A stretch of 64,000 bases of DNA from assembly GCA_037142615.1 (NCBI GenBank), contig JBAXAI010000016.1, forward strand, positions 24,318-88,317. Direction: 5' to 3'. Positions 1 to 64,000 of this stretch are shown here, piece by piece. A program made the position numbers and the translations under genes. Every line of letters starts with the position of its first letter. The stretch's first letter is position 1. The notes beneath the pieces were generated by a model. The model was not told the origin of the DNA. It did not search any database and was given only the letters and a program-made list of their open reading frames with translations. This DNA is from Spirochaetales bacterium. GTDB lineage: Bacteria; Spirochaetota; Spirochaetia; JABEVK01.

Positions 1-1431
1 CATTTTGCGTTGGGTGATGGGGTCGCCGATCTGCACCGCGCTGGTGGGGCTGGTTTCGTCGAGCGCCAACGAGCTGAACGTGGCGCCGTGGATGCCATCT
101 TTGCCCACGCGCCCGCCAAGCATAACGACCAAGTCGCCGGCGTCGACGTGTTTAAGGTAACTCGCCTCGCCGTTCACGCTGGCAGGGAGGATGCCCCCGG
201 TGCCGCAGAACACCAGCGGTTTGCCCTTGTAGCTTTCGTCGAACAGAAAGCCGCCGGCCACGGTGGGAATGCCCGAATGGTTACCGCCCTCGATGATGCC
301 CTGATGCACGCCGCGCAGTACGGTTTTGGGGTGCAGCAGGCCGGTGGGAAGCTCGTCGGCCGGCGTGTTCGGGTCGCCGAAACACAGGTAGTTGGTGTTG
401 AAAATAGGCTTGGCGCCCTTGCCGGTGCCCAGAATGTCGCGGTTCACGCCCACGATGCCCGTGATGGCGCCGCCGAACGGGTCGAGCGCGCTGGGGCTGT
501 TGTGGGTTTCGACCTTGAAACACACCAGCGTGTCGTCGTCGAATTGCACCACACCGGCGTTGTCGTGAAATACCGAGCGCAGGAAGGTCCGTTTGGGTTC
601 GAGATCGCGCGTGGTCTGTTTGATGTAGGTGCTGTACAGCGAGCTTATGGCTTCTGTCTTGCCGGTGGTGGTGTCGGTGTAGGCGATGTTCGCCGCAAAG
701 ATCTTGTGCTTGCAATGCTCGCTCCACGTTTGGGCCAGCATTTCGAGTTCCAAGTCGACCGGCTCCGACGGGAGTTGCAGTTCGCGACGGGCAGCCTGCG
801 TGGCCGGGTCGCGGTAGTGGTTGCGGATCGCCTCCATCTCGGGTTGGGTGAGCGCCAGCAGGCGGGTCTTCGAAAGCTGCACCAGCGCGTCTCCCTCGAG
901 CTGGGTCATCGGGATTGTCACCACGGCCGACACTTCGCCGAGGTGAACCAAGGGATACAAAGCCGGCGGGCGTTTTCCCGAGTCCCAGTCGGCCCGGGTG
1001 AGGACAACGGCCTGTTGAATCAGCGGGTTGTGTAAGCTTGCCGCCAAGGCCTGGTTGGCGCCAAGCGATAAGTCGTCCCGGGAAAATAACCACTGGGTCG
1101 CGGTCTGGACAACGGCCGATTCTGGCAAGTGGTTACCGGGCAACCGTAGCGCATTGGCCAAGGCCTCGCGAGCCGTCAGCGCCATCGGGTTGGTCACACC
1201 GGCCTTGAAACTCACCTCGATCAACAGGTTCCAGTCGGCTTTCGGGGCGACGAGCGGGCCGCTGCCATCGGTGACAGCGCGCTGCACCACGGGGTCGGCA
1301 AACACGAGGCTGGCGAGCTCGGAGGTTAGTCCAAATACATTCTCGGTCAGGTACACGTCGAGGGTCTCGGCCCCGAGTTTGCGCCCCCGGCTATCCAGCC
1401 CTGGACGAAGATACGCCACTTCAATTCTCAT
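1..1431 (-). CDS. purL: phosphoribosylformylglycinamidine synthase PurL (5' part; runs off the window)
   Basis: Manual minus-strand translation from ATG 1431 (MRIEVAYLRPG...) gives the PurL motifs AQTWSEHCKHKIF, FKVETHNSPSALDPFGGAITGIVGVNRDILG and GGRVGKDGIHGATFSS. Absent from the ORF track because its stop is outside the window. Confidence 0.93.
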   Translation of the reverse strand, partial: MRIEVAYLRPGLDSRGRKLGAETLDVYLTENVFGLTSELASLVFADPVVQRAVTDGSGPLVAPKADWNLLIEVSFKAGVTNPMALTAREALANALRLPGNHLPESAVVQTATQWLFSRDDLSLGANQALAASLHNPLIQQAVVLTRADWDSGKRPPALYPLVHLGEVSAVVTIPMTQLEGDALVQLSKTRLLALTQPEMEAIRNHYRDPATQAARRELQLPSEPVDLELEMLAQTWSEHCKHKIFAANIAYTDTTTGKTEAISSLYSTYIKQTTRDLEPKRTFLRSVFHDNAGVVQFDDDTLVCFKVETHNSPSALDPFGGAITGIVGVNRDILGTGKGAKPIFNTNYLCFGDPNTPADELPTGLLHPKTVLRGVHQGIIEGGNHSGIPTVAGGFLFDESYKGKPLVFCGTGGILPASVNGEASYLKHVDAGDLVVMLGGRVGKDGIHGATFSSLALDETSPTSAVQIGDPITQRKM

Positions 1432-1455
1432 GCGCGAGAGCTTAGCAGAGCCCGG

Positions 1456-1797
1456 CTATTCCTTCCACCACTGCTGAATGCTCCGGATCACTTTTTCCTC
1501 GGCAGGACTGGCAAAGCCGTGCTGAAGGGCGAGGTCCCACAAAATGCGGGTAATAAGCTGTTTGGTTGGCTTGTGGAAGATGTTGTGGGCCAGATACTCA
1601 AAGTCGGTGTCGGACTTCACCGTGGCCTCAAAACGCTTCAGATGCTCTTCGTAGTCGTCGAACCCGAGCCCTTCGACCAAACGGTCCAGATCGTCGAGCT
1701 CCTGTTCGTCCACCGAGCCGTCGGCGAGAATCAGGACCTTGATGGCACCGGCGAGGAAGATTTTCTCTTGTTCGTTCAATTGCAGAACTTCACTCAT
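1456..1797 (-). CDS. TerB-like family protein
   Basis: 113 aa; LILADGSVDEQEL and LALQHGFASPAEE resemble the duplicated TerB ADGxxxxxE motif. Confidence 0.6.
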   Translation of the reverse strand: MSEVLQLNEQEKIFLAGAIKVLILADGSVDEQELDDLDRLVEGLGFDDYEEHLKRFEATVKSDTDFEYLAHNIFHKPTKQLITRILWDLALQHGFASPAEEKVIRSIQQWWKE

Positions 1798-1800
1798 GAT

Positions 1801-2919
1801 TCACCCCTTACTCGTAGTTTGAAGGGTGGGGAGCAAGACTTCCACTTTTTTCTGGATTTCGTTCAGCGAGTGTGGCTTGATGAAGTAGCCATCAGCCTGG
1901 TCGCGGAAGGCCTGCTTGACCTGCGGCAGATCACCATGGGCCGAGTTCATGTAGATAAGGCAGCGGTCGAGCCCGTGAATGTTCTGGGTCATTTCGAAAG
2001 CCCGGATTTCCCGCAAGGCTTCGTTGCCGCTCAGGCCCGGCATTTCGCTGTCGAGGATGACGACGGGGTAGGTCCAACCGTTGCGGTGGGCGTCGATGAA
2101 CTCGGCAACCCCGGCCTTGCCGTCGGTCCGGAACACGGGTTCGCCGTAGTTGGCCAGCAGGTGGCCGAGCGCGTCGTTCTGAAGTTTGTCGTCGTCGACC
2201 ACCAAAAACCGCACCGGCTTGCGCTGGGTCTCGCGGCGTCGTTCGGGCCCCGGCTCCTTGACGGTGATCAGCGGGTCAAAAAACAGCTGCTCGAGCTCGG
2301 CCGCCGTCTGGGGGGAATGAAACATGAACCGGACGACAATGTCGCCCTCCGACTTGGCATAGGTGTCGTAGTCGGGTGCAACGCTGATCAGGGCGCCGCT
2401 GGAGCGGATGTCGTCCAAAATCATCAGGTTGTCGAAGTCATTGCGGGTGAGGCCGGTACTGAAAAACTTCTCGATGCGGTACAAGCCCTCGCCGCGCGCC
2501 GCAGCCTGATCGCAAAGGGCCTTTTCCGCGTCGGTCAGCTTCATGCCCCACATGCGGCCGTTGCCGTCTTCCTCGCGCGCTACTTCTTTGACCTGTACGC
2601 CTTCGAGGGACTCGTCGCCCCCCTCATCGAGGCAGGTGCGCAGCAGGTCGACTGCGTCGAGAACCCGGTCGGCCCAAGCCCCCGACCAGCGCGACTTGCC
2701 GCGCCGGATGGAGTCCAAGCCGTCTTCGAGGCCATGCATGTACTTGGAAGCCCGGGCCAGACCTGACATGGCCAAACCGCTCTTGAGGTTGTGAGCCGAC
2801 TGAAAGAGTTTGTGGATGGCCGTGACGGGATCGCCCGCACCGGGTCGATCGAGCGACAGCACGCCGCTCTCGAGAACTTCGAGCAATTCCTGAAGGTGGC
2901 TGAACTCCTCGGATGTCAT
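1801..2919 (-). CDS. Hpt domain - P2-like linker - receiver domain phosphotransfer protein
   Basis: N-terminal CheA-type Hpt (LFQSAHNLKSG) and C-terminal REC (LVVDDD...ILDSEMPGLSG...FIKP); no kinase domain. Confidence 0.8.
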   Translation of the reverse strand: MTSEEFSHLQELLEVLESGVLSLDRPGAGDPVTAIHKLFQSAHNLKSGLAMSGLARASKYMHGLEDGLDSIRRGKSRWSGAWADRVLDAVDLLRTCLDEGGDESLEGVQVKEVAREEDGNGRMWGMKLTDAEKALCDQAAARGEGLYRIEKFFSTGLTRNDFDNLMILDDIRSSGALISVAPDYDTYAKSEGDIVVRFMFHSPQTAAELEQLFFDPLITVKEPGPERRRETQRKPVRFLVVDDDKLQNDALGHLLANYGEPVFRTDGKAGVAEFIDAHRNGWTYPVVILDSEMPGLSGNEALREIRAFEMTQNIHGLDRCLIYMNSAHGDLPQVKQAFRDQADGYFIKPHSLNEIQKKVEVLLPTLQTTSKG

Positions 2920-3284
2920 TTCATCTTCTGGAAGAGCTCGGCCATTTTGGCATCGTTGAAGGGCTTGACCATGTAATGAAAGGCCCCGAACGACGCCGCT
3001 TTGGCTTTCATGGCGGCGTCATCGAGGGTTGAGAGCACGACGAAGGGAACCTTGTCGTAGCCTGGCAGTTTTTTGGCGCTGCGCAGGAACTCGATCCCGT
3101 TCATGTTGGGCATTTCGATGTCGGTAAAAACGAGGTCGTAGGTCTTGAGTTTGCAAGCCGCCAGGGCTTTCAGGCCATCCTCGGCCGTTTCCACCTCGAA
3201 GCCGCGTGTTCCCAAATAGACCTTGACAAAACTTCGGTTGATAGCTTGGTCATCAGCAACCAGCGCCTTCTTTTTTTCGGCCAT
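2916..3284 (-). CDS. single-domain response regulator (CheY-like)
   Basis: 122 aa REC domain (LVADD, TDIEMPNMNG, MVKPF); AGGAGG RBS; stop overlaps the start of the next gene. Confidence 0.88.
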   Translation of the reverse strand: MAEKKKALVADDQAINRSFVKVYLGTRGFEVETAEDGLKALAACKLKTYDLVFTDIEMPNMNGIEFLRSAKKLPGYDKVPFVVLSTLDDAAMKAKAASFGAFHYMVKPFNDAKMAELFQKMK

Positions 3285-3416
3285 GGTGACCTCCTAATCC
3301 CACTGTAACCGATGGGAAGGGGTTTTTCCAATTCTAGAGTCAGATTCCCCATCAAGGTTGCCCCGTTTTTCCTTTTCCTGATTATAATGAAGTCAAATAC
3401 TTCCAAGGAGAGTCCG

Positions 3417-4031
3417 ATGCCATTTACCTTGCCCAAGCTTCCTTACGCCTTTCACGATCTCGAGCCCGCCATCGACACACTGACGATGGAAATCCACTGG
3501 GCCAAGCACCATCAGGCCTACATCAACAACGCCAACGCGGCGCTGGAGAACACCGAATGGGCTTCGTGGGACGCCGAGAAGATCCTGAAGAACCTTTCGA
3601 GCCTGCCCGCCGACAAGCAGACAGTGCTTCGCAACAACGTGGGCGGCCACGTCAACCACAGCCATTTCTGGAAGACCCTCGCCATGCCCGGCAAGGGTGG
3701 CTACCCCCAGCACCACCTCGCCGCCGCCATCGACAAGCAACTCGGTGGTTTCGAAAAGTTCAAGACGGACTTCAGCAAGGCCGCACTGACCCGCTTCGGC
3801 TCCGGCTGGGGTTGGCTGGTGCTCAAGGCCGACAAGACGCTGGCTGTGGTCAGCACCCCCAACCAGGACAGCCCGGTGCTCGAAGGCGCCAAGGCCATCC
3901 TTGGCATCGACGTGTGGGAACACGCCTACTACCTGCACTACCAGAACCGCCGCACCGACTACATCGACGCCTTCTTCACCGTCGTCAACTGGAATGTCGT
4001 GAACGAAATCTACGACGAAGCGATGAAGTGA
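3417..4031 (+). CDS. sodA: superoxide dismutase (Mn-type signature)
   Basis: MPFTLPKLPY, HWAKHH, NNVGGHVNH, TPNQD and DVWEHAYY motifs; AAGGAG RBS before ATG 3417. Confidence 0.93.
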   Translation: MPFTLPKLPYAFHDLEPAIDTLTMEIHWAKHHQAYINNANAALENTEWASWDAEKILKNLSSLPADKQTVLRNNVGGHVNHSHFWKTLAMPGKGGYPQHHLAAAIDKQLGGFEKFKTDFSKAALTRFGSGWGWLVLKADKTLAVVSTPNQDSPVLEGAKAILGIDVWEHAYYLHYQNRRTDYIDAFFTVVNWNVVNEIYDEAMK

Positions 4032-4061
4032 CCGAACCCGCTGCCCAAGGGCAGTGGAGAG

Positions 4062-4090
4062 GCCGACCCCCGGCGGGTCGGCTTTTTTTT
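4062..4090 (+). terminator. intrinsic terminator after sodA
   Basis: GCCGACCC-CCGGC-GGGTCGGC stem-loop followed by T8. Confidence 0.85.
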
Positions 4091-4117
4091 ATGGAAGAAG
4101 CACGGCATGGAGCCCGT

Positions 4118-4131
4118 GGAAACCGGTTTCG
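4118..4131. promoter_or_regulatory. LacI-family operator, copy A
   Basis: Palindrome GGAAACCGGTTTCG upstream of the ABC operon; recurs at 4248, 11662 and 13740. Confidence 0.7.
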
Positions 4132-4247
4132 CTTGGTGCAACAGAATTGTCGCTCAAGACAGCCGCTTTATCGGCATTTAACCTTGATATCAGCCAATAT
4201 GAGGCAATTTCCGGAACGAATCCGACATCTTTCGCTTGCCAACTCAA

Positions 4248-4261
4248 GGAAACCGGTTTTT
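4248..4261. promoter_or_regulatory. LacI-family operator, copy B
   Basis: GGAAACCGGTTTTT just downstream of a TTGCCA -35-like hexamer before the solute-binding gene. Confidence 0.7.
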
Positions 4262-4287
4262 ACTGGAACAAACCACAGGAGGTTTTC

Positions 4288-5589
4288 ATGAAAAGACTAG
4301 CCCTTGTTGTGGCAATGGTCGCCTTCGCTGCCATGTCACTCGTCGCGGCCGACAAGACCGTGCTCAAGTTCCTCTACTACGCGGATTCTTCCCAAGCCGG
4401 CTACGCCGACGACATGGCTTCGTGGGCCAAGTTCAAAGCGGACAATCCCGATATCGACCTGCAGATGGAAATCCTGTTTGACAGGCCCTACGCCCAGAAG
4501 TTGACCGCCTACGCGGCCGCCGGCACCGTGCCCGACGTCGTGTTCATGTGGCCCACCACCAACGAAGCCTCTTCGCTGCTCCAGAGCAAGAAGATGATGA
4601 AAGACCTCAAGACGGTGCTCCCCGCCGACTTCCTGAAAAACTTCACGGCTGCTTCGCTCAGCCCCAGCGCACAGACTTCCGGTCAGCTGTCGGAACTGCC
4701 CCAGTCGTTCACTTTCACCACCGTCATGTACGCCAACGTCGGCCTGCTCAAGTCGCTCGGTCTTGCCGTTCCCAAGACCTACGCCGACCTGAAGGCCCTG
4801 GTGCCCAAGCTCCGCGTGAAGAATGTCCAGACCGTTCTGTTGCCCGATGCCGACAAGTGGCCGGCTCAGTCCTGTCTGTTCTCGACCATCAGCGGTCGCC
4901 TCTTGGGTGACGCCTGGATCGACAGCGTGCTCGCCGGCAAGGCCAAGTTCACCGACAAGGCGTTTGTGGACGCTCTTGCCTTCTACGGCCAGATGTATAC
5001 CGACGGAGTGATCAACATCAGCAACGTGCAGATGGGTTACGGCGACGGCCCCGGTCTTTTCGCTGCGGGCAAGGCCGCGTTCATCATCGACGGCGACTGG
5101 CGCGTGGGTGCTTACCTGACCGACAAGAGCAACGGCAAGGCGCTGATTGACCCCGCCAAGCAGGCCAGCGACTTCGAACTTCTGAACTTCGTCGCCATCC
5201 CCGGTGAGAAGAACGTCAACACCGCTTCGGCCATCGCGGGAACCGGCCTAGGCATCAACAAAGACCTGACCGGCGCCAAGCTCGACGCCGCCAAGCGCCT
5301 GCTGATGTTCTACTACAGCAAGGACGTCCAGACGATGAAGCTGGAAACCGGTGCCTACATTCCTACCCGCACCGACGTGACCAGCACCAAGCTGGAACCC
5401 CTGTCGCAGAAGCAGATCAAGTACTATTCCACCGTTCCCAAGACCACCTATGTGCTCGACGGCGCGCTGGACCCGACCGTGTTTGGTCCCCTGAACGACG
5501 GCCTCCAGGGCATCGCTCTGGGCGCTCAGACTCCCGCCGAAGTGGCGGCACTGATGCAGAAGGCTCAGGACGCGCTTCCCAAGAAGTAA
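4288..5589 (+). CDS. carbohydrate ABC transporter solute-binding protein
   Basis: Signal peptide MKRLALVVAMVAFAAMSLVAA; family-1 SBP features (AAGTVPDV, FAAGKAAFIIDGDW); AGGAGG RBS. Confidence 0.9.
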   Translation: MKRLALVVAMVAFAAMSLVAADKTVLKFLYYADSSQAGYADDMASWAKFKADNPDIDLQMEILFDRPYAQKLTAYAAAGTVPDVVFMWPTTNEASSLLQSKKMMKDLKTVLPADFLKNFTAASLSPSAQTSGQLSELPQSFTFTTVMYANVGLLKSLGLAVPKTYADLKALVPKLRVKNVQTVLLPDADKWPAQSCLFSTISGRLLGDAWIDSVLAGKAKFTDKAFVDALAFYGQMYTDGVINISNVQMGYGDGPGLFAAGKAAFIIDGDWRVGAYLTDKSNGKALIDPAKQASDFELLNFVAIPGEKNVNTASAIAGTGLGINKDLTGAKLDAAKRLLMFYYSKDVQTMKLETGAYIPTRTDVTSTKLEPLSQKQIKYYSTVPKTTYVLDGALDPTVFGPLNDGLQGIALGAQTPAEVAALMQKAQDALPKK

Positions 5590-5607
5590 GCGCTTCGTGT
5601 GAACAGC

Positions 5608-5639
5608 AAAAGGGTGTCCCGAAAGGGCCACCCTTTTTT
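5608..5639 (+). terminator. stem-loop/terminator between SBP and permeases
   Basis: AAAAGGGTG-TCCC-GAAA-GGGC-CACCCTTTTTT; typical intra-operon stem-loop after an SBP gene. Confidence 0.75.
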
Positions 5640-5662
5640 CAACCCTACTGGTGGAGGTCCCT

Positions 5663-6784
5663 ATGGCGACAGTGGTTCGTGGCAAAGTAGAAACCAACCG
5701 GGCGTACTGGACGTTCATAACGCCGGCATTCGCCCTGTATCTGTTTGTCTTCGCGTTTCCCATCATCCTGTCTTTCGTGCTGAGTGTGAGCAACTACTCG
5801 GGCGGAAAGATGTTTGGAGGTGACCCCTGGACGCTGACGGGCTTCGATCAATACTTCAAGCTGGCCAACGACTCGAACTTCTGGTTGGCCCTCAAGAACA
5901 ACGTCTACATCGTGCTTATTTCGGTTTTCGGCCAGATTCCGCTCGCCTTTCTGCTGGCCTACGTGATCTTCCGCAAGATCGTGCGCTGGGGCGAAGGTTG
6001 GCAGGCCATCCTGTACGTGCCTGCCATCATCTCGGTAATCGTGCTGGGCATCATGTGGAAGATGATCTTCGCATCCAACGGGCTGTTGGCCGACATCATC
6101 AACGCCCTCGACACGCAGACCTTCCTGGCGTCCCTCAACGGACTTCTGGCGGGCGGGTTCAACGTCACCGATGACTTTGTCCAGAAACTCCTGGCGATCA
6201 GCGATCCGCGGGCGCTGACCGGTTTCGCAAATCCCGCGAACGATGTCAAGGAACTCATCCTGTCGATGGGCTACACCGCAGCCAACCTCGACGTCTTCCG
6301 TTCTGACATGGTGAACTTGCTCGCACCCAAATGGACGCCCGACTTTCTGAGCCATCAGGATGTAGCCATGATTCCCATCCTGTTCGTCACGCTGTGGGTG
6401 TGGACGGGTATGTACATCATCATGTTCCACGCCAACATGCAGAAGATCGATAGCCAAATCATCGAGGCAGCGCGCATCGACGGGGCGTCCGAATTGCAGG
6501 TCATGTGGCGGGTCATCGTCCCCAACCTGTCGGGGGTCCTCGCCAACGCGGCCATCCTGTGCATTGCGGGCTCGCTCAACACCTTCGCGCTCATTTGGGC
6601 CATGACGGCGGGTGGGCCCATGAACATCACCCAGGTGCTCGCCATCTACATGTTTCAAAACGCGTTCATCGGGGTACCAAACTTTCCGCTGGCCAACGCG
6701 ATCTCGGTGTTCATCGTCCTGTTCAGCTTCATCTTGATCGGCTTGACCCTGGTGGTCGAGCGCCGTTACGGAGGCCGTGAATGA
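5663..6784 (+). CDS. carbohydrate ABC transporter permease (MalF-like)
   Basis: Transmembrane helices; EAA motif IEAARIDGASELQVMWRVIVPNL; GGAGG RBS. Confidence 0.92.
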   Translation: MATVVRGKVETNRAYWTFITPAFALYLFVFAFPIILSFVLSVSNYSGGKMFGGDPWTLTGFDQYFKLANDSNFWLALKNNVYIVLISVFGQIPLAFLLAYVIFRKIVRWGEGWQAILYVPAIISVIVLGIMWKMIFASNGLLADIINALDTQTFLASLNGLLAGGFNVTDDFVQKLLAISDPRALTGFANPANDVKELILSMGYTAANLDVFRSDMVNLLAPKWTPDFLSHQDVAMIPILFVTLWVWTGMYIIMFHANMQKIDSQIIEAARIDGASELQVMWRVIVPNLSGVLANAAILCIAGSLNTFALIWAMTAGGPMNITQVLAIYMFQNAFIGVPNFPLANAISVFIVLFSFILIGLTLVVERRYGGRE

Positions 6785-7683
6785 ACACCCTGAAGATTGC
6801 CCTCGGTTGGGTGGGCAAGGCGGCGGCCTACGCGGTGATGGGCTTGTTCAGCCTGATGACCATTTATCCCGTGATCTGGCTTATCTACAACTCGTTTAAA
6901 ACCAACGCGCAGTTCATGGTCGACAAGATAAGTCTGCCGAACGAGTGGATCCTGTCGAACTACGTCGGTGCCTGGACGCTGGGCACCTTTGACATGCTCA
7001 TCGGCAACTCGGTGATCTTCACCGTCTTGTCGGCGCTAGGCATCATTCTCATCTCGGTGCTAGCGGGCTTCGGGTTTGCCAAGATGCAGCACAAGTCGAC
7101 CGGTCCCATCTACGGCAGCTTCGTCATGGGCATCCTGCTTTCGATCACCTCGCTGATGGTTCCGCTGTTCATCCAGGTGTCACAACTCGACCGCCTGATT
7201 TCGGATGCGTTTCACGCCGTCGGTTTGTTTGCCGGCCACGATGTGCACGTGTTTTACAACACGGGCTTCGGGGTGATCCTGATCTACGTCGGCTCGGGCT
7301 TGCCCATGGCGGTGTACCTATGTACCGAGTACATCAAGAGTATTCCGACGTCGTTGGTCGAAGCCGCGCGCATCGACGGTGCCACGTACTTCAGCATCTT
7401 TTGGCGCATTATCCTGCCCATGTCGACACCGATCGCGACGACCATCGCCGTTATCAACGTGCCGGGCCTCTGGAATGAGTTCGCCCTCATCAACATTCTG
7501 GTCTCGGACGAGACGCTCAAGACGTTGCCGCTGGGCATCTTGCGCTTCAACGGACAGCGCTCGGTCGACTACGGCAAACAGTTCGCGGCGCTCGTCATCG
7601 GCATGGCGCCCATGTTGATCTTCTACTTTGCCTTCCGCAAGCAGATCACGGCAGGCGTCAGCGGCGGTGCCGTCAAGGGGTAA
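6781..7683 (+). CDS. carbohydrate ABC transporter permease (MalG-like)
   Basis: VEAARIDGATYFSIFWRIILP; C-terminus GVSGGAVKG. Confidence 0.92.
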   Translation: MNTLKIALGWVGKAAAYAVMGLFSLMTIYPVIWLIYNSFKTNAQFMVDKISLPNEWILSNYVGAWTLGTFDMLIGNSVIFTVLSALGIILISVLAGFGFAKMQHKSTGPIYGSFVMGILLSITSLMVPLFIQVSQLDRLISDAFHAVGLFAGHDVHVFYNTGFGVILIYVGSGLPMAVYLCTEYIKSIPTSLVEAARIDGATYFSIFWRIILPMSTPIATTIAVINVPGLWNEFALINILVSDETLKTLPLGILRFNGQRSVDYGKQFAALVIGMAPMLIFYFAFRKQITAGVSGGAVKG

Positions 7684-7690
7684 CTACGGA

Positions 7691-7829
7691 TGCCGGTCCG
7701 GGTTCTGCTGCGGCGGACTCGGGCGGCGCGCCGTCGTCCTTCGTGTCCTCACGTACTTCCAGTACGCTCCGGTACTCAGAGCCGCCGGCGCTTGCCCGAG
7801 CCCGTCCTCGCGACGAACCGGGACCGGCA
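7691..7829. repeat. long imperfect palindrome (REP/MITE-like)
   Basis: TGCCGGTCCGGGTTC pairs with GAACCGGGACCGGCA (14/15); inner arms CTCGGGC/GCCCGAG; apical CGTAC-TTCCA-GTACG. Confidence 0.6.
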
Positions 7830-7952
7830 ACAGTCATCGTGTGCATCTTGGTTGTGAGTGGGCCTACACGTTGGAGGCCTACTCGGGGGCTTCGGGGCTG
7901 CGCCCCTGGCCCAAGTGAGTGTGCCCCTTGGTGGTTGGGTGTGTTGGACGGG

Positions 7953-8015
7953 GCATTGGCGCTTTGCGCCTCGCCCTCGCATTGGCGCTTTGCGCCTCGC
8001 CCTCGCCTTGGCGCT
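7953..8015. repeat. 26-bp tandem repeat, ~2.4 copies
   Basis: GCATTGGCGCTTTGCGCCTCGCCCTC twice, then partial GCCTTGGCGCT. Confidence 0.85.
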
Positions 8016-9249
8016 ACACGGCTGACAGTGTGGTGGCCGTCAATGCGTTGTCCCGGGCGTCGGTGACGTCCACCAGACGGATGTCGGCGTTGACCTGAAG
8101 CACACCGGTGCTGGGCCTCGGCACCTGCAGGTTCTTGGGGCCAGGGCTGAGGTCGATGGTGTCGCCCTTGGCGTTGGGACGCGGGTCGTCATAGAGGTCG
8201 ATCACCACCCGGTTGAGGCTCACGCCCTCGAAGAGCCCCGGTTCTTGGCCGACGAAGGCCAGCGGCCTCTCGGCACGACAAGAAATCTGGTCAAACTGGA
8301 CATTGCGGACGCTCACGTCGAAACGCGGTGCGGGAATGGGGTCGCGGTAGCGAGGAATGTCGTGAGGGGTGGCCATGAGGACCAGGGCCTCGCCGTTTCC
8401 CCACCAGTTGCCACCGTAGTGGCGACCTTCCAGCAGGCAGTTCGTCACCCGCACGTTCTCGACTAGCCCGGTGTGGGGGTGCACCATCGAGACAAAGGCC
8501 CGGTTGCTGGCCTTGACGACCACGTTTGCGACGAGCACGTTGCGCACGATGCTGTGCATGTAGCCGATGCTCAGAGCCTTGGACGCCGATTGGAACACGC
8601 AGTCGGTGATCACCACGTCCTGGCAGGGAACGTTCCAGTCGGTGATGGATGAAAGGGCCACGCAGTCGTCGCCGGCAACGATGTCGCAACCGGTGACCAG
8701 CACATCGCGGCAACCGCAGAAGTGCAGGCCGTCGTTGTTGGGCAGGCGCAGGCTGTTGCGGATGGTCAGACCGCGCGCCTGAACACTCTGACAGCGGTCA
8801 AAGCTGAACGTCCAGCACGGCGCGTTGAGGACGTTGAGATCGAGCAGGCGCACATTGGTGCACTGGTGGAAAAACACCGGCTGATTGGGGCGCCAGTCGT
8901 AGGTGAGCGGTGCTTCGGGGTCGTCGGAACTCGGTTTGTCCAGATGGTAAAACGCGTCGCCGTTGAGATCGAGAAGACCCGGGCCCCGAACGGTGACGTT
9001 GACGGCTTGCTTCGCGAACAGTGCCGAGTGCACCTGGCCCATCTCGTTGTGATCAACGCCGATGGGTTGGTAGTCGCGGCGCTCGCCCGAGGCGGTGAGC
9101 ACGCAACCCGCCGCCAGCGTGAGGCACACACCCGACTTCAGTTCCAACGGACGGAAGCCCCAGTGGCCCGCCGCGACCAGGACCTCGCCGCCGCCGTCGC
9201 GGGCCGCGGCGTCGATGCGAGCCTGGAGTTCCTCGGTGAGATCTTTCAT
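8014..9249 (-). CDS. GH28-like beta-helix glycoside hydrolase (cytoplasmic)
   Basis: Start [15 protein letters not shown] overlaps the upstream stop; NAPCWT, PNNDG and AGDDCVAL motifs. Confidence 0.75.
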
Positions 9250-10436
9250 GACCGCTTCACGGAAGCGTTCAGCGCGGCGTTCTTCCGAATCAGCGCCACG
9301 CGGTCCTCGACACTGGTACGGCTTCGCAGCCGGTCGGGAGGCGTGCTGTTCACGTAGTCGAGCAACTGCTCGACGCTGGTCTCGGCTACGTGCAACCGCG
9401 TATCGCTCGACGCGTAGTAGATCAGCACGCGTCCGTCCGGATCGGCGACGAGACCGTTGGTGAACACGACGTTCGACACATCGCCCGTGCGCTCCTCGCC
9501 TTCGGGGGCGATCAGATAGCCGCCGGGGGTCGCGACGGTCTTGGTGGGATCCTTCGGGTCGGCAAGGAACGCATAGATGACGTACCGCAAGCCGGCCGCC
9601 GTGTTGCGCACGCCGTGGGCGACGTGCAGCCAGCCGTCCTTGGTCTTGATGGGCGGTGTGCCGGCACCGTTCTTCACTTCCTTGATGGTGTGGTACAGCT
9701 TGGGGTCGAGCACGGTTTCCTTGGCGACCACCGCGGGGTTCATGCTTTTGCTGAGTCCGGTGCTGATGCCGCCGCCGGAGCCGGTGTCGATGAAGCCGTC
9801 TTGCGGACGCGTGTACAGCAGGTATTGGCCGCCGACAAACTCCGGATGGAGCACGACGTTGCGCTGCTGGCCGCCGCCCGTCTTGAGGTCGGGTAGGCGT
9901 TCCCACATCTTGAGGTCTTTGGTGCGGACCATGCCGGCGGTGGCCGTGGCCGAAGAGGTGTCACCGGGCTTGGCGGCGGGGTCTTTGCGCTCGGCACAAA
10001 ACAGGCCGTAGATCCATCCGTCCTCGTGAGCTGTCAGGCGCATGTCGTAGACATTGGTCTCCGGGTCGTCGACGTCGCCCAGTAGAAGGGGTTCGCCCTC
10101 GAAGCGGAAGTCGTGAACGCCATCGGGACTGCTGGCGAGCGCGAAGAAACTCTTGCGGTCCCAGCCTTCCACCCGGGCCACCAACCAATAGCGACCGCCG
10201 AAAAAGAGGGCACCGGCGTTGAACACGGCGTTGATGCCCAGCCGTTCCATGAAGAACGGGTTGGTTTTCGGATCGTAGTCGTAGCGCCACGTTGGAGGCA
10301 CGTGACCTGCCGTCAGAATGGGATGCTCGTAGCGGGTGAAAATGCCGTTGCCGGGCAACACTGGCTGGTTATGGCGGTGGATCAGCTCGTTGTACTCGCG
10401 CTCGACATGGGCTCGGCGGGTGGCAAAGTGACTCAT
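9246..10436 (-). CDS. 4-O-beta-D-mannosyl-D-glucose phosphorylase (GH130 subfamily 1)
   Basis: [48 protein letters not shown] and GDVSNVVF motifs; start MSHFATRR at 10436. Confidence 0.88.
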
Positions 10437-11629
10437 GAGACGCTCCTGGCCCGCTGGAGCAACTCCAAACAAGCCCTTCCATTGTGATAGCTGGTCTTCC
10501 AAAGACCACCTTTGGGCCGGGTCTTGTCGGGCGTCCCGTCGGCTGCGACCGCCCAGAACCACTCGCCCCGTATTCGGTCGGCCTGATGCCCGTCGATCCA
10601 CTGCCACACCCTCTCGGCGGCCGTGAGGAACGCCTCGTCGCCGGTCAGTTGCCAGCCATTGACCAGACCCACAAGGGCTTCGGCCTGCACCCACCAGATG
10701 CGCGTGGTGTCGACAACGCCGTGGTGGCGTTCGTTGGGCAACGCGCCGTGTTCTTCGACGAGGGCGAGAGCAGTGCGGGCAAGGGAGGAGTACTTACCGC
10801 TGCGGCCGGGGGGTAACTCTTCGGGCCACAGCACATGGGCCGCTTCGGTCATCAGCCAGCTCGCCTCGACGTCATGGCCGTAGCTCTCGTGGTCGGTGAG
10901 TGGCGTCCAATCGCGGTCAAAGTACAGCCCCAAATGCCCACTCGGTCCGACAATCTTACTTTCGAAGACGTACAGCAGGCTTTCGAGCGCGTCCCGCACC
11001 TCGCGAAGGCCCGTCACCTGAAACAGCACCGTGTAGGCCTCAAGGACGTGCAGGTTGGTGTTCATGCTTTTCGAGCACGCCAGGTCGGTCCGGCTGAGGG
11101 CCTGGATGACAGGAACCTCCCAGCGTCGGTCGACGGCCTCGTAGTAGCCACCCAGCTCCCGGTCATGACCAGCTAACTCCAGCTGGCGGAAGGTCTCGAG
11201 CGCCAGTTCGAGGGCGCGGGGCTGCGAAGTGACCTGGAAGTACTTGGCCAACCCGTAGACGGCAAACGCCTGCCCGTAGAGGACCTTGTTCTTCACCGAC
11301 GGACGGCCGCGAGCATCGACCGTCCACCAGAAGCCCTTTCCGGCAGGGTCGTACAGGGCGGTGGTGAGAAACTCGTAGGCGTGCGTGGCGGCGGCGAGGT
11401 CGAGGGGATTGCGGCGCTCGAGATAGGCGGCGCTCGACGCCCAGAGGTGGCGGCTGTGCATGACCACCCCTTTCGGCTGCTGGAAGTCGCAGGTTCCATC
11501 GTCGTTGACGAGCCCGGCGAAGCCGCCAGCACGGCGGTCCATCGTCTGATACCAATACGGGAGAATGTGTTCGCGCAACTCGAAATTGGCCATTTCGGCC
11601 AGGAGGGACAAACGTTCGGCGGCTGCCAT
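10433..11629 (-). CDS. cellobiose 2-epimerase (AGE family)
   Basis: [30 protein letters not shown] and [13 protein letters not shown] motifs. Confidence 0.88.
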
Positions 11630-11657
11630 GGCAGTCAGTATAGGCCCACCTGGCAGC

Positions 11658-12683
11658 CTAAGGCAACCGGTTTCCTAAGTTCTCGCCGCAGGACTCCCTG
11701 ATCACCAGTTTTGTGGGGAGCTGGATGAGTTGGTTGGTGTCCGGCACCTCTTGAAGGAGCCGAAGCAGCAGGTCTACTGAGGTCTCGCCGATCTTGGGCA
11801 GCGGCTGGGCCACGGCCGTAATGCGTGGCGTCATGACATCGAGGAAGGAGTAGTCGTCGAACACCCCGATTCCGAACTTGGGGATGGAGAGGCCGCGGTC
11901 ACGGAGCACATGAACAGCGTCGAACATGAAGTCGCCGCCCGAGCCCAGAAAGAGGGCTTCCATGTCGGGCTGACGGTCGAGCAGCTCGTTCAGCTCCTTG
12001 CGGATCTCGAGAGAGGCGTACTCGCTGTGCGCCTGGACGCTCCAGGAGATCCCACGCTGCGTAAGTGTCTCGCGGTACCCGCGCAGGCGTTCTTTGACGT
12101 ACGAATAACGCGCCGGCCCAAGCAGAGCACCGATGCGGCGGTAGCCTTGGTCGACCATGTGGTTGACCAGAAGTGACGTGCCGTGGTGATTATCGACATC
12201 GACGCAGTGGTGACTGAACTCCGACTGTTGACCCAGCAAAACGAAGGGAATCCGGTTCACGATCAGCGACGACAGGCTTTCTTTGTCGAGCAGTTCGCCG
12301 CCAATGATCAGGCCGTCGACGGTGCTCCTCTTGAGAAGCCGATTCAGGACTCCCTGGATGTACCCGTCGCGGGGCGTTGTCAGGACCATCAGGTTGTAGC
12401 CCGCCTTGGCGGCTTGATGGCTGATTCCAGCGAGGATGGAGCTCCAGTATTGGCCGACGAACGAGGTTTCCGCATCGTGTGGAATCAAAAACCCGAGGGC
12501 CCCGGTTCGCTGCAGGGCCAAGGCCCGCGCCGACGAGTCAGGATGGTAGTCCAGCTTCTCGACAAGCGTCAGGATGCGCTCGCGGGTGGCGGCGCTAATG
12601 CCTTTGTGCCCGTTGAGGACCTTGGAAACGGTCCCCTTGGACACCTGCGCCATGTCGGCGATCTGCTGAATATTGAGCTTCAT
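11658..12683 (-). CDS. LacI family transcriptional regulator
   Basis: HTH NIQQIADMAQVSKGTVSKVLN, hinge YHPDSSARAL, C-terminal LVIRES. Confidence 0.95.
   Translation of the reverse strand: MKLNIQQIADMAQVSKGTVSKVLNGHKGISAATRERILTLVEKLDYHPDSSARALALQRTGALGFLIPHDAETSFVGQYWSSILAGISHQAAKAGYNLMVLTTPRDGYIQGVLNRLLKRSTVDGLIIGGELLDKESLSSLIVNRIPFVLLGQQSEFSHHCVDVDNHHGTSLLVNHMVDQGYRRIGALLGPARYSYVKERLRGYRETLTQRGISWSVQAHSEYASLEIRKELNELLDRQPDMEALFLGSGGDFMFDAVHVLRDRGLSIPKFGIGVFDDYSFLDVMTPRITAVAQPLPKIGETSVDLLLRLLQEVPDTNQLIQLPTKLVIRESCGENLGNRLP
11662..11675. promoter_or_regulatory. LacI-family operator, copy D, overlapping the -35 of the epimerase promoter
   Basis: Minus strand GGAAACCGGTTGCC lies in the last codons of the LacI gene; its TTGCC(T) end begins TTGCCT-N18-TATACT-N7-ATG. 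Confidence 0.6.
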
Positions 12684-12707
12684 GGCGCACCCACCGGCCC
12701 GACTATA

Positions 12708-13727
12708 TCATTCCCGGCCTACTTCTGCATCGGCAGGAAGCACTTCATTGTGCGCTTTCAGCCATGAAAGCAGCCCGGTTACCGTGGCGAACGCGACGGC
12801 GCTGCAGGTGTCGGCAGCGCCGTAGTAAAGGACCAGGCGCCCCGTAGGTGCGTCGCACAGCGCGGCGACGGGGAAGCACACGTTGGGAACGAACCCTGTG
12901 GTCTCGTAGGGCAGTTCGGGCGTCAGGAGATAGTCGCGGCTCCGGAGCAAGACCCGCGAGGGTGTTTCGAGGTCGAGAAGCGCGGCGCCAACGCTGTACA
13001 CGAAACCGTTTGCGGTGCCCGAGACGCCGTGGTAGAAGAGTAGCCAGCCCTCGCTGGTTTCGATCGGAACGGTGCCGGCGCCAATCTTGACGCTCTGCCA
13101 CCAACCTGAACCGCCCCGGGTCATCACGCGGCGGTGTCGCCCCCAGTGGACGAGGTCGGGGCTTTCGCTCAGAAAGATGTCGCCGAACGGCGTGTGTCCG
13201 CTGTCTGAGGGCCTGGTGAGCAGCAGATACTTGCCGTTCACCCGGCGCGGGAACAAGACGCCGTTGCGGTTGAACGGTGTGACGGGGTTCTCGAGGCGCG
13301 TGAAGGACCGGAAGTCGTTGGTGACGCCCAACCCCAGCGCGGCCCCGCCGAAGTCGGTGCACCATACGATGTAGTACAACCCGTCGAGGGCCACCACGCG
13401 TGGGTCGTAGGCGTAGTTGGGCTGGTACGGGGCCCCGCTCTCATCCTTCCAGGCAATGACCTCATCGTCGAGGTCCCAAGCCAGACCGTCGCGGCTGAAC
13501 CCGGCGTGCAACCGGGCCTTGCCATCGCGATGGTCGGCACGGAACACGCCCGCGAAGCCAACGCCGAAGGGCACGACGGCGCTGTTGTACACCCGGGCTG
13601 TGCTCGGAGTCGGGTTCCAACCGATCACGGGATTGCCACGGTAGCGCCACAAAGGTGCGTTGTTTTCCGAGGGCGGGTCTTGCCAAGGCAGTTGCGGAAG
13701 GGGGGGGCCAGAAACGGTAAGTGGCAC
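12708..13727 (-). CDS. GH130 subfamily 2 beta-1,4-mannoside phosphorylase (mannooligosaccharide or Man-GlcNAc)
   Basis: NSAVVPFG, YDPRV, FNRNGVLFPR, RPSDSGHTPFGDIF and KIGAG motifs; GTG start after AAGGAG. Confidence 0.88.
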   Translation of the reverse strand: MPLTVSGPPLPQLPWQDPPSENNAPLWRYRGNPVIGWNPTPSTARVYNSAVVPFGVGFAGVFRADHRDGKARLHAGFSRDGLAWDLDDEVIAWKDESGAPYQPNYAYDPRVVALDGLYYIVWCTDFGGAALGLGVTNDFRSFTRLENPVTPFNRNGVLFPRRVNGKYLLLTRPSDSGHTPFGDIFLSESPDLVHWGRHRRVMTRGGSGWWQSVKIGAGTVPIETSEGWLLFYHGVSGTANGFVYSVGAALLDLETPSRVLLRSRDYLLTPELPYETTGFVPNVCFPVAALCDAPTGRLVLYYGAADTCSAVAFATVTGLLSWLKAHNEVLPADAEVGRE

Positions 13728-13739
13728 AGAAACTCCTTT

Positions 13740-13753
13740 GGAAACCGGTTTCT
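13740..13753. promoter_or_regulatory. LacI-family operator, copy C
   Basis: GGAAACCGGTTTCT in the 79-bp divergent gap between the GH130 and GRE genes. Confidence 0.72.
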
Positions 13754-13806
13754 CTTTTTCACGATAAACCCTCGCGCTTCTGCTGGCAAGGGTTTATGCT
13801 CAACGT

Positions 13807-15948
13807 ATGAACCGAGAGCTTTCTTACTTTCTGGAGTTCACCCGGGTGTACCGTTCGATCGACCCGCAGCGCCGGGGAGCCCGCGAGGCCGCGTGCTTGC
13901 GCGTGCAGCTTCCTCACATCCTTCAGCCCGTCGGCGACGAACTGATCGCCGGCTTCATGGTGCACGGGTGCGTCGGGTTTAGCCCGCAGTACGGGGGCAC
14001 CTACACCTACTACTACCACCCCGAACGGGTGGAGGCGGCCTTGGGTCAAGAGCCCTTCCCCACCCCCTCGGAATTGAGCGAGATCAAAATTGCTCAGGGG
14101 TTCTGGCTGGAGGAACAGACGGCCGCGAAGCACCGCCTGCGCTTTCGGGCCCTCGGTGGACCGGAGTTCCCGACTTCGTTCCGGGAGCCGGGCTTCGCGA
14201 ACGCCGATGTTCGCGTCGCCGGCAGCACGGTCAACCTCGGCAAGCTACTTCGCCTGGGCATTCCCGGTTTGCGCGCCGAAGTCCGCGCGGTGGCGCCAGT
14301 CGATGCTCAGGCCCGGGAGTTTCTCGACGCCATCGAGGCCTCGCTCGACCTGCTGGCCTGGGCGTGCGAATGGTACGCCCGGGACTGCCGCGCTCAGGGC
14401 AAGCTTGAAATGGCGGCCGTGCTCGACAACCTGGCCGGGAAGGCGCCGACCACGTTCCGTGAGGCGTTGCAGCTTTTCTGGCTGTACGGCATCGTGTCCG
14501 ACCTGATGAACTACGGCCGCCTCGACGACGCGCTGGGCGACTTCTATGTGCGCGACCTCGAAGCCGGTTTGCTAACCGAAGAAGAGGCCCTGGCGCTGCT
14601 GGGCTCGGTGTGGCGCACCATGGCACGCATCGGCAAGATCCACGACGCCCGTGTGGTCGTCGGAGGCGCGGGCCGACACCATCCGAAGAACGCCGACCGG
14701 TTGGCTCTGCTCATCCTGGAGACCTCGCGGCGGGCTCACGACGTGGTTCCACAACTCACCTTGCGACACCACCCCGACAACGACCCGTCCCTGATGAGCA
14801 AGGCCATGAACATGCTTTCCGAAGGCTTCTGTTACCCCCTTCTCTACAGCGACCAGACCAATATTCCCGCCATTGCCACCGCCTACCACGTGAGCGAGGC
14901 CGAAGCGAGCCGTTACGTGCCTTTCGGCTGCGGCGAGTACATCCTCGAAGGACTGAGCACGGGCTCCCCGAACAACGGTGTGAACCTCCTTCTGGCCCTC
15001 GAGCAAACGCTGCATGGCGACCTGCAGGGCATCAAGACCTTCGACGATCTGTTCGAACGCTACGCCCGGACGCTGGAGGCCCCGCTGACGTGGTTGGCCC
15101 GTCACAAGCGCCTCAACTACGACGTAGCCGGCGAAGAGGCCGATTTCCTGTTTCTCAGCCTGCTGACCGATGACTGCCTTGCCCGTGGTCGTGGGCTCCT
15201 GTCGGGCGGGGTGCAATACCTGTTCGCGAGTTCCGAGATCTTCGGCATGATCAGCTGCGCCGACAGCCTGAGCGCTCTCCGTCAACTGGTCTTCGAGGCC
15301 AAGACCCACACCTTGGCCGAAGTGGTGGGCCTGCTCGACCGCAATTTCGATGGCGACCCGCGGATTCGGAAACCCTTCCTCAGGGCCCCCAAGTATGGCA
15401 ACGACGACCCCCAGGCCGACACGATGGCCCAGCGGGTGTACGAGCACGTCGCCCGAGCGACCATTGCGGCGGGCCGAGAAGCGGGCCTCGACGCGTATCT
15501 CATGGTCAGCGTGAATAACTCGATGAGCGCCGAGTGGGGCCAGTACTGCGGAGCTTCGGCCTGCGGACGCTTGAGGGGAAGCCCGCTTGCCAACGCCAAC
15601 GGCGCTTCGTTGGGAGCCGACACCAATGGTCTGACGGCCCTGCTGAACTCCATGGCCGGCTTTGACCATACCCTGCACGCGGGAGTGATCAACAACGTGC
15701 GGCTAAGCAAGGAGCTGTTCCGCTCGTCACTGACGAAGGTTCAGGCGGTGTTTGAGGCCTTTCTCGGGAACAACGGGTCGCAGGTCAACCTCAGCAGTGT
15801 CGGAGCCGACGACCTGCAGGCCGCGCTGGAGAACCCGGAAAACTACGCCAACCTCATTGTGCGCATCGGCGGCTTCAGTGCGCGTTTCGTCGAGCTCAGC
15901 CCCGTCGTCCAGCAGGAAATCGTGGCAAGGACCACTTACCTTGCCTGA
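13807..15948 (+). CDS. glycyl radical enzyme (PFL-like superfamily), unknown specificity
   Basis: Cys loop VPFGCGEY; glycyl motif LIVRIGGFSARF; APKYGNDD; 713 aa. Confidence 0.9.
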   Translation: MNRELSYFLEFTRVYRSIDPQRRGAREAACLRVQLPHILQPVGDELIAGFMVHGCVGFSPQYGGTYTYYYHPERVEAALGQEPFPTPSELSEIKIAQGFWLEEQTAAKHRLRFRALGGPEFPTSFREPGFANADVRVAGSTVNLGKLLRLGIPGLRAEVRAVAPVDAQAREFLDAIEASLDLLAWACEWYARDCRAQGKLEMAAVLDNLAGKAPTTFREALQLFWLYGIVSDLMNYGRLDDALGDFYVRDLEAGLLTEEEALALLGSVWRTMARIGKIHDARVVVGGAGRHHPKNADRLALLILETSRRAHDVVPQLTLRHHPDNDPSLMSKAMNMLSEGFCYPLLYSDQTNIPAIATAYHVSEAEASRYVPFGCGEYILEGLSTGSPNNGVNLLLALEQTLHGDLQGIKTFDDLFERYARTLEAPLTWLARHKRLNYDVAGEEADFLFLSLLTDDCLARGRGLLSGGVQYLFASSEIFGMISCADSLSALRQLVFEAKTHTLAEVVGLLDRNFDGDPRIRKPFLRAPKYGNDDPQADTMAQRVYEHVARATIAAGREAGLDAYLMVSVNNSMSAEWGQYCGASACGRLRGSPLANANGASLGADTNGLTALLNSMAGFDHTLHAGVINNVRLSKELFRSSLTKVQAVFEAFLGNNGSQVNLSSVGADDLQAALENPENYANLIVRIGGFSARFVELSPVVQQEIVARTTYLA

Positions 15949-16768
15949 ACTGCGGGCCCGGATCTTCGACGTCCAGCGCTTCAGCCTGAACGACGGCCCG
16001 GGTGTTCGCACGACGATCTTCTTTCAGGGTTGCAACTTGCGCTGCGCGTGGTGCCACAATCCCGAGTCGATGAGTCCGACCCCGCAGCTGGGCTACTTTG
16101 CCGACCTCTGTGTGCACTGCGGGGCGTGCCACGACGTGTGTCCGGAGGGCGTTCACACCGTGGGCCCGGGCTCCCATACGCTGGATCGAAGCCGCTGTAG
16201 CGCTTGCGGCCGCTGCGTTGAGGCCTGTCCGGCCTCGGCGTTGAAGATCTTTGGCCGCGAGGCCACCGTCGACGAACTGTTCGACTTGGCCCTCCGCGAC
16301 CGCGCGTACTACGGTCCGTCGGGCGGCGGGGTAACCTTCTCTGGCGGTGAAGCCAGCCTCCAGCACGAGTTTGTCGTGGAGCTGGCCACCCGGCTGCGTC
16401 ACGAGGGCCTTTCCACGGCGCTCGAAACCCACGGGGTCGTGGCGTCCAGCGTGCTGAAATCCCTGCTTCCGGTCATCGGACTGTTTCTGGTCGATTGGAA
16501 GGTGAGCGACGAAGCCACCGCTTTGCGCTACACCGGTGGGGTTCCTTCGGCTGTCGAGAGGACGCTCCGACTGCTTCAGGAGGCCGGGGCGCGGGTCCAC
16601 CTTCGCTGCCCCATCATCCCGGGGGTGAACGACAGCGCCGCACACCGGGCCGTGATCGCCGGCTTAGCCAAGCGCTTCTCGTGCATCGAGCAAACCGAGG
16701 AACTGCCGTACCACCGGTGGGGAAACCGCAAGTGGGCGGCTCTGGGCCGGGAGGAACCATGCTTTTGA
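15941..16768 (+). CDS. glycyl-radical enzyme activating protein (radical SAM with ferredoxin insert)
   Basis: DGPGVRTTIFFQGCNLRCAWCHNPES; two CxxCxxCxxxCP motifs; GGVTFSGGE; TTG start overlaps the GRE end. Confidence 0.92.
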   Translation: MPELRARIFDVQRFSLNDGPGVRTTIFFQGCNLRCAWCHNPESMSPTPQLGYFADLCVHCGACHDVCPEGVHTVGPGSHTLDRSRCSACGRCVEACPASALKIFGREATVDELFDLALRDRAYYGPSGGGVTFSGGEASLQHEFVVELATRLRHEGLSTALETHGVVASSVLKSLLPVIGLFLVDWKVSDEATALRYTGGVPSAVERTLRLLQEAGARVHLRCPIIPGVNDSAAHRAVIAGLAKRFSCIEQTEELPYHRWGNRKWAALGREEPCF

Positions 16769-17691
16769 CCGGAACGTTTCTGGATGAGATCAGCCACGAC
16801 ATCCCACACCAGAACTGGGGTCCGCGCGAGTGGGACGCCGATTTTGGGCACATGAAAGCGGCGGGCCTCGACACGGTGATTGTGATCCGCTGCGGGTACC
16901 GGCGCGCCCTCACCTACCCCTCGCCCTACCTGCTGCGCCAAGGCTGCCACGAGCCCGAAGTCGACTTGATCGAGCTTTTTCTGACGCTTGCCGAAAAGCA
17001 CGGCCTGAACTTCTACTTCGGCCTCTACGACAGCGGCCGCGCCTGGGACACGGGCGACCTCTCGAATGAGGCCGACGTCAACGCGTTCGTGACCGAGGAG
17101 GCTTGGGAGCGCTACGGTCACCATCGGGCCTTTCGCGGTTGGTACCTCAGCGCCGAGATCAGCCGCAACACTCCCGGGGCGGTGCGGGCGCTCAACCTCA
17201 TGGGCACCCGGTGCAAGCAGGTGAGCGGCGGGCTCCCGGTCTTCCTGTCGCCGTGGATGGACGGGAGCAAGGCCGTTCCCGCCGCGAGTGCCGTGCTCCG
17301 CAAGGAAGGAATACAACTGGAGGTGCATGAGCGGGAGTGGGACGAGATTTTGGGGGGCCTAGCGGGCGCCGTGGACGCGGTGGCGTTTCAGGACGGCCAC
17401 GTCGACGACGTCGAGCTCGAAAGCTTCTTGCGGACGAACAAGAAACTGGCCGACCGCTACGGGCTGCAGTGCTGGACGAATGCCGAGTCCTTCGACCGCG
17501 ACATGCCCATCAAGTTCCTGCCCATCAAGTGGGAAAAGCTTCGCCGAAAGCTGGAGGCCGCTGGCCGAGCGGGCTACGACAAGGCCATCACGTTCGAGTT
17601 TTCCCACTTCCTCAGCCCGCAGTCCGCCTACGTGCAGGCCCATCATTTGTACAACCGCTATCAGGAGTACCGCGCCCGTAGGCTGGGCTAG
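16759..17691 (+). CDS. DUF4434-like putative glycoside hydrolase (TIM barrel)
   Basis: MLLTGTFLDEISHDIPHQNWG, GWYLSAE, AFQDG, WTNAESFDRD and ITFEFSHF motifs; GGAGG RBS. Confidence 0.7.
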   Translation: MLLTGTFLDEISHDIPHQNWGPREWDADFGHMKAAGLDTVIVIRCGYRRALTYPSPYLLRQGCHEPEVDLIELFLTLAEKHGLNFYFGLYDSGRAWDTGDLSNEADVNAFVTEEAWERYGHHRAFRGWYLSAEISRNTPGAVRALNLMGTRCKQVSGGLPVFLSPWMDGSKAVPAASAVLRKEGIQLEVHEREWDEILGGLAGAVDAVAFQDGHVDDVELESFLRTNKKLADRYGLQCWTNAESFDRDMPIKFLPIKWEKLRRKLEAAGRAGYDKAITFEFSHFLSPQSAYVQAHHLYNRYQEYRARRLG

Positions 17692-17853
17692 ACGAGGCGG
17701 AGCGTCGCGGCGCTGGTGGTGTTACACAGGCACCTGGCCGTCAGGAAACGCCTTCTCCACGGTCGCGGGCACGGTCGCGACGCTGTCCGTAAGCTGGGGA
17801 GCGGTGTGGTCCCCCAGTTGGTTGTAGGCCTGGTTGGTCAGCAGGACCAGCGA

Positions 17854-18960
17854 CTAGTCCAACCACCCCTCGACGAGCCCCAGCGGCAGCGCTGCCGGTC
17901 GTTTGGGCTTGCTGTGGATGCGAACCGCGCGTCCGGTTTTCGACGAAGTTTCGAAGGCCAACATCACTTCGAGCGCGTGGTAGGCCAGCTCGCCGCTGGC
18001 CCGGTGCGGCCGGTTGCCCACAATGGCGTGCGCCAAGTCGGCAGCGCCGATGGAGCGCATGTTGTCAGCGTAGTTGTGGCTCAGGCCGACGTCGTTCCAC
18101 TCGCGCTTGCCGGCGTTCGTCGCCAGGCGCACAGGACCCCCAAAGTTGTTGGGGTCGGGCAGTTCCAGGCTCCCAAGCGTGCCGTATAGTTCCAGCGGTT
18201 TGTGCTGGTGCGCCTGCACGTCGAAGCTGATGGCGACGTTCACGATAGCTCCGGAATGGAACTTGAGCACGCCGGCCTGGTGGGTGGGCACGTTGACTTG
18301 GATGGTCTCGCCGTAGTGTTCCTGGCTGGTGATGAGCCGGGTCTCGCGGCCCTTGGTCACGAAACCGCTTACCTGGGCAACGGGCCCCAGGGTATTGATC
18401 AATGCCGTCACGTAGTAAGGCCCCAGGTCAAGCATCGGTCCGCCACCGGGCTGAAAGAAGAAGTCGGGATTCGGGTGCCAACTTTCCATCCCGCTGCCCA
18501 GGAAGAAGGCGGTTCCCCCGAACACTTTGCCGATCCAGCCGTCGTCGATCACTTTGCGGGCCGTCTGCAGGCCGGCGCCGAGGAAGGTGTCGGGGGCGCA
18601 GCCGACCAGGAGGCCTTTTTCCTTAGCCAGCGCCAGGATGGCCTGCCCGTCGGCCAGATTGGTCGCCAGCGGCTTTTCGCTGTGCACGTGCTTGCCGGCC
18701 TTCAGCGCGGCCAGCGAGACCTTGGCATGCTCGTTGGGGGGCGTCAGGTTGATGATGAGGTCGATGTCTTTGCGGGCGAACAGTTCGGACGGGGTGTAGG
18801 CCACGGTTCCGTACTCTTTGGCTTTTTCGGCCGAGCGCTCGGCGATCAGATCGGTGCAGCCTGCGATTTCGAGAATGTTGAACTTCTTGGCGGCGTTGAA
18901 GTAGGAGGGGCTGATATTGCCGCACCCGACGATGCCGATCCTGACTTTCTTCGGGCTCAT
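17854..18960 (-). CDS. Gfo/Idh/MocA family oxidoreductase
   Basis: GIVGCGNIS, SEKPLA, GCAPDTFLG and GGGPMLDLGPYY motifs. Confidence 0.92.
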   Translation of the reverse strand: MSPKKVRIGIVGCGNISPSYFNAAKKFNILEIAGCTDLIAERSAEKAKEYGTVAYTPSELFARKDIDLIINLTPPNEHAKVSLAALKAGKHVHSEKPLATNLADGQAILALAKEKGLLVGCAPDTFLGAGLQTARKVIDDGWIGKVFGGTAFFLGSGMESWHPNPDFFFQPGGGPMLDLGPYYVTALINTLGPVAQVSGFVTKGRETRLITSQEHYGETIQVNVPTHQAGVLKFHSGAIVNVAISFDVQAHQHKPLELYGTLGSLELPDPNNFGGPVRLATNAGKREWNDVGLSHNYADNMRSIGAADLAHAIVGNRPHRASGELAYHALEVMLAFETSSKTGRAVRIHSKPKRPAALPLGLVEGWLD

Positions 18961-19754
18961 AGAATGCCCTTGAGGTAGGTGTAGCTCTGCGCGATGGCCT
19001 TCATGATGTCGCCCTCGTAGCTGTCGATCTCGACCACGCCGAGCTCCATGAACTTGGCAGCCTTGGCCACGGCCACGAGGTCGATGTCGCCAGTGCCGGC
19101 GGGCAGGAAGGGCTTGTCGCTGCTAACCATGATCTTGCCGCTCGACGTGATGGCCTCGGTGAACACGCCCTTTTTGCCGATGCGGCCGTCTTTCAGGTGG
19201 ATGAGCTTGCCGCGCTTGCCGATTTCGGTGACAAACTCCACGGGGTCGCGGCCGCCGAACTTCACCCAGAACACGTCGGCCTCCCACAACACCGTGTCGG
19301 GAGTGTTTTCGAGGAACCAGCGGTAAGCGGGCTTGCCAGCCAGCTCGTTCATTTCCCAGTCGTGGTTGTGGTAGCCCACCTGCATGCCAAACCGTGCGGC
19401 GAACTCGGCGGCTTCACTGTAGAGGGCGGCGGCAGCCTTAATGGTGTCGACGCTGACAAAGTCTTCTTTGAACTTGGGCGACACGCCGGTCACGATGTAC
19501 TTGGTACCGACTTTCTGCGCGTCCTCGATGATCTTGTTGCGGTCGGGACCGATGGGAAGGACGCCGTGGCACGAAGTGGCCGTGAGCCCCAATTCGCCAA
19601 AGAGCACCTTCGCCTTGTCAACGCTCGACCCGGGAAAACCGGCGGTTTCGACGCAAGTGAAGCCCATGGCGGCAATGGCGCGGATGGTCTTTTCGTAGTC
19701 GGCGGCGGCGTGGTCGCGCACGCTGTACAGCTGAACACTGATGGTTGGTTTCAT
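18957..19754 (-). CDS. sugar phosphate isomerase/epimerase (xylose-isomerase-like TIM barrel)
   Basis: QLYSVR, YHNHDWE, EADVFW, IHLKD and GTGDID motifs; GAGGAG RBS. Confidence 0.88.
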   Translation of the reverse strand: MKPTISVQLYSVRDHAAADYEKTIRAIAAMGFTCVETAGFPGSSVDKAKVLFGELGLTATSCHGVLPIGPDRNKIIEDAQKVGTKYIVTGVSPKFKEDFVSVDTIKAAAALYSEAAEFAARFGMQVGYHNHDWEMNELAGKPAYRWFLENTPDTVLWEADVFWVKFGGRDPVEFVTEIGKRGKLIHLKDGRIGKKGVFTEAITSSGKIMVSSDKPFLPAGTGDIDLVAVAKAAKFMELGVVEIDSYEGDIMKAIAQSYTYLKGIL

Positions 19755-19861
19755 TCGTTGCTCCTCATGATGAAGGCATTGTGGCCCGGACAGCGCCGGT
19801 TGGCAATTCGGCAATCCTCTGTTGTATTGCACTTTTCTCTACTCCGTCGCACAATGCTGTG

Positions 19862-20644
19862 ATGAGTCTCCTGAGCCATGTTGTTGCGCTGGAACATGTG
19901 CAGTTCTACCGCGCCCCCGTCGGTCAACCGACCCCCCACCCCATCGACAAAGGTCAAGAACTGGTCGAACTCCTTACCGACGGAAAGGTCGACTTCTGGG
20001 TGGGCGACCAACGCCTGACCTTTGGCCGCGGTACCATGTTTTGGCATCGGCACGGCCAGCAGACCATCTACTTGAACCATGAAAATGACCCCTACCAGTG
20101 TCTCGTTGTCATCTTTTCGGTACGTGGCGAACCCCTGTGGCTTCCGCCGAGGGTGAGCCGGTGGAAAGACGTCGAAGGGTCGCAGGCTTTTGTGCGACTG
20201 ATGCTCGACCTCACGCCCGATAAGCTCTTCCACCGCGAGTTTCACGGTCAACAGGCGTACTCTCAGCTTCTCACCGAGGCCCGGCGGTCTGCCACCAACG
20301 ATCTGCTGACCCAACCATGGCCAAAACCTCTTGCCCAAGCTGTGGAGTTTCTGGAAGCCCACTTTGCAGAACCCATCGGTCTGGAAGAAGTCGCCGCGTG
20401 GGCAGGGATCAGCGTTCCGTGGTTGCACAGCCTGTTTGACAAGCACCTTCACCGGTCGCCGCACCGGATGATCCTCGATCGACGACTCAAGCGGGCCCGC
20501 GAGTTGCTGCTGGAGTCCGAAGAGCCGCTCAAACGCATCGCCTCGCTCTCGGGGCTCGGCTCGCCGCAGTACTTCAACCGGGTGTTTGTCCGTGAAGTCG
20601 GGATGACGCCGCAAAGCTTCCGCCGGGCCTACCGGCGAACGTAG
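19862..20644 (+). CDS. AraC family transcriptional regulator
   Basis: C-terminal double HTH (RLKRARELL...YFNRVF...GMTPQSFR); divergent from the previous operon. Confidence 0.9.
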   Translation: MSLLSHVVALEHVQFYRAPVGQPTPHPIDKGQELVELLTDGKVDFWVGDQRLTFGRGTMFWHRHGQQTIYLNHENDPYQCLVVIFSVRGEPLWLPPRVSRWKDVEGSQAFVRLMLDLTPDKLFHREFHGQQAYSQLLTEARRSATNDLLTQPWPKPLAQAVEFLEAHFAEPIGLEEVAAWAGISVPWLHSLFDKHLHRSPHRMILDRRLKRARELLLESEEPLKRIASLSGLGSPQYFNRVFVREVGMTPQSFRRAYRRT

Positions 20645-20664
20645 CGACAAGCTATACTGGTTCC

Positions 20665-21510
20665 ATGCTTAATCGGTCTTTCTTCCGTGTTCTGGTCGCC
20701 TTCGGTGGCTTAGTCTTGCTGGCGTTGGCGCCCCCGGTTGCCGCCGAAGTTCCCACTCTGGTGGTGCGCTTCCTGGATGTGGGTCAGGCCGATTCGCTGG
20801 TGTTGCAGCAGGGCACCCACGCGCTGCTCATCGATGCCGGCAACAACGCCGACCAAAAGACAGTCTTGGGGGAACTCGACAAATTGGGCCTGAAGCGCCT
20901 CGACGCGGTGATCGGTACCCACGCCCACGAAGACCATATCGGTGCCATGGACGCGGTGATCAAGACGCGCGAGATCGGCACCGTCTACTTTCCACGTCAA
21001 ACGGCCACCACCAAGACCTTTCGCGACTTTGCTACGGCGGTGAAAGCCAAAAACCTCAAGCTGACGGCGCCCAAACCCGGCGAAAGCTTCGAGCTCGGCC
21101 TGGCACACGTGGAGTTCCTCGCCCCGGCGAGGCTGGACTACGAGGACCCCAATGAGTTTTCGATCGTCGTCCGGGTCACGTTTGGCAAGACGTCGTTTGT
21201 GCTCACCGGCGACGCCAGCTTCGAGTCGGAAGGCGAAATGCTGGCCTCGGGACGGAACTTGTCGGCGACGGTGCTCAAGGTAGGCCATCACGGGAGCGCC
21301 ACAGCCAGCTCGGCGGCTTTTTTGGCGGCGGTCCACCCGGCGTTCGCGGTGATCTCGGTAGGCGCCGACAACAAGTACGGGCATCCTACTTCCGAAGCTT
21401 TGGGGCGCCTCAAGGCGGCCGGGGCCACCGTCTACCGGACCGACCAGCGGGGCCTGGTGACGGCGACCAGCGATGGAGCTACGGTGAGCTGGAGCTTCGA
21501 GCGCTCGTAA
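20665..21510 (+). CDS. secreted ComEC-like metallo-beta-lactamase-fold hydrolase
   Basis: Signal peptide; FLDVGQAD, THAHEDHIG, LTGD, KVGHHGS and YGHP motifs. Confidence 0.88.
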   Translation: MLNRSFFRVLVAFGGLVLLALAPPVAAEVPTLVVRFLDVGQADSLVLQQGTHALLIDAGNNADQKTVLGELDKLGLKRLDAVIGTHAHEDHIGAMDAVIKTREIGTVYFPRQTATTKTFRDFATAVKAKNLKLTAPKPGESFELGLAHVEFLAPARLDYEDPNEFSIVVRVTFGKTSFVLTGDASFESEGEMLASGRNLSATVLKVGHHGSATASSAAFLAAVHPAFAVISVGADNKYGHPTSEALGRLKAAGATVYRTDQRGLVTATSDGATVSWSFERS

Positions 21511-24500
21511 GGGCTTCCCAAGCCCTTGCCACCGCTTCGGCTTCGGTGAGGCGTTGCCCTTCGCTGGTCAGCTCGACATATTCTTGTGCCGACAGTTTCT
21601 CTTCACAGACGGCCATCGTGGCTTCGAGGGCTTGTTCCGCCAAAAGGGCAAAGTCCATTCCGATGGACGCCTTGAGCGCCAGGGCCGCCCCCTGCAGAAT
21701 TACCGCCAAGCGCACTTCCCCCTCATGGCTGAGCAGGCGGGCGACATCGATGAGAGTGTTCACGACGGTCGATGTGTCACGAGCCGCCTCGGAAACCCCG
21801 AGCCCTTGGGCCAGCACGCGACGGCTCTCGTCCGAATCGCCTTTGCGGAACAACGCAGCGCCCAAAATAGACTGAGCAAGGGCCAAACTTCCGAGTTCGC
21901 CAATCTCGGCAAAGATTGCCACCGCCTCACGAGCCAGGTCGACGGCGAGCTCGTGCGAGTGTTGCAGGTCGTGCACATTCGACAGGTTGGCCAGGGTGCC
22001 GGCAATGCCCGACTTGTTCCCCATCGAGCGCCTGAGTTCGAGACTTTCCTGAAGCAGCACCAGCGCCTGCTCGTAGTTGCCTTCTTCGGTTTCGACGATG
22101 CCCAGATTGTTGAGCGAAAGCGCAATCTTGTGACGGTCGCCCATTTGTCGCTTGATCGCCAAGCTTTCGCCATGGAAGGCCCTGGCCCGCGCGTAGTGGC
22201 CACGGTTTTGGGCGATGGCCCCGAGGTAATTCAGCGCCGACGAGGTCGAGCGCGGATCGGTTGCCGCCCGTGCGCGTTCCAGTGCTTGTGTCAGCTTGGC
22301 TTCGGCCGCGTCGTAGGCCCCGGTTCTGGCCAAAAAAAGTCCCTCGTCGCACAGGCAGGCCGCCTCGAGAGCTCCCTCACCCAAACCGGCGAACTCGGAC
22401 GTGGCCCGCTGAAGCAGGGTCTGGGCTTCGGCGCTTTCGCCCTTGAGGCCAAGGATCACCCCGACCCCGTAGACGGAACGAGCGGCCAACAGGAGATGTT
22501 TTCCGTTCTCGGCGAGAGCGAGGGCCTGGCGGTAGCAGGACACGGCTTCGTCGAGTCTGCCAACGGTGTCGAGCGTCTCGGCCCGGTCAAGCAAGGCCTG
22601 GGCCCGTTCAACGGGGTCCTGCAGCAGAGCCAGCAACCGCTCGGAGTACCCCAGCGCCGCCTCGTTGGCGTAGGCCTTCGCGGCCGCTTGGCCCGCCTTG
22701 CGGTAATACTCGATTTTCTTGGCCCGGTTGCCGGATCGCCCAAAGTGACTGGCCAAGGCATCCACAGGCAAGTTTTCGGCAAAGGTCGTCTCGAGCCAAA
22801 AGGCCAAACGTTCATGGAGCCTTTCCCGCAAGTCAAAGGGCAGGCTGGCGTACGACACCTCGTGGGTGATGATGTGCTTGAACAGGTAGCGAAGCTCGGG
22901 CTCAGGGGCGTCGAGCGGCGTCAGGTCGACCGATTCCATCACCGAAAGGGCGAGTTTGACGTCGGCCAACGCGCCCACCTCGGGCGAAAAGCCAGGCAGC
23001 CAGTCGGCGTTGAACAGGCGACCGACCACGCTGGCGACCTTGAGGGTTACCTTTTGGCGGTCCGACAACTGGTCGATGCGGGCAAGGATGAGTGATTGCA
23101 GGCTCTCGGGCATATCGAGGGCCGAAAAGGACTTTTCGTCGCTCGGGTCGATGCCCCGGTCGCGGAAGTAGCGGAACAGTTCCTCCATGTAGAAGGGGTT
23201 TCCCTGGGCGAGCTTGAGCAGCATCTCGAGAAACGGTGCCGGAGCACCCTTGCGTTGTTGCGGGTACAAGGCGAACCACTGCGCCTGAGCGGCCTCAAGC
23301 ATGGCGTCCCGGGGCAAATCACCCAGCACAACGGAACGAAGGCCCGACGTTTCGGCAAACCGCGCAAGGGACGAAGGGGGTTCCGGCGGCCGAAAGGCCA
23401 GCGCGAAAAAGATGCGCCCGTGCACCGTCGGCCCCAGCAGGTCGGCCAGGAGTTCCAACGAGACGGCGTCGATCCAGTGAAGGTCTTCGAGCACCACCAG
23501 CAAGGGTTCTTCGCGGGCCAGCGCGGCCAGCAGGTCACCCAACAAGGCGTGGAGGGCCGTCTTGCGCGCCAGCGGATCGAGCCCCTTGGTGAGTTCGGTG
23601 TCTTCGAGTTCCAACCCCAAGACCGGTGCCAGCAGGGGCAAGGCCTCGACCCGGTCCGGAAGCAGGTCCTCAAGGAGTCCTTCGACGGCGCGCAACTGGC
23701 GCCGAACGGGCGCGTTGGGGTCGATGTCGAAAAAGGCGTTCCAAACCGAGCGCCAAGGCAAGTACGGGGTCTGCTGCCCGTCGGACTGGCACGCGCCCCC
23801 AAAGCTGGCAAACGAGGCCTCGCGCGCCCTACGGACGACCTCGGCCAGCAACCGCGACTTGCCCAGACCGGCCTCTCCCACCAGGGCGGCGCTCGAACGG
23901 TTTCCGGCGAGGGCTTCGTTGAGTCCCTGCGTGAGGGCTTCGAGCTCAGCTTTTCTCCCGGCAACCGGCTGAGTGTAGTCGGGCTCTTGGAGCCGGAGCG
24001 AGCGGTCTTTTCGCGGGCCGGCGATCACGAAGGCCTGAATCGGCTCGCTCTTGCCCTTCACCGTGAGCGGTGCGCCTTCTTTGTAGACGAATGCCGCATC
24101 GACGGCGAATCTCACCCGGCCGGTGACGAGAACCTCGCCGGCGGAGGCCTTTTGCATGAGACGGGCTGCCAGGTTCACCTCGTCGCCCAAAGCGCTGAAC
24201 ACCCGGCGGTTCTTGCCACCGTAGGTGCCGACAAACAGCGTCCCCTGGCTGATGCCGACGCGCACGGCCGTCAAGAAGTCGAGAGAAAGGCCCAGGTCGC
24301 GCACCGCCAAGCCTGTGGCAACCGCCCGGCGCGAGTCGTCTTCGTGGGCCCGGACGGCACCGAAGGCGAGGTAGGCGTAACTGCCCTTGTCGCCGATGGT
24401 GATCTGGAAAAGTTCGCCTCCGCGTTGTTCGGCCAAGGTCTGGAGTCGTCGCGTGAAAAGGTCCAGTTGTTCGCCCGCCACGTCGGAGTCCCAGTCGATG

Positions 24501-25234
24501 CCCTCGAAGTGCACAAACAGGGCCACACACGGCCGGAACTCGCCAAGAAAGTCCTGCTGACCGGCCAAAATGCGAGCGTGGATCGACCGGGGCACCCACG
24601 GCCGCAAGACCTCCACGGGCAGCTCGGCAACCGTTTCCTCGGCGCGTCGGGCCAGCGCAGGCCGGACGGCTGTGGGGGCGAGGACGAAGAACCGCGTCGA
24701 AGACTCGGCATCGAAGCGCTCGAACCTCACGCCCCCTTCGGGCACGAAACCCCGGGTGGCTTCGTCGACCACGACCTCGCCCCGCTGGCTGTAGTGCTCA
24801 CCCAGCGCCAACCTTGCGATGGTCGCACCGGCCAGCGCGTCATGGAGTTGCAGCGCCGGATCACCCGCGACCAGGCGCCGCACGGGCCCCGAAGCGACCG
24901 ACAGCTTGATTCCGAGTTCGCTCTCGGCCCCGAGCGAGGCGAGCGCCCCCATCGTGTCCTGAAAGGCAAACGCGCAGTCGACCGCAAGCCTGGCAGCGTC
25001 ACCGGGGTGCTCGTCACCGCCGAACCAGCACTGGATGGCGTCGCCGGCAAAGCCGATCACGCTGCCGCCGCGAGCTTCCACCTGTGATATCAAGGCGGAA
25101 TAGACTTCATCGAGCCGCCGCCCCAGCTCCTCAGCTCCCCGCCGGGCTCCGAACTTCGCGTTCAGGGCCTCGGTAAGCGGGGTGAACCCAGAAATGTCGG
25201 CGAATAGGGCCGTGCCGTTTGCCCGTTCGGGCAA
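21479..25234 (-). CDS. adenylate/guanylate cyclase - STAND ATPase - TPR protein
   Basis: Two cyclase domains (FADISGFT, FAGDA; GDKG, GDEVNLAARLM), P-loop GEAGLGKS, Walker B LEDLHW and TPRs. True start may lie further upstream (see findings). Confidence 0.9.
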   Translation of the reverse strand: MPERANGTALFADISGFTPLTEALNAKFGARRGAEELGRRLDEVYSALISQVEARGGSVIGFAGDAIQCWFGGDEHPGDAARLAVDCAFAFQDTMGALASLGAESELGIKLSVASGPVRRLVAGDPALQLHDALAGATIARLALGEHYSQRGEVVVDEATRGFVPEGGVRFERFDAESSTRFFVLAPTAVRPALARRAEETVAELPVEVLRPWVPRSIHARILAGQQDFLGEFRPCVALFVHFEGIDWDSDVAGEQLDLFTRRLQTLAEQRGGELFQITIGDKGSYAYLAFGAVRAHEDDSRRAVATGLAVRDLGLSLDFLTAVRVGISQGTLFVGTYGGKNRRVFSALGDEVNLAARLMQKASAGEVLVTGRVRFAVDAAFVYKEGAPLTVKGKSEPIQAFVIAGPRKDRSLRLQEPDYTQPVAGRKAELEALTQGLNEALAGNRSSAALVGEAGLGKSRLLAEVVRRAREASFASFGGACQSDGQQTPYLPWRSVWNAFFDIDPNAPVRRQLRAVEGLLEDLLPDRVEALPLLAPVLGLELEDTELTKGLDPLARKTALHALLGDLLAALAREEPLLVVLEDLHWIDAVSLELLADLLGPTVHGRIFFALAFRPPEPPSSLARFAETSGLRSVVLGDLPRDAMLEAAQAQWFALYPQQRKGAPAPFLEMLLKLAQGNPFYMEELFRYFRDRGIDPSDEKSFSALDMPESLQSLILARIDQLSDRQKVTLKVASVVGRLFNADWLPGFSPEVGALADVKLALSVMESVDLTPLDAPEPELRYLFKHIITHEVSYASLPFDLRERLHERLAFWLETTFAENLPVDALASHFGRSGNRAKKIEYYRKAGQAAAKAYANEAALGYSERLLALLQDPVERAQALLDRAETLDTVGRLDEAVSCYRQALALAENGKHLLLAARSVYGVGVILGLKGESAEAQTLLQRATSEFAGLGEGALEAACLCDEGLFLARTGAYDAAEAKLTQALERARAATDPRSTSSALNYLGAIAQNRGHYARARAFHGESLAIKRQMGDRHKIALSLNNLGIVETEEGNYEQALVLLQESLELRRSMGNKSGIAGTLANLSNVHDLQHSHELAVDLAREAVAIFAEIGELGSLALAQSILGAALFRKGDSDESRRVLAQGLGVSEAARDTSTVVNTLIDVARLLSHEGEVRLAVILQGAALALKASIGMDFALLAEQALEATMAVCEEKLSAQEYVELTSEGQRLTEAEAVARAWEALTSARSSSSP

Positions 25235-25310
25235 GGCGAACCCGCCCGCAAGCGAGCGGGCACGGTCCGAGGCGAGGTAAGCTTGAAGTGCGTGCAGCCC
25301 CGTCAGGTCG

Positions 25311-25610
25311 TCATCCCCATAAGTCCTTGGTCAGCTCCTCGATAGACTGCTTTCGCCGGGAAGTTTCGTCGGCATCGATCAGGTAGCCGGCGCGCGTGTG
25401 TCGCAGCACATCGCCGGGTTGGGCTCCCGGTGGCAGTTCAGCGCGTGGCACGTCTTTCATCTGGCGCCGACTGTTCTCGCAGACGGCAAAGTCCCCTTCG
25501 ATTCGGTCGACGACCCAGAACATCGGCGTCCTCCCGGCCTGCGGCCGCTGGTATGGGAACACCATCGGTTCCCTCATGGTTGTAATCTGCATCTGTTGCC
25601 TCCGACTCAC
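25311..25610 (-). CDS. DUF3006-like protein
   Basis: VVDRIEGDFAVCE...LPPGAQPGDVL...ETSRRK; start codon uncertain. Confidence 0.75.
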   Translation of the reverse strand: MSRRQQMQITTMREPMVFPYQRPQAGRTPMFWVVDRIEGDFAVCENSRRQMKDVPRAELPPGAQPGDVLRHTRAGYLIDADETSRRKQSIEELTKDLWG

Positions 25611-25637
25611 CTAACGAGGCTTGCGGAGGGTTTGCTT

Positions 25638-27281
25638 CTAAAAAGTCAGCTCGAGCAGCGAAAAATCGTCTTCAAAGTGATCCACACCGGCCAAACCCTG
25701 AATCTGGTGGAACAGCGCCTGGACGGTGGAGCCGAGGCCGGCCTCGTGGGCCTGATAGGTGAGCATCTCGCTGAACTCGCGGAACACCAGCATCTTGCCG
25801 CTGGACTTGCGGATCTCGTACACGCCGTCGCTGAACAGATACAGCCGGCTGCCACTGGTAACGACCTGCTCCCGGTTCTCGTAGGCATAGCTGGAATCGA
25901 CGCCGATGATCATGTCTGTTGTGGTGAGCTCGACGGCCTGGGCGTTTTTCACTGGCGGTACCAGAAGGCCCGGGGGGGCCCCGGCGCTGGCGAAACGCAA
26001 TTGCCGGCTCGACACGTCGTACACGCCGTACCAGATGGTGAAGTACATGTTGTTCTGGTGTTCCATTTGGAAGTGCAGGTTGAGGGCACCGAGCACCGCT
26101 GCCGGATCGAGAAAGTCCGTGTGGGGCAGGCCCTGCGACCGCAGCACATTCATCACCGAAATGGACAGCAAGGCGGCCCCGATTCCGTGCCCCGAAACGT
26201 CGAGCAGAAACAAAGCCAGCTTTCCGGGTTCCACCCAGTGGTAGTCAAAACAGTCGCCGCCGAGCTTGGCCGACGGCTGAAAAATCCAGTCTGCGTGAAC
26301 GGGGCCATCGCCGAGCGTTTTGGGAAGGAGCTCTTTGACGTAGTCGGCGGCCTCGCCTAGCTCGCGTTCGAGCTGCCTTTGACTCTCGAGCAGGGCCTTG
26401 ATGTACTTCTGCTCCTGGTCACGGTAATGCTTTTTGCTCAAACAGGCGCTGATGCGGGCCTTGAGCAAAATGGGGTCAAAGCTCTTGGGAAGGTAGTCTT
26501 CGGCCCCGAGGCTGATGCAGTGCACCACCGAATCGGTTTCGTCGAGGGCCGAAATCATGATGACGGGAATCTCGCGCAACACCGGGTCGCTCTTGAGCTT
26601 CTCGAGCACTTGAAAACCGTTGAGCCCCGGCATCAGGATATCCAGGAGCACGAGGTCAAAGACGTCCTGCCCCATGATCTGAAGGGCCTTGGTCCCGTCT
26701 TCGGCCCAAGTGACCCGGTGCCCCTGCCGCTCGAGGTGCCGCACGAGAATGTCGCGGTTCATTTCGTTGTCATCAACCACCAGGATTCGTCCCACGGTCT
26801 GATCTTTGAGCTCGGCAGGAACGGCACGTGAGATCTGGCCCATGGCGTAACGGTAGTCACCGCGGTCGATCTCTTCGTCATCGGTGCCCGTGACCTTGAG
26901 CTCCTGCTCCACCAGATCGAGAATTTTGCGGCCGGAGTCGAGGATCTTGAGAACGTCGTCGAGCAGGTAGTCGGCGCCTTCGTCTTCACATTGCTTCTTG
27001 AGGCGCTGGCTGAGCCCCAGAATGATGTACAGCGGACCAAAGAGGTTGCGCCGGAAGCGGGCTGTATCGAACTCGTCGAGGGGCCTTCCTTCGAGGTAAA
27101 ACGACTCCTGAAACACGCGGTGGATGTTTTGCGCCTCACGGAACACGTTTTCGATGTCAACCGACAGCGTGGGAACCGGGGTCTCCTTGAGATCCTCAGC
27201 AAGAATCTCGGAGTAGCCCAGAATGTGATTCAGGTAGGTGCGAAGTTCGTGGCGAAGGTACTTCAGCGACTCGACTTTCAT
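25638..27281 (-). CDS. HisKA-like - receiver - SpoIIE/PP2C phosphatase
   Basis: RHELRTYLNHILG; REC (LVVDD, LDILMP); PP2C motifs GGDCF, DVSGHG, SDGV and EDDFS. Confidence 0.88.
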   Translation of the reverse strand: MKVESLKYLRHELRTYLNHILGYSEILAEDLKETPVPTLSVDIENVFREAQNIHRVFQESFYLEGRPLDEFDTARFRRNLFGPLYIILGLSQRLKKQCEDEGADYLLDDVLKILDSGRKILDLVEQELKVTGTDDEEIDRGDYRYAMGQISRAVPAELKDQTVGRILVVDDNEMNRDILVRHLERQGHRVTWAEDGTKALQIMGQDVFDLVLLDILMPGLNGFQVLEKLKSDPVLREIPVIMISALDETDSVVHCISLGAEDYLPKSFDPILLKARISACLSKKHYRDQEQKYIKALLESQRQLERELGEAADYVKELLPKTLGDGPVHADWIFQPSAKLGGDCFDYHWVEPGKLALFLLDVSGHGIGAALLSISVMNVLRSQGLPHTDFLDPAAVLGALNLHFQMEHQNNMYFTIWYGVYDVSSRQLRFASAGAPPGLLVPPVKNAQAVELTTTDMIIGVDSSYAYENREQVVTSGSRLYLFSDGVYEIRKSSGKMLVFREFSEMLTYQAHEAGLGSTVQALFHQIQGLAGVDHFEDDFSLLELTF

Positions 27282-27859
27282 GGTTTGAGGTGCTCCAGCT
27301 CGCGTTGGTACTGGGAACGCAGACGGCCGATTTCGGCGTCGAGGGCGGGCCCTTCCACGAGTGAGAGGGTCCAAAGCGAACCTGCAAGAAGCAAACGAAG
27401 GTGGAAAAAGGCCTGTTCGGCGTCGGCAGGAACCAGCGTCAGACCGCCTTGGCGGCCCTCTTCGAAAAATGGAACGAGCTTGGCACAGATGCGGTCGAGG
27501 TCCTGCTTGTGGCGCTCCCGGCGGGTTTGCGAAGAAAAGCTGCCCACCAGAAGACTGTGAGCCCGGCGCAACAACCCCTCGGCCTGAGCGAACAGGTCAA
27601 GGGCCCGGCGGGCAAAGGCGATCTGCTGGTTGTCGACCGCCTCGTCGATGGCCGAAGCAAAAAGGTCCCAGACGCCGCTCAGCGAGGCAAGAAAAAGGTC
27701 GTCTTTATCCTGAAAGTAGTTGTAGAGGCTGCCAGGGGTAAAACCGACTCGGTCGGCGATCGCTTGGATGGTCGTCTTGCGGTAACCCAACTCGCCGAAC
27801 ACCTCAAAGGCGGCACGGAGAATCCGTCGGCGTTTATCGGCATGCTGCGAGCTGACCAT
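27278..27859 (-). CDS. TetR family regulator
   Basis: ILRAAFEVFGELGY...GSLYNYFQDKDDL. Confidence 0.9.
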   Translation of the reverse strand: MVSSQHADKRRRILRAAFEVFGELGYRKTTIQAIADRVGFTPGSLYNYFQDKDDLFLASLSGVWDLFASAIDEAVDNQQIAFARRALDLFAQAEGLLRRAHSLLVGSFSSQTRRERHKQDLDRICAKLVPFFEEGRQGGLTLVPADAEQAFFHLRLLLAGSLWTLSLVEGPALDAEIGRLRSQYQRELEHLKP

Positions 27860-27903
27860 CGTCAAATCCTAGTCGGCTTTGGCATGATGCGCAACTGATT
27901 CGG

Positions 27904-29559
27904 CTAACTCAGTTCGAAAAAAGTGCGGACCAAAGGGTGACGTCGGCCAATGCCAAAACTGACCGGCGACACCTTGAGAACCGGAGGCGCCTGCCAGCGT
28001 TTGTGCTCGGAAAGGGCTGTCAGTTTCAGGATGCGCTTGACGGTCTCGGGGTCTTCCCCGCGGGCGATGATTTCGGCCGCACTGCGCGACTCGAGCAGGT
28101 AAAGCGACAGAATGCGGTCGAGTTCCTCGTAGGGAGGCAGGCTGTCCTGATCGGTCTGGTCGGGACGCAACTCTGCCGAGGGCGGCTTACGGATCGTGTT
28201 CCAGGGGATGACCTCACTATTTCGGTTGATATGTTCTGCCAGGGCATACACTTCGGTCTTGAACACATCGCCGATGACGCCCAGCCCGCCGGCCATGTCG
28301 CCGTACAGGGTGCAGTAACCGGTGGCTAACTCACTCTTGTTGCCCGTGGTCAGCAACAACGAGCCGGTCTTGTTGCTCCACGCCATCAGGTAGGCACCGC
28401 GCACCCGGGCCTGCAGGTTTTCTTCGGTGGTATCGGCGGGCCGGCCGGCGAAAACCGGGCCCAGCGCATCGAGAAAGGCCTGGAAAGGCCCCTCAATGGG
28501 CAACACGTCGAACACAACACTCAGGTTCGTCGCCAAAGCACGCGCGTCGTCGAGGCTTCCCTGCGAAGAGTAGCGGCTGGGCATGCCGAACCCGTGAACG
28601 TTGGCCGCACCAAAAGCCTTTACCGCGAGCACGGCAACGAGCGCCGAATCGATGCCCCCCGAAAGTCCAAGGTGGACCTTGGTGAAGCCCGTTTTGCGAG
28701 CGTAGTCGCGCAGACCCAGCACCAGCGCCTGCAGCAAGTCTTCTTGCTCGTCTTCGACGAGTTTGCGGGACGGGAGTGAACCCTCGGAGTCCCACAGTTC
28801 GAGACCCTCGAGGAACGACGGACCCTGCACCACCAGCGTGCCGGTTTTGTCGGTGACCAAGGCGCCGCCGTCGAACACCAGCGCGTCGTTGCCGCCCACC
28901 TGGTTCACGTACAGTACCGGCAGCCCAAAACGTTTGCCGACGCTGGCCATGATTCCGGTCCGCACGCGCTTTTTACCCGGATAGAACGGACTGGCCGAAG
29001 GCGAAAGGATAAGGTCGGCGCCCAGGCCGGCCAACTCGGCCACGGGGTCGAGGCCGTAAGGGTTGCCGTTGTCGCGGCTGACTTCCCACCACAGGTCTTC
29101 GCAAATGGCGATTCCGAGCTTCAAACCCTTCCACGAGAACACTTTGCGTTGGCCGGCGCTCTGAAAATACCGCCGCTCATCGAACACATCGTACGTGGGC
29201 AGCAGCGTCTTGGCCTGCTCGAACACCACAGCCCCACCCGTGAGTGCGACCGCAACATTGGCCAGCAGTTTTTCGGGAACGAGGCCTTTGCCGCTGGTCG
29301 CAGGCCTCACACAACCGACGACCACCAGCAACTCGGCGGGAAGCTCGCGGGCCAGCACGTCGAGAGCCTTTTGGTTTTCGGCCAGAAACGAAGGGAACGA
29401 CAACAGGTCGAGCGGGGGATAGCCGCACACGGCCATCTCGGGAAACACCACCAACTCGGCACCAAGCCCACGGGCCTCGTGAGCCCGATCGACGATGAGG
29501 CGGGTGTTTCCGGTGAAGTCCCCCACCTTGGGGTTGATCTGGGCCAGGGCAATTTTCAT
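27904..29559 (-). CDS. nadE: glutamine-dependent NAD+ synthetase
   Basis: Nitrilase domain (FPE, ICEDLW) followed by GLSGGIDS, ENLQAR, TGNKSE and PPSAEL. Confidence 0.95.
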   Translation of the reverse strand: MKIALAQINPKVGDFTGNTRLIVDRAHEARGLGAELVVFPEMAVCGYPPLDLLSFPSFLAENQKALDVLARELPAELLVVVGCVRPATSGKGLVPEKLLANVAVALTGGAVVFEQAKTLLPTYDVFDERRYFQSAGQRKVFSWKGLKLGIAICEDLWWEVSRDNGNPYGLDPVAELAGLGADLILSPSASPFYPGKKRVRTGIMASVGKRFGLPVLYVNQVGGNDALVFDGGALVTDKTGTLVVQGPSFLEGLELWDSEGSLPSRKLVEDEQEDLLQALVLGLRDYARKTGFTKVHLGLSGGIDSALVAVLAVKAFGAANVHGFGMPSRYSSQGSLDDARALATNLSVVFDVLPIEGPFQAFLDALGPVFAGRPADTTEENLQARVRGAYLMAWSNKTGSLLLTTGNKSELATGYCTLYGDMAGGLGVIGDVFKTEVYALAEHINRNSEVIPWNTIRKPPSAELRPDQTDQDSLPPYEELDRILSLYLLESRSAAEIIARGEDPETVKRILKLTALSEHKRWQAPPVLKVSPVSFGIGRRHPLVRTFFELS

Positions 29560-29594
29560 AGACAAGTTTCCCCCGGCAGTATACTATCCCGGGC

Positions 29595-30251
29595 ATGGGA
29601 AAGACAATCTTGGTCACTGGAAAAGACAGTTTTCTGGGTAACGAGATCACCCGCTCTTTCCTCGGCCAAGGCCATCAGGTGGCCGTCGGCGTTCCAGCCC
29701 GCAAAGAGGCTTTTCCGTCGCTGGATCCTGGCAAACAGGTGTTCACGTTCCCCTGGAACCGGCGCTCAGCCGTTGCGGCCAAGAACTTCGTGCTCCAGTC
29801 TGAACTCGAGCTCGGCACGCTGAGCGAGGCTTGGGTGCTCATCACCCCCGAACGAGAAGCCTTTGCCCTGAATGAACTTCCGCCGCTGACCATCGACGAG
29901 ACCATCGACGCCAACGTCAAAGGTCTGGTCTATCTGGTACGCGAACTGGTGGCGCGGCAAGCCACCCAACCCCAATTCGCTCTGCACTTTGTCTTTTTCG
30001 AGGAAGACCCCAGCTCGCTCCCACCGCTGGCGGCGCTTCAGTTCTTTGGCCTACGGGGGGTGGTGTCGTCGGTGTTGGCGCAGGCCCGGCGCAAGAGCTT
30101 GCCGGTGTGGGCCTACGACACGGTGTTGCCCCAAGCCGAGGCCTACGCCGCCTGGCTCTTGCAGCCCAAGGCGCACCTGCCCGGCCGGTGGAACATCCAT
30201 GGTGAAAAGAAATCGCTGAGGAATCTGTTTTCGAAGAAGGACAATGCATGA
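29595..30251 (+). CDS. degenerate SDR/Rossmann-like protein
   Basis: KTILVTGKDSFLG N-terminus; no YxxxK catalytic motif seen. Confidence 0.55.
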   Translation: MGKTILVTGKDSFLGNEITRSFLGQGHQVAVGVPARKEAFPSLDPGKQVFTFPWNRRSAVAAKNFVLQSELELGTLSEAWVLITPEREAFALNELPPLTIDETIDANVKGLVYLVRELVARQATQPQFALHFVFFEEDPSSLPPLAALQFFGLRGVVSSVLAQARRKSLPVWAYDTVLPQAEAYAAWLLQPKAHLPGRWNIHGEKKSLRNLFSKKDNA

Positions 30252-31480
30252 AAGTCTGGTTCAAGATTCTCGTCGGGACGCTGTTGGGCCTGATCCTCGG
30301 TGTTTTTCTGCCGCTTCCAGCCCACGGGGATTCGTCGGTCTTGTTCCAGTTCAACGATTTCATTGTGAGCTTGGGTCGGTATGCGTTGTTCCCGTTTGTG
30401 TTCTTTTCGGCCGCCGTGGCCGTGGGTGACCTCAACCGCTCGGGCCGGCTACGGTCGGTGCTGGTGCGCAGCCTCATCTACATGTTTCTGGCCAGTTTGC
30501 TGTTGGTGCTCATCGGCGCGCTGTTCATCCTGTTGTTCAGTCCTGAGCGCATTCCGATCACCAGCCGCCGCGAAACCGAGCTGATCTTTCGCAGTTGGAA
30601 CGACACGCTGGCCAATCTGGTGCCCAAGAACCTGTTCCAGATCCTCACCGGCGGGGCGGACTTTTTGTTGCCGTTGTACGCCCTGAGTTTCCTGCTGGGC
30701 TTGCACTTCCACTTCGACCGCACGGTCACCGAGCCCACGGTGAATCTTTTCGACTCTTTGAGCCGCATCTTCTACCACCTTAACAGTTTCGTCGTCGAGG
30801 TGCTGGGCTGGGGCATGATCGTGCTCGGCGCGGCCTGGCTGGTGCAGATCCGCTTGATTCAAGACATTTCGCTGTACTTTCAAATCTTCGCGGTGCTGCT
30901 GGTGGCGACGTTGTTTGTGCTGCTGGTCGTGTTGCCGTTGTTGCTGTTCCTGCTGGTTGACCGGAAGAACCCTTTTCCGTGGATTTTCGGCCTGATGGGC
31001 GCGGGAATCGGCGCGTTCTTTTCGGGCGATTCGTTTTTTTCGCTCAGCCTGGCGACGCGCATGACGCGTGAGAACTTGGGAGTGCCCCGCAAGGTAGGTG
31101 CGGTGAACCTGCCGCTCTTCTCGATGTTCGGCCGGGCCGGGACGGCGTTGACCTCGACCATCGCGTTTTTCATCATTCTCAAGAGCTATTCCAGCCTCGA
31201 GATCTCGCTTGACCAGATTCTGTGGACGATCAGCTTCGCCTTTTTGCTCAGCTTTGCCCTGCCTTCGGTGCCTGGCCTAGGGGCCTACATCAACCTGTCG
31301 CTGTTGTGTTCGTTCTACGGAAAAGGGCTCGAAAACGGCTACCTGAACCTGCAACCAATTTTACCGGTGTTGGTCAGCTTTTCGGCGCTGCTCGACGTGT
31401 ATTTGGCCAGCTTCTGCTCATTCCTCGTGACTCGTCACGAAAACCTGCAAAAAGAGATTCCGCCGAATCAGTTCATCTAG
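30248..31480 (+). CDS. dicarboxylate/amino acid:cation symporter family protein
   Basis: Many transmembrane helices; LVPKNLF and FGRAGTAL; overall layout of DAACS transporters. Confidence 0.75.
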   Translation: MKVWFKILVGTLLGLILGVFLPLPAHGDSSVLFQFNDFIVSLGRYALFPFVFFSAAVAVGDLNRSGRLRSVLVRSLIYMFLASLLLVLIGALFILLFSPERIPITSRRETELIFRSWNDTLANLVPKNLFQILTGGADFLLPLYALSFLLGLHFHFDRTVTEPTVNLFDSLSRIFYHLNSFVVEVLGWGMIVLGAAWLVQIRLIQDISLYFQIFAVLLVATLFVLLVVLPLLLFLLVDRKNPFPWIFGLMGAGIGAFFSGDSFFSLSLATRMTRENLGVPRKVGAVNLPLFSMFGRAGTALTSTIAFFIILKSYSSLEISLDQILWTISFAFLLSFALPSVPGLGAYINLSLLCSFYGKGLENGYLNLQPILPVLVSFSALLDVYLASFCSFLVTRHENLQKEIPPNQFI

Positions 31481-31488
31481 GGGGCGTC

Positions 31489-31866
31489 ATGGACACCATC
31501 AATTTGGCTAAGGCCTGCCGTCTCATGGACGGCGACAAGAGTCTGTTCAACGATTTGTTTCAAGTGATCGAACGGTCGCTGGAAGAACGCTATGAACGCC
31601 TGGAGGCAGCCCTCGCCTCCGAATCTGCCGAAGACCTGGAAATGTACGCTCACCAACTGAAGGGAGCGTTGCGCAACGTGGCGGCCGATGCCGCGTGCGA
31701 ACTGCTGTTTCAACTGGAAAAATGCGGCCTAGGCAACGATTTCGCTCTGGCCAAGCAGGTGTACCCGCAGGTGCGGCCTGCCGTCAACGATTTGCTGACG
31801 GCGTTCCGGTCGCGAACTTGGGAAGTGGCCTTTGCGGAGTACACCAAGGCAGGTGGAACTACTTGA
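31489..31866 (+). CDS. stand-alone Hpt domain protein
   Basis: YAHQLKGALRNVAA...LEK; ATG 31489. Confidence 0.82.
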   Translation: MDTINLAKACRLMDGDKSLFNDLFQVIERSLEERYERLEAALASESAEDLEMYAHQLKGALRNVAADAACELLFQLEKCGLGNDFALAKQVYPQVRPAVNDLLTAFRSRTWEVAFAEYTKAGGTT

Positions 31867-32980
31867 GGTAGGTCAGCGCCAACGGCACGGGGCTGAGGTG
31901 CACCTCACCTGCCACGTTGTCGCTGAACAGTCCGGCCTTCTCGAGGGTCTCGAGCAGGATATCCACCATAGGTTGGGCCACCGTCATCAGGCTGACTTCC
32001 CGGGCTGGGCTCGCAGCCGACGGGGACGCCGCCTCATTGAGCTGCACATGCCGTTGTTGCGAGATGGTTGCCCCGGTGGCTCCGGCATCCATGGCGGCCT
32101 TGGTGAGCGGCTCAGCGTAACCCTCGTTGCAGATCATGGCAAAGTTCACGAGGTTGCGGAGAAACTTGCGTCCTGAGGTCTGCCCCCCTTTCTCGGACAG
32201 GGTCTTTCGCCTCCATTCCGTGCCACCCTTGAGGTCGTCGAGAGCCGAGACTATCTGCTCGACGCTGGCTGCCTGACTGGTGTTGCCGTCGGAGAACCGG
32301 GTGTTCAGCAGACCGGAGCGCAGCGGGTAGAGGTAAATGAAGCCCTTGCCCGGTTGGTCGAGTTGACCCGCCGAGACCATCATTTCCATCACTGTCTCGG
32401 CCTCGCTCGCGTCCACGATGAGGGTACTGACTTCCTTTTCCGCGGGCACCAGGACGCGCCACAGACCCAGACGGTTGCGAAGGCCGGTTCCGACACCGAA
32501 GGTGACCAGGGGAACTGCGGTTCCGGTGTTCAAGCCGATGGTGGCCACGGCGTTGGCCTCGCCCTTCTGGGTGATGCAGGCAATGCCCATGAGGTTGGAA
32601 GCAAAGACCCTGCGTTCTCCCGGCTCGAGGCTGAGCTTCGCAGGCGGACCACCGCTGGACCGGGGTACCGTGACGCTGCGCGAGTACAGCGAGCCACGAC
32701 CTGGATCGTCGATCCGCAGCTTGTGGGCAAGGTGAGTCATGACCTCAGCCTCCTGCTCGGGCGTCACCAGAAAGCTGAACCGTTCGGCGGCGTCTTCGAC
32801 CAGAGCCGTCTTGGTGGAAAGCAACTTTTTGAGGCCCTCGACAGGCTTGAGGACCAAGGATCTTCCGAGCTCGACGCTGACGTTGTTCAGCCCGATGGCC
32901 TTGAGCTCGTCGAGCACCTTCCGGGTGAAGATCTTGTCGATGACCAAGGTCACCTTGCTCAGTTCTTTGTTGGGTTCCAT
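31859..32980 (-). CDS. protein with three tandem PII-like domains
   Basis: Three ~110-aa units ending in DDPGRGSLY, DQPGKGFIY and AGEVHLSPV; adjacent to a DUF1538 gene. Confidence 0.65.
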   Translation of the reverse strand: MEPNKELSKVTLVIDKIFTRKVLDELKAIGLNNVSVELGRSLVLKPVEGLKKLLSTKTALVEDAAERFSFLVTPEQEAEVMTHLAHKLRIDDPGRGSLYSRSVTVPRSSGGPPAKLSLEPGERRVFASNLMGIACITQKGEANAVATIGLNTGTAVPLVTFGVGTGLRNRLGLWRVLVPAEKEVSTLIVDASEAETVMEMMVSAGQLDQPGKGFIYLYPLRSGLLNTRFSDGNTSQAASVEQIVSALDDLKGGTEWRRKTLSEKGGQTSGRKFLRNLVNFAMICNEGYAEPLTKAAMDAGATGATISQQRHVQLNEAASPSAASPAREVSLMTVAQPMVDILLETLEKAGLFSDNVAGEVHLSPVPLALTYLK

Positions 32981-32992
32981 AGGTTGATTTCC

Positions 32993-35095
32993 TTATTTGG
33001 CCGCGACTTGGCGCAACGCCGCCTTGCGCCGGTTGACGATCAGGCCCACGGTGAGCACCGCCAGAATGGGGTATGCCGAGGCGCTGGCCAGGATTCCGAA
33101 GCCTTCGACGGCCCCTACCTGCCCCGAGATTCCCAAACCCATCGCCAACACCAAGGGCACGGTGATGGGGCCGGTGGTCACCCCGGCGCTATCCCAGCCG
33201 ATGTTGACAAACTCCTCGGTGGAGAAAAACGTCAGGACCATGAGCACGAGGTAGGGAGGGCCGATGAGCCAGAGCAGAGGGATGCCCCAAATGATCTTGA
33301 CGACTCCCACCGCAATGCCGACACCCACGCCGAAGGCCACGGTCTGCATCAGGAGGCTCTTCTTGAACGCGCCGACTGTAAGCACCTCGACGGTGGTGCC
33401 CAGCGCGTTCAGCGCGGGCTCGGCTAGCGTGGCGCCGTACCCCATGATGAAGGCAAAAAGCAGCACCAAGAGGAAGCCAAGTGGATTGTCCTCGCTGCCA
33501 AACAGCGGCCCCTTGGTAGGCACGTAGTTGTAGCTGCCGGTGGCTTTGTCGAGGGAAGCCGCGTGGTAGGGAATGGCGACGTAGGCGTTGTTCAGGTTGG
33601 TATAGAAGAACTGAGACTTGCTGCCATCAGCGGCCACCGCCGTCAGCAGAACCGCCTCGTCGAAATCGCGCAGCACCTTCGAGGACTCCACCAGCTCGAT
33701 CTTCTTGAAGGATGAGGGCACTTTTGAGCCGACCTGATTGCCCAGCTTGGACAAACCGAGCTCTATGCCAACGTTGAACAGGAACATTCCGAACACCGCG
33801 AACACCAAGCCGAGCAGGATCTCGTCGGCCCGGGGCAACTTCTCGCGCAGCAGGAAGAGCAACACGCCCAAGAGGAAGGCAGACAGCGGCAGAATGGCCT
33901 GCAGGGCCGAGGCCCCGTTCCTCAGGGTCAGGTCGAGGACGTTGATGGAAGCAGTCGAGGTGGAGGTCAGGGCCACGACAGCCTGCTTCAGCGCGGCGTC
34001 GTCGGCAAACACCAGGCGCCTCTGGGCATCGCTGCCGTTGTTTACAGCCCAAGTCTCGAGTTCCTTCAGGTCGGCCTTGCCCAGCACCCGCAACCTCAGG
34101 TCGGCATCGCTGCGAAGCTGCGTCACGAACGCATCCATGCCCTCGTCGGTGCCGCCGACGAGCTGCTTCTGGGCCTCGACGGTGGCATTCCGGAGGGCGT
34201 ACCCCATCATGGCGTCCTTGTCGCGGAACAGATTCTCTACCAAGGGCTGGTTTGCCGGGGCAAAGAACTCTTCCTGGGCCATAGGCTTGGGCACCTGGCC
34301 AAGCAATGCGACACCGAGCAGCAGAACGGTGTAGATGGGCAGCAACGAAGCCAGCGTGACGACGCCGAAACCGCCGCCCTCGCTGTCGCCTTTGGCCATG
34401 ACGCGGGTGATGCCGATGCCCAGGGCAAGGACCAACGGTACGGTCACCGGACCGGTGGTAACTCCGCCGGTGTCCCAGGCCACGCCCAGAATCAAGTAGA
34501 GGTTGGGGTCGAGGGCGCACCAAAGCGAGAACGCCGAAACCAAGGGAATGCCAATATAAAGGAACGGCTTGAGCGACCAGGCGAACATGAACCGCAACAT
34601 GCCTAGCACGACGGCGATTCCGACCCCGATCCCGACGGCCCACTTGAGCAGGTCGGCGTATTTGTTGAGAAGGACGAACAGCAGCGGGGCGTCCCACGCC
34701 TTGATGAAGGCTCACGCCAACTGGAGCACACCGATGGCCGGTTCGGCGAAGGTGACACCTACGCCGAGAATGAACGAGAACCCGAGGATGACGGGCAGCT
34801 TGGTCTTCTGAGGTAGGCGGATGCCAATGGTTTCTCCCAAGGGCATGAGCCCCAGAAACAGGCCCTCCATGAAAAAGGCCAGACCTACCACAATGACGCT
34901 GATACCCACGGCGATCACGGCCGACTCGGCGATGGCGATTCCGAGCACCAGCGTCTGGAAGGCAATCAGGTACGCAACAATGAGCGCTACGGCCTGAACC
35001 TGCTCCATGAGCTTTTTGCGCAGGTAGGGAAGCAGTAGGTTGAGCTTCTCGGGCAGAGACAGACGAACACGTTCCAAAGTCGACCTCCGGGTCAC
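32993..35095 (-). pseudogene. DUF1538 family membrane protein (two fused units) interrupted by an in-frame TGA at 34712-34714
   Basis: ORFs 34712-35095 and 32993-34609 share a frame (VLQLA*AFIKAWDAPLL); duplicated motifs TFAEPA/TLAEPAL and WDTGGVTTGPVTVP/WDSAGVTTGPITVP. Confidence 0.72.
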
Positions 35096-35142
35096 TGGAG
35101 CAACCCTGCTTAAGTATTGGAGATTTGTGTTCTCACGTCAAA

Positions 35143-35829
35143 TCATTCGATGGGATAATCGCGTACAGAAAGAATGCGAACCTGAAAGCTGGCCGTGCAC
35201 TTGTAGCGCCCGGCATCGAGGGTGTAGAGGGGCACCTGGCGAAGCAAGGCCTCACCTCGGATCTCTTGCGGTTTGTTGTACACCTTGGGCCTGAGCAGGT
35301 TGCGGACGGCCTCTTTGAGCGCCTGGCTGAGGGCGGCGACGCGGCTTTCAGTACGGTCTATCACCGGCGAGTACCCGGTGCCGGCCGCTTGGTCGAGGTT
35401 GAAACTCGCCCAGGACTGGCGCCTCCCGGCCTCGAAATCGGCCATGCGGTAGCGGAAGAGCACGGTGAGCACCGAGGTCTTGGCGTCAAAACGGGTTTGT
35501 GCCACCTCGACCCTCCGCGAGCCCTTCTGAATCTCGAACACCGGCTTCACATCGAGCACTTCGTTGGCCTGCCGTGCTTTATCGCTGGGTTTGTAGGTGA
35601 AGCTCCAGCCGTAAATCATTCCCGAAAAGACGGTTCGCATCTCTTCGAGCAGCGAGTCGAGCTTGGCGTTGTCGGGCGGCCGCGCTTCCAGTTCGCCAGG
35701 GGTGATGGGCTCGAAGGGCAGCCACATTTCGCCCTGAAGGACGGTGGATTGGAACTCTTCCTGGGCGGTTAGGACGGCAGGAAGCAGCAGAGACAAGGCC
35801 AACACCAATAGGATAGCGCGAAGAATCAT
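35143..35829 (-). CDS. exported hypothetical protein (spirochaete-type)
   Basis: Signal peptide; SGMIYGWSFTYKPSDKAR; start overlaps the upstream gene stop. Confidence 0.7.
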   Translation of the reverse strand: MILRAILLVLALSLLLPAVLTAQEEFQSTVLQGEMWLPFEPITPGELEARPPDNAKLDSLLEEMRTVFSGMIYGWSFTYKPSDKARQANEVLDVKPVFEIQKGSRRVEVAQTRFDAKTSVLTVLFRYRMADFEAGRRQSWASFNLDQAAGTGYSPVIDRTESRVAALSQALKEAVRNLLRPKVYNKPQEIRGEALLRQVPLYTLDAGRYKCTASFQVRILSVRDYPIE

Positions 35830-36617
35830 GACCTATACACGGTCCAGGCATTCATTCGATAGCGGATCAGCAGATAGAAGAAGGCAAATACAAAGCCTGC
35901 CAAGTGGGTGAGATTGGAGACTCCGCCAATCGGGTTGATGGCCTCTGAGATGACATCCAGCGTTCCGAAAAGAAAGACAATGTGGAACGGATTGCGCATC
36001 CACTCTGGCCGGAAGACTACCGCTACAACCACGATAACGTTAGCGGCTTGAACGAGACTGACGAGAGAGAACAAGGGAACCGCGCCGGCAATCACCAAGC
36101 CAGAGTACTGGATTGCTCCAAAGACAAGCGAGAACGCAAATGGAATGAAGAGGTTCCTGCCCTCGAATCCGAAAACCGCGTAGGCGAGAATGAGGGCGTA
36201 GATGGCTCCGGAAGATCCCAAGAGAAACGTCAGGTGCAGGCCCGTCACACTTCCGACCAGCAGGTAGACTAATCCCGACAGAGTACCGCAGACGAGATAG
36301 AAGGTGAGAAACTCGTAGCTTCTCATACGTTGCTCGACTGCCATACCAGCGATGGCCAGAAAAACCATGTTGTAAAGTATGTGACTGAAGTTGGTATGCA
36401 CGAACATGTAGGTCACGAGTTGCCACCATGCCCCCTCGCCATAGACTGCAGCCGGCTGGAGGGCCAGGACTCCAACGAGAACTCCGTTAATCTCGGTGAG
36501 CAGATACACGACAAGATTGACTGCGATGAGGCCCAACGAAGCGTAGAAGTGGGCTTGCCCCATTCGCCGCCGCCAGAACGGCGTTTTGCGGAAGGAATCA
36601 TGACGAGGGTTGCTCAT
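35826..36617 (-). CDS. rhomboid family intramembrane serine protease
   Basis: WQLVTYMFVH, HILYNM, catalytic GSSG and THLAG. Confidence 0.9.
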   Translation of the reverse strand: MSNPRHDSFRKTPFWRRRMGQAHFYASLGLIAVNLVVYLLTEINGVLVGVLALQPAAVYGEGAWWQLVTYMFVHTNFSHILYNMVFLAIAGMAVEQRMRSYEFLTFYLVCGTLSGLVYLLVGSVTGLHLTFLLGSSGAIYALILAYAVFGFEGRNLFIPFAFSLVFGAIQYSGLVIAGAVPLFSLVSLVQAANVIVVVAVVFRPEWMRNPFHIVFLFGTLDVISEAINPIGGVSNLTHLAGFVFAFFYLLIRYRMNAWTVYRS

Positions 36618-37675
36618 TGCTTCAGCCCCTCCCAGAAGGTGTTGACCAAAAAGCGCATGCTCTGGTTGGCCTCGCCGGCCGGGAAGTTGTCGAGCTTGCC
36701 CAGAACGGCTTTCAGCAGGCCTTCGCCGTACTGATAGGCTGCGTCGAGCCCGCCCGAAGCCTCCATGAGCGCGATGGCCTGTTCGATGAGCGGCTGCGTG
36801 GGGCGACCCGCGGCGTGCTCGAGGTTCACCCGCTCGAACAGGGCCATGAGCGCAGCGCCCTTGTCGGTGGCTTTTTCGGCGTGGAAGAGCACCGGCAGGC
36901 TCTTTTTGCCCTCGATGATGTCGTCGCCGCGCAACTTGCCGGGGTTGCCGGTGACGAGGTTCTTCACGTCGTCGAGAATCTGGAACCCGACGCCGATGTC
37001 TTCCCACAGGTCGCCGACAGCTTCGATAGCCCGGTCGTCGGCTCCCGCGGCGGCGGCCCCGATCTCGGCAGCCAAGCGGCTGAGGGCACCGGTCTTGAAG
37101 CGGCACATTTGCAGGTATTCGTCGCGGCTGGGAATCAGGTCGTGGTCGTTGTGCCACTGGATGTCGAGGCCCTGGCCGAAGTGCAGGCGGCGCATGACGC
37201 GCAGGTAGTACTTCATCACGCGGAACTGGCGGTCTTCGCTCAGGCCGCTGGACTCGATGAAGTAAGTGGGAGCAAAGTACAGGAAGTTGCCGGTGTTGAT
37301 GGCCATGTCGATGCCGTGGGCCAGGTGGATGGCGGGGCCACCTCGGCGCTCGGTGGCCTTGTCTTCGATGTCGTCGATGATGAGGCTGCCGTTGTGCGGC
37401 AACTCGACCAAGGCCGTCAGTTTGTCGATGGAAGGCAGGGTGCCGCCGTAGAGCTCGTGGGCCAAAATCATCACCAGCGGACGCCAGCGCTTGCCGCCGC
37501 GCTCGAGAAGGGTCCAGCCGGGGGCGTTGATGGCGTCGAGGCTTTCGGACCGCAGTGGCAGGTGAGCTTGCCCGGCCACCAAGCGCCCCCACTCCAAAGT
37601 CGTCGCGCGGGGGAAGACGGCGTTCAGGGAGTCTTCTACGATTTGAAGGCGTCTGGTATACTCGGAGCTCGTCAT
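36614..37675 (-). CDS. polyprenyl diphosphate synthase
   Basis: GGKRWRP, DDIED..RRG, GQGLDI, KTG and FQILDD motifs. Confidence 0.93.
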   Translation of the reverse strand: MTSSEYTRRLQIVEDSLNAVFPRATTLEWGRLVAGQAHLPLRSESLDAINAPGWTLLERGGKRWRPLVMILAHELYGGTLPSIDKLTALVELPHNGSLIIDDIEDKATERRGGPAIHLAHGIDMAINTGNFLYFAPTYFIESSGLSEDRQFRVMKYYLRVMRRLHFGQGLDIQWHNDHDLIPSRDEYLQMCRFKTGALSRLAAEIGAAAAGADDRAIEAVGDLWEDIGVGFQILDDVKNLVTGNPGKLRGDDIIEGKKSLPVLFHAEKATDKGAALMALFERVNLEHAAGRPTQPLIEQAIALMEASGGLDAAYQYGEGLLKAVLGKLDNFPAGEANQSMRFLVNTFWEGLKQ

Positions 37676-37725
37676 GCAGGGGAATTTCCCCCTTTTGACC
37701 CCCGACCGTCAAGGAGCTTTTCCCC

Positions 37726-38322
37726 GTGGGCCGAGAAAAACCCGATTTTTATGCCCTGAAAGCTCAAAAAGAAGGCTACCCCGCCCGGTCGGTCTACAAG
37801 CTCGAAGAAATCCAGCAGAAGTTCAGCCTGATCAAGAAAGGAAACCGCATCCTGGATGTCGGTTCGAGCCCCGGCAGTTGGAGCCTCTACGCGCTGAAAC
37901 TGCTGGCCGGGACGGGATTTGTCGTGGGCGTCGACCTCACCGCGCCGGTGCAGACGCCACCGCCCAACGCCTTTTACTTTCAGGGCGACATTTTCGACGC
38001 CAAGACCGAGGCCAAGCTGACCGAATACGGCCCCTACGACGTGATGCTGAGCGATGCCGCCCCGCTGACGACCGGTAACCGCACCGTCGATACGGGCCGC
38101 AGCTACAACCTCTGCGAGCGGGTGATCTTGCTCACCGACACGCACCTCAAGCATCAGGGCAACCTGGTGATCAAGGTGTTTCAGGGGGGCGACGAAAAGG
38201 CCCTCAAAGAACTCATGCTCGAGCGTTTTGCGGCAGTGAAGGCTCTGCGCCCGAAGGCCGTCCGCAGCGAAAGTTTTGAGACCTACTTCATCGGAACAGG
38301 AAAACGCCATGCTCAAGCTTGA
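37726..38322 (+). CDS. rlmE: 23S rRNA Um2552 methyltransferase RlmE/FtsJ
   Basis: YPARSVYKLEEI, DVGSSPGSW, SDAAP, KVFQG and RSESFE motifs. Confidence 0.92.
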   Translation: MGREKPDFYALKAQKEGYPARSVYKLEEIQQKFSLIKKGNRILDVGSSPGSWSLYALKLLAGTGFVVGVDLTAPVQTPPPNAFYFQGDIFDAKTEAKLTEYGPYDVMLSDAAPLTTGNRTVDTGRSYNLCERVILLTDTHLKHQGNLVIKVFQGGDEKALKELMLERFAAVKALRPKAVRSESFETYFIGTGKRHAQA

Positions 38323-39397
38323 ACTCCGCCCACGGGCGCTGTTGTCCCTTTGGGGAGGTCTGTCCCTCCTGGGAGGTCTGACCCTCGTCGCCTGCTCAGC
38401 CCCTTCGGACACCACCCCCTGGAGCCGCAGCGCGCCCGTGTTCGGTGAGATCCCGTTCAACCTGACGCTGTACGGAACGGTCGACGAAACGCTGTTCGAC
38501 GGCGCGCTCGAAAAACTCACCACGCTCGACAAAGAACTGTCGATGTGGGATCGGCCCTACGTGACCGACGTGATGCGCTTGCACGACGCGGCGGGACTCA
38601 AGGCGGTGCAGGTTTCGGCCGACACGATGACCGTGATCCGGCGCGGACTCGAGGTGGCAAAAGACACCGGCGGAGCCCTCGACATCGCCATCGGCCCGCT
38701 GGTGAAGGCCTGGGGCATCGCCACCGACCATCCGCGCGAGCCGGCTGCCAGCGAAATCGCGGCCCTGCTGCCCATCAGCCATTGGCAAGACGTCGAAGTG
38801 GGCAACGAGCCCGCTGGAAAACCGGGCACCGTCAAGCTGGCCAAAGCCGGCATGGTGGTCGACCTCGGAGGCATCGCCAAGGGCTACGCGGCAGACCTGG
38901 TGGCGGCCTACCTGGTGGGCCGGGGAGTCAAGTCGGCCATCGTCGACATCGGTGGCAACATTTTGGTGCTGGGGAACAAGCCCGACGGCAAACAGTTCCG
39001 CATCGGCATCCAGGACCCGCTTTCCGACAACCGGGGAACCTACCTCGGCGTGGCCAGCATCACCAACCAGTCGCTGGTGACCAGCGGAACCTACGAGCGC
39101 CGGTTCACCGACCCCAAGACCGGCAAAACCTGGCACCACATCCTCGACCCAGTGACCGGCTACCCGGCCAACAACGAGCTCGACAGCGTGAGCATCATCG
39201 GCGACAAGAGCATCGACTGCGATGCGTACGCCAAGGTGTTCGTGATGGGCCTCAAAAAGGGCTGGGAATTTTTGAAGACCCACCCGGAACTCCAGGGCAT
39301 CTTCATCACCACCGACAAGCGGGTGTTTGTGACTCCCGGCCTGGCCAGTCACTTTTCGCTGACGAACAAAGACTACCAAATGGTGGACCAGCCATGA
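38309..39397 (+). CDS. apbE: FAD:protein FMN transferase lipoprotein
   Basis: Lipobox LVAC; DLGGIAKGYAAD, TSGTYER and HHILDP motifs. Confidence 0.92.
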   Translation: MLKLELRPRALLSLWGGLSLLGGLTLVACSAPSDTTPWSRSAPVFGEIPFNLTLYGTVDETLFDGALEKLTTLDKELSMWDRPYVTDVMRLHDAAGLKAVQVSADTMTVIRRGLEVAKDTGGALDIAIGPLVKAWGIATDHPREPAASEIAALLPISHWQDVEVGNEPAGKPGTVKLAKAGMVVDLGGIAKGYAADLVAAYLVGRGVKSAIVDIGGNILVLGNKPDGKQFRIGIQDPLSDNRGTYLGVASITNQSLVTSGTYERRFTDPKTGKTWHHILDPVTGYPANNELDSVSIIGDKSIDCDAYAKVFVMGLKKGWEFLKTHPELQGIFITTDKRVFVTPGLASHFSLTNKDYQMVDQP

Positions 39398-40485
39398 AGC
39401 GCACCCTGCTGGCTCTCTTCGTAACGCTCCTCGCCGTCTTGACCGTGGCGTCCGCAGGCCTGTCGGCCCAAGAACCGATGGTTCCCTCCGTTTTCGTTGT
39501 TACAGACCCCATGGCCGCCAGTCTGCGCCTCGACGACCAACCGCGGGCCGAAACGACCCCGGTGTTGTTGCGGGGCCTCAAACCGGGCAACCACAAGCTC
39601 GTGGTGTTCAAGGAAGGCTTTCAGGCGTCGCACCTCGAGTTCACCGTGACCGAGGGCAAGACGACCGTGGTTACCGTTCCCCTGGCACCCGATTCCATCG
39701 TCGCGGTGTTTCCGGCCAACCCCCAGTTCGAGGTGGCGGGGGCCAGTCGCGGTACGTCGGGGCTGCAGTTCCGGCTACCTGCAGGGCGCTACGACCTGGC
39801 CACGAGAGGAACTACCGTGGGGGCCCAACCCGTGTTCGGCGACGAGGCGCTGCTGACCCTGGCCCCGTGGTTGGGCGCCGGCCTGGCGACCGTTGCAGCC
39901 GGTTCCGCCGCCATTGACCTGTACCTGATGAGCCAAAACTCCGGCGGCGTCACGCCGTTCACGCCTGTCCTTTGGGTGTCGCTGGGTGTCGAACTGGCGT
40001 GGCACTGGGCCCTGGCCGACCGTCACGCCCGCTGGGAAAAAACCAAACTGCCGACCTTCGCTCCGGTGGCGCAGGAAGGGGCCGAAAAGGCCGAGTTTGC
40101 AGGGCCTCTGGCCGAGCGGGCCGCCCAATTGCTGGCCGACGGCGACCTGGCCGGTTCTGAGGTTCTGTGGTCAAGGCTGGTGCGGGATTATCCCGAGGCC
40201 GCCGAGGTGCCCGGGGCATGGTTCCGCCTGGCGCGCATCCACGCGCTCAAGGGCGAGCGAGCCCTGGCGAGCGGAGAATACCGGATGGTGGCCGAGACCC
40301 TGCAGGACCCCGAGTGGTTCGACCGCGCGCACAAGGCCCTGGCCGACTTCGCGCTGGCCGACGGCCAAACCGAGGAAGCGCTGTACCATTTGCACCAGAT
40401 GGCCTTTGCCGACGGGTACTTTGACCCGGCCGAGATTCAACTTCAAATCGAGGAACTGACCAAGGAGGCCGCCGGTGCGCACTAA
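39394..40485 (+). CDS. PEGA-domain/TPR membrane protein
   Basis: Signal peptide; PEGA-like TDPMAASLRLD...TP...PGNHKL; two transmembrane segments; helical repeats. Confidence 0.72.
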   Translation: MKRTLLALFVTLLAVLTVASAGLSAQEPMVPSVFVVTDPMAASLRLDDQPRAETTPVLLRGLKPGNHKLVVFKEGFQASHLEFTVTEGKTTVVTVPLAPDSIVAVFPANPQFEVAGASRGTSGLQFRLPAGRYDLATRGTTVGAQPVFGDEALLTLAPWLGAGLATVAAGSAAIDLYLMSQNSGGVTPFTPVLWVSLGVELAWHWALADRHARWEKTKLPTFAPVAQEGAEKAEFAGPLAERAAQLLADGDLAGSEVLWSRLVRDYPEAAEVPGAWFRLARIHALKGERALASGEYRMVAETLQDPEWFDRAHKALADFALADGQTEEALYHLHQMAFADGYFDPAEIQLQIEELTKEAAGAH

Positions 40486-41020
40486 GCTGCTTGCCTTGCT
40501 CCTGACCTTCAGCTGCGCGGCCAGCGGTTGGTCTCAGGATTTTGACACCAACACCTTGACGGTGCGGCAAGTGTGGGACAACGTCACGACCCTGTATGCG
40601 ACGGGCCACACGTTTACCCCCGACGAGTTCGGGCGACTCAAGGCGTTTCAGAAGTCCCTGCTCGACGCCGGTGAAACAGACCTGGCGGCCCGTCTGGACC
40701 TGCTCATGCTGGCCGCAGCCCGCGAGAATGCCGAAGCCGACGCAGACGCCCGGCTGGAGCGCGGTGGTCAGGCCTGGCTAACGGTTCAGGCTGCCGAAAA
40801 GCGCCACCAGGAGGCCATCGCTTGGGAAGCCGTGCGCAACATCGGGCTCGGAGGTTTTGCCCTTTCGACGGCCGGGACCTTGGCCGTTGCGGCCGTTTGG
40901 CAACGTAGCCCGTCGCTCCCTGCAGACACGGTGACGGCCCTGAAGTGGACCTTCTGGAGTTCGTTTGCCACGCTGGTGATGACTTTGGTACCGCTGGTAA
41001 CCGGCGAAATCAACCGCTGA
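40475..41020 (+). CDS. hypothetical membrane protein
   Basis: Signal peptide and two C-terminal transmembrane segments; AAGGAGG RBS. Confidence 0.6.
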   Translation: MRTKLLALLLTFSCAASGWSQDFDTNTLTVRQVWDNVTTLYATGHTFTPDEFGRLKAFQKSLLDAGETDLAARLDLLMLAAARENAEADADARLERGGQAWLTVQAAEKRHQEAIAWEAVRNIGLGGFALSTAGTLAVAAVWQRSPSLPADTVTALKWTFWSSFATLVMTLVPLVTGEINR

Positions 41021-41882
41021 CGAGAGGGGGCACGGCCGGTCGGTTGGGCTTTTTCTGGAAGTAGACGCCGCGGAGGTGCCTCTTGGCCTCCAGCTCGGCC
41101 GAAAAACCCGGCAGCACTTCGGTCGATCCCAAGAGGAGCGCACCCTCGGGGGCAAGAACCCGGATCAGGTTGCGAAAGAGCAAGTTCTTGTCGGTTTCCG
41201 AGAAGTAGATGGCGACGTTCCGGCAAAAGATGAGGTCGAACGCCGGGGTGGTGGCAAACGGCTCCAAAAGGTTGGCCTTGCGGAAGGTGGCGAACGCCCG
41301 CAGTTCGTCGCGGACTTTCCAGCGGTCGCCTGCGGCCTCGAAATGAAGTTGCGTCCTCGCCTCGCTGAGACCCCGCATCAGTTCTGCTTTGTGATAAAAG
41401 CCGTAGCTGGCGGCCGCGACGGCCTGATCGGAAATATCGACGCCCAGAATGCGCACGTCGTAGGCGGTCAAGTCGCCCAGTAATTCCTTGAGCGTGATGG
41501 CGATGCTGTAGGCTTCTTGCCCGGTTGAACAGGCAGCACTCAAGATCCGGATGGGGATGGGACGGATCCCCAAGCGACTGCGACGGTCGATCAGCTCGGG
41601 GATCAGCTTGTGCTGCAGCAGTTCAAAGGGTGTGCTGTCGCGGAAGAACGAGGTTTCGTTGGTGGTGATGGCGTCGATCACCTGCGAGCGCAGGCGGGGG
41701 TCGGTCGACGAGCGGACGCGAGTCAGGAGCTCTGCCCAGCTGGCCGAGCCGGTCTCTTTGAGCAAGGCCGCCAGACGGGTCTCAACCAAGTAACCCTTTG
41801 TGCTGTCGAGCGTAATGCCGCAAAGTTCGCGGACATAACGCCCCCAGGCCAGCAGCTCATCGGGAGTCAGAGGAGTGCTCAT
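41010..41882 (-). CDS. cheR: chemotaxis methyltransferase
   Basis: TTNETSFFRD, SAACSTGQEAYS and IFCRNVAIYF motifs. Confidence 0.93.
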   Translation of the reverse strand: MSTPLTPDELLAWGRYVRELCGITLDSTKGYLVETRLAALLKETGSASWAELLTRVRSSTDPRLRSQVIDAITTNETSFFRDSTPFELLQHKLIPELIDRRSRLGIRPIPIRILSAACSTGQEAYSIAITLKELLGDLTAYDVRILGVDISDQAVAAASYGFYHKAELMRGLSEARTQLHFEAAGDRWKVRDELRAFATFRKANLLEPFATTPAFDLIFCRNVAIYFSETDKNLLFRNLIRVLAPEGALLLGSTEVLPGFSAELEAKRHLRGVYFQKKPNRPAVPPLVSG

Positions 41883-42961
41883 TGCCCGTTACCCGTCACG
41901 AAGCTACGGATCGCTGAGGCCAACTCGGGAAGCGGCAGAACGCGGTCGACCAGCCCTGCCCGCACCACCGAGCCGGGCATCCCCCAAACGATGGAACTTG
42001 CTTCGTCCTGAGCCAATGCGTAGCACCCGGCCTGGCGGAGTGCGCGCAGACCTTCGGTCCCGTCGGAACCCATTCCTGTCATCACAACAGCGACCGAAGT
42101 GCCGGAAAACCCTTCGGCAGCCGACCGGAACAACTGGTTGACGGCAGGGCGACAGTTGTGTTCGGGGGGCTCGTCGTTGAGCTCCAGCCTTACTGTTGCA
42201 CCTCGACCGGGCATCAGCCGCAAGTGGCGGCCTCCGGCGGCGATGTAAAAGCGGTCGGGCTGTGCGGTTTCTCCATGCTCGGCTTCGCGGACGTCGAGAC
42301 CCGATTGCCGGGTCAAGTTTTCGGCCAGGCTGCGGGTGAACAGGGGAGGCATGTGCTGGACGATGACCACGGGAACCCCCAGGGGAGGGCCCCAGCCCGT
42401 AAGGAGGGTGGCCAAGGCTCCGGGTCCGCCCGTGCTGATTCCGATCAGGACCAAGTTGACGGCCCGCTGAGGACCAGGAACTGTCGCCGTTGGCGCAGAC
42501 GGTCTTGGACGGGGGGGCGGGGGCTCGCTCGGGCTGGCCCCCTGCAACAGGGAGCGGACCCCCAGCCGGTACCCCAGAGCCCGAAGCTTGGGAGCCAGCT
42601 CGGCCCTCAACTGCTTGAGGGAGGCCTCAGTGCCGGCTCCTTCCGGTTTGGTGATAAAGTCAAAAGCGCCGTTTTGCAGGGCCAACACGGTCTGCTGGCC
42701 CCCGATTACCGAAAGGGAGCTGACCACCAACACCGCCGGTCGCCGGATTTCGCTGCGCAGGGCCTCCAGAACCTCGAGGCCCCCCATGTGGGGCATTTCG
42801 AGGTCCAGGGTCACCAGATCCGGCGAAAGTTCGCGGATCTTTTCAAGGGTCTGCTGGCCGCTGATCGCCTGCCCGACCACCTCGACCCCGGGGAGGGACC
42901 CCAGCACGAGGCCCAGAGATCGGCGAAAGAGCAGAGAGTCGTCAGCGATCAGTACCCGCAC
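41879..42961 (-). CDS. cheB: chemotaxis methylesterase (REC-CheB)
   Basis: REC domain plus GISTGGP, VQHMP, TGMGSDG and WGMP. Confidence 0.94.
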   Translation of the reverse strand: MRVLIADDSLLFRRSLGLVLGSLPGVEVVGQAISGQQTLEKIRELSPDLVTLDLEMPHMGGLEVLEALRSEIRRPAVLVVSSLSVIGGQQTVLALQNGAFDFITKPEGAGTEASLKQLRAELAPKLRALGYRLGVRSLLQGASPSEPPPPRPRPSAPTATVPGPQRAVNLVLIGISTGGPGALATLLTGWGPPLGVPVVIVQHMPPLFTRSLAENLTRQSGLDVREAEHGETAQPDRFYIAAGGRHLRLMPGRGATVRLELNDEPPEHNCRPAVNQLFRSAAEGFSGTSVAVVMTGMGSDGTEGLRALRQAGCYALAQDEASSIVWGMPGSVVRAGLVDRVLPLPELASAIRSFVTGNGQ

Positions 42962-42963
42962 GG

Positions 42964-43413
42964 TCAGAGACCCCCTACTTCGTCCTCAAACAGCGTACGG
43001 ACGTCCAAGTAGGCCGTTAGCCGTTCGCCTTGACGCCAAACTCCCTTCACCTTACCACGAAGCGCGGCAGAAAGGTTTCCGGGAGGAGGCTCGAGCGTGG
43101 CAAGGTCCACGTCGAACGTGTCGGTGACCGAATCGACCAACAGACCCGTCAGGTCACCCTGCCCGTCCAGGATCATCAGCCGGGTCCGAGGGCCGTGATT
43201 GACCACGCCCAGTTGCAGGTGTACCGCCAGGTCGATGACCGTGACGATGCGACCTCGCAGGTTGCGGATTCCCACCACGCCGGGGGGCGCCCCGTGGACG
43301 GGCGTAATTTCGCCCGGTTTGACCACCTCTTGTACCAGGTGGGCCTCGAGGCCAAAGTCGCCAGCCCCCAGGCAGAAGCCGGCCAAGAGCCGAAGTTCAG
43401 CTATTTCACTCAT
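42964..43413 (-). CDS. cheW: chemotaxis coupling protein
   Basis: GIRNLRGRIVTVIDL and GLLVDSV motifs. Confidence 0.92.
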   Translation of the reverse strand: MSEIAELRLLAGFCLGAGDFGLEAHLVQEVVKPGEITPVHGAPPGVVGIRNLRGRIVTVIDLAVHLQLGVVNHGPRTRLMILDGQGDLTGLLVDSVTDTFDVDLATLEPPPGNLSAALRGKVKGVWRQGERLTAYLDVRTLFEDEVGGL

Positions 43414-46400
43414 GCGACGACCTCCTGAGCTCTTCCGTCCAGCCTGGCCAGCACGCTGGCGAGCAGGCGGTCCCGGTCGAGCTTCACCTGATACTCACTG
43501 ATCCCGGCCGCGTAACCCCGCGCGGCGTCTTCTTCACCGGCCAGCGAGGTCACGGCAATGATAGGCAGTTTTGCGGTTTTGGGGTTGGCGCGGATGCGGG
43601 CCGCCAGACCCAGGCCGTCGAGTAGCGGCATTTCGATGTCGGTGACGACCAGGCGTACACGGTCGACATTCTGCTCCAACAGCTCCCAAGCCTTTTGGCC
43701 GTCGGGTGCCGCCAGAACTTCGCAACCGCCGTGTTCGAGGTACTTCTTCACCTGGGCCCGGAAGAACTCGGAGTCTTCGGCCAACAGGAGCACCGGCTTG
43801 TCGGGCACAACTCCCGCAGTCGGTGCAGCCTTGACTAGAACGCTCGAGCTCCAGTCCGGGTACATGCCGTCGACGAGTTCAAACAGATCGACGATCAGCG
43901 TCGTCTTGTCGCGCAGGATGGTCGAGCCGGTAATGCCCTTTCGCCTCAGCGTGGCCCGGTCGATCACGACCGAAGTTTCGACCGAGTCGACGGGGAGCGA
44001 GCAAAGCAAGCCGACATCGCGCCCGCCGACCTGCGATACCAGAACCGCGAGATCCTCGACCCCGTCGAGCGAGTCGAGCTGGGCAGCCCGTGACAGCGAA
44101 ACCAGTGGCAGCAACCGGCCACGATAGTGCAATGTCAAATTGGAACCCAGAGACTCGACCTGTTCGGGTTTGACGCGCTCGATGCGCTGAATCAGGTCGA
44201 GCGGCATGGCGCAGGTTTCATGGGGTCCATTCTGGAACACCAGCAGCGACTGAGTTTCTTCGAGGCGACGGGACTCGGAGGCGGCCGCGAGTTCGGCGGC
44301 CCGCTTGGAGCCCGAGACGGGCGTCAGGCCAGCCTTGACCGCCAGACCGGCGGAATCCAGAATCAGCGCAACCGTGCCGTCTCCAAGAATGGTCGCCCCC
44401 GAATACTCACGCAGATGGTGCAGTCGGCGGCCGAGAGGCTTGACGACGACCTCTTCCGTGTCGTGAAAACTCCCCACGACAAGCGCGTACGACAGGCTTC
44501 CCGTGGATAGAATGGCGATGTCGAGGGCCGAACCCTCCGCCTGGCGTCGGTCTGCCGCCGAACGCGGGGCCACAGCCGGCGGTTCGTGGCCGAGGGTTCG
44601 TCGACCTGGGGAACGCTGGTCAAAACCGAGTTTGCGCCGGTCAATTTCCTGCAGGCCCGTGCTCGGGTCGTGGTAGGTGGGCAGTACACCCAAGAGGTCG
44701 GCCAGCCGGGCTACGGGCAGCACTTTGTCGCGCAGCAGCAAAACTTCGGTGCCGCCGACGACTTCGATCCGCGTCTTTACGTCTTCGGCCCGCAGACGAA
44801 GCAGCTCTTCAATGTTGGCCTGAGGCACGGCGAACCGTTCGTTTTCGACCGACAGAATCAGCGAGGGGATGATGGCCAGCGTAAGCGGGAGCTTGATACG
44901 GAAGGTAGACCCTCGCCCCACCACCGAGTCGATGTCCACCTGCCCGCCGAGCCGGCTCAGGTTGGTCTTGACGACGTCCATGCCCACGCCCCGGCCCGAA
45001 ATGTCCGACACTTTGTCGGCCGTCGATAGGCCCGGAAGGAAGATCAGCGCCTGCTTTTCGGCGTCGCTCATCAGAGCAACCTTGGCACGGTCGGCCAGGC
45101 CCTTCTTGATGGCCGACTGGGCAATCCGCTCGGGGTCGAGACCCTTGCCGTCGTCCGAAATCTCGAGGACCACGAGGCCGGCTTCGTGCCGCGCTTCGAT
45201 GCGAATCAAGCCCGTAGCGGGTTTCCCCTGGCGGGCCCGTTCGTCGGGCATCTCGAGCCCGTGGTCGACAGCGTTGCGTACCATGTGCGTCAGTGGGTCC
45301 GAAAGGCCCTCGATCATGGTGCGGTCGAGGGCGACGTCTTTGCCCTCGATTTCGAGGCGGACCTCTTTTCCCAGGGTTCTCGAAAGGTCACGCACGAGGC
45401 GGGGAAACTTCGAAAACACCACCCCGACCGGCTGCAAACGGGTCTGCATGATGACGTCCTGGAACTCCCCGGTGACCTGGTTCACGCGCTGGTTGACCGA
45501 TTCGAGCAGATCGTCGTCGCCGCGGTCGACGGCGGCCTTGAGCTGGTTGCGGCTGAGCACGAGCTCGCCCGCGAGGTTCATAAGGGTTTCGAGCAGGCGC
45601 ACGTTCACGCGAAGGGTGTCGCCGCCTTCCTCCTCGCGGGCCTGCGCCTTCGATGGCGCAGGGGCCGCATCGGGAGCCACCGCGACCGGGGTAACCGCGA
45701 CCGGGGCCGCGGTTGGCGCCACTGGCACGGTTGCCGCCGTGGCCGGTTGGGCTTCCAACAAGCGATGAAGAACTGGCTCGGCACCGGGAAACAGGCCCTT
45801 CAGCCCGTCGACACTCAGCGCGGTGGCCAGCACCAACGTCACAGGCAGTTCGCGGCCGATTTCGTCGTCGAGCGTGCCGCAGGCAAAGTAGTCGACCTCG
45901 CAGTCGAGCAGTTCGCCGTCCTGGGAAACCGCTGAGAACACGTCGACCACGGTTCGACCCAGGCGGTCTACATCGTGCACCAGGTCGAGGATGACCCGGA
46001 AAAGGGTCAGCGACGTTCGCTTTGCCCGTTCGAGGTCGGCGCGGGTCACGGCCACCGAGCCGAAGCCGCCTTCCGGCGAAAGCATCACCGGCTCTTCCGG
46101 GTTCGGTGCCGTCGGCTCGCGGGTGCCGTTGGCCAATTGGTCCAACCCCAGGAGCAGGGCCTCAATGTCCGCGTCGGCCTGACCCTTGGGGCGATGCAGC
46201 ATGGCGGCGAGTTCGTCAAAGGCCTGCAACAGCAGACCGATGATGGCGGAATCCGAAATCAGCTTCCCGGCCCGCATGAGGTCGAGCACCGTTTCGACCC
46301 GGTGGGCCACTTCCTTCACCTGAGTCAGGCCAAAGAAGCCCGAGCCACCCTTGATCGAATGCGCCGCACGGAACACCTTGTTCACCACCTCTTCGGACCC

Positions 46401-46505
46401 CTGAGCCCCCGAGGCTTCGATCTCGAGAAGGTCAGCTTCGATGGTCGTCAGATGTTCCTGGCACTCTTGGAGGAAAACATCGAGAAGTTCGTCGTTGTCA
46501 TCCAC
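43410..46505 (-). CDS. cheA: hybrid chemotaxis kinase CheA (Hpt-P2-dimer-HATPase-CheW-CheW-REC)
   Basis: FRAAHSIKG, HMVRNAVDHG, SGRGVGMD, two CheW-like domains and a C-terminal REC (TDIEMP). Confidence 0.94.
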   Translation of the reverse strand: MDDNDELLDVFLQECQEHLTTIEADLLEIEASGAQGSEEVVNKVFRAAHSIKGGSGFFGLTQVKEVAHRVETVLDLMRAGKLISDSAIIGLLLQAFDELAAMLHRPKGQADADIEALLLGLDQLANGTREPTAPNPEEPVMLSPEGGFGSVAVTRADLERAKRTSLTLFRVILDLVHDVDRLGRTVVDVFSAVSQDGELLDCEVDYFACGTLDDEIGRELPVTLVLATALSVDGLKGLFPGAEPVLHRLLEAQPATAATVPVAPTAAPVAVTPVAVAPDAAPAPSKAQAREEEGGDTLRVNVRLLETLMNLAGELVLSRNQLKAAVDRGDDDLLESVNQRVNQVTGEFQDVIMQTRLQPVGVVFSKFPRLVRDLSRTLGKEVRLEIEGKDVALDRTMIEGLSDPLTHMVRNAVDHGLEMPDERARQGKPATGLIRIEARHEAGLVVLEISDDGKGLDPERIAQSAIKKGLADRAKVALMSDAEKQALIFLPGLSTADKVSDISGRGVGMDVVKTNLSRLGGQVDIDSVVGRGSTFRIKLPLTLAIIPSLILSVENERFAVPQANIEELLRLRAEDVKTRIEVVGGTEVLLLRDKVLPVARLADLLGVLPTYHDPSTGLQEIDRRKLGFDQRSPGRRTLGHEPPAVAPRSAADRRQAEGSALDIAILSTGSLSYALVVGSFHDTEEVVVKPLGRRLHHLREYSGATILGDGTVALILDSAGLAVKAGLTPVSGSKRAAELAAASESRRLEETQSLLVFQNGPHETCAMPLDLIQRIERVKPEQVESLGSNLTLHYRGRLLPLVSLSRAAQLDSLDGVEDLAVLVSQVGGRDVGLLCSLPVDSVETSVVIDRATLRRKGITGSTILRDKTTLIVDLFELVDGMYPDWSSSVLVKAAPTAGVVPDKPVLLLAEDSEFFRAQVKKYLEHGGCEVLAAPDGQKAWELLEQNVDRVRLVVTDIEMPLLDGLGLAARIRANPKTAKLPIIAVTSLAGEEDAARGYAAGISEYQVKLDRDRLLASVLARLDGRAQEVVA

Positions 46506-46824
46506 GGTGGGCTCCTGCGGCCGTCACGTTCAGGCGTTCGGCCAGGCGCATGGCTTCGAGCAGACGCCGCAGGGAGTCGTTCACCTCGACCACGCGCAGG
46601 GTTCCGGCCACCATTCGGACGCTATTGCTGGTGGCGACGAGCAGGCCGATCCCGTTGGAATCCAGCGAGGTGGTCGCCGAAAGGTCAAAAACGACCTGGG
46701 CGGCCCCAGCGGCCAGTTGCTCCCGCAGCGCCTGTTGCACCTCTGGCACTTCCATGGCGGTCAGGCGCGGTCCCAGAGTCACTGTCACCAGATTGTCTTT
46801 TCGCTGCACTTCACAGGCGTTCAT
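46498..46824 (-). CDS. STAS-domain anti-sigma factor antagonist
   Basis: FDLSATTSLDSNGIGLLV with the phosphorylatable Ser; ATG 46824. Confidence 0.85.
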   Translation of the reverse strand: MNACEVQRKDNLVTVTLGPRLTAMEVPEVQQALREQLAAGAAQVVFDLSATTSLDSNGIGLLVATSNSVRMVAGTLRVVEVNDSLRRLLEAMRLAERLNVTAAGAHRG

Positions 46825-47246
46825 TTGTCGTCTCCTCGTGTTGGGGCCCATTTGACCCAAAGTGTCACGCTGTTTCCGCGCTGGTTGTAGCCCACGCGGC
46901 GCGCGTATAGTTTTCCGATCACAAGCCCCCGACCGGTCGTATCTTCGGCAGAAGGCACGGCAGACTGGAGTCGCCTCCAGTCAAACCCGCGTCCGGGGTC
47001 AGTTACCCTCAGCACCATTCCCGACGGTCGCCCCCGGAGCGAAACCCTGATTCGCCGGCCGCCGGTTCCCCTGGCATGGAGGATGGCGTTGTTGAGAAAC
47101 TCACGCAGCAGCAACTCGACCGCAAAGGTTGCGTCGCCACCCCGTAGTTCGAGGGCCCGGGAAAACCGGCCCCAGACCGCATCCACCTGCCCCAACTCGG
47201 CCTTCACGCGCGCGCAGACGCCCCGGTGGCGACTCTGCCGGCTCAT
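46821..47246 (-). CDS. RsbW-like anti-sigma factor/serine kinase
   Basis: EFLNNAILH, VTDPGRGF, GRGL and GNSVTL motifs. Confidence 0.85.
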   Translation of the reverse strand: MSRQSRHRGVCARVKAELGQVDAVWGRFSRALELRGGDATFAVELLLREFLNNAILHARGTGGRRIRVSLRGRPSGMVLRVTDPGRGFDWRRLQSAVPSAEDTTGRGLVIGKLYARRVGYNQRGNSVTLWVKWAPTRGDDK

Positions 47247-48373
47247 ACTTGTATTCCCAACAGGACCACATCGTCGTGCCGAGCCCGGCGGGAGCTGAGC
47301 GCATCGACCACGGCTTTCACCGCCTCACCCAAGGGCAAATAGCGGTGCTGCTCCAACAAGCGTAGCAGGGCGGCCCTCCCTTCGTCCCGGCCCGAGGGAC
47401 CCTCGATCAGGCCATCAGTGTACAAAAAAACCCGGTCGCGTGGGCTGACCGTAAACTCCGTCACGGGATACACCGGGTCGGCAAAACCACCGATGATGTC
47501 TCCCGCCTGCTCCAAGTACCAGGGCCTCTCGTCTCCCCGCACCACGGCGACGGCAGGGTGGCCGGCATTGGCCACCAGCAAACGCCCGGCCGGCCGGTTG
47601 AGCCGAACCAGCACCGACGTAAAGTAAAGCGTCTCGGGCAAGAACTTCCGCAACGAACTGTTCAGGCGCGAAAAAATCTCGGCCGGCTGATGCAAAACGC
47701 TGGCGTATTCGGAAAGCAACGCCTTGAACGAAGCTGTCCACAACGCCGTCCCCAAATCGTGACCACTGGCATCGGCCACCACGTAGTCGGTCGTTTCGTG
47801 ACCCGAGGGAATCACATCATAAAAATCCCCACCCGCCGCCAGCACGGGCCGAAAACAGACGGCAAAGCCCGCGTCGGCCCGTTCGAGGGGCGAGGGCATC
47901 AGCGACTGCTGGGCGGCGGTCAGGCGGCCCAGGCGCTCTTCCACCAGGCTCGTTAGTCTGGTCGAGGCCTCGCGCAGCCTCAGGTGAGTCCGAACCCGGG
48001 CCAAGACTTCCGGACCAGCCACCGGCTTGGTCAAGAAGTCACTGGCACCGTTGTCAAACGCCTTGACCTTGGTTTCGACCGAACCGTCGCCCGAAAGGAG
48101 CAGGACAGGAATCGAAAGCTCCTCGTTGGCCTGGTTCAATTCAGCGCAAAGGTCCAGGCCATCCCCGTCGGGCAAATACCGGTCGAGCAGGATCAGGTTC
48201 ACCGGATGCGTCGCCAACACGCTGCGGGCTTCGGCCAGCGAGGGCGCCAAATGGGTGGAAAAGCCACCCCGCGTCAGCCACTCCCGGAGGAGGGCCGACG
48301 ACAGGGGGTCGTCGTCCACAATCAGCACCAGCGCAACCGAAACCTCAGGCATCAGGGGCGTCGCGGCACGCAT
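47243..48373 (-). CDS. receiver - SpoIIE/PP2C phosphatase (RsbU-like)
   Basis: REC domain plus GGDFYD, DASGH, YTDGL and HDDV; start MRAATP at 48373. Confidence 0.88.
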   Translation of the reverse strand: MRAATPLMPEVSVALVLIVDDDPLSSALLREWLTRGGFSTHLAPSLAEARSVLATHPVNLILLDRYLPDGDGLDLCAELNQANEELSIPVLLLSGDGSVETKVKAFDNGASDFLTKPVAGPEVLARVRTHLRLREASTRLTSLVEERLGRLTAAQQSLMPSPLERADAGFAVCFRPVLAAGGDFYDVIPSGHETTDYVVADASGHDLGTALWTASFKALLSEYASVLHQPAEIFSRLNSSLRKFLPETLYFTSVLVRLNRPAGRLLVANAGHPAVAVVRGDERPWYLEQAGDIIGGFADPVYPVTEFTVSPRDRVFLYTDGLIEGPSGRDEGRAALLRLLEQHRYLPLGEAVKAVVDALSSRRARHDDVVLLGIQV

Positions 48374-48386
48374 CTGTTCCTCCGTC

Positions 48387-50558
48387 CTAGATGGTGAACT
48401 TGGCGACGAGCTTCTCGAGGTTGCTCGCAAGACCTGCCAAGGCCTGGGCGCTCCCCGAGACGTTCGAGATTTCCGTGGCGTTCTTTTGGGCAACACCGCG
48501 AACCGCCTGAACCGAGTCCGAGATTCCCGTGAGGCCGGCTGCCGATTCGGCCACGCGCCGGGCCACTTCTTCGGTCGCTTGGCTGGCCCCGTCGATGGAC
48601 CCCGAGATCTCGTGCATGGTCGCTGTCTGTTCTTCCACCGCGCCGGCAATCGTGTGCGAAATCTGGTCGATCTCGTTGATGATGGCCGAAATGCCCCCAA
48701 TGGCCGTTACCGCGTCGGCCGTGCGGATGCCCATGCCTTCGATCTGTTGGCGTACGCGTTCGGTGGCCTGGGCGGTTTGATGCGCCAGTTCCTTCACTTC
48801 GTTGGCAACCACCGCGAAACCCTTGCCCTGCTGTCCGGCCCGCGCAGCTTCGATCGTGGCGTTGAGCGCCAGCAGGTTCGTCTGGTCGGCGATGGCGTTG
48901 ATCACCGAAATGATCCCCTCAATTTCGTGGCTGGCCTTCTCGAGCTCGGTAATGAGGTCTTTGACGGCCTTGGCGTCGGTGGTGGCCTTGCCAGTGATCA
49001 CCGATTCGTGGGCGCAGCTGCGTGACACTTCGGTGAGCGAGGCATTCATTTGAGCAATGGCATCGGCAACACCCTTCACCGAAACCGACATTTCCTCGGT
49101 ACCAGCGGCAATGCTGTTCATCGCCACCGACGAGTTTCCGGTCGACGAAGCGATCGAAGCCACCTGCTCCGACTCCTGCTGAGACCCTTCGGCCAGAGAC
49201 GTGGCTCCGTGAGCCAAAGTTTCCGAAGCGGCCGACAACGACGTGGCATTGCTGCGCACTTCTTCAATGATCGACCGGAGCTTGGAAATCAGAGTGTTGA
49301 AAACGCGGGCAACGTCTCCCACCTCGTCCTTCCGTTGCAGAGAAATCTGACGCGTCAGGTCGTCGGTTTCGGTGATTTCACGAATCACGGCTACCACCGA
49401 AAGCACCTGGCGGCGCTTGCGTTCCAACATCACGATCACCAGAAGCACCAGGCCGGTGGCGAGCAGGAGGGCCGCAAAAAGGCCGATGATCTGCCAAAGC
49501 GAGCCAGACTGGAACGAAGCCATTGCTGCGGGGTCAAAACGGTAGAAGAGCTGCCATTCGCTGGCATCGGGAATGTTCAGTTTTGCCGAGATAATGGACG
49601 GATCCTTCGACTGGTCGCGCAGCATGGCGCTGACTTTGTCGGTGAGCTGCGGATCACGGCGGTCGCCAACCAGGAACCCGGTCTTGGCGTTGACGAGCAC
49701 GAAGTTACCCATTTGAGCAGGCATCGTGAAGCCGGCAGCCTGAGCGTTCTTCTGGTCGTCTTCCGTCAGGATCAAGTAAGGAACGCCCAGCAGGAGCGCT
49801 TCCAAAACGTTGGTACGGATCACCGTGGTGATCATGCCCAGGTAGGCTCCGGAAGGCGAGTAGAACGGCGTCGAGTAGCTGATGCCGTCGGCATCGTGCA
49901 CGTTGCCCTTGGCCACAGAAAGGTACTGGGTGTTGTCGCAGGTACGCATCACGGGGCTCGAAAGCGCCGGAATCTTGTCGAGCTCGGAGAAGTTGAAGGT
50001 TGGGAAGTTCGCTTGGAAGTACGCCAGGGCCGTTGGGTAGTAAGTGTACTCTGCCACCTCCGACTGGTCGGGCACGTCGGCCGAGGCGACCTGGGCTGCG
50101 CCGCCGTCGGCACCCGCCTTGGTCTTGTCGATGATCAGCGTGTCGTACATGAAGAAAGGCACCTCGCCCGCGCTGGCGTTGAGGCCGTTGAGCACGCCGT
50201 AGACTTCGGAAATGCTGGCGCTCGAAGCCAGGTTGTTGTACAGCTGTTGGGCGCAGAGGTCAGACTCGACGCTGAAACGCTTCAGCGCGACGATATCCTG
50301 ATCGGCATTGGCCCGGTTCTTCCCTGTCATCGCGCGGACGCCAGGAAGCAGCGAAATAGTGCGGTCGGTGTGGTAAGCGGCTTGGAAGGCAGACTCGATG
50401 GATCCCTTCACGGTTTCGAAGTGGTCGGCAAGCAAAGCCTTCTTTTGAAGGTCCAACCGGCCCTGGTAGTCCTGAAACAGAAAAAAAGCCAAGCCGACTG
50501 CCAGCACGACACCCGCTGCGATGACTCCTAAGACCTTTCTTGCAAAAGCTGAGTTCAT
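48387..50558 (-). CDS. methyl-accepting chemotaxis protein
   Basis: TM - large periplasmic domain - TM - HAMP - [20 protein letters not shown]; AAGGAG RBS before ATG 50558. Confidence 0.94.
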
Positions 50559-50714
50559 GGTCACTCTCCTTGAGGCCATAGTAATAGAGTTATTGGAGAT
50601 TGTAAAGATTTACTCGTAAATATCTTGATTTTTTTGTAAGAGACCCAAAAAACACGCCTTGGGATGATACTCCAAAATCTCTAATAGGTGTATAGTACAG
50701 TGGTGGGGTGACAT

Positions 50715-51161
50715 GTGCTCTATCATTGTGAAGACGACAATCTGCTGGTGAAAGTGGGCCCGGGCCCGCAACTCATGATCTCGAGGGACTGTGGTACGAC
50801 CTGGGTACCGTTGACGCCCGAGTCGGCGTCGAGCTCAATGCTTGGTCCGTACGAACCGCAAGTGCATTGCCGGGCCGAAACGGCCGACGGCCGACGCATC
50901 GTCGCTGGCGAAAATCCGGGGTCGATCTGGATCTCGAACGACGCCGGGACGACCTGGGAGCGAAAGACGGTCGGCCCACAACTACACAGGCGCCATTGGG
51001 TTTCGGTGGCCATCTCGGCCGATGAGCGCCGGATTTCGGGAGTGGTTCGGCTGACCCGCGAAGGCTTGGCCGTTGTCTACGTTTCTGACAACTGGGGAGA
51101 ATCGTGGTACCGGGCCAGGGAGTTTTCCATAACCGACGAACCAACGCAAAACGCGAGCTGA
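50715..51161 (+). CDS. small Asp-box (BNR) repeat protein
   Basis: ISRDCGTTW, ISNDAGTTW and VSDNWGESW repeats. Confidence 0.55.
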   Translation: MLYHCEDDNLLVKVGPGPQLMISRDCGTTWVPLTPESASSSMLGPYEPQVHCRAETADGRRIVAGENPGSIWISNDAGTTWERKTVGPQLHRRHWVSVAISADERRISGVVRLTREGLAVVYVSDNWGESWYRAREFSITDEPTQNAS

Positions 51162-51213
51162 CACCCAGTCTCGAGTTTGACGGTCAAAAGGAGCTACCCT
51201 TTCGCTTTTGCCA

Positions 51214-51426
51214 GGAGCCTGTCGGACTTAGGGTTTCGGATCCATTCGGAGCGAGTTTCGAGGATGATTTTGGATCGGAAAGAGCCTCGAATCGAGATTC
51301 GGGGCGACTGACGGGCCGGAATCAGACCGAAAGACGCCCGAATGGACCGAAAGACCTTTGGACGCCGGGTTTTGGACGAGCCCCAGGGGCTCGCCCAAAA
51401 CCCGGCCCCTAAGTCCGACAGGCTCC
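51214..51426. mobile_element. MITE-like element with perfect 20-bp terminal inverted repeats
   Basis: GGAGCCTGTCGGACTTAGGG ... CCCTAAGTCCGACAGGCTCC; internal hairpins; no transposase. Confidence 0.72.
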
Positions 51427-53394
51427 AAGGCGAAGGGCGTGCTGGGCGAGCGTGTTCTGCAGGGTCTTGAACTCAAAAGGTTTGGCCATCAACTCGGTGC
51501 AGGGGGTCCGTTCCAACAGGTCCAGCACCGCCTGATCGGCCAAGCCTGTCACCACCAGCACCCACAAATCAGGCTCGCGGCGGCGCAGTTCGGCCAAGGT
51601 CGCGGGGCCACCCAAACCAGGCATGTTCATGTCCAAAAGAACCAAGTCAAAGGGCTGAGAACCCAGAGCAGCCAGAGCGGCTTCGCCGGACCCATAGCCA
51701 ACCGGTTGCGTTCCGAGCGCTTCCAAAAGCCCGAGGCAGGAGTCGCGCATGATCTCGTCGTCGTCGACCAGCATGACGTGCAGGGGCGGCAAGGAGGACA
51801 ACGCAGAAGTGGGGTCGTGGGGAGCCGGGGTTGGGACAGCGAGCGACGAAGCTGGAAAAGTCAGCGTAACGCGGGTTCCCTGGCCGACAGAACTGTCGAG
51901 GTTGAGCGTGCCGCGGTGGGCCTGCACCACCGAATAGACCATCGACAAGCCGAGCCCCGTGCCTTTTCCGACAGGCTTGGTGGTGTAGAACGGGTCGAGA
52001 GCCCGCGACAGTACCTCGGCATCCATGCCGACCCCATTGTCGGCAACCTCGATGGCAACAAAAGCGCCGTCGTTGCGGGTGCTGAGGGTAATGGTCGGAG
52101 CGGTGACGGTGGGCCCCAGGGCATCGAGCGAATTGAGGCAGAGGTTCATCAGGGCCAGCCCCAGCGACCCGGAATCGCCCTCCATAGTCTGCAAGAAGGG
52201 TTCGAGCTGGGTGCGAACCTCCACGCGGGCCATCGTCGTGTGCTTCAGAAGATTCAGTTGCTCGCGTATGAGCGCGTTCCAGTCCAGCGGCTTGGTCTCG
52301 GCAGGCTTTTTTCGCGAAAAGTTCAGCAGCGAGGCCACGGTTTCTGCTCCCCGGCGCACCGCCTTTTCGATGGTGGTGAACGCACGAAAAGCGACAGATT
52401 CGGGGGGGAGCGTGACCAACTGAATGGCACCCACCGCCGAAATCGCCGCCAGCGTGTTGTTGATGTCGTGGGCAACCCCACCGGCCAGCAAGCCCAGACT
52501 TTCCATCTTTTGCGACTGCATCAACTGCCGCTCCAACGACAACCGGGTCGCTTCCTGGGCCCGCTTTTCGGTCACGTCACGAATCACACCGACGTAGTGC
52601 GTGAGGACTCCGTCGGCGTTGCAAACCTCATTGATCAGCAGGTCGTTCCAAAAGGTGGTGCCGTCCTTGCGGTAGTTGAGAATTTCGCCCACGAACCCCT
52701 TGCCGCCGGCCAGGGCCCTGCGAATGCTTTCCACCTGGGCAGCGTCGCTGAGGGGGCCCTGAAGAAGGCGGCAGTTGCGTCCGACGATGTCTTGTTGTGC
52801 ATACCCTGTCATGTCGATGAACGCCTGGTTCACCGATCGGACAAGGCGATCGGGCCCGGTGACGATCACGCCCTGGCTCACGGCCAGAAGAGTGTGGTAG
52901 CCCAACAGGACGCTTTCCTCGGCGGCCCGACGGACACTGATATCCGAAAGAACGATGCGAACCTGGCCCTCGGGGTCCTGTTCGCTCCGGGTCATCGTCA
53001 GATGCGCCCAAAACGACTGTTCCGAAGGCCTGAGAAGCCGCACCTCTACCTCGCCGGCACGACCCTCGGCCAGAACTTGGCGCCGCACCCGGTAGAACGC
53101 GTCGAGGTCGTCGCTGTGCATAAACTGGCTGAACCGATGTTGAACCAGATCTCCGCGGCGGAGGCCGAGCAAAGTGGTCGAGGTGAGGTTAGCCTGCACA
53201 ATGAGCCCGTCGGGGCTGACGGTGCAGTACCCGACGGGGGCCAACTCGTACAGGTCAAAGTACAAACTCCTTGAGGCGTCAAGTTCGGCCTGAATGCGCC
53301 GCAGTTCCTCGTTCTGCATCTGAAGTTCCACTTGATGCACGCGAAGAGCCTCGAGGATAGCCTCGGGAGAAGATGAACTGTGGTGGTCAGTCAT
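51409..53394 (-). CDS. PAS-PAS hybrid sensor histidine kinase
   Basis: ELQMQNEEL coil, two PAS domains (second has GRNCRLLQG), AHDINN, DNGVG, GTGLGL and REC. Confidence 0.92.
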   Translation of the reverse strand: MTDHHSSSSPEAILEALRVHQVELQMQNEELRRIQAELDASRSLYFDLYELAPVGYCTVSPDGLIVQANLTSTTLLGLRRGDLVQHRFSQFMHSDDLDAFYRVRRQVLAEGRAGEVEVRLLRPSEQSFWAHLTMTRSEQDPEGQVRIVLSDISVRRAAEESVLLGYHTLLAVSQGVIVTGPDRLVRSVNQAFIDMTGYAQQDIVGRNCRLLQGPLSDAAQVESIRRALAGGKGFVGEILNYRKDGTTFWNDLLINEVCNADGVLTHYVGVIRDVTEKRAQEATRLSLERQLMQSQKMESLGLLAGGVAHDINNTLAAISAVGAIQLVTLPPESVAFRAFTTIEKAVRRGAETVASLLNFSRKKPAETKPLDWNALIREQLNLLKHTTMARVEVRTQLEPFLQTMEGDSGSLGLALMNLCLNSLDALGPTVTAPTITLSTRNDGAFVAIEVADNGVGMDAEVLSRALDPFYTTKPVGKGTGLGLSMVYSVVQAHRGTLNLDSSVGQGTRVTLTFPASSLAVPTPAPHDPTSALSSLPPLHVMLVDDDEIMRDSCLGLLEALGTQPVGYGSGEAALAALGSQPFDLVLLDMNMPGLGGPATLAELRRREPDLWVLVVTGLADQAVLDLLERTPCTELMAKPFEFKTLQNTLAQHALRLGACRT

Positions 53395-56305
53395 GAAGGA
53401 CCTCCTGCAATCGCTCGGTGGTGGCAATCGCGTACATGTTGCCAGCCGAATTGACCAAGGCAGTCGAGACCAGCGTCACTGCGAGCACCCTACCGTCCTT
53501 GGTCAGGCGCTGGGTTTCGTAGGGCAGCAGCACTTTGGCCAAGCTGAGTTCGTGCACCTGGCTGAGCGCGCTTGCCCGCAACGGCAGGGGCACGCGGTCG
53601 CGCACATTCAGCGTCAGAGCTTCGGACTGCGTCCAGCCGTACAGTCGCTCGGCGCCAGAGTTCCAGGCCAGCATTTTGCCTTCGAGGTCCTGCACCGTGA
53701 CCGCATCGTGAGAGTCGCGTACGACGACAGCCAACCGCGCCAGGTCGAGGGCCTCGGCCAGCGCGCGGCGGGCTTCGAGCACTTCGGAAATATCGACAAA
53801 CGAAATCACGGCGCCCTCGATCACTTGGTCGAGCGTGCGGTAGGGCTGAATCCGCATCTTGTACGACTGGCCGTCCTGCGACTGCACAATGCCTTCGTGG
53901 GGCACCAAAGTGTCGAGCACCGCGTGAATGTCGGCGACCAAGGTGTCGTAGCCGGCCAGGCGGGTCATGATGTGGCCCAGATTCCGCCCCAAGTCACCGG
54001 CAATCAGGTGCACCAAACGTTTGGCGTCGGGCGTGAAACGCAAAATATTGAGCTCGTGGTCGACGAAGATGATGCCGATCCCGGTTCCGGCGAGCAGGTT
54101 GTTCATGTCGTTGTTGGCGTGCGACAGGTCGCCGACTTTGGCCTGCAACTCGGCATTCACCGTGGCCAACTCTTCGTTCACCGACTGCAGTTCTTCCTTG
54201 GAGGTTTCGAGTTCCTCGTTGGTGGCCTGCAGTTCCTCGTTCACCGACTGCATCTCTTCGTTGGCTGACTTTAGCTCCTCGTTGGAACTTTCGAGCTCCT
54301 CGAGGGCAGAAAGCAGAAAGTCATCCTTTTCGCGCAGTTCGCGCTGCAGGCCGACAATACGGGTCTCGGTCACCTCGCCGAGCGACAAGGGCACCTCGGT
54401 TGGCGGGGTCTGCTCGGCGACTCCGTCGAGAGTCACCAGGAAAAGGGGGCCCTCGGGGCCCTCCTTGGCACCGAGGGGACGGATCGTCAGGTTGACACAG
54501 ACCTTCCGTCCGTTCACCTCGACGAGCAACTGGGGGCTGAACACCTGCTCGTCCAGTTTGGCTGCCTTGTGGAGCGCGACGGTCACCTCGCTCCGTAACC
54601 CTTCGCGGGCCATCACGAGCAGGTTGCTGGCAGCGACTTCGCCGGCCACCGACACCAGGTAGTCGCCCATGTTTCCATGCAAAAACAAGAGTGTTCCCTG
54701 CGCGTTCACCAAGGCGGACGGCGGCGTCGCCTTTTCCAGGAGCGCGTTTTCGGTGATGGTCCGAAGGCTCGGTCGCGTCGCAACGCTGGCCTTGGGCTTG
54801 CGGGTCGTCCGCGATACGGCATCCGAGGGCGGCAGAAAAACCGTGACGTCCTGCCTCAAGGCGATGGATTTTTCATCGAGCCGCCGGAACAGCTTGGCCT
54901 TGCGGTTGGTGGTTTCAAACAGATTTGAGTGTTCGCCTATGCCTTCGGAGTTGCCCAAAAACAGGGCTCCCCGGGGAATCAGGGCGTAATGGAACAGCGG
55001 AATCAGGCGTTTCTGCAGGTCGGCATTCAGGTAAATCAGCAAGTTTCGGCAACACACCAGATCAAGGCGCGAAAACGGCGGATCACGGATCAGGTCCTGT
55101 TCCGAAAAGACCAGCAGGTCGCGAATGGTCTTGTGGATGCGGTAGCCGCCACCGTCGGGCTCGGCAACAAAGTAGCGCGCCAGCCGCTCGGGGGTCACGT
55201 CGGCGGCGATGCTGGCCGAATATAGCCCCGAGCGGGCAGCCGAGACCGACCGGCTGTCGAGGTCGGTGGCAAACACTTGCAGCACAAAGTTTTGCTTCAG
55301 GCTCGACTGATGCTCGTGGAGCAAAATCGCCAGCGAATAGGCCTCTTCGCCGGTAGAACAACCCACCGACCACACGCGAACCACGTCGCCGGGAGCCTTG
55401 TGCACAAACAGCTCGGGGATGACCTTGGTCTCGAGCACTTGGTACGCCTCGGGATCGCGGAAGAAGCCGGTGACGCCGATGAGCAGGTCGTGAAACAGTT
55501 CCTGAACTTCGGCAGGGGTCACCTGGAGGAAATGTACGTAGTGGCCGAGTTCGGCGATCTGGTGCACCGCCAGGCGCCTTTCGATGCGCCTTTGGAGCGT
55601 GCTGAGTTTGTACTGCGAAAAGTCGTGGCCCGTGTGCGAGCGAAGCAGCGCAAAGATCTTTTTGAGGGCTGTTTCGGCAAAAGACCGGGGGATTTCGAGC
55701 GACTTGGCCGCCGGGCCAAACGCCGAGGCAGCGAAAGCCAGAAGCTTGGCGGGCATCTCGGCCGGCTCCAGCTCAAAATCGACCAACCCGGTGTTGAGGG
55801 CGTTTTGCGGCATGCCGGCGAACTCGGTGGTGGCAAGAGTCTGGGCGAGAACCAGGCCCCCTTCGGCCTTGATGGCCCGCAGGCCCAGGCTGCCGTCGCT
55901 GCCGGTGCCCGACAGCACGATGCCGATGGCTCGTTCGTGCTGGTCGAGCGCCAACGACCGGAAAAAAGAATCGATGGGCAAGCGTTGACCCCGGGGAGCG
56001 GCGGGTTCCAGCAGTTGCAGGGTACCGCTCATCAGCGTCAAGTCGAAACCCGGCGGTATGATATACACGCAGTTGGCCGCGACCGCCATCCCGTCGGTCA
56101 CTTCGTGAACGGGCATACGTGTGCAGCGTTGGATCAACTCGGCCAAAAGGCTTTTGTGGTCGGGAGCCAAGTGCTGAACCAGCACAAAGGCCATGTTCGG
56201 CTCGTCGGGCATCCGCGAAAAAAAGTCCTCAAACGCCGACAAACCGCCGGCAGAGGCTCCGATGCCGACAATGGGGTAGAGCAACACGGGACTTAACAGG
56301 GGCAA
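53387..56305 (-). CDS. CheB-CheR-PAS fusion protein
   Basis: GASAGG, SGTGSDG, VTGFFRD, GCSTGEEAYS, NEELQ coiled coil and PAS domains. Confidence 0.92.
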   Translation of the reverse strand: MPLLSPVLLYPIVGIGASAGGLSAFEDFFSRMPDEPNMAFVLVQHLAPDHKSLLAELIQRCTRMPVHEVTDGMAVAANCVYIIPPGFDLTLMSGTLQLLEPAAPRGQRLPIDSFFRSLALDQHERAIGIVLSGTGSDGSLGLRAIKAEGGLVLAQTLATTEFAGMPQNALNTGLVDFELEPAEMPAKLLAFAASAFGPAAKSLEIPRSFAETALKKIFALLRSHTGHDFSQYKLSTLQRRIERRLAVHQIAELGHYVHFLQVTPAEVQELFHDLLIGVTGFFRDPEAYQVLETKVIPELFVHKAPGDVVRVWSVGCSTGEEAYSLAILLHEHQSSLKQNFVLQVFATDLDSRSVSAARSGLYSASIAADVTPERLARYFVAEPDGGGYRIHKTIRDLLVFSEQDLIRDPPFSRLDLVCCRNLLIYLNADLQKRLIPLFHYALIPRGALFLGNSEGIGEHSNLFETTNRKAKLFRRLDEKSIALRQDVTVFLPPSDAVSRTTRKPKASVATRPSLRTITENALLEKATPPSALVNAQGTLLFLHGNMGDYLVSVAGEVAASNLLVMAREGLRSEVTVALHKAAKLDEQVFSPQLLVEVNGRKVCVNLTIRPLGAKEGPEGPLFLVTLDGVAEQTPPTEVPLSLGEVTETRIVGLQRELREKDDFLLSALEELESSNEELKSANEEMQSVNEELQATNEELETSKEELQSVNEELATVNAELQAKVGDLSHANNDMNNLLAGTGIGIIFVDHELNILRFTPDAKRLVHLIAGDLGRNLGHIMTRLAGYDTLVADIHAVLDTLVPHEGIVQSQDGQSYKMRIQPYRTLDQVIEGAVISFVDISEVLEARRALAEALDLARLAVVVRDSHDAVTVQDLEGKMLAWNSGAERLYGWTQSEALTLNVRDRVPLPLRASALSQVHELSLAKVLLPYETQRLTKDGRVLAVTLVSTALVNSAGNMYAIATTERLQEVLHD

Positions 56306-56355
56306 CCTCCTTCTGCCCGAAGTATAGACCCATCGTCAGCGGAATGAAAGGAAGT

Positions 56356-57567
56356 TCAAAACCCCAGCGCGTAGGTCACATCGAGCAGTTCAGCATACGT
56401 GGTCACACCCAGTTTGACCCGCCAGCGGTTGAACTCCGCGTAGGCGCACAGCCCGAACACATCGGAGCTGATGCCCTGGTAGCCGACTCCCAGGCGGAAG
56501 CTGTCGCCAAAAGGAAAATACACCCCGCCGCTGTAGCCGAGGTCGGTGCTGGCGATATCGAGGTCAGCAAACCAGCCCATCGAGGGCGAAATAGCATTGG
56601 TAAAGCCCACCGTGAGCCCGTTCGTGCTGGCGTACGAAGACGCGGCAACCATAACCCCGACGGGGATGCGCCAAGTGCTGGCGCTCGGCGTTGCGCTCGG
56701 CGCAGGCTCGGCGGCAGGTGCGGGCTCGACTACAGGCTTGCTCACCACGGCAGCAGGGGTTACCACAGGGGCCACGCCCCCGGACTTTCCGGTCAGGTAG
56801 AAGTTGGCAGTCAAGCTGCTGTTGATCCAGGGCTTTTGCGTACCCCCAGAAACCGTGCGAACCTCGCCCGAAACTTTCTTGAACACATCTTCGATCTGCA
56901 GATCGGCAGCCATGTACTTGAGCAGCGCGGCGGTAAACACGCCGTTGCGCGCGGTGCCATCTTGCGCCACATCGCCGGGACTGGTCGAGAACATCACGGC
57001 CGAGCCCTGCGCCCCGGCGTTATTCGGTACCGCCGACAGGCCGCGGGTCCCGCCCAACGAACGGGTCATCTTTTTGACAAACGGATTGTCACGGCAGGCG
57101 TCGAGAATGACCAGCGACACGCCCACCCTCGCCTCTTCCATGGCGCCGGTGACGAGGTCGATGCTCAGCGCCTCGGACTTCACGTCTTCGACCGACTCAA
57201 GCTGCGCATCAACAGGAACCAGAAAGTTGGCCCCTGCAACCTGGATGCCGTGCCCGGCGTAGTAAAACAGCGCGCTGGCACCCACACTCTGACCCAAATC
57301 GTTTTTGAAGGTGGTGATGGCCTTGTTGAAGGCTCGCCTGTCCACATCGGTGGCCAAAGTGACCTTCCAACCGAGTTTTTTCAGCCCGGCGGCGACATCG
57401 CTGGCGTCGTTGGTCGGGTTCTTCAGGGTTGCATCGCCACCGTAGGCCGAGTTTCCCACCACAAGCGCCAAGCGTGCAGGCTCGGCCGCTGCCAGATTTC
57501 CCGCCACGGCCGTAGAGAGTGCGAACACGAGGGCCAAAGTGACAAGACGAAACGATATTCGCAGCAT
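56356..57567 (-). CDS. secreted caspase-family (peptidase C14) protein with a C-terminal beta-rich domain
   Basis: Signal peptide; ALVVGNSAY, FYYAGHG, LDACRDNP and QKPW; Pro/Ala linker; ends ...YALGF. Confidence 0.88.
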   Translation of the reverse strand: MLRISFRLVTLALVFALSTAVAGNLAAAEPARLALVVGNSAYGGDATLKNPTNDASDVAAGLKKLGWKVTLATDVDRRAFNKAITTFKNDLGQSVGASALFYYAGHGIQVAGANFLVPVDAQLESVEDVKSEALSIDLVTGAMEEARVGVSLVILDACRDNPFVKKMTRSLGGTRGLSAVPNNAGAQGSAVMFSTSPGDVAQDGTARNGVFTAALLKYMAADLQIEDVFKKVSGEVRTVSGGTQKPWINSSLTANFYLTGKSGGVAPVVTPAAVVSKPVVEPAPAAEPAPSATPSASTWRIPVGVMVAASSYASTNGLTVGFTNAISPSMGWFADLDIASTDLGYSGGVYFPFGDSFRLGVGYQGISSDVFGLCAYAEFNRWRVKLGVTTYAELLDVTYALGF

Positions 57568-57665
57568 GGAAATCCTCCGATGGTGGCCATCTTGGCACCG
57601 AAGCTCGAAGAGGATCAAGGGCGGTCGGGGGACAGACCTAGTCGGTCGGTCACGGCGCTCGCCGT

Positions 57666-57860
57666 TGTCGTAGTTCTACGATATCCGGCAGGCGCGAACC
57701 CCCTGAGGATGATCACGATCGAAGGAGATCGTCATGCAAGGGTTCGTTTCAGCAATACTATTTCCCGTTTGTGTATTGGGAGGGGTCCCGTGGGCTGCGG
57801 CCCTTGAGTTCGAAGGGAGAGTTTCTCTGGGGGTGACCCTGTGAAGAATCTCAAACTTCT
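57666..57860 (+). repeat. duplicated regulatory/leader cassette, copy 1
   Basis: First 49 nt identical to 62895-62943; similarity continues into the MKNLKLL codons of the downstream gene. Confidence 0.9.
57734..57844 (+). CDS. putative 36-aa leader peptide MQGFVSAILFPVCVLGGVPWAAALEFEGRVSLGVTL
   Basis: AAGGAG-N6-ATG; TGA overlaps the downstream GTG (GTGA); homologous ORF at 62963. Confidence 0.55.
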   Translation: MQGFVSAILFPVCVLGGVPWAAALEFEGRVSLGVTL

Positions 57861-60660
57861 GGTTGCGTTGGCGTTGTTCGGTGGAATGGCCTGGAGCCAG
57901 GACACTTCGGTTCCCCGGTTTGGAATGGGCACCTACGGCAACCTGGGGTATGGGTCCTCCGGCGTCACCGGTGTTCCCGGTGCCACCATCCTGTTGGGCG
58001 ATTTTCCCATCGGCATCCATCTGGGCACGTCCCAGGGCGTGTACGAGTCGGCCCTCAACCTCGACTGGCACTTTTGGAACCAGCAGTTTGCCGGCAGCAC
58101 GCTGGGCTGGTTTGCCGGCGCGGGAATCTACGGCGGTTACGGCACCGACTTCGCGGACTTTCAGGTCGCGGGGGCCGGCGGCCGGGGACTGCTGGGCGTG
58201 CGCAACGTGTTCTTCAAGGCTTGGGAGGCCTACGTGGCGATGACCCCTTCCTACGGGGTCAACTACTTCAGCAACATTCTTTACCCGCACTGGAGCGTCG
58301 ATTTCGAAACCGGCCTGCGTTTCCTGTTCCCGGTCAGCACCAACCCCGTCAAGGTCGTGGAAGCTCCCCATCCTCAAGTTCTTCTGGTACCCATGCTCAA
58401 CGCCTTCACCCCCGGGCTCAAAGGCCCCATGGGAACGTTGAACCTTTCGCTTCGCCCGCTGGCCATCGACCGGGTCAAGTCCTGGAAGCTCCTGGTTGCC
58501 GACGCCGCGGGAGCGGAGCTCTACGCGGCCCGTGGCGAGGGCTCACCGCCTGCAACCCTGCCGTGGAACGGTCTTGTCAAAGACAAACCCGCTCCCGAGG
58601 GCAGCTATCGGGCCACGATCTCGGTCACCTACACCGACGGTCAGCTGGCCGAAGTCGCCAGCAAGCCCTTCGCCATCGACATGTCGGTCCCCGAGGTGGT
58701 GGCAGCCCCGGTCAAACCTCGCTTCAACCCCAATCAGGATGCGGGCGACAGTTTCCAGCTGGACGTCGCCGCCAAGAGTTCGGCCGAGCTCACCAAGTGG
58801 TCGTTTGCCGTTGCCGACGAGTCAGGCGCCGAGTTGTACGCCCAAGAGGGCACGGGAACTCCCCCCTCGACGCTGGAATGGAACGGCGTCGGCGGGGCAG
58901 GGGCTATCGCGGGTCAAGGCAAGAACTACACCTACACGGTCGGAGTGACCGACAGCATGGGAAAATCCCAATCGAGCCAGGGCGTGATCGCGGTCGACTT
59001 TGTGCACCCGGCCCTGAGCCTGACCGCCGACCGCCTCGCGTTCAGCCCCGTTGGCGACCCCCAGCAAGTCCTGCTCACGGTGAGCCCCGGGGAAATCCAG
59101 GCCGTGACGGGTTGGAAGCTTCAGATTCTCGATGCGAAAGGCGAGAACGTCCGGGAGTTCTCGGGAAAAGGCGCGGTTCCCGCCTCGCTGGTGTGGGACG
59201 GAACCAACGGCCTGAGCCTGCCCGTGGAAGGCTCCATGAGCGCCAAATTGCTGGTGAGCTACACCTTCGACGAAAACGGCGCGGTCGAGTCGGCTCCGTT
59301 CGAGGTCTCGACCACAGGGCCCAAGCTTTCAGTGGCCCTGGCCGCCAAGCACTTCCTGCCCGGTGGCGACGGCCAGAACGAGCTTCAGACCCTCCAGTTG
59401 GGCGCCAGCTCGAAGTTTGACCTGACGCGTTGGAACCTCGCGGTCAACCGGCCCGACGGCACGACCCTGCGCACCTGGAGCGGCGAAGGGCAGCCACCTA
59501 CCGAGGTGGCCTTTAACGGCAAAGGCGATGATGGAACAACGCTGGTTGCCTTCGGTGCCGATGCCGCGTGGGTGTACCAGGCCACCGACGTCCTGGGCCA
59601 GAAATCGACCCTCAAGGGTCTCCTGCCGGTCGATTTGCCCCGGCCCGCCGTCACCCTGTCGGCGCCGGCTGCTTTCAGTCCGCTCGGTACCACCAAAGTT
59701 CTCCCGGTGGCCCAGGAACCGGCAACCTTGACCCGCGTGAAAACCTGGCTGTTCTCGGTTTTGAACAAGGAGGGCACGGTTGTCTACCAGTTGCCCGGCC
59801 AGGGTTCACCGGCCGCGCTGACGTGGGATGGCCGCAACCGCAGCGCTCAGGTGGTCGAGGGTTCCTACACCGCGAAGCTCGACGTGGTTTACGACCGGGG
59901 CGAGGTGGGTTCGGCAGTCAGCCAGCCCTTCCTGCTCGACAACAGCGTGCCGAAGTTGACCGCCTCGCGTCCCGACGCACCGTGGACCCCTGATGGGGAC
60001 GGCTACGACGACGCCTGGGGCCTGACCACCAAAGTCACCAACCTTTCGCCCGTGGCCTCGTGGGAACTCGTGGTTACCGACCCCACCGGCCAACCGTTCC
60101 GCACCCTCAAGGTTGCCTCCGCGCTCCCCGAGCTTGTGCCGTGGGATGGAAAGTCCGACTCCGGCGAATCGGTGAGCAGCGCCGAGACCTACAGCTGGAA
60201 ACTCTCGGTTGTCGACACCTTGGGCAAAGCCGCCAGTGCCAGCGGAAAGGTGACCACCGACATTCTGGCCCTTCCCGGTCCCGGCGGCCTGCGGCTCGAC
60301 CTCACCGGCCTCACCTTTGTGCCCAACAAAGCCACCTTGGTGAGCGACGCAAGCGAAGGCGGCAAGAAGAACGCGGAGTTGCTGTCCAAGCTCAACACGG
60401 TGCTCGACCGCCTTGCGGACTACAAGATCACCATCGTGGGTCACGCCATCAACCTCAGCGGCACCGCCAAGGAAGAGGTTGAGCTCGGAGTGCTCTCAAC
60501 AGCGCGCGCCGAGGCCGTCAAGGCCATGCTGGTGAGCAAAGGCCTCCCGGCCCAACGCATCACTGCGGCTGGAAAGGGCGGCACCGACCAGGTGGTCCCC
60601 GATACCGACAAGGTGAACCGCTGGAAGAACCGCAGGGTCGAGTTCCTGCTCACAAAATAA
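57841..60660 (+). CDS. outer-envelope protein: N-terminal beta-barrel-like domain, FlgD-type Ig repeats, OmpA peptidoglycan-binding domain
   Basis: Signal peptide; amphipathic strands; about six W-x-L-x-V...WDG/WNG Ig units; LSTARAEAVK...NRRVEF. Confidence 0.85.
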   Translation: MKNLKLLVALALFGGMAWSQDTSVPRFGMGTYGNLGYGSSGVTGVPGATILLGDFPIGIHLGTSQGVYESALNLDWHFWNQQFAGSTLGWFAGAGIYGGYGTDFADFQVAGAGGRGLLGVRNVFFKAWEAYVAMTPSYGVNYFSNILYPHWSVDFETGLRFLFPVSTNPVKVVEAPHPQVLLVPMLNAFTPGLKGPMGTLNLSLRPLAIDRVKSWKLLVADAAGAELYAARGEGSPPATLPWNGLVKDKPAPEGSYRATISVTYTDGQLAEVASKPFAIDMSVPEVVAAPVKPRFNPNQDAGDSFQLDVAAKSSAELTKWSFAVADESGAELYAQEGTGTPPSTLEWNGVGGAGAIAGQGKNYTYTVGVTDSMGKSQSSQGVIAVDFVHPALSLTADRLAFSPVGDPQQVLLTVSPGEIQAVTGWKLQILDAKGENVREFSGKGAVPASLVWDGTNGLSLPVEGSMSAKLLVSYTFDENGAVESAPFEVSTTGPKLSVALAAKHFLPGGDGQNELQTLQLGASSKFDLTRWNLAVNRPDGTTLRTWSGEGQPPTEVAFNGKGDDGTTLVAFGADAAWVYQATDVLGQKSTLKGLLPVDLPRPAVTLSAPAAFSPLGTTKVLPVAQEPATLTRVKTWLFSVLNKEGTVVYQLPGQGSPAALTWDGRNRSAQVVEGSYTAKLDVVYDRGEVGSAVSQPFLLDNSVPKLTASRPDAPWTPDGDGYDDAWGLTTKVTNLSPVASWELVVTDPTGQPFRTLKVASALPELVPWDGKSDSGESVSSAETYSWKLSVVDTLGKAASASGKVTTDILALPGPGGLRLDLTGLTFVPNKATLVSDASEGGKKNAELLSKLNTVLDRLADYKITIVGHAINLSGTAKEEVELGVLSTARAEAVKAMLVSKGLPAQRITAAGKGGTDQVVPDTDKVNRWKNRRVEFLLTK

Positions 60661-60672
60661 GGAGTGAACATT

Positions 60673-62784
60673 ATGAAACCAAACAAGTCCTTCCACCGGC
60701 CCTTTGTGCTCGTGACCCTTCTCGCGCTGCTGGTCACCTGCAGCAGTCCTTACCTCATCATCAAAAGCGACGCGGTGGACGGAGCGGCGGTCACGAAGCT
60801 CAACACCAGCCTCCAGCCGACCCTCGTCAGCGGCGACGTGCTGACGGCAGTGACCAGCAATCTCACTTTGCCCACCACCGATGCCAGCGGGGCCACCATT
60901 GTGTGGAAATCCAGCGACTCGGCGGTCGTTGCCGCCGATGGTAGTGTCACAGCCCCCGCCGCCGGAGCGGCCGATGTGACGGTCACCCTGACGGCCACCA
61001 TTACCAAGGGCTCCGCCACGCAGACCAAGACCTTCACGGTTATTGTGAAAGCCGGTAGCGGCTTGACGGTGACCTTTGACGACCAAGGCGCCAGCACAGC
61101 GGTGACGCCTGCAACCAAGAAGGTCGTCAGCCCGGCGACGACAGTTGACGCCCTTCCCACCGACCCGGCCAAGACCGGCTACACCTTCGACGGTTGGTGG
61201 ACGGCCATCAGCGGGGGTGGAACGCAGTTCCTGGCCGCCACGGCCGTGACAGCCAAGCTCACCGTGTACGCCAAATGGACAGCGGTAGGGGGCGGCGGAA
61301 CGACCTACACCGTCACCCTCGACGACCAAAACGCCACCACGGCAGTCACGCCCACCACCAAGGCAGTGGTCAGCCCGGCGACAGCGGTTGATGCCCTTCC
61401 CACCGACCCCGCGAAGACTGGCAATGTGTTTGGCGGTTGGTGGACAGCAATCAATGGCGGAGGTACACAGTTCACCGCGGCCACCTCTGTCAGCGCCAGT
61501 CTCACCGTGTACGCCAAGTGGACCACGGCCTTCACAGTCAGCTTCAACGACCAAAGCGCCACCACGGCAGTCACGCCCACCACCAAGGCGGTGGTCAGCC
61601 CGGCGACCGCGGTTGATGCTCTACCCACCGACCCCGCAAGGACTGGCTATGCCTTTGGCGGTTGGTGGACAGCAACCAATGGTGGTGGCACTCAGTTCAC
61701 TGCGGCCACGACCGTGAGCGCTAGTCTCACCGTGTACGCCAAGTGGACGGTTGCCCTGAGTTCAACCAAAGCCATCACGGGATTTAGTTTCACCAGCCTG
61801 GCCGCGACCGGAACTGTCACGCAAGCGGACCACACGATCGCGATAAGCGTTCCCAGTAACGCCATCCTTGCCTCGCTTAAGCCCGCGATCACACAAACTG
61901 GTGCCAGCGTGAGTCCGGCCTCGGGCGTGGCCAACGACTTCGTCTTCGACACCCCGGTGACCTACACGGTCACCGCAGCCGATGGCTCGACCCAAGCCTA
62001 CACGGTGACAGTCAAGAAAGTTCTTTGGACCACCTACACCTCGACCGAAGGCTTGGCAGACAACCTTGTCAGAGGGGTCTACGTCTCGGGCACGACCATC
62101 TACGCCGCGACCGTCGCCGGTTTGTCTGTTTCAACCGACCCAGGGTCGGTCTGGACCAACTACACCAATGTCACCACGAACAATGGCATTATTGACAACA
62201 TGGTCCATAGCGTCTACGTCTCGGGCTCGTACATTTACGCCGCGACCGACATCGGTTTGTCTGTTTCATCCGACTCGGGGCAGAGCTGGGCCACCCCAAC
62301 AAAATCGGATAATGGCTTGGCAGACGACGCTGTCAGTGGTGTCTGGGCTACGGGCGCAACCGTCTATGCCGCGACCGGCAGTGGTTTGTCGGTTTCGAGC
62401 GATAAGGGACACAGCTTTACCAACTACGCCTGGGTCGACGGCCAGTTTATAAGATCGGTCACAGGGGTCTACGTCTCGGGCTCGACCATCTATGCCGCGA
62501 CCACCAGAGGCTTGGAAATTAAGGACGGGACAGGCCAGTGGATCAACTACCCCCTGAACGGGCCCGGGAGCCGCATAGTGGTCAACGGGGTCTACGCCTC
62601 TGGCTTGGACATCTACGCCGCGACCATGGTGCAGGGTTTGTCGATTTCGAAAGACGGGGGAGCCAGTTGGACCAACTACAACAAGGCGGTCAACGGCTTG
62701 GCAGACGACTGGGTCTACGGGGTCTACGTCTCGGGCTCGACCATCTACGCCGCTACCTCCGGTGGTTTGTCGGTGGGCCAATGA
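60673..62784 (+). CDS. surface lipoprotein with Ig-like domain, three InlB B-repeats and beta-propeller repeats
   Basis: Lipobox LLVTC; three LPTDP.KTG..F.GWWTA..GG...TVYAKWT repeats; GVYVSGSTIYAAT..GLS repeats. Confidence 0.85.
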   Translation: MKPNKSFHRPFVLVTLLALLVTCSSPYLIIKSDAVDGAAVTKLNTSLQPTLVSGDVLTAVTSNLTLPTTDASGATIVWKSSDSAVVAADGSVTAPAAGAADVTVTLTATITKGSATQTKTFTVIVKAGSGLTVTFDDQGASTAVTPATKKVVSPATTVDALPTDPAKTGYTFDGWWTAISGGGTQFLAATAVTAKLTVYAKWTAVGGGGTTYTVTLDDQNATTAVTPTTKAVVSPATAVDALPTDPAKTGNVFGGWWTAINGGGTQFTAATSVSASLTVYAKWTTAFTVSFNDQSATTAVTPTTKAVVSPATAVDALPTDPARTGYAFGGWWTATNGGGTQFTAATTVSASLTVYAKWTVALSSTKAITGFSFTSLAATGTVTQADHTIAISVPSNAILASLKPAITQTGASVSPASGVANDFVFDTPVTYTVTAADGSTQAYTVTVKKVLWTTYTSTEGLADNLVRGVYVSGTTIYAATVAGLSVSTDPGSVWTNYTNVTTNNGIIDNMVHSVYVSGSYIYAATDIGLSVSSDSGQSWATPTKSDNGLADDAVSGVWATGATVYAATGSGLSVSSDKGHSFTNYAWVDGQFIRSVTGVYVSGSTIYAATTRGLEIKDGTGQWINYPLNGPGSRIVVNGVYASGLDIYAATMVQGLSISKDGGASWTNYNKAVNGLADDWVYGVYVSGSTIYAATSGGLSVGQ
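61066..61750 (+). repeat. three intragenic ~220-bp InlB B-repeat copies
   Basis: Near-identical units starting at about 61066, 61303 and 61528. Confidence 0.85.
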
Positions 62785-62886
62785 CCGGGCGCCCTACCAA
62801 TTAGTCCACTGAGATCACCCCTACCCGGATTCCCCATTTGAGGAGTTCGGCTAGGGGTGATTTTCAATTGGGGAGGCCGCGCGTCA
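62781..62886. other. long intergenic hairpin
   Basis: ATCACCCCTA/TAGGGGTGAT core, with outer CCAATT/AATTGG and TGAC/GTCA arms. Confidence 0.55.
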
Positions 62887-62894
62887 ATACCGCC

Positions 62895-63086
62895 TGTCGT
62901 AGTTCTACGATATCCGGCAGGCGCGAACCCCCTGAGGATGATCTCAAGCAAAGGAGATCATCATGCAAAGGTTCATGTCAGCAAAACTGTTTTCTGTTGG
63001 TGTATTGGGAAGGGCCAAGTGGGCTGCCCTTGAGTTCGAAGAGGGAGTTTCCCAGGGGGTGACTCTGTGAAAAATCTCAAACTTCT
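62895..63086 (+). repeat. duplicated regulatory/leader cassette, copy 2
   Basis: Homologous to 57666-57860. Confidence 0.9.
62963..63070 (+). CDS. putative 35-aa leader peptide MQRFMSAKLFSVGVLGRAKWAALEFEEGVSQGVTL
   Basis: AAGGAG-N6-ATG; TGA overlaps GTG 63067; the only indel relative to copy 1 is one codon. Confidence 0.55.
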   Translation: MQRFMSAKLFSVGVLGRAKWAALEFEEGVSQGVTL

Positions 63087-64000
63087 GGCTTTGCTGGCGG
63101 CCCTGGCGGTCCTGGCAGGCTGTTTCAACGCGGTCACCGAACCCAACCCGTCTGATGGGTCTCAAATCCCCACCAACTTGTCCGACACTTTGGTCTTGGG
63201 CGGCAACACCGACCTTCTGAACATCAGGGGAGGCTTGGCCCTCCCCGACGCCGGCGCTGACGGTTCGTCGATAACCTGGACGTCGAGCAACCCTGCGGTG
63301 GTTTCGGCTTCCGGAGTGGTCAGGCGGCCCCCAAAAGGGACGGGCACCACCGTAACCCTGACCGCCACGATAACCAAAAACGGCAAGACCGTCACAAAGA
63401 CCTTTACCATCAGCGTCCAGCCGGTGCCCGCCGACGCCAGCATGGCCATCACCGACGACAAGGCAACCCTGGTCGACTCCCTGATCCGGGGAACCAACAG
63501 CAACCTGGCCACTGTCAACGCCAGCCTGAGCCTGCCGACAACGGGCCCCAGTGGTACCTCCATCGTCTGGGCCAGCGACAACCCCGCCGTCGGCTGCGAT
63601 GGAACCGTGACGCGGCCCGCTGCCGGTTCTCTGGCCGCCACGGTCACCCTTACGGCCAGCTTCACCAAGTCCGGCGGCACCACGGTGACCAGTACCTTTA
63701 CGGTGGTCGTCCAGCCGGCATCCGCCGACGCCGGCGTGGCCATCACCGACGACAAGGCAGCGCTGGTCGCCTGCCTGATCCGGGGAACCAACGCCAACCT
63801 CACCACCGTTACCGCCAGCCTGAGCCTGCCCACCACGGGCCCCAGCGGTACTTCCATCGCCTGGGCCAGCGACAACCCAGCCATCGGCCCCGACGGAACC
63901 GTGACGAGGCCCGCCGCAGGTTCTCCGGCTGCCATGGTCACCCTTACTGCCACCATCACCAAGAACGGCGGCACCCCGGTGACCAACACCTTTACGGTAA
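63067..64000 (+). CDS. surface lipoprotein with tandem Ig-like repeats (runs off the window)
   Basis: Manual translation MKNLKLLALLAALAVLAGC (lipobox), then LP...G.SI.W.S.NPA repeats; 297-bp DNA repeats at about 63415 and 63712; open to the window end. Confidence 0.85.
   Translation, partial: MKNLKLLALLAALAVLAGCFNAVTEPNPSDGSQIPTNLSDTLVLGGNTDLLNIRGGLALPDAGADGSSITWTSSNPAVVSASGVVRRPPKGTGTTVTLTATITKNGKTVTKTFTISVQPVPADASMAITDDKATLVDSLIRGTNSNLATVNASLSLPTTGPSGTSIVWASDNPAVGCDGTVTRPAAGSLAATVTLTASFTKSGGTTVTSTFTVVVQPASADAGVAITDDKAALVACLIRGTNANLTTVTASLSLPTTGPSGTSIAWASDNPAIGPDGTVTRPAAGSPAAMVTLTATITKNGGTPVTNTFTV

Follow-up and report, generated by a model that had tools for sequence, protein, structure and literature searches.

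The window, the 64,000-nt stretch of DNA analysed here, comes from a freshwater spirochaete and contains two copies of a block of about 200 bp, each placed ahead of an envelope-protein gene (Table 1). The two copies, A and B, are 87% identical in a pairwise alignment, and copy A matched copy B at the same identity when used as a BLAST query against the 4.27-Mb assembly (E 4e-63). A preliminary description of this DNA had reported a repeat of about 195 bp with the first 49 nt identical, and alignment, BLAST and independent assemblies all bear this out. A contig from run X2 covers positions 57300-58788 and a contig from run X7 covers positions 62947-63174, both with 0 differences, and the duplicated block is not an assembly artefact. 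The search for further copies proposed in that description gave no third copy in the assembly, where the remaining 12 BLAST matches are at most 29 nt long with E-values of 0.12 or higher, and the block was not found in the 40 relatives searched.

Table 1. Features of the two cassettes and their surroundings, in window coordinates.
Feature	Positions	Strand	Basis
Cassette copy A, whole repeated block	57666..57864	+	pairwise alignment and BLAST
49-nt invariant stretch with the palindrome inside	57666..57714	+	49/49 identical to 62895-62943
16-bp palindrome GTCGTAGTTCTACGAT, 7-2-7 inverted repeat, copy A	57667..57682	.	presumed regulator site
Hairpin GAUGAUC / GAUCGUC with SD AAGGAG (57722-57727) in loop and 3' arm, copy A	57708..57733	+	
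Short ORF of 36 codons, very probable relic cistron A	57734..57844	+	four-way DNA alignment, hhalign
Gene A, 939 aa, signal peptide, FlgD_ig repeats, C-terminal OmpA domain	57841..60660	+	Pfam
Second operon gene behind cassette A, lipoprotein of 706 aa (aBig_2, three Flg_new repeats, propeller-like tail)	60664..62784	+	
Strong intrinsic terminator at the boundary of copy A operon and cassette B	62810..62869	+	
Cassette copy B, whole repeated block	62895..63090	+	pairwise alignment and BLAST
16-bp palindrome GTCGTAGTTCTACGAT, copy B	62896..62911	.	presumed regulator site
Hairpin GAUGAUC / GAUCAUC with SD AAGGAG (62951-62956), copy B	62937..62962	+	
Short ORF of 35 codons, very probable relic cistron B	62963..63070	+	DNA alignment, hhalign
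Gene B, aBig_2-repeat lipoprotein, runs off the contig end	63067..63999	+	Pfam

The similarity between the copies varies along the block. Downstream of the invariant stretch, 14/19 positions match in the segment with the hairpin loop and the Shine-Dalgarno (SD) sequence, and 87/107 in the segment of the short upstream ORF (uORF). The body of the uORF matches at 68/84 positions, the region of the stop/start overlap at 23/27 and the initial 24 nt of the main genes at 22/24. Past this shared start, the main genes match in 16/40 alignment columns and are unrelated, as are the 46 nt located 5' of the block (16/46 matches). The homology starts one base before the 16-mer palindrome, which is 2 nt before its 14-mer core, and the block of copy A ends at codon 8 of gene A.

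Genes A and B both begin with MKNLKLL, and as judged by eye the signal peptide of gene A is cleaved at AWS/QD, compared with a lipobox, LAGC, in gene B. The first nine codons of gene A are homologous to the starts of the lipoprotein genes in the intact operons described below. Its N-terminal region is beta-barrel-like by eye, and the family's 11 other genomes yielded no orthologue of this N-terminal domain. The gene for the 706-aa lipoprotein, second in the same operon, starts 4 nt past the stop codon of gene A. The intrinsic terminator that follows has a folding energy of -37.3 kcal/mol (z -6.0; 0/200 shuffles as stable) and is followed by UUUUCAAUU. Since this terminator is located just upstream of copy B, and the copies share no homology further 5' than one base ahead of the 16-mer, copy B appears to start a transcription unit of its own. 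Gene B is colinear from Met1 with the first lipoprotein on contig C51 of the same genome, with 46% identity, and is judged by sequence to be a paralogue of the lipoproteins encoded behind the intact barrel genes. It lacks the SNMINDL motif, which follows the lipid-modified cysteine in four relatives.

The inverted repeat noted earlier in each block was confirmed at both sites. Its 14-mer core, TCGTAGTTCTACGA, is located at positions 57668-57681 and 62897-62910; 0.15 matches are expected in the window, and the observed count was reached by 0/100 shuffles. The core occurs at exactly four sites in the genome, two in the cassettes and two on contig C51, and all four precede members of the barrel-gene family. 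The C51 sites start 65-67 nt ahead of the first base of the ATG of a 189-aa gene, and the palindrome is also found 5' of the intact genes in G001 and L049. The distance from palindrome to ATG is 49-51 nt in 6/6 copies, and the 16-mer is identical at 16/16 positions in both C51 copies, G001 and L049, and at 15/16 in both cassettes. Unlike the palindrome itself, its flanks could not be aligned across the copies. An inverted repeat that is constant in sequence and position across the diverged promoters of one family is probably a protein-binding operator. A wider regulon was not seen, as sites with at most two mismatches numbered 11 + 19, compared with 29 + 18 for a reversed control pattern. There is no linked regulator gene adjoining any copy of the palindrome; next to the intact copies are genes for a PIN toxin, an AAA protein and a thioesterase, along with an exported coiled-coil-like ORF. 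A scan of the + strand of the cassette gave no sigma-70-like promoter, and the core promoter is probably located within the 49-nt invariant stretch.

The intact copies of the barrel gene comprise the two on contig C51, one in a genome of the same genus and one in a metagenome contig. They have the same layout, with the 16-bp palindrome, the 189-aa barrel gene, a TGA/ATG overlap (ATGA) and an aBig_2 lipoprotein gene. The intact barrel proteins end in ...LGVTL, and the lipoproteins that follow start with MKLL... or MKSIKLL.... The full-length dN/dS of the barrel gene is 0.16-0.18, and it is a real, selected gene. The close form of the two-gene operon was found only in two species of this genus, and only four clusters of close barrel proteins were identified among 5.8 billion proteins. 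A pairing of a barrel gene with a lipoprotein gene is conserved across the class, and the barrel and the lipoprotein are predicted to bind each other.

No Pfam family matched the barrel protein above threshold, and sub-threshold matches to PF13505 were obtained for 3/9 remote barrel relatives. The AlphaFold model, which is of moderate confidence (pLDDT 67, pTM 0.60), contains a signal helix and eight strands. The top Foldseek matches to this model are NspA, Ail, the OmpA transmembrane domain and OmpW, and OmpX is found at rank 10 (E 1.3e-3). Nine matches have E-values of 0.001 or lower; the E-values range from 2e-5 to 1e-3, and the target-normalised TM-scores of the five top-ranked matches, to NspA, Ail and the OmpA transmembrane domain, are 0.52-0.64, except for a full-length OmpA model (0.34). 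The model thus suggests an eight-strand outer membrane protein (OMP), with a signal peptide, eight antiparallel strands and similarity to solved barrels.

The ORF of 36/35 aa in the preliminary description was recovered in both cassettes, with a single codon as the only indel between them. That description had named a relic of an OMP gene as one possible origin, and this is supported, as the uORF consists of the head and tail of the barrel gene that is intact in operons with the same palindrome. In a four-locus DNA alignment, the uORF matches approximately the first 28 and the last 8 codons of the barrel gene, and about 460 nt are absent between them. Specifically, positions 57734-57817 of copy A correspond to codons 1-28 of the 189-aa barrel gene, and positions 57818-57844 to its last codons and stop codon. 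An hhalign comparison with the profile of the barrel family gave E-values of 4e-4 for uORF A and 0.047 for uORF B. In local alignments, the 3' part of the uORF falls on the stop/start junction of the intact operons in 6/6 comparisons, at scores that 0-10 of 300 shuffles reached. The 5' part has no significant similarity to the C51 genes at the DNA level, and in 4/6 comparisons its alignments are no better than those of shuffles and are off the colinear position. Against L049 it is colinear in both copies, with the score of copy B reached by 5/300 shuffles and that of copy A by 36/300. The original SD and ATG are kept, together with an SD-like G-run inside the ORF, the codons for the terminal LGVTL and the overlap of stop and start. 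The uORF is very probably an in-frame, internally deleted relic of the 189-aa eight-stranded beta-barrel gene.

A dN/dS analysis of the uORF, as proposed earlier, was informative about selection. The relic peptides differ at 11/35 aligned residues, and the underlying codons show 11 non-synonymous and 4 synonymous changes, distributed as 7/5/6 over the three codon positions. This corresponds to 12.5 non-synonymous and 5.5 synonymous differences and a dN/dS of 0.74, from a small sample of 18 changes, compared with 0.19-0.25 for the matching codons in the intact genes. The relic peptides diverge as neutral sequence, and the peptide itself is not under selection.

In both copies, the uORF has its own SD and start codon, with AAGGAG, 6 nt and ATG in succession, and the start codon of the main gene overlaps its stop codon. 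As first described, the TGA overlaps a GTG (GTGA; 57841-57844 and 63067-63070) and both main genes start with MKNLKLL. The main genes carry an SD-like GGGGG 7 nt ahead of the GTG and might, on account of this motif, start translation independently. The chance that coupling is still needed for translation of the downstream gene seems about even.

These features can be combined into a sequence of events. In the lineage of the window, the barrel gene would have lost about 153 codons in frame, leaving a mini-cistron of 35/36 codons. Copy B would represent the native site, since the gene downstream of it is the cognate lipoprotein paralogue, and the cassette, along with the initial 8-9 signal-peptide codons of the lipoprotein, would also have been placed before an unrelated OmpA-family gene, creating copy A. 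A putative regulator bound to the palindrome would control a promoter within the 49-nt invariant stretch. Ribosomes would load at the strong SD of the relic, translate a peptide of no importance in sequence and terminate at GTGA, and they would then restart, or unfold the local RNA, at the weak GTG of the envelope gene. We assign a probability of roughly 60% to this reading, that the block combines an operator and promoter with a first cistron that has decayed but persists as a leader delivering ribosomes, and that it was later copied onto an OmpA-family gene. The reusable, translationally coupled module proposed in the preliminary description stands in its anatomy (palindrome, SD hairpin, short ORF and 4-nt overlap), and for its function coupling is the best reading, one that we infer. 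A more far-reaching joint reading is offered tentatively and is rather doubtful. Here, the ancestral operon would encode an undescribed spirochaete surface-display pair, in which the small barrel uses its presumed outer loops to dock the conserved CSNMxxDL tether of its cognate lipoprotein. The tether motif would then have been lost from gene B together with the barrel. Selection would have kept the head and tail of the barrel gene solely as a ribosome loader under a dedicated operator, in a portable, naturally evolved 'bicistronic' expression unit that was moved onto a foreign envelope gene.

The ribosome-delivery reading has to be weighed against a neutral origin, in which the mini-ORF is deletion debris, the block is shared through recent duplication or gene conversion, and the genes start on their own G-run. 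We consider this unlikely, although several observations fit it well. The dN/dS of 0.74 and the even spread of changes over codon positions are as it predicts, the two copies are the only ones and go back to one deletion, and the block was not found in 40 relatives. The G-run is located 7 nt before the GTG, and the predicted structure at the main start is no more stable than shuffles (z -0.17 and -1.28). However, conservation tracks function, with an invariant 5' end (49/49), a preserved SD and ATG, and 22/24 and 23/27 matches at the overlap compared with 68/84 in the body of the uORF. Both main genes also have a weak GTG start overlapping the stop codon, and the deletion and the later indel each preserved the frame. 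The open frame and in-frame indel are weak evidence for selection, because there are only two relics and one ancestral deletion; the chance that they survived under neutrality is put at 15-25%, a rough inferred estimate and not a computed one.

The hairpin previously noticed around the ribosome-binding site is present in the minimum-energy folds of both cassettes, though with z-scores of only -1.2 in copy A, where it ends at the ATG of the uORF, and -2.95 in copy B, where 1/200 shuffles were equally stable. The window hairpins beat shuffles only moderately. A G-to-A change from copy A to copy B converts a G-U pair of the hairpin into an A-U pair. Hairpins that cover the SD, alone or together with the AUG, are predicted with differing arm sequences in 5/6 family members. 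An analogous hairpin over the SD and AUG is part of the minimum-energy fold in C51 copy 2 and L049 (z -2.7 and -3.15 between them) and is seen only in the centroid fold in G001 (z -0.7), and the leader of C51 copy 1 folds otherwise (z -0.9). L067, a remote relative, has an anti-SD hairpin with an energy of -19.2 kcal/mol. This recurrence would suit a leader that acts primarily as structured cis-regulatory RNA, for example a thermometer or riboswitch-like element, with the ORF incidental, but such an element is improbable. None of the 58 predicted pairs has a double-sided compensatory change, the whole-leader folds are unremarkable compared with shuffles (z -0.4 and -1.3), and the presence of the hairpin on the mRNA depends on the position of the transcription start. 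A search of Rfam 15 gave three matches at E <= 10 in positions 57000-64000, none within a cassette and all far below the gathering scores, so the earlier remark that no named element matches holds for Rfam.

In relapsing-fever Borrelia, upstream homology sequences serve recombination at the surface-protein expression site. The block in the window could likewise be a homology cassette for swapping, duplicating or deleting surface-protein genes at an expression site, and the organism is a spirochaete in which the direct repeats, with their first 49 nt identical, lie around 5.2 kb of sequence. The two C51 operons are near-identical in their 5' halves (dS 0.06), and a low-depth contig from run X7 links the flank 5' of copy B to sequence of the copy A type, with 13 differences, of which all 8 listed are copy A letters. 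However, the hybrid contig may be an assembly chimera, since its depth is 2.3 and the junction is in the 49-nt exact repeat. Four runs gave no reports of joints, silent cassettes were not observed, and both copies are placed ahead of full-length genes with their own promoters, which makes recombination a very improbable explanation for the block. Least probable is a peptide that acts as a SecM/MifM-like nascent chain, sensing secretion and gating the downstream gene, as was first suggested. The peptide does derive from a signal peptide and the first strand of an OMP, and its stop codon overlaps the downstream start, but 11/35 residues differ at a dN/dS of 0.74, there is no conserved arrest-type motif, copy A is without a basic N-region, copy B has K8, R17 and K19 inside the former hydrophobic core, and the downstream genes encode an OmpA/FlgD_ig protein and an aBig_2 lipoprotein, not secretion factors.

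If the relic still drives translation, the ribosome-delivery reading would make it a clear case from nature of the origin of a leader cistron. A gene would decay under the condition that ribosomes continue to reach the start codon downstream, and what is left could then be transferred to another gene, a logic that synthetic biologists have engineered into bicistronic cassettes. For annotation, a strong SD and short ORF before an envelope gene can be a gene remnant and not a sensor peptide. The small barrel and its lipoprotein partner, with their predicted interface, may also provide a lead on how spirochaetes hold lipoproteins at the surface.

The ancestor of the relic, as modelled, resembles NspA, Ail/OmpX, the OmpA transmembrane domain and OmpW in having a signal peptide and eight strands. 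It differs from known eight-strand OMPs in that the barrel ends in Leu rather than an aromatic residue and that a lipoprotein gene is always next. SecM and MifM are secretion-monitoring leader peptides and, like the uORF in the window, are encoded by signal-peptide-like upstream ORFs ahead of envelope-related genes. Unlike these, the window peptide has no conserved arrest motif and evolves neutrally, and the genes downstream are not secretion machinery.

Repeated and coupled elements offer further comparisons. Mycobacterial interspersed repetitive units (MIRUs) are many-copy mobile inserts within operons, with an internal ORF coupled at -4 nt to the next gene (PMC12548453). The window block is likewise a repeated element with an internal ORF coupled at -4 nt, but it is present in two copies, brings an operator and an SD of its own, and gives no indication of being mobile. 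As a candidate mobile repeat of this kind it was rejected, with two copies in the genome and none in 40 relatives instead of many dispersed ones. The same review (PMC12548453) describes the concept of a short ORF whose only task is ribosome delivery to the next gene, with coupling at -4 nt. Ribosome-delivering uORFs share with the window block their own SD and start, a GTGA overlap and a peptide whose sequence is seemingly irrelevant. The block differs from them in that its ORF goes back to a full-length gene that decayed, and in that it carries an operator and also heads a second, unrelated gene; translation of the main genes may here depend on the ORF. Synthetic bicistronic design (BCD) cassettes, which are mentioned in PMC12548453, also have a leader with a strong SD, an internal SD-like element at its 3' end, a stop/start overlap and one cassette serving several genes. 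Compared with these, the window block is natural, has a leader of 35-36 codons and extends over the initial 8-9 signal-peptide codons of the gene downstream.

Alignment of the two cassettes upheld the preliminary description of a duplicated block ahead of two unrelated genes and revealed a zoned pattern of identity. The 46 nt upstream of the block are unrelated between the copies (16/46 identical), while the first 49 nt of the block are fully identical (49/49). These are followed by the hairpin loop and Shine-Dalgarno (SD) sequence (14/19), the short upstream ORF (uORF; 87/107) and the first 24 nt of the main genes (22/24), after which the next 40 alignment columns are again unrelated (16/40). 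The uORFs of 36 codons in copy A and 35 codons in copy B, their one-codon indel, the GTGA overlap with the main genes and the common MKNLKLL start of the latter were all confirmed. Gene A, located after copy A, encodes an OmpA/FlgD_ig protein, and gene B, located after copy B, encodes a lipoprotein with aBig_2 repeats. A BLAST search of the 4.27-Mb assembly identified only these two copies of the block (E 4e-63, 87% identity), the remaining 12 matches being 29 nt or shorter, and the block was absent from all 40 related genomes searched by BLAST.

The stretch is found in metagenome runs of freshwater and lakes, which come from several studies, and four such runs aligned to the window provided 99%-identical contigs in 25-30 of 30 depth bins per run. 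Contigs from two independent metagenome runs (X2 for copy A and X7 for copy B) showed 0 differences to the window in the regions listed in the table. Since both uORFs are free of differences in contigs from independent runs, an assembly artefact is excluded. Another X7 contig, with a depth of 2.3, fuses the flank upstream of copy B to sequence of the copy A type past the 49-nt identical stretch; this low-depth joint reflects natural recombination or else a chimeric assembly. Divergent from copy A, there is a gene for an exported caspase-domain (Peptidase_C14) protein, in which approximately 145 residues past the domain have no family match and appear by eye to be rich in β-strands.

Coordinates of the cassettes, the supporting contigs and the related features in the window, on other contigs of the same genome (C51, C29) and at the locus of a same-genus genome (L050)
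Feature	Record	Position	Strand	Remark
Cassette copy A	window	57666 to about 57864		
Cassette copy B	window	62895 to about 63090		
X2 contig	window	57300-58788		
X7 contig	window	62947-63174		
X7 joint contig	window	62808-63009		
Caspase-domain protein gene	window	56356-57618	minus	
Terminator	window	62810-62869		between copy A operon and copy B; -37.3 kcal/mol, z -6.0, by folding
Gene B N-terminus	window	63067-63150		
Barrel genes of intact operons	C51 (locus L048)	2849-3418, 9354-9923	minus	other intact operons: L049, L050, L043
PIN-domain toxin gene	C51 (locus L048)	3765-4163	plus	
Second half-sites	C51 (locus L048)	~3485-3510, ~9988-10012	minus	
Second half-site	L050	~460-482		
Paralogue of gene A N-terminal domain	C29	40855-41280	minus	

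The origin of the uORF could be traced with the help of the 14-mer TCGTAGTTCTACGA, of which the genome contains exactly four copies: one in each cassette and two on contig C51. Each of the C51 sites is located 65-67 nt ahead of the ATG of a gene for a 189-amino acid protein (MSIRRLLPLLAALFLLGGPLASALEIEFG...GFLFTTILGVTL), and a gene for a large lipoprotein begins at an ATG that overlaps the TGA of the former. A four-way DNA alignment revealed that the uORF in the window consists of roughly the first 28 and the last 8 codons of this gene, with an in-frame gap of about 460 nt between them, and the homology extends into the next gene, where the relative has MKSIKLLVAAL and the window MKNLKLLVALAL. 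A comparison to the barrel-family profile with hhalign gave E-values of 4e-4 for the uORF in copy A and 0.047 for that in copy B. The fallback offered earlier, that the uORF is a relic of an outer membrane protein gene, was thus right, the relic being the head and the tail of an intact 189-amino acid barrel gene. In all six comparisons, local DNA alignments of the 3' part of the relic landed on the junction between stop and start codon in the intact operons, with scores that were matched by 0-10 of 300 shuffles. For the 5' part, four of the six DNA comparisons were no better than shuffles and off the colinear position; both comparisons to L049, a copy from a metagenome, were colinear, and their scores were equalled by 5 (copy B) and 36 (copy A) of 300 shuffles. 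No relic-type cassettes beyond these two were found in a metagenome scan for the palindrome, SD and ATG pattern, which identified two loci, both of the intact type (L049 and the copy in the same-genus genome G001, L050), and a scan of genome contigs returned the G001 record only.

The 189-amino acid protein has no Pfam family, and only four close clusters were found among 5.8 billion proteins. Within the order, the gene is present in 2 of 12 genomes, those of the window and G001, and the metagenome scan added one further intact copy, L049. The AlphaFold model contains a signal helix and eight strands (pLDDT 67, pTM 0.60), and a Foldseek search with this model gave nine matches at E ≤ 0.001, with NspA, Ail, the OmpA transmembrane domain and OmpW on top and OmpX at rank 10. 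The intact genes are under purifying selection (dN/dS 0.16-0.18). In the intact operons, the barrel gene is joined by an ATGA overlap to a gene for an aBig_2 lipoprotein of 652 or 885 amino acids. The two C51 copies hardly differ in their 5' halves (dS 0.06), pointing to a duplication or gene conversion in the recent past. One of the C51 operons is flanked by a divergently oriented gene for a PIN-domain toxin, itself probably downstream of a small antitoxin gene, and a similar small divergent gene was seen by eye at the corresponding place in G001.

Remote relatives of the barrel were identified by a family-profile search in 13 of 401 genomes of the class, including the two mentioned above. 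Ten such loci (L065-L074) were examined, one of which is cut at a contig end, and the next gene after the barrel gene, at a distance of -1 to +92 nt, encodes a protein with a lipobox, as judged by eye, in all nine assessable loci. The motif S-[N/D]-[M/I/F] directly follows the lipid-modified cysteine in seven of the nine. A complex prediction for residues 23-189 of the C51 barrel and residues 19-125 of its lipoprotein gave a score of 0.67, compared to 0.01 for the best control. In calibration, 116 of 157 solved complexes attained this mark, as did 2 of 215 mismatched pairs, counts that are only roughly valid here as our own shallow alignments served as input. The runs agreed in at least 83% of the contacts, with a partner pLDDT of at least 86. 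The modelled contacts involve residues 19-33 of the lipoprotein, which form the conserved tether, and residues 38-42, 82-88, 121-142 and 173-178 of the barrel, which correspond to the loops between strands 1-2, 3-4, 5-6 and 7-8 and, given the usual topology of such barrels, would be outer loops. The model supports a putative binding between the barrel and the lipoprotein. All four lipoproteins with an intact barrel partner share the sequence SNMINDL, while gene B contains FNAVTEPN after the cysteine, which would fit the barrel and the tether motif having been lost together. No precedent for a spirochaete barrel-lipoprotein operon was found in a literature search at the level of titles and abstract openings.

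Gene B can be aligned from Met1 to the lipoproteins of the intact operons, which are likewise aBig_2 proteins, with 46% identity to the first C51 copy. This colinearity indicates that copy B is the old operon, in which the first gene has collapsed. Gene A has only the first nine or so codons in common with the family, and no orthologue of its N-terminal domain was found in the 11 other family genomes, where the Ig-like repeats alone were matched; copy A therefore looks as if it was grafted onto a different gene. A paralogue of the gene A N-terminal domain on contig C29 (36% identity over residues 28-169) contains one in-frame TAA and may be a broken gene. A strong terminator, the large hairpin of which was missed by the terminator rules of the promoter scan and found by folding, divides the copy A operon from copy B, so that each cassette must bring or abut its own promoter. 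The homology sets in a single base ahead of the 16-mer palindrome, and the simplest place for the promoter would therefore be inside the invariant 49 nt. A sigma-70 scan identified three sites, all on the minus strand and none serving the cassettes, and nothing in the 49-nt stretch.

The palindrome, ATCGTAGTTCTACGAT, is identical in both C51 copies, G001 and L049, and matches at 15 of 16 positions in both cassettes. Its distance to the ATG is 49-51 nt in all six copies, and the flanks are beyond alignment. This conservation of the sequence itself, rather than of pairing alone, suggests a putative protein-binding site. No linked regulator gene was found beside the intact operons: the five neighbouring ORFs scanned yielded no DNA-binding protein, containing PIN toxin, AAA/DUF4143 and thioesterase domains and two products with no family match, one of which appears by eye to be an exported coiled-coil protein. 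Nor was there a sign of a wider regulon, as palindrome sites with up to two mismatches were no commoner in the genome than those of a reversed control. Four same-genus genomes contained one exact site (at the G001 barrel gene) and three with one mismatch, compared to six matches for the reversed control under identical settings. A second half-site, CGTAGTT or CGCAGTT, is placed 22 nt upstream of the palindrome's own in both C51 copies and G001 and is present neither in L049 nor in the window cassettes. The same palindrome sequence was not found in the upstream regions of the remote relatives. Two of these, L071 and L072, contain a different 18-bp inverted repeat, ATCA(C/A)CCGTTCGGGTGAT, about 69 nt ahead of the ATG, and L067 has an anti-SD hairpin (-19.2 kcal/mol) 40 nt ahead of the barrel-gene ATG.

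A hairpin around the SD, with the AUG in or beside its 3' arm, was predicted for five of the six members (z-scores -1.2, -2.95, -2.7 and -3.15, and -0.7 for G001, where it appears in the centroid fold only), and C51 copy 1 has a different fold (z -0.9). The arms differ in sequence between the relic and intact types, and the presence of the predicted hairpin on the mRNA would depend on the transcription start. The whole leader RNA folds no better than shuffles, a two-sequence consensus fold contained no compensatory pairs, and a search of 57000-64000 against Rfam (E ≤ 10) gave three weak matches, none inside a cassette.

The preliminary description had also suggested that the peptide could sense secretion, which was not borne out. 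The codons that survive in the relic have a dN/dS of 0.19-0.25 among the intact genes, compared to 0.74 between the two relics (12.5 non-synonymous and 5.5 synonymous changes), where the changes are evenly spread over the codon positions (7/5/6) and copy B has lysine and arginine residues within the former hydrophobic core. This argues that the peptide is not maintained as a signal peptide or a sensor. In the proposed mechanism, ribosomes would load at the strong SD of the relic, read 35-36 codons of indifferent sequence and terminate on GTGA, where the envelope gene has its weak GTG start, 7 nt past an SD-like G-run inside the relic. Folding predicts that the main start is base-paired in the relic copies (-17.1 and -19.9 kcal/mol), although not significantly so (z -0.17 and -1.28), and that the same junction has less structure than shuffles in the intact operons (z +1.1 to +1.6). 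Alternatively, the relic could be neutral debris with no function, as there are only two copies, both from one deletion. We consider this less likely given the uneven conservation across the cassettes and the kept reading frame, the two features that make the case for continued function, although from two copies of one deletion this case is suggestive only.

The proposed delivery of ribosomes by the relic matches the “ribosome delivery” by short ORFs described in a review (PMC12548453), and its overlap with the main gene corresponds to the -4 nt coupling described there for MIRUs and bicistronic expression designs. No precedent for a uORF made from a gene remnant was found among the titles and abstract openings of a literature search. 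The element is a variant of known parts, namely translational coupling, leader cistrons and gene remnants, and is of interest for its traceable origin and for its reuse.
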